A DNA stretch of 64,000 nucleotides, taken from NCBI GenBank assembly GCA_013239625.1, contig MU053881.1:2418001-2482000 (forward strand). Reading direction: 5' to 3'. The translations under genes and the position numbers were made by a program. The notes beneath the pieces are model-generated. The model searched no databases. It had not been told where the DNA came from and worked only from the letters and a program-made list of their open reading frames with translations. How positions within the stretch are numbered: position 1 is the first letter of the stretch; each line of letters begins with the position of its first letter. Positions 1-64,000 of this stretch are shown in pieces. Source of the stretch: Lama guanicoe. Taxonomy: Eukaryota.

Positions 1-1469
1 AGAGAGTGGTAGAGAGCTCTGCTCGGGGAGGGGATACTCCCCAACACCACAGCGCAGGAGGAAGCTACCGGCCCTGAACAGGCTGCTGGAGAGGAGAAAC
101 GGACATGAAAAGCACCTCCGGGGGCAGGGTAGGGAGAGTCATCGTCCTGGCTGGGAGAGAGGCAGGCAGGGAGCAGAAGATGACTCTGTCATTTCCTGCC
201 CGGCTGAGTGGGTAGATGGCGACACAGCCAGGCGTAAATAACTGGAAAAACCTTGGCCCACTGCTCGCGCTTAGGGGAGGGCAATATCGGTGACTTCTTG
301 AAAGGTGGGGCTCCTCCGGCAAGCTGAGAGGGCCACACACCCACCCTACCGCAGACCCACGTGTTTGACGACTGCTGTCTGTTGCGGGGCACGGGGCGGG
401 GGTCCATGGCCTAATTGAGCTCCGGTTGCTGTGGCTCAGTGCAAGCAGGGCCATTCGAGGGCTGAGCTGCAGAGCCTCAGTCCTGCTTGGGCCTCTGTCT
501 TCCAGCTGGAACAACAGGAGGCCAGGCTGGCTCTCAGAGGCTGCAAACTGCTGGTCCACGGACCCCTTGGTGTCTTGTAGGTTTCAAACCACCTTTTGCA
601 GACTAGTAAATTTCACACCGACATTGGTATACACCCCCATTGAAGAATCAAAAGCTGGGGGCACACCAGCCATGACTGGTGACATTCTTCAGGCATGGCA
701 CAGTCCACCTATGTCCCCTCTGGGCCCTTCCCTCCATGGCCTCCTGGAACCAGTGGGCACCCACCTTCGGCTCAGGTCATCCCCAGTAGCCCTTCCAGCT
801 CAGTCTGGACCCCGCTCCCACCTCACACACACCTGTCCCGGAGAAGTCTGGTGGCCTGTGGGATCCCAGGCCATATCAAGGACATGACAAGGCCTGGGGC
901 CTTTGATCTGCCTGTTGAGACACTCCCATCAGCTTGGACCTGCGTTCAGTTACAGCTTTTATTAAAAAAGTGCTTTTACTCCCTTCCAAACACAGCCCCG
1001 TTGCTTCACTCTCTTCAGCCCTCCACCCTGTTTCCACGCCTCTGGGCCCTTCTCCCTCCCTGCTGCCTCCTGCCTCTGTAAATAATCGTCTCCTCTGTGC
1101 CTATAATTAGCCCAAAGTAGAATAATTCATAACAAACTTTATTTCTTGTGGCATCTTTCTTGCTAACATGTCGCTGAGCACCTCGCAGGATCAGCAGGAG
1201 GGAAATCAGACTCGGGGAAACAGCTGAGCACCCTCCCTCCATGCTCCCTGCCCCGCTGTCTGCACCCACAGGAGCTGGTGGAGCAGGGACGACCCAGCAT
1301 GTCCTCCTCTGCCAACTGGAGCAGGAGGGTGGGCGCTGGGGCACAGCAGGGTGGATCCAGGGTGTGGGCAACCAATCCAGACACTCTTCCCCAGGTAATA
1401 ATTGTAATAGTAATAATAATAATACCAGCTAATAGTTACAAACTGTTTACTATGAACCCCTGGCTCTGC

Positions 1470-1990
1470 TTTTTAAAAATTGAGGTTGCTTTTTTTTTTT
1501 TTGACATATAAAGTAAAATTCAGCCCCTTTAAATCTACAGTCTGGGGAGTTTTGACAAATGTATCCACCACCACAATAAAGACAGAGAGCAGTTTCATCC
1601 CCTCCAAAATGTTCCCCGAGCCCCTTTGTTATCAATCCCTCTGCCAACCCCAGCAACCACTGATCTGCTTTCTGTCACTACAGTTTTGCTTTTTCTAGAA
1701 TCTCATAGAAATGGAATTATACAGTACGCAGTCTTTTGTGCCCAGCTTCTTTCACTGAACACAATGCCCGTGAAGTTCATCCATGTTGTCGCCTAAATTG
1801 GCAGTTGGTTCCTTTTGATGGCCGAGCAGTATTCCATTATATGAATGGACTGCGGCTTGTTTATCCATTCACTGGTGCTGTTTCTAGATTTTGATGATCA
1901 CACAACAGCCTTGGTGGGCACGTCCTCATTTCTCATGGGAATAAGATTGCGAAGGCAAACAGGAAGCATGTGTTTAACTTGAAAAGAAAT
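1470..1990 (-). mobile_element. L1M (L1MB-like) 3' fragment
   Basis: CAACCACTGATCTGCTTTCTGTC, AATGGAATTATACAGTA, CTTCTTTCACT, TTCATCCATGTTGT. Confidence 0.8.
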
Positions 1991-2029
1991 TCTTTGTTTC
2001 ATATACTATACATATTTATGTATAACATC

Positions 2030-2190
2030 TCAGTTAATTCTCTCAACTTTATGAGTTAGGTACTATCATTATCCCCATTTTACAGGTGACAAACTGAGGC
2101 TCAGAGAGGCAACGTAACTTGCCCAAGGTCACATTGCTAGACATGGCAGAGCCAGATATCTGGCTCCAAAGTCTTTGCCCTAAGGTCCTG
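2030..2190 (-). mobile_element. MIR SINE
   Basis: Core CCCCATTTTACAG...AAACTGAGGCTCAGAGAGG...AACTTGCCCAAGGTCACA. Confidence 0.85.
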
Positions 2191-2593
2191 GCTATACTGC
2201 CACTCACAGGTTTCCTGGGCTCAGCCCTAGGCAAGGCCTGGGGTGGTGGGCAGAGCTCTGACCTGGGAGCTGAAGGCCTGAGTCTGAGTCCCAGTCCGCC
2301 TGGCTAGCAGTGTGCCCACATAAGTCCCTCTGACTCTGGTGCATAACTGGCTGCAAAGGGCACCCACAACTGCCTGCGTCACCGAGAACCCTGTGGTTAG
2401 AAGGAAATAAATTGAAGCAGATATTTGGTGCCCCCTATAACTTCAGCTCTGTGATCACTACCATGCTGTCCTGACCCCAAGTTTAGCAGAAGTGATAAGA
2501 AGGGTTCCTGGCACTCCCACTGCCTGCCATGGCTTTCAACACACAACCAAGTCACACTGCATCCATTCAATGCCTGGTCGTTCACCCTGTCTC

Positions 2594-2957
2594 TGCTATA
2601 GACGGAAAGTTTGTGTCCTTCCCAAATCTTTATGTTGAAATCCTAACCCCCAATGTGGTGGTATTAGTAGGTAGGCCTTTGGGATGTGATGACGTCACGT
2701 GGGTGGAGCCCTCATGAATGGGATTAGTGCACTTGTAGAAGAGACCCCACAGAGCTCCCTCGACCTTTCCACCACGTAAGGACACAGAAAGAAGACGATG
2801 TCTACGAACCAGGAAGCAGGCCCTCACCAGACACCAAATCTGCCAGTGCCTTGAGCTTGGACAGATCTCACAGCCTCCAAGACTAAAAGAAATAAATTTC
2901 TGTTTACAAGACACCCAGTCTGAAGTATTGTTTCAGCCACCCAAATGGACTGCGACG
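2594..2957 (+). mobile_element. MLT1A-like LTR
   Basis: TATGTTGAAATCCTAACCCCCAATGTG, GGTGGAGCCCTCATGAATGGGATTAGTGC, GCCCTCACCAGACACC, AATAAATTTCTG. Confidence 0.88.
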
Positions 2958-2971
2958 CCCTCTGGTGGATG
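2953..2971 (-). promoter_or_regulatory. Candidate CTCF motif
   Basis: Minus strand CATCCACCAGAGGGCGTCG matches the CTCF core CCACCAG(G/A)GGGCG. Confidence 0.55.
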
Positions 2972-4479
2972 GAGTTTTCCAGTGAGGGAACAAAAGCCCA
3001 GACACCCAGAGCAAGGGAATCAGAGAGGAGCAGCTCTCCCCTCCTCGGCCCTCAAGGCCAGTGGGGGAGCCCAGGAAGAGGACAAAAGTGGGGAGGCAGG
3101 AAGCTCTCCCCAGCCCACCCCCACCTGCCTTGCACAGCTGTCCATGTGGGGTGACCTGGGCAGGTCTCTCTGTCATCAGGTCCTGTTTGTCCCACTGAAG
3201 GATGAGATTTCTCTGAAGTTGACCTGGACGTAATAAATCCCTTTGGTTAGTGATTTAGAAGATGACTGGCAGGGAGGCCTGGGACAAGAAGCCTCCCTCT
3301 TGTCCTGCCCACGAGCTGCCTCTAGGAAGTGTTCACAGGGCTCATGGGGGACAGAGAATCCCCACTAGTCGCTCACATGAGCCCTTGGCCACCCTGAGCT
3401 CAGCTCCGGGCCTGCAGCAGGGTGAGGGTCCCCGTGAAATGGAGAAAGAGATCAGGACGGAGATGTGGCCACCCCCTTGCTGAGCCCAACTTGTAATTAA
3501 AACAAGAGCATGAAGGGAAAAGTGCTGATGGGAGTGTTACGTCATTGAGGGAAGCTGTAAGGCTCGGTGGAGGGGAAGAATAATGGCTCTGGCCCCTCCT
3601 CAGACTCACAGCTCAGCCCCTGTCACTGCACCCCCTCGCAATTGCACCCCAACCCCTCAACCCTGTGCCTCTGAGTTTCTTCCCTCCTCCCTCTGACACT
3701 CAGCTCCAGTCTCCCTTCTCTTAAATCAGCAGGCTCCTTACAAGTCCTTCTCTCCGCACCATCTCCCCCACCCCTGGCCAGTGCCAGAGTTACCCAAAGA
3801 AGGTTAACACTGAGTAGAAGGAGGAGGTAGTGAAGCCACAGTGGGGATGCAGGGTGCTGACTGCTTCCCAGCTTGTCTCCTGGGACTCCCACTGACAGTC
3901 CCCCAGGTGCCTCTACTCTCAGGCTGAGCCACCTTTGGCACATTCTCTGCCTTCCTGTCACATTTGGACTGGCTCTGCCAGGGAAGCTTTAGGGGCTAAG
4001 ACCCTACCCACAGACTGGGCAAGACCAAGCTTTCACTGGGGGTGACAGCAGGGGACAGCCCAGGCTGTGTAGACCCGGGCACCAGGGACAGCCCTGGGCC
4101 TGCCCAGCCAGCCGGCCCTCTCAGCCTGCCTGCGGCTCAGTGATGCTGTTATCTCACCCCACTGAGCCAGTGTGACAGCAGCCATCCATCACCCAGCTCC
4201 AGCACAAGTGCCCTGGGATGCATGTCCACTCCCCTCACTGCCAGCAGATCAGGGAATGGTGAGCAGACAGACGGGAGAAGTAAGCACAGTGCTAGGAGGG
4301 ATCAGAGGAGGCAGGCATGACTCCTTAAAGGGAGTGATGGGAGCGGTGTTGGGAAGGCAGTAGCACTTGAGAAGGGCCTTGAAGGTGGTTCAGGGTATCA
4401 GTAGGTGGGATAACAGGAGACCAGCAGGTGCAAAATCACAGAAGCAGAAAAGAAAATAGCACATTCAATGACTGGACAC

Positions 4480-5030
4480 CTGTTGGCTGCCTTTCCAGCC
4501 TCCATCTCCCCCATTCTCTCAAAAGCAGCTCCATTTCTTTGGGGATCCCCTCTGTTTCATGTTCAGCCATGTGGTTTGGCTATAAATGACCCCCTCCCCA
4601 GCTCCAGGAGGCAGCCCTGATTGGCTTAAGTCAGTTGTCTCTCTGCTCTGGCTGTGGTGATTGCTTTGGGAGAGGAATGGGAGACAGTCAATGAGGTCCT
4701 TGGAGACATTGGCTTCCCTGAATGGTGTGGGGTGAGGATGTGGGGACTGGGCTGCTGCAGACATTTTGTTACCAAGACAGGGAGGGTGTGGAGCTGCTGG
4801 AGGCTGCCCTGAGGAGGCTAGGATGTAGTCGACAGACACCAGAGAAGGCAGAGCAGAGAAATAGAGAGAGCAGTTCCAGACAATGTTTGAGCCAGTGGAT
4901 CAAACCTCGCCCAAAGTCAGCCATAACTTTGGGCTTTCCAGTTACAAAAGCCAATAACATTCACTTACTGCTTAGGTCTGTTTGAGTTGAGTTTTCTGTC
5001 ATATTGCAACCAAAAGATTCTTAACTAAGC
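4480..5030 (+). mobile_element. Old MLT1 LTR
   Basis: TTTCCAGTTACAAAAGCCAATAA and the terminal GAGTTTTCTGTCA...GCAACCAAAAGATTCTTAACTAA. Confidence 0.7.
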
Positions 5031-5603
5031 ATCCAGCTTGGCTGGAGTGTAGGAAGCATGAAAAGAGAGTAAGAAGATAGGACTGGCAAGATGGATGAAG
5101 AACGTTTTACCAAGAGGTTTGAATGACAGGTTGGGGGCCTCCTATTTATTTCCACAGGGACCAGGAACCAATGGGGTATGACTAGATCACACTGGGTTCC
5201 TAGAATCCTAAACCACTCTCTGAATTGGTCTCACCAATCCCTATTTCCTACCTCTCCAGCTCCCTTCCACCAGAGTGAAGCCTCAGAATCAGGTTTGCAA
5301 GAAGGCATAATCTGCTCACCCTCCATGGCCTGCTGGGCGACCTTGGCTGGAACACGCTCTGGGAATATCAGTGGAAACCCATGGGGCAGGAGTCTGCACC
5401 CCGGAGAATGGAGGCTTGGCGGGGCAAGTATTTGCTTCGTTCAGTAATGTGCTGCCAGCATGTAAAATAGTTACTGGCACATAATAAGTAGATGGTCAAT
5501 AAATCTTGGCGAATGGATAAATGAATTCTCCGGGGGTGGTGGCGGAAGTAGGCAGCAGAGGTTGGAGAGGCTCAGGCCCAAGAGCTGGAGGAGGCACCGC
5601 GTG

Positions 5604-5706
5604 GGGGTTGTCCATGGTCCTGAAAGCACTGCCGCACCAAGGACCGCTATCCGTGGTGCTGAAACAGAGCCCACAGCTTGCTTCACGGCCTATCCGTGGT
5701 GACTTG
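5604..5706 (-). promoter_or_regulatory. Tandem RE1/NRSE (REST) motifs
   Basis: Minus strand TTCAGGACCATGGACAACCCC (5604-5624), TTCAGCACCACGGATAGCGGT (5643-5663) and degenerate CAAGTCACCACGGATAGGCCG (5686-5706), against consensus TTCAGCACCACGGACAGCGCC. Confidence 0.8.
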
Positions 5707-8700
5707 GAAAGAGCTCAAAGCATCTTAGGAACCAAGGGGAAAGCAGACTCCATAACCTTGCCTCCTCTGCTAGTGCCAGTCCCCCAAGACCTTCTGCATG
5801 AGACAGATAACCTGGCACAGATCCAAGCAGGCCTGTTTCCTGATAGTGACCCTGTCCTCAGGGTGGATATCAGTCTGTCCTCCTGTACCTAAGCTCTCCA
5901 GGGTTGTGGGCCCCTGAAGGGTTCAAACGTCAGCATCTATTCAACCAGCCTCTGCTGGGGACCCTGGGAGAGGCATCCAGGCAGAGACGGGTTCTGGGCA
6001 GGCAGCCGGAGAGAGAAGCTGCATGCCAACAGCATTACTCGGAGGGCCTGGCAGGAGATTCCAGTCCTCACTGGCTCAAGGGCACTGCCAGACAAGGTGC
6101 CTGTGCTAGAAGGCAGTACATGGTGGGTGGTGGTGGCTGCTCTGTGATGACAGGTGAGATGGCAGGGGCAAGCTGGAGACACAGGTCAGCAGTGAGAGTG
6201 GAAATCTGTGAGTGGGACTAGGGAACTCATGGAATGGAATTTAACAGGGGTGTGGGAGCAGCAATAGGGGTGACCGACTAGGGAGGAAGTAAAGGGAATT
6301 TTAGAACAGAGATGGACTGGTGAGAGGGGCACCATCCTCACCAGATAGGAACAATCTAGTCCTAAACACAGACTCCTACACACATCCAGAGACAGGACTA
6401 CAGGTTGTTAGGTCTGGTCCAGGAGTTTGGCTCTGCTGGGGACTTCCTCTCTGACATCATCCTCACAGGGTGGAGGCCTCCTAACATTCTAATTTTGCCT
6501 AAGAACCACTCTGATTCTGCCATCCATGAACTTATCTAAACCTTTCTGGAAGCAATTTATATTTCCAGCCTGTATCACCTCTAGGGAAATGATTTTCAAA
6601 GTTTATTCCCTGCTGAGTGCAGCAGGATTTCCTGTTATTGGTTTTAAACTTACCTCTCCTGAGTTTTGGTGGGGGCCAGGAGTGGGGAGGGGTTCATTCC
6701 GTCAGACTGGGATTTAGTAAAGAAGTCATGTTCCCTTCTCTGTGCCCTTTCTGATTTTATAGATTTCTACCATATTCCCTCTTCGCCTCTTTCTGTACAC
6801 TGAAGTTGTCCCAGGTGGGCTAGAATGACTTTATATGACAGTTCCCCTCTCATCACAACTCTCTTGATTACAACCACATGCAGCTGTACTGAACTTTACA
6901 GTTACCTACACATCGTCATCTGAGTGAGACCGCAGACTCTCCCACCCTCTGAAGCAGGCCGCCAGGGAGCACAACCTCCATTTCACAAACTGAGGGTCAA
7001 GGAAGGGAAATGAATTACCCAGATCATGTGAGTCTGTAATAAAACCGAGGCTTCCCCCACCAATTTGGGGCTGGTGGTCTCCTAAGGAGACATGACCTCC
7101 AGCACCCCAGACTGTTGGATGCAAGTATACCTCACTCATGTACTGGGAGAAGAGAACGTTTACAGCTTCTTTCAAATTCCCTTTCCAACCATGTCCAGCT
7201 TTCTACTGCCCTTCTGAGTCCTTCCTTGGGAATGAAACTCCAAATACCCTCCCCCAGACACCATCCACATCATTTCCTCCAAACTCAAACTTGCTGGCCA
7301 TTCTCTGCCCAGTCAACTGCCTGTTAAGATAAGAGTTGCCTAAAGCTTATCCCTCATGAGCCTGGCATTTGACTACCACCCAGGAGAGTTTAGATTCAAC
7401 TGCTAACTTGGTGATTTCACTGTACACATCCTCTTCCAGATCTTTTATTTAAATGTTAAAAAAAAAGATTAGCTTCAATTCTTGGCGGAGCTCACATCTT
7501 ACACTTCTCTACCCAGAAGACTGTTTATTCATTCAGACCTTTTGTTTCCTTTCTTTGTCAGCTCCTTAACTTCCAGATGAATCCATTTTTTAAGACATAC
7601 GTATCTGTGAGACCCACAGCCCAGAATACTTAGGATGCACACAGTTGGAGGACACACACACACTCTTTATCAAGGCACCCATTTATACCAATGCTGGTGC
7701 CTCCACACTCATGCTCAGGCACACAAGTGTTTTCCCCACAGCACATTTCTCTCCACACTCACTCACACACCTGTCCATTGAGGAGAAACTTGGCTCTGTT
7801 CTTTGAGGAACCCAGTTCTTTCATATGTTTGACAGGATGGAAGGGGACGGAGCCAGGCAGGGAAATGCCAGCACATGAGAGAAATGGATCAGAGGCTCTG
7901 GAGCATCTGGAACTGTTGGGAGGGGATCAGGGAATTTCCTGAAATTTGGACCAGGGTGGTTAGAGAATCCTGGATGAGGACCTCTCTCAGCTATGGGCAG
8001 GGCTGGCTGCCCAGCTGTCTCCACCCGGGAGCATTCCTGTGAGTCCCATACACTGAGCACACACCAGACCAGGCAGGCAGCCTCTGTTCACACTTAGAAG
8101 AGCAGGTAGCCCTGAACCCCCAGGAGCTAGCCTTGTGGGGCAGGCATCCCGGCTTCCCAAGCAGGCAGTGAGGTCACCTTCACCCATGGGCACACCGTTC
8201 CTCCATCACACCAATGCTGTTGTCTGCCTCCAGGTGTACAAGGCAGCCCCTGGCCAGAGGCCCTATTCCCAGGCTCATATGATGTGTGAGAACATCTGTC
8301 ACCCCACCAAGCCACCCTGAGACCATCTCTCTCCCTGGCCATGCTGCCTGTAGAGGGTAGGGGTTGCCCACAGAGTCAGGTGGGGACCTGGAATTCCTCA
8401 GTGTTTTCATGAGAAGCAGCTGCTGCCTGAAATCCCAAAGGGGTGATGACTCCCTGCCTAGAGAGTTATACAAGCACCAACAAGGACCCAGAGCACTGCC
8501 ATCCACCTCTCACACTCCATGCTGCCTTGGGGCTGCCACACTGGCCCGCCGGCCCTAGTCGCCTGGCACAGGGTGGGCCCCGCCGGCCAGCCACTCTGGC
8601 CCAGCTATAGGGATGGAACACACCGAGGCTGGTCCCTGCCAGAGCCCTCACTCAGAGAACTGGGACGAATGAAGGAGGGACACTGCCAAATTAAACTATA

Positions 8701-11464
8701 ATTAGGGAACCATCTCCCAGCACCTAGGGATAGCTTCTCCCCGGGAGGGCACAGTGGGGAGCTCAGACTCCTGCAGGGGCACAGGCAGTGGGTGACAGGG
8801 AGGGTGGGAGGCACTTATGCTGCTGGATAGATCTGTCTGTGAGCCAGCAGGGCCCTGCTCCCTTCTGCATCTGACCTGCTACTTGGGAGTTCAGAAGTCA
8901 GATCCCTCTTGCTCTCTTTTTTGTCCTCTCCTGGCATTTTTCTTCCCCTCACAGTCCTCAGAGAAGGCTCCATAGAAAGATCTTTAAATGAATGGCCCCT
9001 CCCGGGCCCTGGGGAATATATTAGAGTTCTAAAGTGATGGCCAAAATGGGGGAAGTAATCCAGGGAAGACAGGGAAACATATTGGGCAGACTGGGCTGCT
9101 AATGCCAACCATGCATCTCGGCAGGGCTGGGGAGCTGTGGGCCACTTCTCACAGGCAGACAGGACAGGGACAGAGGGGAGGGGAGAGAAGGGGGGACCTC
9201 GTCTCAGCTCCTTCTTCATTCTCCTCTGCACTCCCGACAATGTGCAATTATTTCATTTCTTCATTTGTTCCCTGGCTCGTTGCCCATCTCCTCCACTAGA
9301 ATGCTAGCTATGGGAGGGTGTGCAGCCAGCTATATCGTACTTTCCAGCATCTCCAGGGTCCAGCTCAGACCCTCCCCCCATCCCACATCCCTTGTAGAGA
9401 TGGTGCTTAACAGTCATTCGTTGAAGACCTGAATTGAGAAGAACAAATGTGTGGGTGAGTGAATGAATGAATGAGCAAGCCCACCCAGGGCAGACCCACA
9501 GCTGGCACCCAAGTTCATCCGGAGACGAAGCCAGGCCCCTGAGGTTGCTCAGAGAAGCCCCACTCAAGTCCCTCAGCAACAGTCTGAAGATTCCCTCAAG
9601 TTGGGCTCCACTCCACGCAGACGTGGCCCCAGCCCCAATATTCCTGCTGCTCCCTGGGCCTTGGCCGTGTCCTGGAGGCAGGAGTGCCCATCCCTCGTGC
9701 CAGCCCCGTGCTTGGCACTGGGCATGAAAGAGGAGATCTAGAAAGGTCTGAGTCCCCGCAGAGGCCAGCCCTGTGCAGACCCTGGATGCTCCCCTCACTC
9801 CTCCTCTATCCAAGCGGTGACAAGCCCTGCTTGTCCACCCTCACCCCAGCTGGACCTGGCCCTGCCACGCGGGGATGCAGCCTTGTCAGCCCTCACCTGG
9901 ATCATTCTGGTACTGAGTTTTTCTCCCTCACCTATCGATCCGCCACTGGGCCACTATGATCCTTCTAAAACCCAGATCTGATCACATGGCTTTCCGGATT
10001 TAAAATTGTCAGCAGCTCCCTGCTATCTCCAGACTGGCTCAGAACCCCTTGATGTGGCATTAAGGGCTTTACGTAATGTGGACTCGACTTATCTTCACAG
10101 CCTCAGCCTCTACCACCATTACCATGGTAACCGCAAAGACAGCAGCTAATGGGTCCCAAGCTCTCGCCACCACACCCTGCCCTGAGCCTCGCACTATGAC
10201 GTGGGCCTATTTGAGCCTCACATCCTATAGCATAGGCGGTCGCTGTCCCCATTGTACAGATGAGGAAAGTTATGTGTAACTAAAGCAGCGAAGTGATTTG
10301 CTCCAGGTTGAACAGAAATAACAAGAATTATTATTAGAGCTAAAATGTTTGGGGTGTGCACTCTATTCCTGGCACTGTTCCAAACACTTCACAACTGTTA
10401 CTCCAGCTTTGTCTTCAGAGCCGCCCTCTGAAATCACACTGCCAGCCAAACGCCTGACTTCTCTGTGCCTCGGTTTCCACATCTGTACAACGGGGAGCAT
10501 CATGACAGCACCTGCTGAAAGCTCTGTTGTGAAGCTTCAGTGAGACAATGTGAGAAAGCACAGGCTGGTTCCCGAGCAGGGGCATGCCACGACGGGCTTT
10601 AGAAAGACACAGGCACAGTAGTGGGGCCGGGTTGGCTGAGGGGAGGACAGGTGAGGACCTCTGTCAGGAGGTGGCAGTCAGGCTCTGGGAGGTAGAGGCG
10701 GCAGAGGAGGAGGAGACAGGTGTGAGGTTATAGGGCTTGTGGGAGGACCAGCTCTGGGCAGTGCAGGAGCCCAAGATGGTACCCAGAGCGCTGAGCCTGT
10801 CTGGCTGGAGGATGCGGGGGCCACAGCAGAGCAGGGTGGTGGGGAGAAGGCTTATTTAGGGAGAAGACCCATGTGCCAGCCCTAGCCCAGCACTGGCGTG
10901 TCTTGTATGGAGTAGAAAGAGAGGCTGATCCAAGGTTCAGCCTGCAGGGGACGCAGCTGCCAGGACACTGCTGTGTCTGTGCTGTCTCAAGCATTCCAGG
11001 GCTCAGACCGCAAGAACCCCTGCTGTGTCGGGAGAAAGTGACAGACCGCGCCTCTGGCGTTGGAGACCTGGCCCCAGCGGGGAGGGGGGCCCTGGGGGCT
11101 CCGTACCAGCTGACTGGAGTTGCCAGCTGCAGTCCCATAAATCGCATCCTGGCCCAGGCTGGCAGCCCATTAACATGAAAGATTTTATCGCACTTTACAA
11201 CCTCCCTGTCTTGTACGGCGACAGCAGGTAATTAAAACAATAATTGTTTTCTGATGTTGCTTCTGCTGAACGATAAAAGCTTCCAGTTATTTTCCTTTTG
11301 CTGGGGTCGGTGGGGGAGGAGTCTGAAATGGGGGTGCGGGGGTGGGGGGCAGAGCCATAGAAGTTTGGGAGGTGCAGAAGGGTGAGGCAGGGGTTCCGGT
11401 GTGGCCCCCGCAGAGCAAGGCCTGCAGGGGCCTGATTTCCACTTGGCAAAGCTCTGAGCATGTC

Positions 11465-11546
<82 letters not shown>
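11465..11546. repeat. Compound (CT)n(CA)n microsatellite
   Basis: Directly visible. Confidence 0.97.
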
Positions 11547-11549
<3 letters not shown>

Positions 11550-13029
11550 GCCAGAGCACACTGTATATGTGTCCCTTGCAGGTCTGTCCTTCATGCTCAG
11601 ACCTTAGCTGCTCCGTGAACTGCCCGGAGAGGGCTACCTTGCCTGGGAGCCCCAGGGAGGGGAGAAAGGGTCTGGCTAGGAAGGCTGGCAGCAGCTGGGT
11701 CCTGGAGGAGCTGGTCTGTCCAGAGCACGAGGGCGCCCTCAGTGGCTCCCATCCACTAGGAGAGGGAGGCACAAACAGGCTGTAAAGAGTGGGAGTGATG
11801 AGGAAGGGTGGAGGGGATGGAGGCTTGTGAGCAGCAGCCCTAGTGCTAATGAACTTGTACTTCCCGGGTGCCTGGAAGCCAGCCCAGCAGAGGTGGCTTG
11901 CGTGAGAGGGCTGGGGTCCCTCAAGTTCCAGAGACAGTGAGACTCAAGGATAAGAGGATGCATGGTACAGTGAAGGGTTTCCTGTGCCCCCTGAATAATT
12001 GTCTATCCCCTCTCCCTTCCATCTATCCATCCACCTGCACACCCACCTACCCCTCCACCTACCCATTTACCCACAGGCATCCATCCACCCCTTTCCACCC
12101 TTCCGCCCATCTGTCCATCCGTCCAACAAATACTGAGCTTCTACTTCGTGCCAGGCACTGTTCTAGGCACAAGGGACAAAGCAGTGAGCAGGCCATGGCC
12201 CCTCAAGAAACTTACACCCTAATGTGGCGGAAGTAGAACATACGTGAATGTGTCAATACAGAAGGCCCTCTCCGTCGCTGGTGAGCCCCACAAAGAGGCA
12301 AAGACGGAACGAAAGGCTGCTGCTTGACGTTAGGGGACCAGTCTCCACCCCCTACCCTGCGACTTGCCCTCTTTGCCTCACGCCGTGGAAGCCCAAGCTG
12401 GGTGGGCACAGGTGGGCGTGGGATGGTGACTGGTGTGATCTCTGCTCGTGCTGGTGCCTACGAATGACATCACACCTGGGAGCTCCCCCGCCCCGCCCCC
12501 GCCACCCCCCAGGCCTGCAGTAAATCACCCTGATGCTTTAAAACAAATACTTCTTAATCACTAAAAATTGAAATGATTTCATGTGAAAATGTTAATGTAT
12601 TCGGAATCACAGCCGCGCACTGCGTCTGACAAATTAGCACCCAGCCCGCCGCATTGTTTGTAGCTACATTTATCCTGGTGATGAAACACACACACAAAAT
12701 GGAGCAGAGGGGCGGTGAGGGCAGCTCCCCGGCTGGGGGCATGTGCAGAGGGAGAGGGGAGGGGTGGAGGGAAACAGGGTCCCCCAGGGCAAAGAGAGGC
12801 CCAGCCCTTCCCTGACAGCCAGCCGGACCCACTGCTTGCTGCAGGGCTGCGGGCCCCCAGCTGCCCCAGTCCCCGGGACCCGCCCTTTAATGCCCATCCT
12901 GGGCCATGTAAGCCACACCTGGCAGGGCTGGCCGGCCCGGCAGCAGCCCCCACATGAACTCAGGCACCAGAAAAGCTGGAGCACCAAGAGAGGGGAAAAA
13001 CAGCTTTGCAAGAATTTAATATTTCAAAG

Positions 13030-13820
13030 ATAAGCATGAGGATATGGAAAAACTGGAACCCTCATGCATTGCTGGCGGGAACATAAAATGGTGCAGTTGC
13101 TGAGGGAAACATTTTGGTGGTTCCTCAAGACATTAAACCGAGAATTACCGTATGACCCAGCAACTCCACTCTTAGGTATGTACCCAAGAGAACCAAAAAC
13201 AGATCTTTAAACCAATCCTTGCACACAATTCTTCAGACCAGCATCATTCACAATATCTCCAAGGTGGAAACAGCCCAAATGTCCATCAAATGATGATAAT
13301 GGATAAACCAAATGTGGGCCATCTGTACAACGGAATATTACTTGGTCATAAAAAGGGATGAAGCACTGTTACATGCTACAACATGGATGGAACTCGGAAA
13401 CATGCTATGTCAGAGAAGCCAGACACTAAAGGCCACACACTGTATGATTTCATTTACGTGAAATACCCAGAATGGACAAGTCTACAGCGACAGAAGGCAG
13501 GTTGGTGTTTGCCAGGGACTGGGGAGAGTGGGGAATGGGGAGTGACAGCTAATGGAGTCTCCTTGGGGGCTGGTGAAAAGTATTTTGGAGCTAGATACAG
13601 TTGATGGTTGCATAACATTGTGAATGTACTAAATGCCACTAAACTGTGTACTTTAAAATGGTTAAATTTGGGGGTTTGGGGGAATAGCTCAGTGGTAGAG
13701 CATGTGCTTAGCATGCATGGGTTCAATCCCCAGTATCTCCATTCAAAAAAAAAAGGGCAAATGATTGTGTTCTAAAATGGTTAAATTTTATGTTGTATGG
13801 AGTTCACCTCAATTATATAT
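13030..13820 (+). mobile_element. L1M (L1MB-like) ORF2 end and 3' UTR
   Basis: GGAACCCTCATGCATTGCTGG, TTACCGTATGACCCAGCAACTCCACTC, GGAAACAGCCCAAATGTCCATCAA. Confidence 0.88.
13670..13772 (+). mobile_element. tRNA-derived SINE (vic-1-like) inserted in L1
   Basis: TAGCTCAGTGGTAGAGC A-box and GGTTCAATCC B-box, A tail, 16-bp TSD TAAAATGGTTAAATTT (13654-69 / 13773-88), short internal deletion relative to the other copies. Confidence 0.9.
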
Positions 13821-14464
13821 TCAATAATCCATATACTTGTAAATATATATGTGGATCAAAGTGGTCTAGGAGGGGTGGATCTCAACTTCACCGGACTTCC
13901 CGCCTTAGCTCATTTTACGGGGTAGGATCTGGAACTGGAAGGCAGTGGGGGCGGCAGGATGGTGCTGAAGGGGCCTGTCGTGCCTTCTCCCCACGCCCTC
14001 CCTTCTCCCCGCCCTCTCCACTGCCCCTGCTCCCCATCCTAAGGCCTCAGGACCAGAGCCAGGACAGCCCAGGCCCGGTCATCCTCTCCATTTCCCAAAT
14101 GAGGCAGAGGACTGCGTCTGGCCCCAGGGCCACCCTCTGAACGCAGGTCTCCTGACCCCGGGCCCAGGGCGCTGTGCAGCCACTCCAGGCCTGGGCTCTC
14201 TGGTGCAGCACCCACACCTCCAAGTCACCGTCCTCAGCCACGCTGGCCCTATCAGATCTGCCTTCTGAGGGCCTTTTATCACTCAGTTCCTCGACTATGC
14301 CTTTCAGGAAGCTGAGGGGGCACACAGCATAAATGAACAGAGACAAGCCGCCCTCTCCCTCCACCCGAGTCCACGCTTCCCTGGCCGCAGACCACACTGG
14401 ACCTCCACTCCCAGTGCTCATGCCCGCCTCTGGGCCGCTGCTCCCGCGGCTGACTCCTTCCTGT

Positions 14465-14750
14465 CATTTGGGTCTCAGCTTACATGTCACCTCCTCAGAG
14501 AGGCCTGACTGACACTGAGCTGGCCCGTGGTCCCGTGGTCCCGTGGCCCTCCCTGCTTCCCTTCCAAGTCCTGACAAGCATTCCTCATTACCTGAGTCTA
14601 TCTGCTTGTTGACAGTGATCTCCCCCCACCAGAAATGTGGGTTCCTTGAGGGTGGGGACGGCGTCCGCCTTGCTCACTGCGTCTCCGTAGTGTCTAACTT
14701 GGGGCCCGGCACACAGTAGGTCCTCATCAACACGTACTGAACGACTGACG
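14465..14750 (+). mobile_element. L2 3' fragment
   Basis: ATGTCACCTCCTCAGAGAGGCCT ... GGCACACAGTAGGT. Confidence 0.75.
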
Positions 14751-17700
14751 TGTCCCCATCCTCACCTGGCCCTGCCCCTCAGCCCATCCTCTTGGCTTCC
14801 CTCAAAAGCTCACTGGGGTCCTGGGCCTTCTGCCCCACTCCTCCCGCAGACAGGCTGAGGCTGGGACCTGGCTGGCAGGGCCACCATGTGACTTGGGCAG
14901 TGACTTCACCTCTGAGGCTGCCTGCAGCCTGTGTGCAAGGGCTTTGCCAGCGCTGAGCAATCACACTCATCGTGCACCTGCTCCCTTCCCTCGGGTTCCT
15001 GCTCTGACGTCCCAAGGACCCTGAGCCTTTCTGGCTCTAATGTCCCTCCCTCGCAGCTCTTCACATCCTGAGTGGCCACCGCGTGCCGCCCACCCACCCC
15101 GTCCCTGGTCTCGCAGGCTGGTTCCATGCTCCCGAGCACAGGCTCTCAGGAGGCAGTTCCTGGCCTCATCCCGGCGCGTGTCCTCCAGGCCTCGTCTGCG
15201 TGCAGCCTTCCTCGCAGCTGCCTCCATGTCCCTCTCAAAACTTTAAACTCCTCCCCGGGCTCCTATGCTCTCTCTCTAGCCTCCTTCTGGCTTCCTCGGA
15301 ATCACTCCCCAAATCCTCCTTTTCCATCTCAGCCGCAGCCACTCCCCAGTCACCCCTCAGAATGGGACTGGAGCCCGTGGCCAGCTCCCTCTGAACGGGC
15401 CTCTCGTGTCCACTTCCCGCCCTCACTGCCTCTCAAAGTGCCAGCCCCGGGTTCCCAATAATCTTTCAGCCGTTTCCACCCGACTAGCCGCTGCCACCTC
15501 AACTGGATGGGTGAAATCTGAGGCCGCAAATGCAGGCTCGCAGAGCTGGAAGGGAGGAGAGGAGAGGAAAGCATACAGCCTGGGCACCGTGCTGGGGGTG
15601 GGGCATGGGGTGGGGAGAACGCAGCCTCAGCGGGGGTGCCCAGGGTGGTGGGGTGCACACCTGCCAAGGTGGCAGTCAAGTCTCAGCCCCTGCCTGGCCA
15701 GGAAAATGGGCTCTCAGTGCCCAGATCTAATTTTTCTAGAGAAACCTGAAATCTGGACTTTCATGTGAACTCTCTATTTTCTAGAATGTTCTATCTGCCT
15801 CTTGGGGATTGCATGCCCTGCACACTGCCACCTCTGGGTAGGTGCTTTGCCCACATGGTCATATCTTCCTCCTGAGATTCTGTGCCAGGCCCCCTTCAGG
15901 TGTAGGGCACCAAAAGCCAATGAAACTGGAATAAACCTAAAGAGGGAAGTTCTTGGCTCAACAGTGGGGAAGGCTGGGGGGCAGCTCACAGGATTGAGAG
16001 AAAAGCTGCAGGAACCTTTGTCTCCGGGGCCTCGGGGCCACCAACTGTCTCTCTCTTCTGCTTGTCTCTGCACGTTGGCCTCATTAGCCAGGCTCTATCT
16101 ATAGAAGGGGAAATGGCTGCCACTGGCCCAACATCTCTGACTGCATCTTCATAGCCGCCAACCTCAGAGGCAGATCCCCCTCCTCCAGGTGAGAAAAGCC
16201 ATGAGAAGGATCCTGATTGGCTCATCCCAGGTCACATGGCCACCCTGGACCAATCACTGTGCCTAGGATCTCTGCCAGCTTGGTCAGGAGCTTTCTGTGG
16301 GGAAGATGGGGCCCCATGATTGACAGTCCCATCAGGACCACATTGTACTGGGAGAAGGTCATCTCAGGAAGAGTGCTGTGCCATTGAGAACGTGTGTTGA
16401 GTAGTCAAAACAACGAGCACAAATTCCCATGAGACGGGCTCATCCCTCCTGAAAGGCCAGTTCCTAACAGGTAAGAAACTTCTCAAGGCCAAGGCCAAGG
16501 CCAACCAGCACGGGTGGGGCTGGGAGTGGAGCCCAAGTCAGGGCTAAAGCCCCACCCGTTCCCCGTTACCATGGAGCGTCACCAAGGCCACCTGCCACCT
16601 GTCCATGGTCTCCCTGACAGGTCCGGACAGGGTCTGGTTCAACAGCCCTGCCGACAGGGAGCTCCCCGCCTGCCAGGGCCACTGGTGTCACTACTTGTCA
16701 GGAAGATCTTTCTCAGCCTCCGAGTCTCTTGCCTGCTGGTCCTGACCCTGCCCTCTAAGGCTACATGGAACAAAGCAACTCCACTTTTCCCACCTGCATT
16801 CAGGGCCTTGAATTATGTAGGACAGCCCCATTGTCACTGTGACATTTTGAGGACTTCTCTCCTAGGACATGATTTTAAGTCTCTCCCTTGGTTACATTGC
16901 ATCTGCCAGTCCTGAGCACCCTGTTAACCCTCCCTTTGCTCCTCTGGGCCAGAGCCAGTTTCTGTTGCTTGTGGTCAAAGTGCCTGACTGACGTCCACGC
17001 CCGCGGTAGGGCCTGATGGGGCAGAGCTCCCTGGGTGGAGTGCATGGCATCACAGAACCCTCTTGCTTTCTCAGCTTCTCTCTCATCGAGGCTCCCTGTC
17101 CATTTTCTGTTTCTGACATCACTTCCCCAGGCTTGAAAGCTCTGAATCATGTTTGCCTCTTTCCCATCCCGCGCCCCCCACGTGCAACATCCAGAGGCTC
17201 CTCCCTCCAAATGTCTCTCACATCCATCTCTCTTACTTCACCCCCGCTGCCTGCTCCCTGGGAGGGCAGGCCTCGTCATTTCTTGCCTGGATGACCGCTG
17301 CAGCCTCCTGGCTGGTCTCCTTGCCTCCAGCCTCTCCCTGCTCTCATCCATCCTCCATGCGCTGCCAGATTAATCTTCCTTAAACACCGCTCACTGCCTG
17401 TCACTCTCCAGCACAACGATGTAGCCAACCCTGTCGCTCACTGGTCCCCCACAGGCACTGTCTGCTTCAGCCGGGCTGCGCCTCTTGGCTCCCCTGTACA
17501 CACGCTGTCACCAGGGAATGCCTGTTCTCTATTCTCCCTCTGTTCACTGTCTGGCCCAATGCCACCCCATGCCAAGGTCCCAGCTGAGTACCTCTCCTCC
17601 TCTGGCCTTGGGACACCCACAGGTTGGGAGCAGAGGAAAGTGGGGGTGGCCAGGGACCAACCCTGAAGCCATAGCCCAGTTTGCAGATCAGCAGAGGGGT

Positions 17701-18069
17701 TGTCCTTGCCTGGCCTGTCTGGGATTTTGAATGTTGCTGTGGCCCCTGCCACCTCTCTGTCCATGGGAACCTACCCCAGCTTCCAGGCTGTCAGGAGTCA
17801 CCCCTGGTCAAGTCTTTTGGGTGGGTCATCCCTCACTACGTCAGCCTTCCTTCTCAAGCCCTCTTATGAATGCTCGTCACCCCAGAATGAGCACCTTCCC
17901 AAGTTTCTAGACCCTCAGGGTTCTGCCCTGTTGCTCTCTGCCAATGCTGTCAACCAAGGACCCGCCTCCCCCTGCCCCTTCAGGAGGTGTCACGGAGGGA
18001 GGCCAAGAGTGAGCATCCCCACTGCTGTCCACAGAGTGTCCCCAAATAGCTCAAACTGATGAAGTGTTT

Positions 18070-18280
18070 GCCCTGGGCCTGGCACAGGGCAAGTGTTCTG
18101 CACAGAATAACTCATTTAATCCTCATAACCCTACAAGATAGGAGCCTTTCATTATTCAGATTTTCTGGATGAGGAAACTGAGGCACAGAGAGCTGAAATC
18201 ACCTGTCTAAGGACATCCAGTTTAGGATTCCAACCCACACTATCAGCTCCAGAGCCCGACTCTTAGCCACAACCCTCTAG
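18070..18280 (-). mobile_element. MIR SINE
   Basis: CTCATTTAATCCTCATAACCCT...GATGAGGAAACTGAGGCACAGAGAG. Confidence 0.85.
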
Positions 18281-18413
18281 TGCCTGACTCCCCACCCCTT
18301 GGCCCACCAAAGAGCTGGGGAGGTCACTGAGTCCGAAAGGGCGAGGTCTAAGGAGCCCCTGTCACTCCCTTCCTGTGACCACTTCTTCAGAGGGCTGGGG
18401 TGGGACCAGGGAA

Positions 18414-18611
18414 CAGTGATGTGCTCAAGTTAGCTCATCCTGTCTTAGGACAGCCTGTTGTTAAAATTTCTGGAATTTTGCAAGCTGGTCAACATCACAT
18501 TGGTAGCTTGAAATAGGCCACCGTGGGAGTATTTACACCATGGAAATTGGCAAATCTATCCCCCAGCTCTCCCAGAGAGCCAACTGTTAAACATTTACCA
18601 GCACATCACTG
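18414..18611 (+). mobile_element. MER63-like hAT MITE
   Basis: Perfect 12-bp TIRs CAGTGATGTGCT / AGCACATCACTG, 8-bp TSD CCAGGGAA / CTGGGGAA (6/8), internal GGGAGTATTTACACCA. Confidence 0.88.
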
Positions 18612-21579
18612 CTGGGGAAGGAATGCTGACCACCCTCAGAAGGGCGTCCTGGCCTATGTGGGGCCAGGCTTCAGGCATCTCACACCAAAGACAAGTTTCC
18701 CCCACAGTGGACCCCATTCTTAAAAGAATAGGATCTTGAGAGGATCAGGTGGGTCTCAAAGATGGACCTCTGGCTGTGTGATCCCAAAAGATCTGGAAGA
18801 AGACGGACTCTCAAAAAGTGTCAGGGCAGCCGCAAGACATCTAGGTAGGCTCAGATTCTGACCAGACATGCCCAATATGGAAAGATGGCCCCAAACCAAG
18901 GACAAAGCCACCAATGAGAGGCGTGGACTGGAGAAACAAGCAGGGAAGGTGAAGCTCAGGTCCAGCTGAGGCTTGTGGGAAATGCCAAAGTAAGACAGGG
19001 CAGAAGGGGCTTGGAGGAAGAGGACCAAGAAAGGGTGGGCCTTCTGACCGGTTGAGGGGGATGCTGCAGAGCAGGCCTCCACCTCCTACCATTCTGCACA
19101 TGACACCAAAGTAAAGAGACAGGACCGATGCTAGTAAGAAAGCACTGAAGGCCAAAAGGTGATATGAAGGCAGGCTGAGTGGTTGTCGGGAATCAATTCA
19201 GGTCTTTTGGTCCTGATAGATCACACCCCAGGCCCTGGCCTGAGAACCTGCTAAACTCCTCTGCTGACCTCTGAGAGAGTGCGAGTGGGAGAGCTCATGA
19301 GGCAGGAGATGCGTGAGCTGTGGCCTAGTTTTCAAAAAAGGAAGAAAGTTGGATTTGGTGAATGCACGGTTAGGTTATTTGAGTGCAAGCAACAGAAATC
19401 GATTCTCATAAATTTAAGCGAAAAGGGGGAAATACTGGCAAGAAACTGGGTTGTTGAGAGAAGGGAAAAGAGGCTAAAAAGCAGGCTCTGAAGCAGGAAA
19501 GAAACCAGGATGGGGAAATCACTCACCTGTCTCGTTTGGGCTCTGCTGCCAAGATGAAGGGGCCTGACAAACGCCAACTAAGGCTGTACCGGGGGGGAGG
19601 TCAGGGGGTCCTGGTGGGACTGGGAATGGAAGCTGGACAGATACAAAGCCCAACAAACGTCCACGGGAATAGCCACAGCCTGGTACCCCCCATGCAAACT
19701 CCAGGCGTGATTCTGTTAGCACCTCTTGGTCAGCTACAGGTGACCGAGGGAAGCAGGGACACTAAGAGACCCATCAGGACCCCCAAGGAGCCATCACACC
19801 AGATCAGCTTCCCTTATCATAGGGTTACCGTTCTCACAGGTCCGGGCTGGACTGGAAACTGTGTGTCTGGATTTCAGCCAGGCACCTGATAAAATATCTC
19901 AAGATCCACAAATGGAGATGTATGAACTAGGTGACAGAACATTTAAGGGCATGCAAAACCTTCTGAATGGCCAACATTGTTTTCTAACACAGCCAATTAA
20001 ATAGCTAATGTTGATCCAGACTTGGTTCTTTACCTTTGAGCCCCAGGCTGTGTCCTTGGTGCTATTCAGCATTTTGATTAAATACTTTGGTAAAACCGAC
20101 TGATGACACACTGGTTAAATCTGAGGACCATGTGCGCAACCCTTCTCGGTGGACAAGAAGCTGCGAGTGGTGGCAAACAGCCTGGATCAGGACAGTGACA
20201 CGGGTGGCTCAGGTTCAAGCTAACCTGCATAGCCATAAGCCCTGGCTCTGGGGACTGGCTCACTCCACCAGCACTTGAGTTGGGCCAATGAGGAAAGGTC
20301 AGGATGTCTGCATGTTGGCTGCAGGAAGAGATGCTCTCTCTTGCCCTGTAGCCTGGGCCTGCAAGGATATGGCCCTGGTAACTCCCGGCAGCTACCTTGG
20401 GACTGTGAAGCGAAGGGTTGTTGAAGAGTGGCACCCCACCCCTCCCCCCGACCAGGGCAGAGTTCGGGGATGAGTCCTGGTCACACTGTTATCCCTAGAT
20501 CCAACCATGTCTGAAGCCAGAGCTACCCCTGGCCTTTCAGTAATGTGCCAATACTTTTTTTTTTCCTTAACCCAGTTTGTGTTGGGTTTTCCAAAATCTG
20601 CAATAGACACAGTATCCTATGCTAGTCCATGCCAGGGCATTGTGTCACAGTGGGATGCGCTCCTAGGACTGACATCCAGGGGCAGGTAATAAAGATGCTG
20701 GGGACACAGAAGGGGGCTTGGAACCATGGGGAACAGCTGGGAGGACAGGAGGTGCCTGGCCTGGGAAAGGGCAGATGGAGCCCTGTCTTAGGGCCAGAAG
20801 GAGAAGCCAGGAACCATCCAGGGGAGCTTACCGGGAAGGATTCCACCTCACTATAAGACAGTTGCTTTAATTACAGCCCCAGCCACCTGAAAATGTGTGG
20901 CCGTGGACAAGTTGGAAAGCTAACCCCTAGGGGTTTTTTATGATCAAAGTCCTGTGGCCTGGACAATCCAATCCAGGTTTAGAAAGTGCCTGCACCCCGG
21001 TGGGGTGTGGCGTCCGGAGGCAGGATGTAGGGGGGAAACGGGCTCTGGGAGGTAAGTGGATTAGCCCAAGATCACAGTGGAGCAAGGTGGTCCCCAGTCG
21101 TCTTTCAAGTCCATGGGACACCAGAAAAGGCTCTGACAGTAAATGGACACGTGGGACAGGGTTCTGGTCCCCGCTGATGTGAGTGGAGGGCGGTGAGGCT
21201 GAGCAGTAACACTTCTCTGAGCCTCAGCGTCCTCATCTAATAAATGGGACTAACCTCACCCACCTCCTGGGCTGTCCTGAGGTTCTGATCAGTTGACACA
21301 GGTAGAGCCCAGCCCCGGCCACAGTTCCCATTATCATCAAGTTAATTAGGAATAAAAGATACGATAGTTTACAGCTACCGAAGCCTCCTCCTCTTCCCGC
21401 CCCAGGCCTCAATCCTAGCAGAAGGAGAATGAGTCTGGATGTCAAAGACTTGGGTTGGAACCCCAGGCCTGCCTAACCCATTCGGCACTCCCGAAGTGGG
21501 CCCTCCCTCATCTGTAAAATGGGACGGACCACAGCGGTGCATTTGAAGTCGCTGGCCTACAGGAGGTGCTCAGGCTATC

Positions 21580-22240
21580 TCCTTTCCGCTGCGAGGTCAG
21601 CCCGGGAGCTCTGGAAGCACGGAACGCAGCGGACCGCCAGAGGGGCCCACCGCTCCGCCTCGTCTCCGGGCCCCGAGGGAGGCGGCGCGGGTTGGGGCCG
21701 CGGTCCGGCGGGCGCGGGAAGCCAGGAGCGGCGGCCGCCGCGGAGCCGCCGTGCCCGGAGGCTGGATGCCCGCTCCCCGGGCGGCAACCGAGCGCTCAGC
21801 CAGGAACTTGTTAACAGGCCCCGGACAAAGAGCCGCTAATCCGGCGGGCGGCCGCGGGCGGGCTGGCGGGCGGAGGGATCCCGCCCCTTCCCCGCGCGGC
21901 TGCCGAGTTTACCGCTCACTCATTACCCGGCGCGGGGCGGGGGCGGGGGCGGGGGGCCACAGGGCTGGACGCTCAGCGCCTCCTCCTCCGGGACGCCCCC
22001 GGGGGCGCGCCCCTCCCCAGGGCCCCGGCGGGCGGGCGCGGAGGCTAATTGCTAATCCCCTGGGCTCGGGCTCCCATTGGCTCGGGCACCTGCCGCCCCA
22101 CAGCGGCTCACGTGCCCCGCGGCTCGCCTGGCCTGGGGCCTGCTTCCAGCCCGGGACCCCCGCCCGCCAAGCTACCTGGACAGCGGGGTGGGGGTTGTTT
22201 TGGGGAGAGGGGGAGGCTCCGGTCGCGCCGGGAAGATCAA
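21580..22240. promoter_or_regulatory. Intronic CpG island with GC-box array
   Basis: High CpG density, (GGGGC)n at 21934-21956, ATTGG (minus-strand CCAAT) at 22076-22080, CACGTG at ~22109. Confidence 0.8.
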
Positions 22241-25200
22241 GAATCACTTCTACCTGCCAGTGCCTGGTACCCCTTTTCCTTTGGGGGTGGGGTTAGGAGA
22301 AGGGCTAGGAAGATGCAGATATGGAAAAACCCAGCAGCACCTCAAGTCCACATAGTACTCTAGTCTCTCTTCCAGTAAGGAGGGAATAGGGTCTAATTTG
22401 GGGTATACCCCCGCAGGCTCTGGGCTGGACATGCTGCGGGCGAGGGCGGGGGGGGACAGGGAGCCCCAGCTGCCACCCTGGCTGGGGAGGTATAGGGCAG
22501 AGGTGGGATACAGGGCCCCTAGCTCCTTCTCCAAGGATCCATCTAGATAGACTGACTCGCCCTCCACAAACCACAGCCGCATATTTGCCTGGAACTCAAG
22601 GTGACCCTGAGCCTTCCAGAGGGACACAGCTCTGACATCCAGGCGTGGGGAGAGGCCTGAGTCTGGGGGACTCACCCATCAGGGCACTGGCCTTTGGTGC
22701 TCTCACCATGGCGCACTCATAGGCAGGAAGTTCAGGGTCCCCTCCCCCATCTAGTGGGACCTAAAACCTGCTCTTTGGGGCCTGCTCTGGGGAGTAGCTG
22801 CCACTCAGGCCTCTCCTGATGGCTATGAGCCTCCCTGTCTCCATCCCAAACAGGGCTGAGATGGCCCAGCCAACATCACACCCGAAGAGTGGGATGGGCA
22901 GGGGACATCTATATGCCTTGTCCCTGGCTGTCAAAGGGGGCAGAGGAAAGACGCCAGGCCTGTCCCCTATCCCCCAGTGGAGGCCTCCCCTCGGGCCTCT
23001 TCCCTCTTACCTGGATCCCACAAAGAGGACACCAAGGACTCCCGCACTCCCCATTGGAGAGAGTGGAACAGTGCCCTCTGCTTTATCCATCTCTATCAAT
23101 TGTTAACATTTATTAAGCGCCTATTGTGTGCGGACTGACATGCATCAGTTTGCCTAATCCACACAACAACCCTGTTAAGTCCTTTTGTGACTATTTTAGA
23201 GACAAGGAAACTACACAGAGGAGCTGGATCCACAGCCAGGACTAGGGGGAGGTATTGGGGTGCCAAGGGCACAAAATGTAAGGAGGCCTTCATTCTCAGG
23301 GGCTGACCCTGTACTTTCATGATTTAAATTTTGCACCCTAGGCACCTCCCTTGCCTCATGCTTCGTCCCAGCCCTGGTCCAAACCCAGAGCCCAGAGCCT
23401 GCCACCTCAACCATCCCACCACCTCCTCCATGTGCCTGGGGTTCTGGCTCCCACGGGGCCAAAGGCTGCCTGCGGCATCTGACATCAGTGCCTGGGGAGA
23501 GGGTGGCACTCTGACCTTCGGGGGGCCCTGAGAAGGCCTGTTTTTGCCATTGAGGGTGTTCACCAGCTAAAGCAGGGCCCTGCTTCCTTGCTTGGGTGCT
23601 AAGACTCTACAATTCCCACCTCTGCCACACAGTCACCTTTGGCTCTGCTGCAGCACCCACCTGGCTCCAAGGCAACGCAGGCAGCTGCTGCCAGGGTGGT
23701 TGGTGGCTTTGGCAGGTGCTGGGCAGGTGTGAGTGGTTCCTGGGGGAGCCTGGTGCTGAGTGCACAGTCCACCCCAGACTCACAAGGCAGCCTCCTTGGG
23801 CATCAGCCTGTGCCCCTAATAGTCATCAAGTCCAATCCTTTGGTATACAAAGAGGAAAACAGCCCAGAGAGGTTAAGTGATTTGTCCAATATCATACAGT
23901 AATCAAACGGCAGAGCCGGGACTATAATTGAGGTCCATCCAGGGCCCCTACTCCCACATTGCTGCCATGTTATGTGTGTCAGAGTGGATCATCAGCACAC
24001 AGTTCCAGGCCAGGCTGAGCCCAATCATCATCTTCCTAGAACCCCCAAACAAAGCTCTGCACATCAGAGGAGCTGGTATCTGAATCAGGCCCAAGTCCCT
24101 GCAGGGGGTGGTGTGTGTACAGATTGGGGGTTGGGTTGTGGGGGTGCTTCTTCCAACTAGAAGCAATGACTTCTCCCAGGGGCTCCTGCCTGGGGCTGGA
24201 GCAGCAAGAGGTGAAGCAGCTTATACGGAGACAATCTTCTTTCCTACGTGTGGGCTTGGGTCCCGATGCAGCTTAAGACCACCCCTCTGTCCACCCTGGG
24301 TGCTCTGTGTTGCCCATCAAGTCGTTACTGTATCCCCAGGAAGCAGACGTGACCTCATTCTACAAAGGTGGAAACAGGCTGGGAGAGTAAAAGTTATTCA
24401 CTCAAGGTCAGGTGGCTTTGACTGAAACCGTCCTGTCTGCCTCCAAAGCACACTCCTTTGTAGTCCACCTGACAGGAAGAGGGGGGCAAGGCTCCCCAGA
24501 AGGCAGGGGGACCCTTCGATGCCACTTCCATGGGGGAGACAAGAGGAAGGAAGGGGTGGGCCAGCAGAATTGACTGCAGGAAGCTGGGTGCCCAACTGGG
24601 TGGCGGGGATGGTTGGGGCACAGGGGCTGGGCTCTGCTGGGGCTCAACTTCAGGAACCAGGAGCCCTGTGGAGGTGCTGCACAGAGCACCCCATCTTGGT
24701 GTCAACTCCAGCCCTGCAGGTGCGGGTGGGGCTCGAGGAAGCTGCCACCCACACAGATTGTTGGGGTCAGGATGGACAACCTCTCGGTATCCCTCAGCCT
24801 CACCTTCCAGGGGCTTGATTCTGCAGGTCTGGGGGCCACAATGACATTATTCACACAAGAAGACACTCCTCTGGGAACATCTTTGCCTGGGAGGGGTGGG
24901 GGTGGGCAGGGAGTTTCCAACTCCACATACGTGGGCATACGTCCCCCGCCCCGGCCCTGGACAGCAGCCATCTCCAGCCTCCCTGGAGCAGGGCGGTCTG
25001 TGTTCAGGCACAAGGATGAGGAGGGCTGCCCGGGAGGACAGAGCGAACTTCTTTCCCCTTCCCCAGACACAGCAGCCCTCCCTGCCTAGCCAGAGAACCT
25101 AAACTCCAGCAGAGGAAATAAAGAAAAAAAAAATAAGCACTTGACTGTTGGGGGCTGAGAACAGGGTCACAGGGTCACAGCGCCACAGCGCCATAGACAA

Positions 25201-28200
25201 ACGCAATACTTGTGGGAAGCACTGGCCTGAATGAGGAGGTGGCTTGGGCCAGATGCTTCTGGCAAGATGCCCCAGGCCCCACGTGCCTCTCCAGGGCTGA
25301 AGAATCAGTACCTCTGTCCTGGAGCCCACTCAAAGCTCCTCCGTGTGCTGTGCTGTGGCCCCTGCATGGGCCCTGGGGGGAGTGAGGGAGGCCCCTGGAG
25401 GGGGGGCTGTGTTGATGCTGGGGGCTGAGATGAGAAGAGTGGGGATTGGCAGAGCAGGGGAGCTTGGCCTAGATCTGGACAGAGCTGAGGATGTTGGGGT
25501 GTAGGATGGGGAGCGTAGCTGGCAGGGCCAGGGATACCCAGTTCTGCAAGGCAAGGGAGGTACAGTGTGTGGAAGCCAGAGCTCGTCTGGGGGTTTGATG
25601 CCCAGCCCAGCAGTAGTCAGAGCCAGGGAGGAGCACCCCACCTGCCAACTGATCCACCCAGCGATGTGTGGAGATGCAGGTGTTTCCTAAGGGCCCCTGG
25701 GCTCGGGGTTCAGACTTTACCTGCTGGCACAGGGGAGCTGCAGAAGGCTTTTGAGTGGGTTCCATCCTGGGCACCAGGGGCATTAGTGTAAGTGAAGGAG
25801 GCATAGGAGGGGGCTGAGTAGGGGTGAGTCCTGCACTGGTCCAGGTGAAAAGGTGAGAGAGAAAGGGCTGGTGGTGGGAGGGGACAAAGGAGGAGAGGGA
25901 CACGAGCAAAGTCACAAGTAGGGCTGAGCTGGAGGACTCGGTGACAGATTAGACATGAAGCGTGAAGGAGAAGGTTAGAGCCGAGGGAGGCTCTAAGGTT
26001 TCCAGCTCCGGGCTGAGGAATAGTGGGAGGGGGAATGACAGGGCCCCTGGGAGGAGGGGGCTACAGGAGAGGGGTGGCCTGGGAGGAGCAGGCCCCGCAT
26101 GCGTGGCTGTGGATACCTGCTTCTGTAGCCAAGCCCAGCTTTGGGGCCTTCACCTGGAGAGGTCCCCCCTCCCCCCACCCCAGCTGAGGGCAGTTCCTGT
26201 CTTGAGACTGCATGGCTTGGGTTGGCAGATCTGGGGCCCAGAGCAGCACTAGGCAGGAGGGAGGGATGTGACACAGTGGGGTCCTGGCCCCTGGCTGAGG
26301 CCACAGCTGGCTGCTCCTATGAACCAGGCCAGTGCCTCTTGGCTGGGAGTTTGGTCCCTGGATCAGTGCCAATCCCCAGGCTCCTAAGGGCCTCCCAACA
26401 CAGGCAGGTCAGCCAGAGGACCAGCCCTCTCCTGGGAGTGCCTTCGGGGGGTCCCAAAGCCCAGACCCCCATCCCAAGGCAGGATGAGTGACAGCAGGAT
26501 ATCTCAGCCTAGAAGAGTTGACATCCTCCTTGGAACCAACTGCTCCAGCCTGGGGGCGAGGGATGGAAAGAGGGGCCCAGGACCAGCCCTGAGGATGGGA
26601 GGAGGGGCCTGAGGCAGCAGCCACCGAGTCAGGATGGGCAAAGCCACGGCTTAGTGCCCCTCAGCCCCACCTTGCAGGAGCTCCAGCTCCCCGTGGGCCC
26701 CTCCCCCTCAGGAGGGCAGGGATCTGAGACCAGGAGGCCGACAGGTGTGTGTGGCCCACGGGGCAGGGGGGCAGGGGGGCAGGGGGGCAGGTGCCAGCTG
26801 GGTAACTAGGTATGAATGAGAAAACCTGGATGTGCGGGCACTGAGAGGGCCCACCCCGGTGAGTGTGCCTGAGGGACAGGCTTTTGTGTGATATCAAAAG
26901 ACAGAGGGTGGGCACTTGGCCTGGGGAGCGGGAGGCTTCGGTTGTGCTGGCCCCCGACGCCCCCTGCCGCCTGGCTGGCCGTCCCTCCTTCAGCCACTCA
27001 CAGACACATTTTTCACTTGCTGCTGTTGCCAAGGAGCTGAATGGGCAGTGCGGGAGGAGCTGGGGTCAGCGCAGGGCCAGCCTGCTGGGTACATGTACCC
27101 AGAGCCTGTGGGGAACGGCAGTAAGGGACCCTAGATGAAAAGAAGGGCCTCCTGCCCTTCAGCAGCCCCTCACATAGACCTGAGACTGAATGCCCAGAGG
27201 CAGGTTCTGCTCCAAGGCAGCCCTGCGGCACTGGTGCCCACCCGCCAGCTCCCTGGGAAACGTTATAGGAGGCCCCAACAGGTGCCCCACGACTCAGGGA
27301 TGCGGTCCCCTGACTCTATGGCCTCCTGAGGAGTCCAGGCAGCACCCCCTGGGCTGCGGCACCCTGAATCCCCATCACAGGGCACCGTCTTATCAACACG
27401 AGCTCACCTGTGCAACTGCTCACAACCGGCACACACGTGCAGCAGGCCAGCCGTCACACACACTCATCTGGCCACACGCATACCCAGGCTGCACAGACCG
27501 CCAGCCTCCCTCCCCTCAGCATCGCCAGGGCACACATGCCCACCCACAGCCCTCACACGTGCTCACGTGGGCAACGTGCAGATATGACCACACAGCCCTC
27601 TGGCACACATCCGACTCAGTAAACATCTCCTGGGCACCTTCTGGGTATCTAGTGACACCTCTCCTGGGTGAGGAGCATGAACACCCCCAGCTCACCATGG
27701 TCAGTGGTGCAACCCGCAGCCCCTGAGTGATGCACACACACACTCCTAGCTCGCACGTGTGTGCAAGATGGACACATACCCAGGGGCAGTGCAGCCTCCC
27801 AGCTCAGTCAAGATGAGGAGGGGAGGTCATGGGGCAGAAAGGTTTGTTAAAGTGAGGACTTGCGGGGGTGGGGCGGTGATGGGATGATGGAGAAGGGAGA
27901 GAGACTGGATGGGATGGGGTGGAGGGAGGACTGAGGTGGGTAGGATGGGAACGGCGGCCAGGCAGTGGTGGGTGCAGGATGTGCTACGCAGAGACCCTTG
28001 AAGGAAACAGCCATCAGCCTCAATCATCGGGTTGGTTTCTGAGCTTTCATTCATTCATCTCCAGTCTGTCTGGCTTTGCATCTCAGGAACCCCAGCGTTC
28101 CCTTCTGATACCTCTGGAATTAACAATGGCCTGGCCAGGCTCACCCTCCAGGGTCTCAGGGCAGCAAGAATCAAGATTACTAGGCCAAGCTCCATGCCCC

Positions 28201-29138
28201 GCTTCACCACACAAATAACCCCCTCCCATGCACACAGAAGCTCAGCTCTGCTAAGTGCATGGAGGGCGGTCAGAGATCAGGGAGGCCCAGCGTCTCAGTC
28301 AGCCTAGGTGGAAGCTCAGGGAGAACAGACAAAGGATGCACAGGGGAACTACCCCCCACCCCCAACCCAGGAGATGGGCTGAGGGCTGAGTAATGGGGCA
28401 GGTGAGGGTGGCCAAAGGGACACGAAGGGAGGGAGAAGGGCTGTGTAGCGAGAAAGAAGGGGGGAAGCGGTAATGTATCTACCGAGCACAACTCTGGCCC
28501 CCCAAGCACCAGGGAATCCGGGAGCCCCAGCTAGGGCCAGGGGCCGCGGAGCTGACTGTACGGGCTGCAAGGGCTGGGGGCTGGTGTAAGCGCCTCCACG
28601 CCTGAGTGTGTGCGTGTGCGAGCCTGTGTGGTGGGGACAGAGGAGGACACTGTGTTCCCGACGTGGGCAGAGGCCAGGTGCCAAGCTGGGAATTGTGAGT
28701 AGCTGTTTGGGGCAGATGCTGCTGGGAAGAGGTATCTTAAACCCCCTCCTCAATTTCCTAAGCACTGGGATGTGGTCCAAATCCACTGTTCTGCCAACCG
28801 TCCAAGTCAGACTCCCTGGGGCTTTGATCTAAATCCCACGACCCTGCTCTGGGGCAGGGCAACCAGCGAACTTCCCCCGCCTGGAGACGTGGGGCGTCTA
28901 CACTCGCCAGCCCCACGCGCTGACAGCTGCTCCTGGACTTGGCAGAACCCAGGCTTCCGGGGAAGTGCGCGGGGAAGCTGCGCAGCAGCGAGAGGCGGCC
29001 CCCGCGTCCCGCCTCGCAAAGTTTGGCCTCCGGGGGCTCCCAGCCGGGTCAGGCAGCGTGGGTCAGGGACCCCCAGAGCAGAGAGCGTTCGTGCCCACGG
29101 TCACCCTCAAGCCTCCCCAAAGCGCGCGCGTGACTCAC

Positions 29139-29208
29139 CCGAGCTGTGGAGCCAGGCGGCAAGGACTATACCCAGGAGCGCTGGCCACAGGCCGGGCCGG
29201 ACGGCCAT
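29139..29208 (-). CDS. UNC5A: UNC5A (netrin receptor UNC5A) coding exon 1, signal peptide
   Basis: Minus strand GCGGCC-ATG-G (strong Kozak) reads MAVRPGLWPALLGIVLAAWLHSS+G, matching the recalled human UNC5A N-terminus MAVRPGLWPALLGIVLAAWLRGSG. The exon is 70 nt (phase 1), is followed by the donor GTGAGT (29138-29133), and lies in a CpG island. Confidence 0.96.
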
Positions 29209-29264
29209 GGCCGCGGGCTGGCGGGCGGGCCGGGCGCGGGGCCCCGCGGACCACAGGGCGGCTT

Positions 29265-29312
29265 TCAGCTCCTCAGCCCAGAGCCCCAGCCCCGGGGGCC
29301 CCCGGGGCCCAT
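29265..29312 (-). other. Upstream ORF (15 aa, MGPGGPRGWGSGLRS*) in the presumed UNC5A 5' UTR
   Basis: GCTGGC-ATG-G at 29312, out of frame with the main ATG. The stop ends 56 nt before the main ATG. Confidence 0.65.
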
Positions 29313-30864
29313 GCCAGCGGACTGCGCTGCCTCCGGGCGGCCGGCTGCGGGGCGCACGCGGCGCGTGGCTCCCCTGGGCACCGGGAGCGCAGCAATGCAG
29401 CCGGGGCGGAGCGCAGCGCCAGCCGCGCCGCGCACCAAGCCAGCCGCCGCGCGGAGCCCGCAGCCGGGGAGCGGGCCGGCGGGCGCCGCAAAACCCGGAC
29501 TGGAGCAGCGGAGCGGGACGGCGGCAGGGCGGGGCGGGGGAAGAAAGGAGGGGCCCGGCCGCTCCACGCGGCGCGCTCGGGCCACCCCCAGCTCCGGGGA
29601 TCCCTCCTGGCGATGCCCGAGGCTCCCCCAGGGAGGGGCTGGGGTGGTAGGCGGGGAGGCCTCCCACCGCCCCGCGCGATCTCCAGGGACTGGGCCAGGA
29701 ATCTGAAACCCGGAGTGGATCGGTTCTGCGGATCCGGGCTCTCCTGGGCCCTCCAGCTTGCGCACAGGTGGCCCGGGAGGGGCCCAGGGCTGCGGCGACC
29801 CCGGCGCGGCGGCAGGCTGCAGAGAGCCGCCCGGGACAGGGGTGCCCGGGGCAGGTTCTGCTGCAGTCCTCTACCCACACCCTACCCCACTCCCCGCCTC
29901 CCGGCAGCGCTCGGAAGCTGTCAGCGTGCCGCGGTATGCCACCCTGCTCGTGGCTTGGATAGGGGACTGCAGGAGAGTGCCCGGGCCATGGCTTGTGCGC
30001 AGAGGTACCCGGGTAGACCAGATTAAAGGCCACCCGCAATCCCAGGCACGTAGCCTGACGGCCCTCTCAGTGACCCAAGGTTTCTTTAACCTCGCGGCCC
30101 TGCTCGCCTTGGGAAAACAACCCTAGGACGCAGCGCAACCCACAGGGCGCGCGGTATTTGCGCCCCGAGCGCGCACCGCGCCTGAGACGTGGGCGTGAAG
30201 GAACAAGCCGGGATTTTGGAGCTAGAGAGATCTGGGGTAGGGTCTAGACGCCTCTGCCTTCTAGCTCTTTGACCTTGGGCAAGTCACTTCGTCTCCCGGA
30301 GCCGCTAGCAACGACTGCTTCTGGAGTCTTCTGTTCCCCACCCCCATTCCCTAATCGGGTTAAAATAAACAGAGGGTTGCCTTGAAGGAGAAAGGAAATG
30401 ACAAACGTGCACCATGTGCACGGGAGAGTGGTTAGAAAAAGAGAGGGTCCTACTATGGGTCGGGAGGAGGGTGAGAAGGGTGAAGGTAGGGTGGCAACCT
30501 AAAACGCCTACAGGGGCCAGTCGATAATATAAATTGATGCTGCGCACTGCACGCTGGGCGGGCGATACAAGAATGGTCTTCGCTTCCACAAAGAGATATG
30601 AGCTCTCCTATGTTTCTTGAAACACGAGGCCCTCTCTCGGTCTGTCTTTTGTTTCCCACTTTTGATAGAGAAGGGTTGTGAGAAATGTTTTGCTTTCCTC
30701 TTAACTCTGCTGTGAAAAACATCAGCCAATGTCCAAATACCTATCTACAGAAGCTGGGCTTCAGCGCCAAAGAGACAATGGCAGCTCTGGGGACTGGGCA
30801 CAGGGTTCCATCCACAGGGACAGCTGGTTCTTCTCTTTCAGGTACCAGTTTGGGAGGGTGGGTA

Positions 30865-30981
30865 TTTTTGGGGGGGAGGCGATTAGGTTTATTTTTATTT
30901 ATTTGTTTAACGGTACAGGGTATGAACCCAGGACCTCGTGCATGCTAAGCACACACTCTACCACTGAGCTATCCTCTCCCC
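30865..30981 (-). mobile_element. tRNA-derived SINE (vic-1-like)
   Basis: Reverse complement reads GGGGAGAGGATAGCTCAGTGGTAGAG...GCATGCACGAGGTCCTGGGTTCA, with an AAATAAACCTAAT tail. Confidence 0.88.
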
Positions 30982-31191
30982 ACTCCAAATTTTCAATAGA
31001 AGCCACTGTATGTGAAAATTTCTGATGTAAAATTTTTACCTAAAATTAAAAAAATTTTTTTTTAACTTCATGTGAGCCCAGATGAAAATGTCCACAAATA
31101 TCCACTAGCTCTGAGAATCGCTTGTGTGTACTTTGTGCTTTGGGCGTTTGGGTGTGTACACTGTATTAGAGGGCCCTGATCTACCCAACTG

Positions 31192-31194
<3 letters not shown>

Positions 31195-31232
<38 letters not shown>
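31195..31232. repeat. (TG)n microsatellite
   Basis: Directly visible. Confidence 0.97.
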
Positions 31233-31234
<2 letters not shown>

Positions 31235-31814
31235 GAGGGGGAGCAGTGTGTGCCTAGGCAGCTTCCTCTGACTCTCTGCCCCATTCCATTCCCAGGAGAG
31301 AGGTGGGTGAGAGAGGTGAAACAGTAGCAGCACCTGTATTTGGGGACCCCAGTATGGGGGCAATGATTAGGAACTGGGATTTGGGCACTGGAGGGAAGTA
31401 GCTGAAAATGAAAGACTGGGATTGGGGGCTGGGGTATAAGATGATATAGTGGTATGTGCTGGACTCTGCTATGTCTGCCAAAGTTTATAATTTGGTTTGA
31501 TCCTCACATGCAGTCCTGTTAAACATTATTACCCCCATTATACAGATGAGGTAACTGAGGCTTGGGTAAGGAAAATGCCTTACGCCCAGGGCCAGCCTTT
31601 TTCAGTGATTGCAGGGCTAGCTGAGATGACTGTGCAAGCTTTCCTGTCAATGTCCATGCGCCTTATCTTTCCTCCTGCAGGCTTGACTCTGGGATTAGAT
31701 CTTAGGAATGAGGTTTGGAGTCCAGGAAAGGAAAGGGTCCCCTTCTCTGTTCAGTTTGGTTTCTCTTTTCACTTCCCTGGCTCTCTCTCTTCAGCTGGAA
31801 TAAGACGGTTTGTG

Positions 31815-32180
31815 TAGCAGGCGGGATAGATGAGGTTATGTTGTGGTAACAGTCCCCAGATCTCTGTGGCTTAAATCAACAAAGGTTTATTTCTCATTTT
31901 ATCCATCATGAATCTACTACTCCAACTTATCTTCACTCGAGGACCCAGGCTGACAAAGTGGCCACTCTCAGGAATGCTGTTGGCCAGTGAGAGAGAGGAA
32001 ACAAGAGCTCTGGAGGTATACCCACCAGCCATTGATGGCTCAGCCCAGAAATGACACGTGTTATTTCCACTCACAATTCACTGACCCAAACTGGCCCCAT
32101 GGCCCCATACAAGAGGGCCAGAAAGTGCATTCCTACCACGTGCCTGGAAGGAGCAGCTGAAATACGTGGAAAGCAGCATT
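31815..32180 (-). mobile_element. MLT1J-like LTR
   Basis: GGTTATGTTGTGGTAACA...GTGGCTTAAA...AAAGGTTTATTTCTC...GACCCAGGCTGAC. Confidence 0.75.
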
Positions 32181-32838
32181 AGTGCTAACCGCAGCCTCCA
32201 AGCCCAGCATGAGCTGCCCCCTGCCTATCTGCACTCCTCCTAGGCCCTGGCCGTGGTGGCATTCCTTCTGTTTCTCTGGCATCCTGGCTCATCCCCACCT
32301 CCAGGCCTTCCTGTTTGTTTTTCTGTCCCCAGATCTGTTCACATGGGTGGTTCCTTTTAGTCACTCAGGTCAGCTGTCCCCTTCCAAGTGGTAGTCAGGG
32401 CCATGTCAGGAAAAGGAGCAGCAGTACCCTTGTGGAGACAGGGAAGCAGGTGTCTCAGCTGAATTCCAGTTAAGAATGCAGGTTGTAGGGCTGCCAGGAA
32501 GGGCTTGTCTCAGACCCAAAGGTAGATGGCCAGAGAGGAGGGCTCCTGACATCCCCAATCTCTTTTGCTCTTGAGTCCCAGACTCGAAGGCGAGGAGGAG
32601 TCAGACCCTGCCTGGGGAGGGGGGACCCTCCTGCAAGCGTCCGTAGCCCCCTTGCGATATCCCAGTGTCAGGACATGGGTTTTGCCTCTGATTGCTCTGC
32701 TGGCCAGAAATGTCTCCTTTCAAGGGAGCAGAAATTCTGCCCCTCACTGGGTTCACCATCTGGGCCACACCAAGCATGTGCCCCCCATCTCTTCTGTTGT
32801 ATCCAAAGACTTTTTTTAAACTTCAGAATACAAAGTCT

Positions 32839-32948
32839 GGGGGTGGGTAATAGCTCAGGGGTAGAATGCATGTTTAGCATGCACGAGGTCCATGGTTCGA
32901 GCCCCAGTACCACCATTAAAAAATTATGCAAAAAAAATAGATTGGAAC
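32839..32948 (+). mobile_element. tRNA-derived SINE (vic-1-like)
   Basis: A/B boxes, A-rich tail, TSD AGAA(T/C)ACAAAGTCT (32825-38 / 32949-62). Confidence 0.88.
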
Positions 32949-33259
32949 AGAACACAAAGTCTGGGTCTACCATGGATTTTCTCCCTCCAGGTCAAACAGT
33001 TCTGCTGTTGTCAGCACTCTCAACACACTAGTTCCCTGCTGCAGGTGCTCTCCAGCAGGACTGCTCCTTTGAAAGCACCTCCTTAAGGGAGGAAGTTGGC
33101 ACATCTCCTGCCCACATGGCCTTGTGAACTGCATGAGCAAGGATTCGGTCAGCTGTTGGTCAGTGACATCGTGTTGTTAATGCCCTCCCAACTGGGGGGC
33201 CTCAGAGCTCGTGGTGAGGCCACAGCTGACATGGAGATATGCCAGAAGCCCCTGTGATA

Positions 33260-33430
33260 ATGATTAAAATGCAGACTCCAGGCCCTGACTTATCCTGATT
33301 TTGATTCACTATGTCTGGGGAGGTGTCTAGGAACCTGTGCTTTCACCAAGCCCTCCCCACAAATCCCCTACAGCCATTTTTACTGATGCCAGTGGCTTGA
33401 AGACTCCACTTTGAGGAATGCTGCCCTAGG
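33260..33430. mobile_element. MER5-like hAT element
   Basis: TAAAATGCAGACTCCAGGCCC...GAACCTGTGCTTT...CCACTTTGAGGAATGCTG. Confidence 0.6.
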
Positions 33431-33999
33431 TCTTAGCCATGGGTGCTGCCAACAACTGGATGTTATTCATCTACCCTGGTCACTGGCTTTCTGAATTTAA
33501 ACGCAGAGACTTCAATTCACCCCAATTTTATTCCTTTGTATTACACCTAACCTTCTTTCCCCACGTGGAGCCTCTCAGGATGTGGGAGGCTGTTAGGCAG
33601 GGGACTCGCTGTTTTCTTCAGCTTCCTATCATTCCCAGATACATACTTTCATACTTTCAGTCAAGTCTTTACTAAACAGGTGGCTGGGATCAGTACCAAG
33701 GACAGATCCCACTGGCTTCCTCACTCTACATTACCTTGCAAGTTCCATGGGGAAATAAGACAGATTCTCTTTCATTCACTTGGGAAGCCTCCAATCACAT
33801 CACTCTACCCTTCAGCTCACACATCACTGCTGTACCCACAAAATAAATGGAAATTCCCTGTAGAGCCCCAGACACATGAGTCTCCTGCTTTGCCCTGATC
33901 TACCAGGCCAATAATCCAATCAAGCAGGAAATTAGTTTGGCAGGAAGGCCTTGTTCTTGGTGACCCAAAATTGGCTCTTGATGGTCCCTGCCCTGATCC

Positions 34000-34550
34000 C
34001 AGCATTCTTATATGTCCACTGCTCAGCCTCCAGTTCCTGTCTTCTGGAAGCAGCATCTTTCCATCTTTCCTTTTGAGGGATTACCTCTTCCCATCATCAG
34101 TGCATGAGATTCTTGTGGGGCTACCCCACCCCAGTTCCAGAGGATGGCACATGCTTTGGGACACACAACATTCACTGTTCCCTGAATCACATGATTCTTT
34201 CAAGAATGCACATATGACCAAAGCCAAGCCGCTGAGGCTCACTTATAGGACTTTTGTTGGAACTAAGGAGAGAAAGAATTTATTTTTTTGCTGGGCTTGG
34301 AGGAGGAAAAGGGTGCTCTTAGGGCTGCCATTATGGGAGGAGCCCATTCTTGTGATCGAAGCTGGACAGAGAAGAGCAGAGCCTGGAGAAGAGAGAGGGG
34401 CTATGTCCTGGTTCTTCATTTAAGCCCCTTGGATCCAGCTGTTCCTGAAGCTGGTTTTTCACCCCTGGTTTTTCAGTTATATGAGCCTTTTTTGTTGTTT
34501 TAAGCTTATTTTGGGTTTCTGTCATTTTCACTTGAAAGAATGGTACAGAA
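34000..34550 (+). mobile_element. Old MLT1 LTR
   Basis: GGATCCAGCTGTTCCTGAAGC, TTTCAGTTATATGAGCC, GGGTTTCTGTCA. Confidence 0.65.
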
Positions 34551-34853
34551 CCATCCTTTATAAAAATCTGCTCTAGAGCCTTGCCTAAGATAAAGCAAGT
34601 GCTTATTAATGCCTAGTGTTTGCAAGGCTCAGTGCTACCCACTGGGGGAAGCTGCAGCCTGTGGGAGAAGACATAGATGTCCTCCTAGTTCTAAGTTGGG
34701 GTGGAAGTAGAGCTGCATTATAAGACAAGTGAAGAATGTGTAAGGTTTAAGAGGGGAGAGAACTAAAAACACACCCCTTCACAGGACCCCCAGCAATACC
34801 TGGACCAGTCCCTCCACACGCAGGGCCCTAACAGTCACCTATGCCCCGAATCC

Positions 34854-34887
<34 letters not shown>
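34854..34887. repeat. (CA)n microsatellite
   Basis: Directly visible. Confidence 0.97.
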
Positions 34888-34892
<5 letters not shown>

Positions 34893-35194
34893 CCAGCCCC
34901 CACTCAGTGTCTGCTCCTAGCACAAATGCACTTTCCACTCCCAACTCACACAGATGCACACAATCAATAATATAATCAGTCAGTACTGAATCAATATTGG
35001 ACCCAGTTAATGAAAACACGTAAGTTCCATGTATGTATGTACGTATACATAAAAACACTTCCAGATACCCCCACTCCTTTCTTGCACAGACTGTTTTCAT
35101 GCCCATTCTCCATGCAGCCCCAAGCTACTGAGAATTTTGTGCCCGGCCCTATCCTGTGGCCGCAACGCAGGAAGTGAGATTCCATCTTGAACTC

Positions 35195-35215
35195 TCCAGG
35201 ACCAAGGACAGCTCC
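35195..35215 (+). promoter_or_regulatory. RE1/NRSE (REST) motif upstream of UNC5A
   Basis: TCCAGGACCAAGGACAGCTCC, 17/21 match to consensus with the GGACAG core intact. Confidence 0.65.
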
Positions 35216-35229
35216 TAGCATTTGTTGAA

Positions 35230-35420
35230 ACTCATGCCCAGCACAGGACTAAGCTCCTTACCTGGTCTCTTTCAATTCTCACAACCCCTTAAGAAGTAGA
35301 CACCATTATTGCCCCCATTATGTAGATACAAAAACTGAGGCACAGAGAGGGGATGTAACTTGCCTAAAGCCACTCAGCTTGTAAGGGATGGGACAAGGAT
35401 TTAAACCCAGATGCTGCTCC
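35230..35420 (-). mobile_element. MIR SINE
   Basis: AAACTGAGGCACAGAGAGG...GGATTTAAACCCAG. Confidence 0.75.
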
Positions 35421-36849
35421 AGACATGTTTGCTGAGTGATTGAAAGAACATTCAGTCTAACAAACGGTTTTATTAGAGACATGTGGTCCTTTGATATATG
35501 TGCTACCCACCCTTCCACATGAACACACTCAGAAACACACACCCAAAGAAACACACACATCCAGAAACAACCATTCCAGCTCCATGAGCTCCATGGCATA
35601 TCAGACTCGGAGGTTTCCCTGGCTACACAGCTCCGATTTCTAGCGTCCCCACTGGGCACTTTCAGGCAGGTTTGGAGGTGAGGTGTTCCCTGCTGAGGGG
35701 CCTGTGTGAAAAGGAGGGGGCAGGGAATCATCAGCAAGGGGCAGGAGTTGCTGAGCAGGAGGAGGAGGATGGGATTGGACCGAGTGGAAACCTGGCACCA
35801 TGCCCTCTACAGATGACCTGATGAGCATTTTGCAGAGTTAATTTCATTAGCGTCTCTGGGAGATGAACAATTAGCAAGATGCTCTGATGCCTTTAAAAGC
35901 TTAAGAGAGGGAGAAGGATGCCTTTCTGGCTCCCCCACCAGACCACAGTGTCCATCCCTTCCTGCTTTTTCTCTATGCCCCCTCCATCTCCATCTCCCAT
36001 CCACTCTTATCCCATTTTCCCCTCCCCTGCCATCATGCCCTCATAGAATCACTTATACCCCCCACCCCACTCCACCCATCCCGCTCCTCAGCCACCACGA
36101 TGGCCCCACCCTCCCTCTTCCAGGCTTCCATCTGCCCCTCGGCAGCCCCAGGCTGGACCACTGCCCACAGAGCATCAATCGGTCCCCTGTGTTCTGATCG
36201 CTCAGATACTCAGGGCTAGGGCTTGGCACTGGTCCAGTCCTGCAAAGAGGCAGAGCTTTCCTTTGGCACCCACAAAGGGCAGGGCCAGGTAGGGGATCTG
36301 TATTTTTCATTGATTTTGCTACCAGGTCTTTGGCAACTCCCAGACAGGATTCCAGCCCCTGACAAGTTGGAGCTCCCATTCCAGTCCCCGGGCTGGTCTG
36401 GTGGGCAGGGCCGAGGGAGCTTCTGCTGCTTCTCCCGGTGCCCAGCACACCGAGTGCCTGGACCTGTGGGGAAGCTGGGGCTTCCTGAAGGGAGGCCCAG
36501 GTCAGTGTGGCTCTACCGAACAGATGCAAAATGGCCCTCAAGACACGGGTCAGTGTTTGTCTCAGTCTCCAGCTACATAGCCCTGGTGTTGGGGACATTC
36601 TCTTCACTGTGCCTTCCCCAAGTCCCGGTCAGTGGGAGGGGTTCTGGTCCAGCAACTAGACTTCCCCCAGCCTCTTTGGAGAGCCCTGGGTCAGCTCTGA
36701 TACAGCAAGGCTGTAAGGGCCAGGGCCCCAGCCTTTGTGGGTTGAGATTCCAAGTTCTCTAGGACTAAGTGGGGGCTCCAGTCAGACTCTCTCCCCTCTG
36801 TCCAGGTGGTCCCTGATGGTTCTAAGCTCCCTTCCACCCCAGACCTCTC

Positions 36850-37000
36850 CCTCAGTCAGAGCATCAGAGTATCTGGGAGCTTGTAAAATCCAGATTTCTC
36901 AGACTCCTTCCCAGACCTACTATGGGATCTCTGGGCAGAGCCCAGGGATCTGCATTTAAGAGGTTTCCAGCTGGGCCCTCTAGACTGCGAACCATGGCAC
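36850..37000. mobile_element. MER5A-like hAT element
   Basis: CATCAGAGTATCTGGGAGCTTGTAAAA...CCCAGACCTACT...ATCTGCATTTAA. Confidence 0.65.
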
Positions 37001-37056
37001 ACAATGTTGGGGGGAGGGGTCACAGGACCCCGGAAACAAAAACTCTTGCTCTATGT

Positions 37057-37293
37057 CATGAATTCTCAATAGGAGCTGTATTGCCCCAAGGGGGTGGGAA
37101 TTGGTTCTTTGAGGGTGGAATTAGGTGAAAAAAATCTGACTCTTTCTCTGCATAAGGCACAGATCTACATACAGTGCATAAACTGGTAGACAGCATATCG
37201 GTGGCTTGACAATTTCAAAGAGGGCTGTTAGGGAAAAAAATGTGTGCTAGGCTCCTTGTGGGGGCAACAGTGAAAAGCAGGCTGAAAATCACG
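37057..37293 (-). mobile_element. MER112-like hAT element
   Basis: CATGAATTCTCAA...GCCCCAAGGGGG...TTGGTTCTT...GCACAGAT...TTAGGGAAAAAAATGT matches the recalled consensus in reverse. Confidence 0.75.
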
Positions 37294-40179
37294 CTCACTA
37301 CTGAGAGGTCCTGAGAAGCATGAGAGCCTAACACAGATCCAACACACCACACCTGGGCAGGCACACACACACACACACACACACACACCAGCGCACACTA
37401 CACACCACAACGCATCGAGAAGCTTCTCCTCACGCATGTGCAGATACACACGCTCCCATCTTCACCCTCCCACACAGACATCGGGGGCTCCAATAACACT
37501 GCCTGAGTAAGGAGGAGACTAGGTTACGATTTTAATAAGCTTCTAAATAAATAAATATATAACCCCCCCTTTACCAGGGCCTCTGTGCTTCTTATTAATG
37601 TGACATCTCTGGCCTTACGCTTCTTGAGAACACAGTCGTCGTGTGTGTAGGCGGGTTTCTGAGATGGTATGTGTTCTGTTCGTGGCTGTGAAGGAGCAGG
37701 TGTGTGAACCGTGTGTCGGGCGCAAGTGTGTGTGAGGTGTGTGCTGGTGCAGGGTGTCATGGATGACAGGTCAGGAAAGAGCATGTATGTGTGTATGTGT
37801 GTGTGTGTGTGTGCACGTGTGTGCTTTAGTGCATGTACACTTAGGGGGTGACTCTGGGGCTCTTGGCCAGATGCTGACCAATTTCTGGAGAAGTTGGTCT
37901 CCAAATTGTCCCTGTTCATCATTTCTTACTTTGGTCAACATCTGGTCCATGCTCCTTAAACATGTGCTGCATGAATAATTGGGTGAATAAATGAATGTAA
38001 TTGACAAGGCATCTTGACCTCCGTTCTCTGAATTAAGCCTCATAAGTGGTCCCATGTCCTAGGTCTCACTGTTCTCATTTTACAGATGAGAAAACTGAGG
38101 CCCAGGGAATTTAAGGCAGCATCTGCATCATTACCATTCAGTTAGTGGTAGTTGAACACAAGTCATCTGGTTCCCAGGCTTTACCCAGGGCCCATCGTTA
38201 CCCTGCAGGCACTAGAGCAATCCAAGTGAGGTGGCTCAGGCTGAATTCTCTAATCACCTTGCGCAGGGTCACTTCCAGAAGGGCTGCGGAAGAGGTGGCC
38301 CTGTTAGAATCCAGCAACCACAACAAGATCCTCCTGAGAGGTTCCTGACAGCCCCTGCCCACTTTTTCCTCCGCTCCTCCCTGGTACCACCAGACCCCTG
38401 GCCTTCATTGCCCGCTGTCCTGGTCCCTTGAGGGCCAGCTGAGCAGATGGGCGATGTTCACCCAGCGCTGCAATTCTGACTCAGTCCCTCGGGGGTGGGT
38501 ACATACTGTGTGCCAAGGTTAATTAAACTGGCAATTAGAAGGAGAGATGCTTAATCTATCTGGTTAATAAAATAACCCCCTTGCCTGAGCACGTGGACGC
38601 TGTCACTTGGCTGGGCAGAAGCGGAGAGGCTGCAGCCCTGGCATTACGGGATTAGAAGAGCAGAACGCTCCCTGCTCCCTTGGGCACTGGCTCCCCGCCC
38701 TCTCTGCTCCCCAGGTCCTGGAACCAATTCCTGGGTTTGCCACAGCCTCAGGTGGGATTTTGGAGGGAGTCTTGAGGAGGACCAGGTATTTGGAGGCAAC
38801 CTGTCCCGGGGATGCTCCAAGGTGAAAGGTGACCCTCACAGGGTCTGCCTGCAGCTGGCCCAGCTTGCCATGGGTTGGGGGCTCCTATGCCAGCAGGGGC
38901 CCTCTCACGTCCTTCCGTGACTGTTCATGCCACTTCCTTCCAGGGCTAAGTCTGACCATCACCTTCTAAATTACATCCTTGGTGAATAGCTTTAAAAATT
39001 AATTTTTAATTTCACCTATGAAACATGAATACCTCATTTTTCTAAAAACTAAAATAAGAGACTACAAATACCACCCTTATGCCACTTAATACCAGGTTTT
39101 TCCAGGAAAGTGACAGCTGGTGAAATTCTGGTGTGTCGCCCTTGGGGTCTTCCTCCGCATGTATACAGGTATATATGTTGATATAACGCGATGTAATTTT
39201 GCTTGACTTTAGATTTTTTTACAGTATGATATCTTACTGTCTGCTTTGTTCTGCAGTGTGTGTGTATGTTTCCCTCACTCAACAATGATGCGAAGATTTG
39301 ACGTGTTCTTCAGTCAGATTTCACTGAGATGGAATTTTCCTGGTAGAGAGAGGAGACTTCCTTGCCCTCGGGACCTCTTGCTAAGAATGGCCTGGGACGT
39401 GCATCAGAACCTCCCCTGAATGTGGACTCTCAGCCCAGGGGATCCACACCGCACCCCCTCCCCCGGCTCGTTGCCGGTGCCCCGTCTGCTCCAACGAACG
39501 CTCCCCTGGGTCCCGCTCCTCCTCAGCGTTTGGAGTGAGCCAAGGTCACAACAGTGCCCTTTCCCTCCTCCAGCCTCTGTCGCTGAGACACCAGGGCAGC
39601 TCACACAAAGCTGTCTCGCACAAAGTGGCCCCGCTGCAGCGGCCACTCCCTGCCAGCCTCACAGACTCCCAGTTCAGGTGAGGGGTCCTTAAAGAGACAA
39701 GCTGCCTCCCGCTTCCCATCTCTAAGAGCAGCCCTGGAGGGGCAGGGACTGAGTGACATGCTCCCTGGGGGCTTCTGTGAGGACAAAGCTGCTTAGCTCA
39801 CCTGCATGGCTTGCCAGGCAAAAGGGGCCGCCGAGCTCTCTCCCAGCTCCTGGCAACAGTGACAGGCAGGCCTAGCTGACGGGCAGCGGGCAGCAAGCAG
39901 CAGGCAAGAAAGGATGCGTGCCCATGCAAGGGAAAGGGTTTTATTAACCTCCTAGTGATCAGTTTAATGGGCTTTGAAGTCAGGTGAATTCAGCAACTAG
40001 AGTGGGTGGCACTGAGGCTGCAGTGCCTGAGCTGATGTGAAGCGGGGAGTCTGGAGGGGTTTTAGCGACCACAGGTCCGGATCTGTTCCTAGTGTAAAGA
40101 GGGTAACTGGACACACTTCTTTTAAAGGGCCGGAAACAGGTTAGAGAGTGAAGGCAGGGTGAGCAAGGCATGGGCTCAG

Positions 40180-40400
40180 CCTACCCATCCATCCACCATC
40201 TATCCATCCACCCATCCATCCATCCGTCCATCCACTCATCTACCCATCCAGCCCTCCACTCACCCATCTACCCATCTATCCACCCATCCTCTCACCCATT
40301 CACCCATCTACCCATCTACCCACCTACACATCTATCTACCCATCCACCCATCCACTTAACCATCCACCCATCCGCCCAGTCGTCATCCACTGACCATCTG
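40180..40400. repeat. Degenerate (CCAT)n/(CCAC)n tract at the tail of an L2
   Basis: Directly visible, and runs into the reverse L2 terminus TATTTATTGACCACCTACTATATGCCAGGC. Confidence 0.85.
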
Positions 40401-40409
40401 TCCCACCAT

Positions 40410-40990
40410 ACACTCAATCATTTAATAAGTATTTATTGACCACCTACTATATGCCAGGCCCTGTGCTATGTGTATGTCCTGTTTTCTTGAATCTGATTAT
40501 TCCAGTGAGGGTGTCAGATGGGAGAAAGACTGGCAATAAAATAAATAAACAAATAAACCAATGAGATATTTCAGATAGTGAAGACTATAGAATCGGTAAA
40601 GTGAGAAAGAGTGGAGGAGAGTAGGTGTGGGGGGCATCAGTACAAAATTGTCTGAGAAAGTGATGTTTCAGCTGAGACCTGAGTGATGAGAAAGTGGCAG
40701 CCACTTAAAATTCTGGGGGAAAAGTGTTTCCGGCAGAGGGAACAGCAAGTGTAAAGCATCTGAGAAGGAAATGTGCTCAGTGTGTTTGTGCAACCACAGG
40801 AAAGGCAGTGTGTCTGGGGCACAAGGAGATGGCAGGATGGGATGCCAGAGATGGGGTCTGAGAAGTGGGCAGGGACCCAATCCCAAGGGCTCTTGAAGTG
40901 GAAAAGGGGAAATAGACTATTTCAAGAGCAAAAGGGGAGCCAGTGGAGGGTTTAGACAGGAGTGACATGATGTGATCTGCATCTTAAACT
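40410..40990 (-). mobile_element. L2 fragment
   Basis: Reverse L2 3' end, then GCTGAGACCTGA and GGCAGAGGGAACAGCAAGTGTAAAG. Confidence 0.8.
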
Positions 40991-41379
40991 CATTCTTCTT
41001 GTGTCTTATAGTGATGACTATAAAAAAAAGGGGGGGATGGAGTGGCAGCCAGTGATTTCTAAGCCCCTTTTGGTTCCAAAATCCTATAATTTCCTGCCCC
41101 TCTCTCTCCAATTCTTAAACAACTTAAAGGATAATCTTTTAACTTTTGAAGCGTGTTTTCACCGTTTACAAATCACATTCACGAAACGATTCTGTTTTAC
41201 TCTCATAGCAGCTCTGTTTAATACTCTCCCAAGGGAGTGGCCTCCCCCCGCAGAGCAGCCCCAGGGTGGGGCCTCCTAACCTGGAGCCCTAAAGACCACT
41301 GCTCTACAGTGCCAGCTGGAAGGGTGAAGATGCCACTGTTGGTCTTGCCGTGAACGTATGTTATTTGCCAGCTGGGCTC

Positions 41380-41910
41380 CCAGACCCCTCTTCTGGTAGC
41401 AGCACTCCCTTTTTCCTTTGGAGAACCTCCATCACCACCACTCACAGTCTTCATGGTTTAAATGGAGCCAGTCCCACTCCCTGGCTGCAGGGATGGCCAA
41501 AGATCCCAGTATCCTGGCTTCCCAGTCCCCTGGTGGTTGGTTCAGCTTGGGCCTCCAGTTTGTACCAATGAAAGTCAATCCTGGAACTTATGCTGGGACT
41601 TAAGCTTACAGAGAAGATGCTCTTTCAGGTGGGGTTGGTCATCTGTCAGCATGGTGGCCTGGCATGAGTGGATGATGGCCATTCATTGACAAGATCCTGT
41701 GGAAGATGGGACCCCCCACAGAGGAGAGCTAACAAAGAGACAAGGAAAGAGTCTCATTCTGTTAGAGCACCCTGATCCAGCTATGCCTGAAGCCAACCTC
41801 TCCCACCTTTCTAACTTTTCAATTACAAGAACCTACGAATTTCCTTTTGAGTTTGAGCCAGTTTGAGATGGATTCCTGACCCTTGAAGCCAAAAGAGTCC
41901 TCAGTAATGC
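41380..41910 (+). mobile_element. Old MLT1 LTR
   Basis: GAGCACCCTGATCCAGCTATGCCTGAAGCC and the terminal CCAAAAGAGTCCT. Confidence 0.65.
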
Positions 41911-42759
41911 AGACTGGTAGAGCCCTTGAAGGTTTGTGAAAGCACTCTCACACAGGGCTGGGGTCATTCTTACAGCAACTGTGGGAGGTAGGCGTTGTTA
42001 TCTTCACTCCACACAGGAGGACAGCTAGGTCAGAAGTCGAGGTGTGTCCCAGGTGCAGGCTAGGACTCGGATTCAAGCCTTTAGTTACTCTCATCCTGGA
42101 GGGCGAGTGCAGCCTGCTTGGACAGGCCTCCTCCAGGAACCTCTTTTCGGTCACTAGTCAGACCCCTGCTCACCCTTCCTTTGCCCACCAAGGAGCAGGA
42201 CCCACTTTTTTCGCTTCTCTTTCCTGGCCACTGCTCCCGTCAGCCTGGGGTCTTGTAAGCCTGCTGCCTGTGGCTCCCCTCAGCTGACATTTCAAGCAGG
42301 CGGAGCCCTTTTAGGAATGTGACTGTGGGTGACCCCAGGGAGACAGAGGCCCCTAAGCCCCTAAGCCCTTTCTCTAACCTGCGGGCAGTTCACATGCCAC
42401 AGAGGGGAAGTGTGATGTGGAGTCCCAGCCCTACCCTTGTTTAAGAGCAGTGTGACTTTGGACACATGATTTAAACTCTCAAGCCTCAACTGCCTCATCT
42501 GTAAGTGGGGCTAGTAACGCACCGGCTTCAGGTGAGGACCATTAAGCGAGGTGAACTGAGTAAAACCCGTGGTAAAATGAAGATTCACAACATACACCCT
42601 ATTGGCTTCACAGGGTCTGCGGTCTCGGCCCCTCGAGGTCGTGCCTGCACTCAGTCGCAGTCCCCTCTGCCCTGGGGGCTTTCTTGGCTATGTGCTCCCC
42701 ACTCTGAGGACACCCCGTCTCTTCCTCTGGGATTCACTCCTTCTCTGAGGGATTAGTTA

Positions 42760-43400
42760 CTAAATGTCTATTCTGTTTCAGGCTCTGCTCCAGACAGTGA
42801 GAAATAGCCGTGAGCAAGACAAGAGCTGGCATTCTACTGGGCAGGGTCAGACTAAAACCACTCAAGAGAAATAATTCCACGTATGTGCTATGCAGGAAAC
42901 AAAGGAGCAGAACCTAGGGAGATGAGACAGTGCTCGGAAGAAGGAAGGGGGCAGTAACTGGGGTGGGGAAAGTCTTGTCCACTGAGACCTAAATGATGAG
43001 AAGAAGGCAATGAAGGCTCTGGGAGGTCTCTGGGGAGCAGTAAGTTGGGGAATCCCTGGTGGTTTGAGCATCCCAGGCAGAGAGCACAGCAAGTGCAAAG
43101 GCCCTGAGGTGGGACCAGGATGAAAGAACAATAGGCTGGTGTGGATGGAGAGCTGAGTGAGGAAGAAGTAGGACATGAAGCTGGAGAGGTGGGTAGGGCA
43201 GACCCGAGGGCCCTTGTGAGCCACGGGTAGAATGAGCTTTATTTCATGTACGATGGGAAACCGTGGAAGGGGGAGAGGGAGTTAGGCAGGGGAGGGACCG
43301 ATTCTGCAGTCATCCTAGGAAGAGCAGTCTGGCAGCTGTGGGAGGATGCCTGGCAGGGGCAAAGAGGAAGCAGGGCTGCCAGCCTGAGCCTTGCCTCCTC
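42760..43400 (-). mobile_element. L2 fragment
   Basis: CCAGGCAGAGAGCACAGCAAGTGCAAAGGCCCTGAGGTGGGA. Confidence 0.75.
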
Positions 43401-43621
43401 CATGCCCTTCCGAAACTAGTGCCCCCAGCTCAGCCCACCCCCGTATGATGTTGGGAGCCCCCAGAGCTCTCTGCTCATCTGCAGGTCCCCTTGACCAGCT
43501 CTGGGCACCCGGGGAAAGACACACTTTGATAAACCTGAGCAGACATGGTTTCTCCACCAACCTTCTCAGCTTCTCTTTGATGATGACTCATTCCCAGGGA
43601 TTAGCTCCCCACCCCTGCCAC

Positions 43622-43651
43622 NNNNNNNNNNNNNNNNNNNNNNNNNNNNNN
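43622..43651. other. Assembly gap (30 N) next to a poly-C run
   Basis: Directly visible. Confidence 1.
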
Positions 43652-45779
43652 CCCCCCCCCCCCCACATTGGAAACGCCCTGAAGTTTCCTATTCCTATCG
43701 CGGACAAAGGCACACCTCCTCAGACCCCAAGTAATTTGCTCCAGTGGAAGGTCCCGTCCCTCTCATGCCAGAGACGATTTCCCTCTCATCAGCATCTCAG
43801 GATTTAGAGGGTCCAACCCTCCCCACCCTGCTTCCACGGCTGTGGGAGGCAGCCTTGTGAGCACCAGGGTGTGCCTGGGTGGACGCTGCACCCGCGTGCC
43901 CTCGGGCCAAGTGTGTGGTTGCTGATGAGCGAGGGCAGAAGGCAGGAAAGGGTCCTGATGGAGCAGAGAGAAGCCCCAGGCACTGGGAACGCAGCCACCA
44001 CCGCTTGTCTGTTCCCATCAGGAGAGCGATCGGCCTCGCTGGCTATTTCATCTGTGTTTATTTGTCTGTCTGCCTGTGTCTTGCTCTATCTTCTGATGTG
44101 TCTGTCTCTCAGCCTTCAGATGCCCCCTCAGCTGGAGCCAGCGATTCTGCAGACAGACACAGCCCACATCTCTCTCCTGGGGGCCGGACATGCACGCGTT
44201 CTGGCCACGGGGCCTCGCGGCCGCTCTGGGAGCTGGTCCATGCCCCGTGAGAGAGAGCAAAAACAGCTCCTTGGGCTGCACAGCCCTTTACAGTTTGTAT
44301 TTCTCTGTCCCACGCATGTGTTTAATTATATCCTTGCCTTGCTCCCAAAGGAGTTCAAGGCACTAGTCCTCTGTTCTTCGCAGTGACACGGCAGGGTGGG
44401 CAGGCACCGACCCAGCCCCTTGGCAGGCAAGGAAACCGAGGTTTCGAGGGCCGTTGTCAAGGTCAGGGAGCCAGCAAGCGGTCAGGCCCCGGCTGGGCCT
44501 TGGGTCTCGGGCGTGGGTTGGGTTTTGCTCCTGCAGGAAGTTTCCGGAGTCCTCCTTCTCCTGGATCTTAGGAGCTTGCTCTGCCTGGGGGTGTCTCTGG
44601 CCACCTGCTCTGTCATGTGTTCAGTGGGTAGCGCTGGACACCTCCGGTCTTGTCCAGGGCCCCGGTTCCAAGCCTCAGTCCTGTCTGGAGCTCTGGGGAA
44701 GACTCTGGGGAGCAGTAGGCTGGGGAATCCCATGGGAAGTGGGGGAGGGGGAGGGGATTGAGAGTCTGGGCTGTGGGCAGGGGCAGCAGGGTGGCGAGGG
44801 TTGCTGTGAACGCCCCTTCCTGTGCCTGGGCGTGAGGGGCTGAGGCCGGGGAGGGCTGGAGGGGTCTGGCGGGGCCATGGTAGGGGAGAGAAGGGGCTGC
44901 CCAGATGACAGCAGGTGACAGGATGACTCGGAACCCAAGCTGCCGCCGCTGCAACAAAGGAGGGGAGTGAAGGGGACGACGAGGCTTGGCAACCGCTCTC
45001 CCAGCTGCTCTGGGTTTGAAGCTGAGCCACTTTGCTGGCTCCAGCACAGCGCGAACAGGTGGTAGCAAGATTGGCACAGCCAGGAAAATCCATCTTGCGG
45101 AGGCCAGCGTGCAGCAGAGCGGGAGAGGAGCAGCCAGATGGAGGGGGAGGATGGAGAGATGGGGGCTGGGGAGGGGCTGCTGGGAGAGGACCCTCCATCC
45201 CCTCCACAGGCCCATCCACCCCGGGGGGCAGGTCCTCTCCACCCCTCCCCCCATGGGTGTCTGCACACACCCACGCAGCCACCTCTGCACACCCAGGCCA
45301 AGGCACTCAAGAGCCCTCAAGGTCTCTCAGAGTCCACGGGCAACCAGGTCTCCTACCTCAAAGGCTCTCACAGGGCACTTGCCTTCTTTTGCCCTGAGGC
45401 CCACAACTTCCAGCTACTCACCTCGCTGGCTTCTGCCAGATGGGCTACCTGGCACTGGGTCTACCTGAGCACCTGTTGAGGAGAGAGGCACCTGGGCCTC
45501 CCAGGTGGGCTCCCAATTCCAGGATCAGCAAGTGGAAGTTTCTCGCCTGGTTTCTTGCCCTGTCGGAAAGGGAAGCCCCCAACACATGCTGAGGTGTCCG
45601 GCAATTTGGCTGAGAACAGGTCCACCTGCAGTGCCCTGACTCCTGCCCGCGTGGCTCCACCAGCAGCTCATGAATTTGGCCTGAGCAAGGCAATGTTTGC
45701 CTCTCAGCAGTTGCAAGGCTGTGCGTGGTGCTACCTAAACACTTGGTTGATGCCCAAATAAACCAGGTGGCCCTGCATT

Positions 45780-46500
45780 CAGTCAGTTCCCATTTAAGAG
45801 ATGACTGAGCAGGGTTTACTCGGGGCCAAGCACTGTTCCAGGTGTGGAGGCCACAGCAGGAAAGAGGGCAGGCAAGGTCCAGGGATCATGGCACCTACAT
45901 GGTAGAAGGACAAGTCAAACCAACAAACAAGGGAATTTTAGGTAGTGGTAGATGTATGTAGACAGAGTGATGTCAACAGGAACTGCAGAGGTGGCCTTCT
46001 AGATGGATTGGCTAAGGAGGGCTTCTCTGAGGAGGTGGCATTCGGGCTGAGACCTGAATGAGAAAGCGGATCATAGAAAGGACTGGGGAAGTGTTCCTGG
46101 CAGAGGGAGCTGCATGTGCAAAGGTCCTGAGGCAGAATGACCTTGACATGTTTGAGGAATAGAAGGAAGACCAATGATGTTGGGAACAGTTAGGGCCTGG
46201 ATCATGCTGGACCTGAAGACCATGGGGGAGAGCTGAGCTTTTATCCCAAGTGAGATGAAGAGACTTTGAGGGAGATATCCGTCTGATGGCTGTGGGGAGG
46301 ACAGATTGGCCTAGGTTGGGGTGAGAAGAGAGGCATCGGGAGACCAGGCAGAGGTGGCTGCTGTTGGTTTGGCTGGACCGGGGTGGAGGTGGTGAGAGGG
46401 TGAGGAACAGCTGGATTGGGGTGTGTTTTTGAGGCTGAGCCTACAGGACCACTCTGGAGTTGGACGCAGAAGAATTAAAGATAGGTTTGGAGTTGAGCTG
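45780..46500 (-). mobile_element. L2 fragment
   Basis: GGCTTCTCTGAGGAGGTGGCATT...GCTGAGACCTGAATGA...GTGCAAAGGTCCTGAGGCAG. Confidence 0.78.
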
Positions 46501-47299
46501 GAAGGAGGGGGCATTTCCTGGGCTGAGGAGAACTGGGGACTCCCATGTGGTTAGGGAGGAGACATGGAGGACATTCTCTTCCAAAAGTACAACCCAAAGG
46601 GGATTCCCACACTCTGCAAGGCCCAGAACAGCATGTGCCCCTGCCCCTGGTCCCCACCTGAGAGGCAGGTATCTATTCTTACCCCCATGGACACATTCTC
46701 CCAGACCCCAGCTCTCCCGTGAATTCTGAGCAAGTTGCGTCCCTTCTTGAAGATGGACGGCACTTTACAAACTCCATATGCTCAGTTTTCTTTTATTATT
46801 TTAATTTCTAAATACTTGGGAAGGTTTCCAGCATTGGCTTCTGCTGTGATTCTCGTGCCAACCAACACACTTTGCTCTCCCCCCCGCCCCCCATCCCTTC
46901 CTTCTTCCAACTGGGAGGGAAATTCAGCCGGCACGTGGGTGCCTCGTGGGTCTGGTCAAAGATGAAACTGACCCCAGAGGCTGTCGGGAGCGGCAGGCAG
47001 GGCCTGGCCTGGTGGGCGGGAGCCCAGGGTCTCGCTCAAGTTGGGGGTTTCTAGAGATGCTTTCAAAGGGACCCTGGCATCAGATGAGAACTGCAGGCTT
47101 CCTCACATCACCCAGTCCACTCAGTCACGGGCCATCCTCCCTGGCCTCTCCCCTTCCCGAGTCCACAGGGCCTGACATCCCCCCTCCTCTGGTGCTAAAT
47201 TCCCCCGCACCCACCTCCTCTAACAGCTGGGCTTTCTATGTTGCAGGCAAATCCCAGGAACTTTGCTCTTCCCTCTGCCTGGAAGGCTGCCCCCACTGA

Positions 47300-47550
47300 A
47301 CCCCTGCAAAGCTCACTCCTTCTCACTGCAATGTCACGTCTTCTGCAAAGCCTTCCCTGGACACCTAATCTGAGCTGGCTCCCCTCATCATCGTCATGGT
47401 CCTCAAGATTCGATGAAATCGCATGCAGTGATTTGATGACACGTTCCCGTGGGAGCAAGACCTTATCCGTCTGTTTGGTTTTCAGCTGTACCTCCAGTGT
47501 CTGCAACAGTGCCTGGCATGGAGCAATAAATACTTGTTGAATGAATGAGT
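47300..47550 (+). mobile_element. L2 3' end
   Basis: ACAGTGCCTGGCA...CAATAAATACTTGTTGAATGAATGA. Confidence 0.75.
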
Positions 47551-48534
47551 GGGTTTCCTGCCATCTCCTCCTCCTGCTGGCTCCCATTTGTGGAAGGGAG
47601 TTGGGTGTTCTGGGCAACTCGGAGTTAGGTAGATGGAGGACCAGGACAACGTTTGTCGACTGACCAGACGTGCCAAGAGCAGTATAAGTGACCTCATTCA
47701 ATGTGTTCCCCTCATTCTACACACAAGAAAACGAAAGCTCAAAAGAATAAAAGAACCCGCCCAGAAGCAGATAGCTCACCGTGGGGGAGCTGTGATTGGG
47801 GTTCTCGGCTTTGCTGCCCACCATGCTGCAGATGGACCACAGACAGATGACCAATTTCCAACGACGTGGAATAGTAAAGTGCACTTAACACCCCTATGAT
47901 TATTGACTAAAGTCAATGGCACTTTGATGACTAGAAGGGGATGATTTCAGAGCCCCGCGGGGCCCCGTCCTGCTGGGTCCTGATCTCATGCGTGGTGCCA
48001 CACCTGTGCACGGCGTGGGGCCACGTAAAGCTTCAGGAACCCTAGGGGCTGCTGGCCAGGCTACCCCTCTCAACTCTGCAGATCATCCTTTGCTTTTTTA
48101 TACCAAAGAAAGAAGGACAGTGTATTGATGCGGGCTTTCCTGTGGCATGCCACCATGACCAGCTACCAGCGGGAGTCTCCAAACCCAGCCTCACCCAGGA
48201 CGGGACAGCAACACGATTGGGTCCTTCTGTTTCTCCTGCCTGCAGTGCCCCTTCCCACGGCATCTGTGAAGCATCAGCCTCACCTCTTCCAAGACTGCAC
48301 TGACTGCCAGGTTTTCAGTGAAGCTTAACCTGACAGGTGTACAGGCGCCAGCGCTCCCTTCCCTGCTTTGAATCCATGCAAACCGCCCATCACCATCTAA
48401 CACACCACACATTCTATCCACTTTGCTCCATTAGACTGTAAGCTCCATGAGGGCAGGGGTTTTGCCAGCTTGGTTCCCTGTGGTGTTCCCAGCACCTGGC
48501 ACCTGGTAGGTAGGTAGTCTGTGTTTGTGCAATG

Positions 48535-48960
48535 AGTTTTTCCCCAACTTTGGTCGCTCACATCCCACCGTCACAATTTTTGGTCATATCTGTGTCCTCC
48601 TTGTGCTATCTCATATTTTCCTTTTAACAGCTCTCTGTAAAAAAAAAAAAAAAACTTAAAGAAGTGAAATGTAAGGAAACTTTTTTATCACTCCCATAAA
48701 TGGAAAGCCAATATCACTTGCCATAAATAGAAGACAACTGTTAAAATAAATGCCACGAAAACAAAACAGCGTGAGGAAATTTGAGCAAGAGCCTGTTGCC
48801 TGCAGAAGGCAATAGGAGGATGCCTGCTCTCTCCCTCTCTGCTGAAAGGAGGGGTCGCGGGTGCTGGGAGCTGTTAGAGACAGGACGGAGACTGTGTCCT
48901 TGACAGAGGGTCTAGAGAGACCTGCATAGGGAGCAGCTTTCTCACCATCTGAGCCAGACA
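48535..48960. mobile_element. hAT-Charlie-like DNA transposon fragment
   Basis: ATAAATGGAAAGCCAATATCACTTGCCATAAATAGAAG resembles recalled Charlie-family sequence. Subfamily uncertain. Confidence 0.45.
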
Positions 48961-49674
48961 GTGTGACTTGACTCCATTCTCGGCTCCTCCTAAAATCCAG
49001 CCCCTGCCACAGTCCTCGTCCCATGCTTCAGGGAACACAGAATCTGGACAGCTCAGTGGGGCTCGGTATGGAGGGACTGCTCCCCAAACGCACCTGGCAT
49101 TTGGGACCACGTTAGCCCTTAAGGTGTCTTTATGGGGATTGGGAAAAGGCGTTCTCTCTGGGTGGAGGCGGCACTGTGCCTTTGTGGGCAGGGAAGGATC
49201 CCCTATCCTCTGGGATCTGCCTTCCTGCAGACTCCTCCTGCTGGCTTCAGGGCCAACCAGTCCGTTGCTCTGTCTTAGCACTTCTCCTGGTCCTACTGGC
49301 GTCAGGCAAGATTTGTCTGAGCCTGTCTTCCTCTCCTGACAGGGAGCTCCCCACTGTAGGGACCGCCCTGTTCGTGTGTGCATCTTCCATCACTTGACAG
49401 AATGTCCCGCCTATGACTGGCTTTCAGGAAACATTTGTGGACTTGAATGGAGTCAGTGATTAATCAAACTCCAAAGAGCCAATATTTCCTCTTGTCCAGA
49501 CAAATAATATCAAAAGAATCATCTACTCTCTCAGTTCTGGCTTTTTTCTGAACTTCCCTCAGGACCAGGTGGGTGGATGGAGATTCCAATCTCCTGTATC
49601 TTTTGGAAGAATTTTGTTTTCCTGACACCTGAGCTCTCCTTCCTGATCTTCTCTGTCTGGTCCCGGCGGAAGGA

Positions 49675-50290
49675 AGTTTCAGTTAGGATGCTTTGTGTTG
49701 CAAGTGACAGGAAAACTTGGGTCTAATGGTCACATCGTAGAGGAATTAATTGAGTTTTAAAGTCTGGAGGTAGTGTTAGCATCAGGTGAGGCTTGATCCA
49801 GCAGCTCCAAAGATGTCACCAGAAGCCTTGCTTCTCTCCATCTTTCTTATTTGACTTCCCTGTTGTAAGCTTCACCCTCAGTCTCCGCATGGAGCTTCTC
49901 CCCACACCCCACCTTGGGCAGCTCCTGCATATCCATTCCTGGTAGCAGAATGGCTGCCGCCATCCTAATCTTATACCATATCCTTCAGGGGGACAATGAA
50001 GATCTTTTCCAGGCTTCCATTTAAGACAAGGAAGGTCTTGCTTTCCCAGAAGCTCTAGGAATAGTCTCATGTCCCATTGACTCTGATTGGGTGCCTGAAC
50101 CACCTCTGGACCAATAGACACAGCCAGGAGGAGGGGATATGCTGAGTGGCCAATCAGGTTCTGCTCCTGAAGGTGGGCAGGGAATCAGCTCACCAGTCAC
50201 AGGCTGAGCTATGGATGGGGTGTTCCCAGGGTGGGTTGAGAGGATTGTTTCCAGAAGGAAGAAGCAATGGGTACTGGGGGCAAATCACAG
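49675..50290 (-). mobile_element. Old MLT1 LTR
   Basis: AGTTAGGATGCTTT...TTGCAAGTGACAGGAAA (reverse LTR end), GGCTTGATCCAG, CTCTGATTGG...GGACCAAT. Confidence 0.7.
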
Positions 50291-52639
50291 AGGTCCTGAA
50301 GGGTGGGGGAAGTGAGCCGAGCGAGCCAGCCACCGTGGGGCTTGTTGAACTTGTTTTTAATAGCTTCTCTTTCTCCCCAGGATGTGGGACCATAGGCTGA
50401 GGCTGACCCCTGAATCCAGGTGCTGGGCCCACAAAAAACACAAGTAAAGCACGTGGACCCTACCCCTATTCCCCCCACAAAGACAAAGAAGGTTAGGATT
50501 GGAGCAACCATCAGCTCAGAGGTCTTAATCTAGGATTTGCAGACAGATTTCGGGAGGTACAGAAACCTCTGAAACCACTTGCCAAATCTGTGGGGTCTCA
50601 TGTGTGCACTTTTCTGGGCAGAGGATCCACAACTTAATGAAGTCTCAAAGCAGTCTGCAACCTGAAAGAGGTTCACCGGGAGGGACAGTGGTGTTCAAGT
50701 CTGAACAAGAGCTGGAGGCAGAATCAAGAAGAGAACCTTGGTCGGCCAGCGTCCTGCCCCTACGTATCACTGCCATGTTCTCGTGTGCACGGCAGTCCAC
50801 ACGCCGCATCTCATTTGATTTAGTCCTCTGCACGTGCCCTAGGAAGTAGCTGCTGTCCCTATTTTGCGGGTGACAGAACCCACGATTTGCTCAAGGTTAC
50901 AAGTGGTGTAGTGGGTTCAAGCCCCGGTCCGACTCCACAGAGCCTTTTTTCACAGGACACCAAGCTGCCTCCCTTTATTTTACCTCCGTTAGTCTTTAGA
51001 GCCACCCAGTGAGATCAGGTGATGGGAACCCAAACTCAGGGGGTGAAGTCATTTGGCTCAGGGAACACAGCAGTGGCAGGGTCGGGACTTGAACCCAGGT
51101 CTGTCTGAGGCCATAGCTGGTGCATTTCCCCCCACCTGGCTCACTGTCAGCTCACTGTTTAGCTGAGGCACCAGGGACAGATGCCAGGCTGGCCTGACCA
51201 TCATTTAATTTAGAATTTTTCCTTGCAAGCTTGTCAGGGAGATACCAGGGACCATGGCCTGGTTGGGGACAGCCTGGCCTGGTCTTAGTGTTCCTCCTAC
51301 ACCCCACCCCTCCCCAGCCTGTTGGTCTCATCGAGCACAGAGGTCACTGGCCCCACTGCCCGCTGCAGGGCCCGGCCACCCATGGGCTCCTGCACAGGGG
51401 TAGGGGGTGTGGGGGCTTTCTGCTCCAATACACACAGCTACCACCGCCACACACTGCTCTGAACGGCTCCAAAAGCCATAAAGCAGCTGAGAAAAAATGA
51501 TGCCGGGAGAGGAAACGAGCCACGGAGGAAATTAACTCGCACCCAGGGAACCGCGCGGCTTTCTGCTGACAGAGAGGGCCGGCTACCTCATAAAACTAAA
51601 CACTTAAACTCTCCTCTTTACAATAATTACAGCACCTTGAATGCCTCTTTCCCCTGCCCTGGCTGGCCCAGGCCGGCTCTGCGCGGGGTACCAAGGGGAG
51701 AAGTGTTGAAGTGAGGGTGGCTGCCGGAGCAGGGGCCCCCACAGCAGGAGGACCGGCCAGAGAGCTGGAGAAAATGAGAGCTGACCGGGGGCTTGGGGAC
51801 CGACTATTTCAACCCTGTCATTTGAGAGATGAGGAAACTAGAGGCCCAGAGAGGGTTTGTGACTAAGTGAAGGTCACCCAGCCGGTTATAGGTGGAACGG
51901 ACTAAAAGCGGGTCCTCTCCCTGATGGGCAGTGAAAGCAGTTTCCACTGAATCACTGCCCTAATTCCACAAACACTTCCACAGAAGCCGGGCCATGAGCC
52001 AGACTCTGTGCCAGAGCCCAGGGGAAACACCACGGGGCTGTCTTGGCCCCCAGTTAGAACGTGAGCTCCTGAACACCAGGGGCACATCGGTCCCCTTTAC
52101 ATCGTGTTCTGGCCCCCGGAGCAAGGCCAGACTCACAGAAAGCCACCTGGGGATACTTTCAGAGCAGCAGCCCTGAATCCCTGCGAAAAGACCAGTCTCC
52201 TCACCCCCTGGCCATTGAGGCAACCCCGGGAAGAGGCGGTAACGAACTAGAGGCTTGGCAGAAGCAAGAAGCCCCAGGAGCCACGGCGCGCCTACCAACA
52301 GGGGCGGGTGTCAGACTCCAGGCTGAGAGCGCAGGGCTTCCCCTTCCCAGCTGCACCCAACTGCTCTCTGGGCCTTTGACCCCAGCTTCTCTCTCCTCCA
52401 GTCTGCCTTCAGCATTGCCTATCAGCTCTGCTGGGGAGGACTCCTACCATCTGTGACCCTCCACCTGCTCCCCAGCCCTCTCCACTCATCGTCCATTCCT
52501 CACTTGCACTCCTCCCCCAGCAACAGCCTTCCTCTCCTGCTTGGCACGAGGCTGCCTTCTGTACTTCAAGAGCTCCCCCCCCAACCCTCCTCTCCGAGTG
52601 AGGGACAGCTGTTGTTTTTTTCCTGCAAGCATCATCCCC

Positions 52640-53410
52640 CTCTGTGGGACCACCCCTCCCCCTCGTTCAGTCCTGGAGGTTTGAAAGAATCTGATCACTT
52701 GGGAGGGGTGGGAGTGGCTCATGCCCCAGGCTTGGCCAGTCAGCGTATCTCATCACCCTGGAGATGGAGGGTAGTTTGGAGATGGACAGGGAACCCGACG
52801 TCTAATCCAGATGAATCCTGGGATTGTGGCGACCGGTCCCTTCTTTTTGCTGGGACTACTGAGCTGACAGTGTAAGCCTGATGCTGCAGAGGACTTGAGA
52901 ATAAAGCCAATAAAGGTTAAAACATATATATATGTTTTATATATATATATATATATATATAAATGAATTACGCGCCGTGGCTCCTGGGGCTTCTTGCTTC
53001 TGCCAAGCCTCTCTCTCTATATATATATATAAATGAATTACTAGGCTGTACAACAAAAATTAACACAACATTGTAAATCGACTATACTTCAGTTTTTTAA
53101 AAAAGCCAACACAGAGGAGAGAGACCTGAAATGGGGAGTTAGAGCTTCCAGACGACTTGTTGAGCACCTGGATCCAACTGTGCCTGAAGTTATCTGAGCC
53201 AGGAAATCATATTATTTATAATAATATTAATAATTATTCTATTCTATATAATTATATAGTTATGTGATTAATTATATTATTATGTAGTAATTATAATTGT
53301 TATTATGAGGATTTTTACTTTGTGAATAATAATTTTACTATTACTGTTTTGTTTCAGCCAGTCTGAATTTAGTTTCTGTCACTTACAACCAAAAGATTCT
53401 AAGTAATGTG
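52640..53410 (+). mobile_element. Old MLT1 (ERVL-MaLR) LTR, interrupted
   Basis: GAGCACCTGGATCCAACTGTGCCTGAAG and the terminal TTTCTGTCACTTACAACCAAAAGATTCTAA. Confidence 0.65.
52911..53101 (+). mobile_element. Short L1 3'-end fragment with (TA)n, nested in an MLT1 LTR
   Basis: CTGTACA...AACACAACATTGTAAATCGACTATACTTCA resembles laurasiatherian L1 3' termini. TSD AAAGCCAA (52903-10 / 53102-09). Confidence 0.75.
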
Positions 53411-55857
53411 GCAAGATCTCTGTTTAGGGACCCAGCTAAGTGTGTAATGGCCTCGCCCCAGTTTCTTCCCATGGAGTAGCCTCAGGACCTGCCTGAGTCC
53501 GACCTCTCAGCTCTGTGATTCACTCCCTCTACAAGGAACGACTCTGCTGCTCATCACTCTGGGAACAACGTTAAGCAGAAGGGGCCGGCTGTTCCTGCCC
53601 AGGCCTCTGAAGGTCCATATCATGGCTTTTCCCCAGACCCTGGCTCCCAAGAAGGTGAGCAAGAATCCAGCCAATGTAACAAGGTCCAGAGTTTTATATT
53701 TATTGCGGTGAATCATCACACATGCAGATTTGTTAACATATACCCTTTTGTATTAGAAGGCACGTTGGGCTATTGAAAATGAAGGAAATAAGAAACGCAT
53801 CTACGGTGGCCCCTGCTCTACCGGCGAGCCCAGCATCCACGCTCCACCTCACTCGCTGTGCCCAGATACTTTCTCTCTGGACCTCTCAGGGAATGGGCAC
53901 TGGGAACAGGCACCTGGCCAAGGCTCGCCCACCCAGAGCCTGCCGTCCCTGACGCATGGCCCTGGACAAGCCAAGGGGATTCCACTCTACGGAAAATAAA
54001 GTCCTCTCTTTCCTCTGGGGTACTGGGCCTGTAGAATATAAATCTGGAACTGCTGGGGACCACCGTGTAGAAAGAAGCTGCCAAAGAATGAAGCCAGTGC
54101 AGAGGGACCAGCCCTGGGTGGGGGAGAGGGGGCAGAGTCTCGATGACAGGGTTTTACACTTAGGTCCAGCCACGCCTGATGCTGCTTGGATTTCTCGGTT
54201 TGCTTATTTTCTTGAGCCAATTTGAGTTAGGTTCCTGATTCTCACAAGCAAAAAAGTACTGACTAATATAGAAAAGGATTCCAAATAAGTCACTTTAAGG
54301 AAATAATGATGACATTTTACATGATGCCAAAGTTATATATGACTCTTTCACAGTAAGACACGAAGGAGTAACGCGCTATGAGAGCAGACCGGCCCCTCTG
54401 TGCAGGCCAGGCTCTCAGCAGCCAGGTGAACAGAATGGTGCGTTACTCTTGCTCCTTTGGTGTTGTGTCGTGACTCCCGAGGGACAGGATGGCTTCCACC
54501 AGCCTCACCTATCGGGAGGCCCTGTGTCACCCTGTTGACCACCTCAGGGTTTCCCTCCTTTCCTGTTAGAGGGAAATACAGGAGGTACCATTAGTTAGCA
54601 GGAGCCTGAGGGCTGGCCACCCAACCCACCTCCAGGCTCAGAGGGGAAGACGGTGGGAGCTCCGGGCTGAGTCACGTCCCCCAGGAGCGCTGCTCCCAGG
54701 CCTCCCGGTACAGCTGTGCAAGTGGTGGTCTGCACACCTGCAGGGAGCGCCAGCCCTAGACCATGATGGGAGGGGCTCCCCAACCCGATCCCACAACGTG
54801 GGGCCCTGCCTGTTTCCAGCCCGCTCCTGAAAACTAGCTTGGCAAAGAATTTCAGCCGGAAGACATATTACCCAGGAAAAGAATTGCTCTCAGGGCCCCG
54901 TTGTTAATGATTTGCTTCTGAAGTTTTCTTTACCTCTACTTCCCCTCTTCGCACAAAGAAAACAAGACACAGATGGCTTTGTGAAAGTCTCCAGAGGAAT
55001 TTGCCAAAGACCTTTAGCCTCCTAAGTTCTCTCTCTCTCTCTCTTCCGCTCCCTCCCTCAAGCCTGCATCGTTTGGATTGTGTGTCTCTCCCCTACTCAA
55101 AAACCCTCACCACAGCCCACTGCCAGTTGAACTGAATCCAAGTTTTTGCGCTGATTCTAAACACCTTCTGGGCCACGCTCCCCACGTACATTTCCAGGGG
55201 CAGGTCTTACTATTCCAGGCACCCTGGCTGCCTGCTGCCCCAGAGCACAGCCGATGGTTGCCTGCTGAGCCCCTGCTCCTCTGACCCTGGATGGCCCCCG
55301 GGGGCCTAAGAGCCACCCTTTATCGTGTCCCCACACGTGCTGGCCGCCTGACTCCCTGATCGGCCTGGGAGCTGTACACATCACCACCTGTGTGTCCCAG
55401 GACAGGTGAGCAAGCTCTGAGGGGTCAGCAGAGCCACATAATTGTGGAAGGAGCGGAGAATCCCAGCCTCGGTGTCTGGCTCGAGCCCAGACCCCTTTCC
55501 CAGTTCCAGGATCCCTGTAGGGACACTGCAAATGCCACACCCAGTGCCTTCCTTCCTGAAGCACTCCCTCAACCTCCCCACCGACATCGTTTGGCATCTT
55601 TTTTGATGGTCACATCCCATGATATCAGGCAGGTTTCTTGCAGGAGACAGAAGGCCATTCAGCTGCGACTGTGGAGAATTTAAAGAGGATTCATTCAAGG
55701 CGGTGCAGGCAGGGTTATAAGGGACACCACGAGGGGAGCAGAAGCACCAGGGACAAGCCCCATGGGAGGGAGCGTGGCTAGAGCTGGGGAGGGCCATGCA
55801 CAGAAGCCCAGGATGCAGCCAGTGACAGAGCTACCGCCCTGGCAGGCGGGGAGGAGG

Positions 55858-56297
55858 TGAAACCGGAGGAAAGGGGACAGGGCAAAACCACTGAAGGAGT
55901 GGCACAGCCACTGAGGACAGGGCCAACTGGTTAGGACCAAGATGGTGGAAGACTGGACTTCCAGTGGACCTTGAGCCTCAAGGCACACCCACAGGTGCCA
56001 TGACAGTTCCTAGGCTGACCATAAAAGTCAAAAAGTGGGTGGGGCCCAGTTCCTGGAAACCCCTGCCCCTTCCCCAAAGTAGCTGGAATAATCCTCCTAT
56101 TCATTAGCACATGAAATTACCGAGCTCATAAAACCTAACAACTTCATACCTTGCGGTCGCGCTCTCTCTCGCCTTCTGAGACAGCCCGCACTCTGCCTAT
56201 GGAGTGTGTCTCTCTCTAAATAAACGTGCTTTCACTTTACTATGCCTTGCTCTTGAATTCTTTCCTCTGTGAAGCAAGAACCTATTCTCCAACAACA
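55858..56297 (+). mobile_element. MER41-like ERV1 solo LTR
   Basis: TG...CA ends, 4-bp TSD GAGG (55854-57 / 56298-301), AATAAA at 56219-24, and MER41 hallmark blocks GCCATGACAGTT, CTCTGCCTATGGAGT, GCTTTCACTTTACT and GAATTCTTTC. Confidence 0.85.
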
Positions 56298-56489
56298 GAG
56301 GGAAGAAATATCCCGGCCTCTCTCTCCCTTCCACCCTCCAGCTTCCCTTGAGGGCTGCCCACCGGCTGCACCCATCTGTTAGCCAGAGGGCCAGGGAGCC
56401 TGGGTGTCCGGTCACTAGCTGGTCAGCCTCCCAGACTCAAAGCTGAGAGAGCTGGGCATGGGGTGGAGCGGAGAGCCTGGGGCGGGAAG

Positions 56490-57320
56490 GATGCTGTATT
56501 GGTTTCTGATCGCTGCTGTAACAAGTCACCACCAACTGGGTGTCTTAGAAAAACAAACTTTTCTCCTCTTACAGTTCCGGATGTCAGAAGTCCAAGGTGA
56601 GTCTCACTGGCTAAAATCAAGGTGCTGGAAGGGCCGCATTCCTTTCTGGGGGCTGTAAGGGAGAATCTGTTTCTCTGCCTTTTCCATCTTCCAGAGGCTG
56701 CCTGTGCTCCCTGGCTTGTGGTCCCTTCCGGCGTCTTCAAAGCTGGAAATGGCCAGTCCAGCCTCAAGTTGCCGTCTCTCTGGTCCTGACTCTTCTGTCT
56801 CTCTCTCCCCTCAAGAACCCGTGTGCCTTTCAGTTACCTTTCCCTCCAGCCGTGCTAATGTTTCAGTCCACCCTCCCCGACTGCATTAGTTTCCACGGGC
56901 TGCTTAGGAGCAAAGTATCTCAAACTGGGTGGCTCAAACAACAGGAATTTATAGTCTCCCAGTCTGGAGGCTGCAAGTCCAAAATCAGGATGTCAGCTGG
57001 GCCGGTTCCTTCCAAGGGCTGTGAGAGCCAGTCGTCCCACGCCCTTCTCCTCCCTTCTGGTGGCCTCGGGCATTTCCGCGGGTGGTCTCCTGCCTGTGTC
57101 GTCACACCGACTTCCCTCCGCGTGTGTCCGTCTGTGTCCAAATTTCTCCTTTTTATACGGACACAGTCATATTAGGATTAAGGCCCATCCTAATGACCTT
57201 ATTACAATGTGATTATCTCTGTAATGACCCCGTCCCCAAATAAGGTCACATCACGAGGTACCAGGGGTTAGGACTTCAACATATTTTGGGGGAAGAGATA
57301 CAATTCAACTCATAACACCC
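56490..57320 (-). mobile_element. Two adjacent/nested MLT1 (B/C/D-like) LTR pieces
   Basis: GCTGCTGTAACAAGTCACCACCAACTGG, TCTGGAGGCTGCAAGTCCAAAATCAGG, CCAAATAAGGTCACAT...GGGGTTAGGACTTCAACATAT. Confidence 0.82.
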
Positions 57321-57889
57321 ACCTGTCCCTTCATGGCCTTACATATCCTGTCTGGCTGCACCTGCTGTCAGCAGTCAGGACCCAAGTGTTCTTGGCACAG
57401 CCAGCTCTGCCTGTTACAAAGATTTCTCAGGTGACAGTATAGAGGATGCCTTTGGAGGAGGTATGGACTTGACCTGGGGGACGTGACGCAGCCTGGGCCA
57501 GGGCAGAGCCGGAGAGCCTGGGAGGAGGCGGCAGGGTCAAGAGGGAGCTAAGAGGTGAAATTCACCAGCTGGGTGAGAACCTTGGGGGGGGGGGCTGGTG
57601 TCAGGTTTCAGGTCTGCGAGGACAAGGAGGCAGTTGGGCCCTTCCTGAAGGATGGGGTAGATCTTGGCAGAGGTTTTGTGCAGGGTGAACACTGCAGGCT
57701 GAGATGGGGGAAGGCAGAACTGTGCGCACAGAATTTCCACTGGAAGAGACCTGGGCCCAGGTTGGCAGAAAGAAGCAGGGAACGTTCACCAGACAGGAGG
57801 ACACAGAGCAGAGGAGGAATGAAGCAGATCAGCCCAGAGGATCGCAGCCTGCCAGGCCCCTCAGGATCTTCACAGACCACACAGCGTGG

Positions 57890-58310
57890 GATGGACTGGT
57901 TTGTGGGTCCCGATTTTTCACCCTCTCTGTATCACTTTCTCACATGACTTTGCAGTTTCTCCCCGCCACCAGGAGCTGAGTGTACGCTTTAACTTCGGGT
58001 TCAGCCGTATGTCAAGCTTTGACCAATGGAATGTGGGCAGCAGTGCCCATTCCGAGCCCAGGCCTTCATGTTTCCACGTGTCCTCTTGTGTCTCTGCCAT
58101 CACCATTTGAGGACATGACCCAGCTACTCCACTGGCTCAAGGAAGACGAGAAATTCACTGAATAGAGCCAGACTCAGCTGGCCACCTTGTGGAGCTCAGG
58201 CTGAATCAGCCAACATCCAGACAACCACGGGTGCACGAGCCACGTACTGCTCATTGCCCTACGCCACTCAGAGTCTATGGCTGTTTGCTTTGTAGCAACA
58301 GCTGACTGAC
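57890..58310 (+). mobile_element. Old MLT1 LTR
   Basis: GCTTTGACCAATGGAATGTGGGCAG and the terminal GTAGCAACAGCTGACTGACA. Confidence 0.65.
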
Positions 58311-60069
58311 ATGCAGTCAAATCTCGCCATTCTACAGAGGAGGAAACTGAGGCCTCGAGAAGGTAAGAGACCTGCCCAGTGGTATGCAAATACTAAGTGG
58401 CAAAGGCCTCCCCTCCTGATACCTAGCTCAAGGTTCTTTCTTTCTACTCCATGGCAGTGACTGTCACCTAGCTTCTGGTTTGTTCATTCGCTCCTTCAAT
58501 AAACATGTTACTGGAGATACTAGATGACTTGGGTTTTTTCTTAGTCCTCTGAGAGCTCCGTGTGGTGGTGGTGGGGAGACCGAACCCAAACACATCACGA
58601 TAACTGTGATGAGGTGAGGCCACAGAGATGTGCTCAGGTACCAAGAAGAGGTCCTAACCCAGCTAGGGAAAATCAGAGCAGACTTCCTGGAGAAGAGGGT
58701 GTCAGAGCTGAGTCATTAAAAAGGAGGCAGAATTGACCACACAAAGCCAAGGAGGTAAGGGCTTGGCATGAGCGTGGGCTGGAGGTGAGATGCAGTCTGG
58801 GGCCGTGGCCGAGGGGGTGATGGAGAGCTGTAGCAGGTAAAGAGATGCTCAGTTTCCTTTGAGCTATTCAAGCCATTTCAGGTGAGGCAGGGAATGGCAG
58901 AGGGTAGGGCTGGAAACGAAGGCGGGACCCATATCCAGGCCCTTTATCCCATGGAGGGAGTGCAATCCTTTCCCAAGCAGGTGACTGGGGCCTTCTATGG
59001 GTGTGGCCGTGGAACAGTCAACTCATTCCCTGGGCCTTGGTTTGTCCATTGCTAAGATGAGGTCCTGGATAAGATGATTTTTAGGGAGTCTCTTTAAATC
59101 CAAAGCCATTGCTGGGGACTGACTAGAGGTGGACATGTCACAGAGGAGCCCATCTGCCTAGCAGCTGACCGAGGCCAAGAGCTGAGGAGGAAGGGCCCCC
59201 TCTGCCTGCAGGATGGGGTTTGGTGGCACCTTAGGGAAGCTGGCCCTCCTTCTCTCCACCTTGGGGAGGCGCAGGGAACATTCCTCTGAGCCAAAGCGTG
59301 GTCCAGGAACACGAAGAAAAAGACAAATAGATTGAAATTCAACATTCCATATAGGACCATCCAGATGGGAGAACTGACCCTCTGTTTCTCTTCTTCCTCT
59401 TCTCAGAAAGGGAACACGGGGTTGGCAGACGGGGGAGGCTGGGGTTAGTCACTGACGGCAGGGGAGGGCCCTTTCAGACGGCTGTCCAGGCTCAAAGAGC
59501 CACATCCTTGTGCCCTGCCTCAGAGCCCCCAAGAGAGGCCACCCGGAGGAAAAACAGACACCTAATGCAAGAACCCCTATTTAGCAGAAGAGGGCCATTC
59601 CAGCCAGGCTGGCAAGAAAATTTCAGGTAATTGATGTTATTTGCCCATTGACTGTGTTCTGCTAGAAAAGATTTTGGTTACAGGGTGTAATCAAATCACA
59701 CTTACGAATGCTACTAAAAGATTACTTTTGTAATGAGAAAAAAAATGTACTTTAAAAAAGGAATCTGTGGTATAACCTCCTCGGAGGGCAATTTGGCAAT
59801 ACCGACGGGAATGGGAAACACAACACGCTCTTGGAGACGGCAGGTCCACTTGTGCGAACTGGTCTTTCAGATGTGTCACACAGACCAGTCCGCGGTGCTG
59901 CCATGCGATGGAATACCATGTGAGCACAAATCAGACCGCGGCAGCGGTCTGTGTGAGGTTTTCACACAACACTTACATGAAAAAGGCAGGGGGAAGTACA
60001 CTGAGCAGGACGTGCTCCGCGTATGTAGCAAAATGAGGGGGCAGGAGGGAGGGAGATGGGCGGGAACTC

Positions 60070-60520
60070 TGTGTTAATACGGATTCCCATGGCTGCCGTC
60101 ACAAATGACCACAGATGTGCTGGCTTAAAATGACAGGAACTAATTCTGTCACCATTCTCCATGTCTGAAATCCGTGTGTGAGCAGGGCCGTGCCCCCTCC
60201 CGAGGCTCTGGGGGAGACTCCGTTCTGTGCCCCGTGCAGCTTTTGGTGACTGCCTGCACCCCTTGGCTGGTGGCCACGCCACTCAAGCCTCTGCCTCTGA
60301 GGTCACGTGACCTCCTCCTCCGCCTTGTGTCTATTCAGAAGGATGCTTTCATTGGTTTTAGGGCCCACCTTGATGATCCAGGATAATTTCCTCATCTCCA
60401 GATTCTTAATTAATTGCATCTATGAAGACCTTTTTTTTTTTTCCTCCAAATAATCTCACATTCACAGGTGCCAGGGATTAAGGCCTGAGCATCTCTTTTT
60501 GGGGACCACCATTAGACCCA
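60070..60520 (-). mobile_element. MLT1 (C/D-like) LTR
   Basis: GGCTGCCGTCACAAATGACCACA...TGGCTTAAAA...TAGGGCCCACC...ATCCAGGATAAT...CACATTCACAGGT. Confidence 0.82.
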
Positions 60521-60731
60521 CCTCAGATTCCAGCTTGATGGGAGAGCGGAAGCTTCTAGGAAGGGAAACCCATAGACTGGTGGTCTGGGTGAGCAGAGAC
60601 TTGCTTTTCATGATAACCGTTTTTGGAGTGTTTGACTGCTTTCCCAAGAGCGTACATTACCTATTTTCACAAACTTCAAACAATAAGAGGTAATCCAGCT
60701 AATGAGCACTGTAAAAAGATCTTTTTTCAAT

Positions 60732-60859
60732 GGGGAGGGTGTAGCTCAGTGGTAGAGCACCTGCTTAGCATGCATGAGGTCCTGGGTTCAATCCCCAGCA
60801 CTTTTATTAAAAATAAAATAAACCTAATTATCTGCTCCCCCAATTCTGTTTTTAAAAAA
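60732..60859 (+). mobile_element. tRNA-derived SINE (vic-1-like)
   Basis: GGGGAGGGTGTAGCTCAGTGGTAGAGC...GGTTCAATCCCCAG followed by an AAATAAACCTAATTA tail. Confidence 0.9.
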
Positions 60860-61069
60860 TGACTCAAGATGGTCATAATATTGCAGCATGCTCAAAGCAA
60901 GTTACACACTTAAATTCCCAATAGAGACAACGTAGCTTCCAGTGCCACCCAAGCAGTAGCAATAGCCCCTGGTGTAGAAATGACAGTTCCTCATGCAGGA
61001 GCCAAAGGCTTCTCCAGTGCCGCAGGGGCCAGGCTGCGATGCGGCGAGGTGAAGCAGGGCTCGCTCCCT

Positions 61070-61610
61070 GTGGCATTTTAACGAATTCTTTGGAAATAGA
61101 CACACTTTGCGTGCACACGAAACACGTAGGCATTGTCTCCACATCTTCAAGAAAATAGTCTTTCTCCTACCTTTTCTCTCTCTTGATCTATGTTTGTTTG
61201 CCTGCTTTTGATAAAGAAGAGCTTTGAGAAATGTGTTCTTTTCCTCTTAAATCTCCAGAGAGAAAATTGACTGGGCAACCTCGATGGTAAATGGCAACTG
61301 ACCGTTGGCCTCAGGGTGTGGAGACCTTGGGGGATGGTGGGGACTGTGACAAAGAGGACAGAGCACGCCCTCTCTGAGGGACAGCCATTACTTAACCCCA
61401 GCCCAGGGCTGCCACTTTAGGAGGCGGGGCCCCAGGATGCCAGAGCTTCCGGCTTTTCAGGAGAAGCTGAGCATCCCAATTTTTAGGTAAACTCTCCCCA
61501 TCATTTCATGGAGGAAACCTTTCATTTTTTTGTAACCGCTGTATAGGCCAAATAAAACCTACTCGTGTCAGATTTAGCCTGCAGCCCTCGTTGGAGAACC
61601 TCCACCCTTA
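61070..61610. mobile_element. Ancient repeat (L1MC4/5-like 3' end, family uncertain); related copy at ~30600-31120
   Basis: Shared block TTTTGATA.AGAAG.....TGAGAAATGT...TTTCCTCTTAA at ~61207 and ~30660, plus GAGAAGCTGAGCATCCCAATTTTTAGGTAAACTCTCCC. Confidence 0.5.
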
Positions 61611-62299
61611 TGCATTAGCGCTTTGAGTTCTGACCAGCCTCAAGCTATGTCTTCACTTCCATTTACATTCAAGCAAATCCTTACAGTTTTTTGTTTTTTC
61701 CATTTTTCTCAGTTCTTAGACTAATAACTTCATGTGGTGATAAGGGAAAAAAAAACCCAACAACAAAACAGCCAGAGACACTGGGCTGGGATGGGGAGTC
61801 ACAGCCCAAGGAGATACAGGCAGACAGATAAACGGGCGCCTGCTTTTTGAGGGAAGGGGTGGCCTGCCCCGGCACAGGCTGGAAGGGGGCAGTGTCGGCT
61901 TCCTGGCGAGTCGCCTGGTTGTTTTGGACGTTCGCTTGTGTGGACTGTTCTGTTCTCAACCTAATGATGCCATTTTTAGTGACTCATTAGGATCCTCATT
62001 AAGAGTTGTTAGCACATCAAAACAGTGTTGGGGAGGGCTGGCAGAGGGCGGCTTCCTGGACATCAGCAGTTGTCTGAATTTCCCTGGCAGCAGAGAAGGG
62101 ACAAAATGGCAGCAAATGGATTCCCAGCTGCTACCAGTTCAGAGGGTGCTGTTTCTGCAGCCAGCCCTTACTGAGCACATACTATGTGTCTGCGTGGGCG
62201 CACAGTGCTTTCCCTGGCGCCAGAATAAAATGCAAAGTCATCGCCTCCCACCTTCTCTCCGGGTCTGCCGCTCCAGCTGCACCCACCTTTCTCCTCTGC

Positions 62300-62630
62300 A
62301 GACAGGCTGTCGGGCCCCTGCCTCAGGGTCTTTTCACCTGCCTTGCCCCCTTCCCAGGCCTCAGCCCCAACTAACCCCTTTCTGAAGAGATCTCCCCCGA
62401 CTCCCTATCCATGCTTGCAAACCATCAGCCATCACTCTCTAACCCTGTTTTATTTACCACATAGCTCTTATCATCACTTGAACTTATATTTATTTGCTTA
62501 TTGGTTTATTGTCAGTGACTCTCACCGCTCAGTAGAATGTCAGCTCCACGAGGGCAGGGACCTGCTGTGCTGGGTTCCACAAGATGCCTGGCACATAGTA
62601 GGTGTTCAATTAGTGTTTGTTTAACAAATG
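62300..62630 (+). mobile_element. L2 3' end
   Basis: TAGAATGTCAGCTCCACGAGGGCAGGGAC...GCCTGGCACATAGTAGGTGTTCAAT. Confidence 0.85.
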
Positions 62631-62755
62631 GGAAATGATGAGGAAGACAGAGCCCCTCTCCCCTCAGCCCAGGGTTGCAAGTGGTCTGGCATGTCCCCTC
62701 ACCCCCACTGCATCACCAAGGAATAAATCTCATGGCTTTATTAAAGAAATCTGAG

Positions 62756-62851
62756 GAGAGGAATATAGCTCAGTGGTACAGCGTGTGCTTAGTGTGCATG
62801 AGGTCCTGGGTTCAATCCTCGGTACCTCCACTAACGATGAAAACAAACAAA
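62756..62851 (+). mobile_element. tRNA-derived SINE (vic-1-like)
   Basis: A/B boxes, A-rich tail, TSD AAAG(A/G)AATCTGAG (62743-55 / 62852-64). Confidence 0.88.
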
Positions 62852-63679
62852 AAAGGAATCTGAGATCAGGCTGAAGGAATGATAAAGCATTACTTTCTAC
62901 AGTTCATAATTCTCTTCAGCAAAGGCTACCTGTGCAGCCCCAGCCCCATCCCTCCTCTCCCCTTTCTGTTCGGCGCCAGGAGGGAGCCTCAGGTGCCCGC
63001 AGCAGCAGGCAGGGATCAGGCAGGGGCACCCCCAGGGCCAGGCTGTGCCAATAGATTACTTCTCCGAGTAATTAAGATGGAATTAAAAATTAATTCTTTC
63101 CTTCAGCCTGATTGTATTTCAAGGGATAAACTGAGTGTTATGGCTTTTGTGCTTTTTTTCCTTAAATTAAATTGGATCTTGTTTTCAGAGGTGGGGGAAG
63201 TGAGATGCTGTGATTAATCCGGGAGTTGAGAAATCCCCGGAGAAGGAAGCGGGTGATTCTGCCTCGGGAGCGGATGAACTTGAAGGTCCAGTTGCTCCGG
63301 GCTGCACGGTGGACTTGGCTCCCTGGGGAGCAACTTGGGTCCATGCTGGAGACCCAGCAATTCTGATCCGCTCTTGTCACTGCAATGTGGGAAGTCAAGC
63401 CACCTTGCCTTCGCCCTAGCGGGGAACGAGCTGGATCAGACAGAGTGAGACCTGGGCTCCCAGCTGGCTCTGCCACTTACTGGTGGCAGTTCATCTTGGG
63501 CAAACTCCTCTCTCCGAGCTCCAGCTTCCTCACCTGTGAAATGAATGTAAACCACCTATCTCCCAGGGTGCTGGGAGCATTACGTGGTAAGTAGGTGAGC
63601 CCAGAAACGTGTGGGTCTGTGCATCCATCATTCCTCCGCATCCTCTGGACTGCAGGAGAAGGAGCTTCCTTCCTTTCTT

Positions 63680-64000
63680 TCAAATTTTATACATTCATTC
63701 ACCAGAGTAATACATTCCCATGATTCAAAAATCAAAAGGTATAATTAAAGTGAGACTCCCCCCACCCCTGTTCCCAGAGCACCAGCTCCCCTCTGTGAAG
63801 GCAGCCAGTGTCATCCATGTCTTCTTTATTTTTCTAGAGATATTTTATACAGTCGTGAGAAAATATGGTCACATCACCCCTCCCCTTTTTGTTACACCAT
63901 GGCAGTGTACTAGATACATCTTTTGTCCCCTTGTTTCGATTTATTCCTCCCCCAATACTTAGCAATATATTTTGGAGCATATTCCATATTGATGCATAAC
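63680..64000 (-). mobile_element. L1ME-like fragment
   Basis: AAAATCAAAAGGTATA...TTTCTAGAGATATTTTAT...CTTAGCAATATATTTTGGAG...TTCCATAT. Confidence 0.6.

Follow-up and report, generated by a model that had tools for sequence, protein, structure and literature searches.

The UNC5A locus

The window, by which we mean the whole 64-kb stretch of Lama guanicoe DNA that was analysed, carries the first coding exon of UNC5A, which is a dependence receptor as well as a guidance receptor for netrin-1. On the minus strand, an ATG at 29208 opens MAVRPGLWPALLGIVLAAWLHSS, a 23-residue peptide, with a GT donor at 29138. The sole PDB hit for this peptide at E values up to 10 is human-type UNC5A (4v2a_A, E 4.6e-8), and the best match in the window to a mouse Unc5a qPCR primer (17/21) is at 29158-29178, within the same exon. 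Exon 2 was not located within the 64-kb window. The distance from the donor to the RE1 cluster described below is 23.43-23.54 kb, and the placement of the cluster about 23.5 kb deep in UNC5A intron 1, proposed in an earlier note on this DNA, thus holds.

A second CpG island, at 21500-22200, is found about 7 kb into intron 1 (GC 0.65 and CpG o/e 0.74 in 21001-22000). It carries GC boxes and a CCAAT motif on the minus strand, and it is possible that it acts as an internal promoter or enhancer and is a target of the RE1 cluster. Elsewhere in the window, the tRNA search gave hits at 13678-13741, 30908-30978, 60735-60806, and 62758-62830. These are not tRNA genes; all four come from a single tRNA-derived SINE and have A-rich tails, and its family presumably resembles a camelid one. 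The window also contains a perfect 42-bp inverted pair (52249-52290 and 52971-53012, about 680 bp apart) and an assembly gap of 30 N at 43622-43651.

A tandem RE1 cluster in intron 1

Three RE1 copies are present on the minus strand of intron 1 (Table 1), with start-to-start spacings of 39 bp between copies 1 and 2 and 43 bp between copies 2 and 3. Scoring was by matching to the RE1 consensus quoted in the earlier note, not by a matrix (RE1 PSSM 0.91 or JASPAR MA0138), and it reproduced the coordinates, strand, match counts (17/21 and 18/21), and spacings given there.

Table 1. Features of the UNC5A locus in the window, and REST peaks assigned to UNC5A in human ES cells
Feature	Position	Strand	Sequence	Match, score or remark
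RE1 copy 1	5604-5624	minus	TTCAGGACCATGGACAACCCC	17/21 to RE1 consensus
RE1 copy 2	5643-5663	minus	TTCAGCACCACGGATAGCGGT	18/21 to RE1 consensus
RE1 copy 3	5686-5706	minus	CAAGTCACCACGGATAGGCCG	12/21 to RE1 consensus
Reverse partial RE1	5630-5650	plus	core GCACCAAGGAC	14/21; 8-bp overlap with 3' tail of copy 2
Tandem duplication, two 43-bp units	5643-5685 and 5686-5728	minus		carry copies 2 and 3
Orthology anchor, weak	6134-6154	minus		15/21 to mouse 21-mer 441 bp gene-5' of REST summit
UNC5A exon 1, coding part (signal peptide)	29139-29208	minus		inside CpG island
Inner upstream RE1	33689-33709	plus		16/21
Outer upstream RE1	35195-35215	plus		20/21 identical to mouse site mus25984:50
Human REST peak, upstream	hg19 chr5:176,230,979			score 3,531; conserved (PMC4499139)
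Human REST peak, upstream	hg19 chr5:176,233,252			score 1,648; non-alignable to mouse (PMC4499139)
Human REST peak, intronic	hg19 chr5:176,264,615			score 13,942; conserved (PMC4499139)
Human REST peak, distant and weak				score 39 (PMC4499139)

Matches of this quality are rare by chance, as the earlier note had assumed: three matches of at least 17/21 were observed in the window, against a mean of 0.01 in 300 dinucleotide shuffles of it, and a same-strand pair of at least 16/21 within 100 bp arose in 0 of the 300 shuffles. Over the 29 kb of intron 1 inside the window, copies 1 and 2 are also the sole matches to reach 16/21. Both have the canonical RE1 arrangement of a left half, a 2-bp gap, and a right half, and they lie head to tail within 100 bp of each other, as tandem RE1s do (two or more sites within 100 bp). 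The RE1 identity of the cluster is therefore upheld, and the tandem RE1 cluster is real. Copy 3 (12/21) and the reverse partial site (14/21) fall outside the canonical 21-bp RE1. For matches at the level of copy 3, 326 were observed in the window against a mean of 270 in the shuffles, which is background; copy 3 therefore counts only through the core and the spacer likeness that it shares with copy 2.

The shared core is an exact 12-mer, CTATCCGTGGTG, found in copy 2 (5647-5658) and copy 3 (5690-5701), 43 bp apart. The likeness extends beyond the motifs, in that the 22-bp spacers following copies 2 and 3 align with a score of 16, which 5 of 2000 random window pairs equal; this was the best of three comparisons, the remaining two being at background. 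The suggestion of a local duplication is thus borne out for copies 2 and 3, which are carried by two 43-bp units. A derivation of copy 1 from copy 2 by duplication was rejected, as their spacer similarity is only at background.

On the opposite strand, the core of the reverse partial RE1 forms a 10-bp inverted repeat with the core of copy 2, recovered as an inverted self-hit. Cores as good were obtained in 69 of 20000 random spacers, at a threshold picked post hoc. Of the description of the locus as a same-orientation cluster, the three minus-strand copies stand, but a plus-strand partial site overlaps copy 2. A hairpin or cruciform role was not supported, since the DNA fold of 5600-5710 is ordinary (z -1.10, with 29 of 200 shuffles equally stable). 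Similarly, the cluster was not called as a minisatellite by TRF at score 30, Rfam and tRNA searches gave no non-coding RNA hit at the cluster, and no ORF of at least 150 aa runs across it.

Two further RE1s lie upstream of the gene, about 6 kb (outer) and 4.5 kb (inner) from the UNC5A start codon. The mouse counterpart of the outer site, mus25984:50, is a REST-bound RE1 annotated 5' of Unc5a and bound in three mouse cell types; the 20/21 identity therefore pins the locus. The inner site corresponds by position to a human REST peak that is marked as non-alignable to mouse, which suggests that this RE1 was lost in mouse. The inner peak is 2.2 kb gene-ward of the outer one in human, against 1.5 kb between the two sites here.

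REST occupancy at the matching position in human and mouse

In human ES cells, four REST peaks are assigned to UNC5A (Table S2 of PMC4499139), and the intronic one tops the 148 conserved-peak rows counted by hand in one of the 95 parts of that table. Two mouse UNC5A peaks are given in the same source, with scores of 475 and 1,430. A ChIP-PET dataset from mouse ES cells places a peak of 48 PETs in Unc5a intron 1 (PMC2573930, Dataset S4), above Celsr3 (46) and Snap25 (34). This peak is row 2445 of 2,460 in a list that is sorted by count where examined, so that about 16 peaks rank higher, and it is also present in neural stem cells, with 6 PETs.

The order of the UNC5A peaks in human, two upstream and one intronic, is the order of the RE1s here. 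Between the conserved upstream site and the intronic one there are 33.7 kb in human, compared with 29.6 kb here and 25.5 kb in mouse. Additionally, a weak sequence anchor (6134-6154) lies on the correct strand, 448-530 bp from the three copies; matches of its quality (at least 15/21) number 10 in the whole window, 4 of them on its strand. REST ChIP peaks are thus present at the positionally matching site in both species. Judged by position and this one weak anchor, the human and mouse intronic peaks (hg19 chr5:176,264,615-176,264,987 and mm10 chr13:54,970,899-54,971,185) are very probably orthologous to the cluster, and we are highly confident that REST occupies the cluster in Lama guanicoe as well.

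Two observations bear on how far the mouse data can be carried over. Across the consulted parts of the six files of the mouse study, no RE1 is listed at the peak summit, and the motif that is listed is weak and 441 bp off; mouse may be without an intact copy 2, or the study tables may omit an RE1 at the summit. Also, four mouse ChIP and bisulfite primers (PMC5389556) match neither the surroundings of the cluster nor those of the upstream site better than the window background, and the mouse heart ChIP is therefore not assignable to the intronic cluster.

Contribution of the individual copies

The explanation that we consider probable is that the cluster is a conserved, strongly REST-bound RE1 element, built by local duplication, which aids repression of UNC5A outside neurons. 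Its parts would be an intact copy 2, a weaker copy 1, and further remnants in decay. In copy 2, a complete left half is separated by a 2-bp gap from the right half GGATAGCG; this copy has both the CAGCAC hexamer and a C at position 9 and, as judged from its sequence, is most likely the main REST site. The hexamer, which belongs to the left half, is essential by EMSA (PMC8096226). Copy 1 keeps the canonical spacing and has CAGGAC and C9; it carries a G at position 6 and an A at position 17. REST tolerates G6, given that it occupies a mouse site with this base in three cell types (ES, neural stem, and 3T3), and no bound RE1 with A17 was seen among the published sites examined in part; copy 1 is probably a weaker REST site. 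Copy 3 retains the core CACCACGGATAG but has a broken left half, with 3 of the 6 bases of CAGCAC together with C9. It appears to be a decayed duplicate of copy 2 and, at best, a right-half site.

REST contacts the left half of a site with zinc fingers 7-8 and the right half with fingers 3-5, one molecule per site, which leaves room for one or two REST molecules at the cluster. In line with this, tandem NRSEs were found by EMSA to bind one REST per site (PMC8096226). We lean slightly towards more than one of the sites being occupied.

A single effective site is a serious contender, although we would put it at somewhat under an even chance. Copy 2 alone would then bind REST, and the other two copies would be decaying remnants, as would the reverse core; this agrees with the explanation given above on occupancy and differs from it on there being several sites. 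The half-eroded essential hexamer of copy 3 and the A17 of copy 1 are what would be expected of remnants, as is the reverse core, which overlaps copy 2 and is mismatched at positions 4 and 16. However, the mouse peak is level with or above those of the known tandem sites Snap25 and Celsr3, and the 17/21 match of copy 1 would be hard to retain unselected if the element predates the human-mouse split. REST is also reported to bind sites with only a right half, which leaves a potential part for copy 3.

A further reading, in which the cluster is among the strongest mammalian REST sites because two head-to-tail sites are stacked with an overlapping reverse core, which lets REST load either way around copy 2, is improbable. 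Were it true, the cluster would be an exception to the reported strict head-to-tail order of tandem RE1s, REST would be retained until very low levels in differentiating neurons, and the cluster would time the onset of UNC5A, a death-inducing netrin receptor.

REST loss and the repression of UNC5A

Loss of REST derepresses the gene in some settings. In the embryonic ventricle of Rest-null mice, Unc5a expression is raised (log2FC 1.28, adjusted P 8.5e-6), with a 7.1-fold change by qPCR in the column that, following the main text of the source, was taken as the Rest knockout. UNC5A is also listed for REST-knockdown HEK and MCF10a cells. With dominant-negative REST in mouse ES and neural stem cells, Unc5a is not among the genes listed as changed in the consulted part of that study, and Snap25, Celsr3, and Unc5b are; the majority of bound genes were unresponsive there, and the responders have sites near the start. 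All of the effects on UNC5A act at the level of the gene, and the intronic cluster is not separated in them from the upstream RE1s.

The earlier proposal of a multi-site silencer that restricts UNC5A therefore survives in part: the gene is repressed by REST in some non-neural cells, but binding at every copy is doubtful. That the cluster, rather than the upstream RE1s, does the silencing is a candidate reading, weakened by the ES and neural stem cells, in which no Unc5a change is listed. On balance, a measurable contribution of the cluster to UNC5A silencing seems rather likely. REST at the cluster would recruit co-repressors; those of REST include HDAC, Sin3, and CoREST. The cluster and the two upstream RE1s would jointly keep UNC5A low outside neurons, and the most plausible route would be the damping of enhancer-promoter contact from a distance. 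Such a route has a precedent in a distal NRSE of the protocadherin cluster, which is reported to repress by weakening enhancer-promoter contacts (PMC8096226).

A strongly bound but redundant cluster is rather unlikely. The upstream RE1s, at 4.5-6 kb, would then do the repressing, or the target of the cluster would be another promoter, for instance the CpG island within the intron (21.5-22.2 kb) or the promoter of a neighbouring gene. The dominant-negative result fits redundancy, as do the reported strength of REST repression from near the start site, the existence of two upstream RE1s (one of them bound in three mouse cell types), and the location of the intronic CpG island, 16 kb from the cluster. 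Against it, the intronic binding is marked as conserved in human and mouse and gives the strongest UNC5A peak in each of them, which suggests selection, and the protocadherin precedent indicates that an NRSE can repress from afar.

Sequence coverage and flanking repeats were considered as well. All 37 sampled words of 5450-5850 are contained in 17 of the 24 listed runs, and 3 more contain a fraction of 0.89; 14 of those 20 runs are flagged as possible window sources, and 3 of the 17 complete ones are unflagged. Therefore, this stretch is not an assembly error. Alignment of 4 of the 24 runs left 5604-5691 uncovered, and two runs that contain the words placed nothing on the cluster, which may be an effect of filtering. 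An old dispersed-repeat fragment at 5441-5527, just outside the cluster, matches four other places weakly (E 0.06-3.6) and presumably resembles a LINE2 3' end. It is very improbable that the copies arose by chance or by faulty assembly, or that they are a passive LINE2- or ERV-borne relic without REST binding. RE1-like motifs are known in LINE2 and ERV elements (those in ERVs being unbound), and about 77 bp separate copy 1 from the end of the repeat fragment. Against such an origin, shuffling yields no such pair, neither the cluster nor its right flank recurs in the window (the left flank alone having weak dispersed hits), and the sequence on either side can be aligned at about 85-89% to a more distant animal.

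Comparison with known RE1 systems

Head-to-tail tandem RE1s have been described in human, with 27 pairs within 100 bp and groups of up to five, including SNAP25, L1CAM, and KCNN4, and tandem duplication was proposed as their origin (PMC1557810). The UNC5A cluster is similar to these in its single orientation, spacing below 100 bp, intronic location, combination of one strong copy with weaker ones, and proposed origin by duplication. Unlike them, it adds a reverse-strand core, and unlike the Snap25 tandem RE1, which is less than 1 kb from the start, it is 23.5 kb away.

A search with the tandem pattern in a metagenome collection returned five loci with spacings of 39-51 bp, a range that is partly forced by the pattern. 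Compared with the window, they show no alignment beyond two short hits of 23-28 bp. The arrays span 1484-1830 (L003), 961-1769 (L004), 1412-1614 (L005), 1490-1549 (L001), and 372-433 (L002). In L003, a 51-bp unit with an RE1 is repeated 6.8 times, and L004 has ten RE1-like copies in 42-bp units; both copy numbers top the five-copy maximum given for human (PMC1557810). The contigs are AT-rich and CpG-poor and are probably animal host DNA.

The closest known counterpart is the UNC5A intron-1 peak of human and mouse (PMC4499139, PMC2573930), with which the cluster shares gene, intron, order, and proportional distances. That peak is known from peak tables only, and the comparison with the copies is one of position, not of sequence. 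In the literature searched, to which subscription papers were largely external, no published description of a UNC5A intron-1 RE1 element was found; in the consulted part of PMC5425218, UNC5A is mentioned only for super-enhancers after GRHL3 knockdown. The analysis supplies a sequence anatomy for this REST peak, which is very strong, conserved in human and mouse, and was found only as rows of supplementary tables. The release of UNC5A on REST loss could matter in neurons and in REST-less tumours.

The cluster also resembles the composite NRSEs of CELSR3 and PCDH-gamma-a, which have several motifs per peak and there bind one REST each, and the distal HS5-1 NRSE, whose action from a distance is what we propose for UNC5A (PMC8096226). 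However, the CELSR3 and HS5-1 sites are wide-gap and non-canonical, whereas the sites of the UNC5A cluster have a 2-bp gap. Tandem RE1s are a described class, of which the UNC5A cluster is an ordinary example, and the general understanding of REST is unchanged by it. Within this class, the cluster is well suited to testing whether tandem RE1s that are distal and highly occupied silence the gene in which they lie or are redundant with promoter-side sites.
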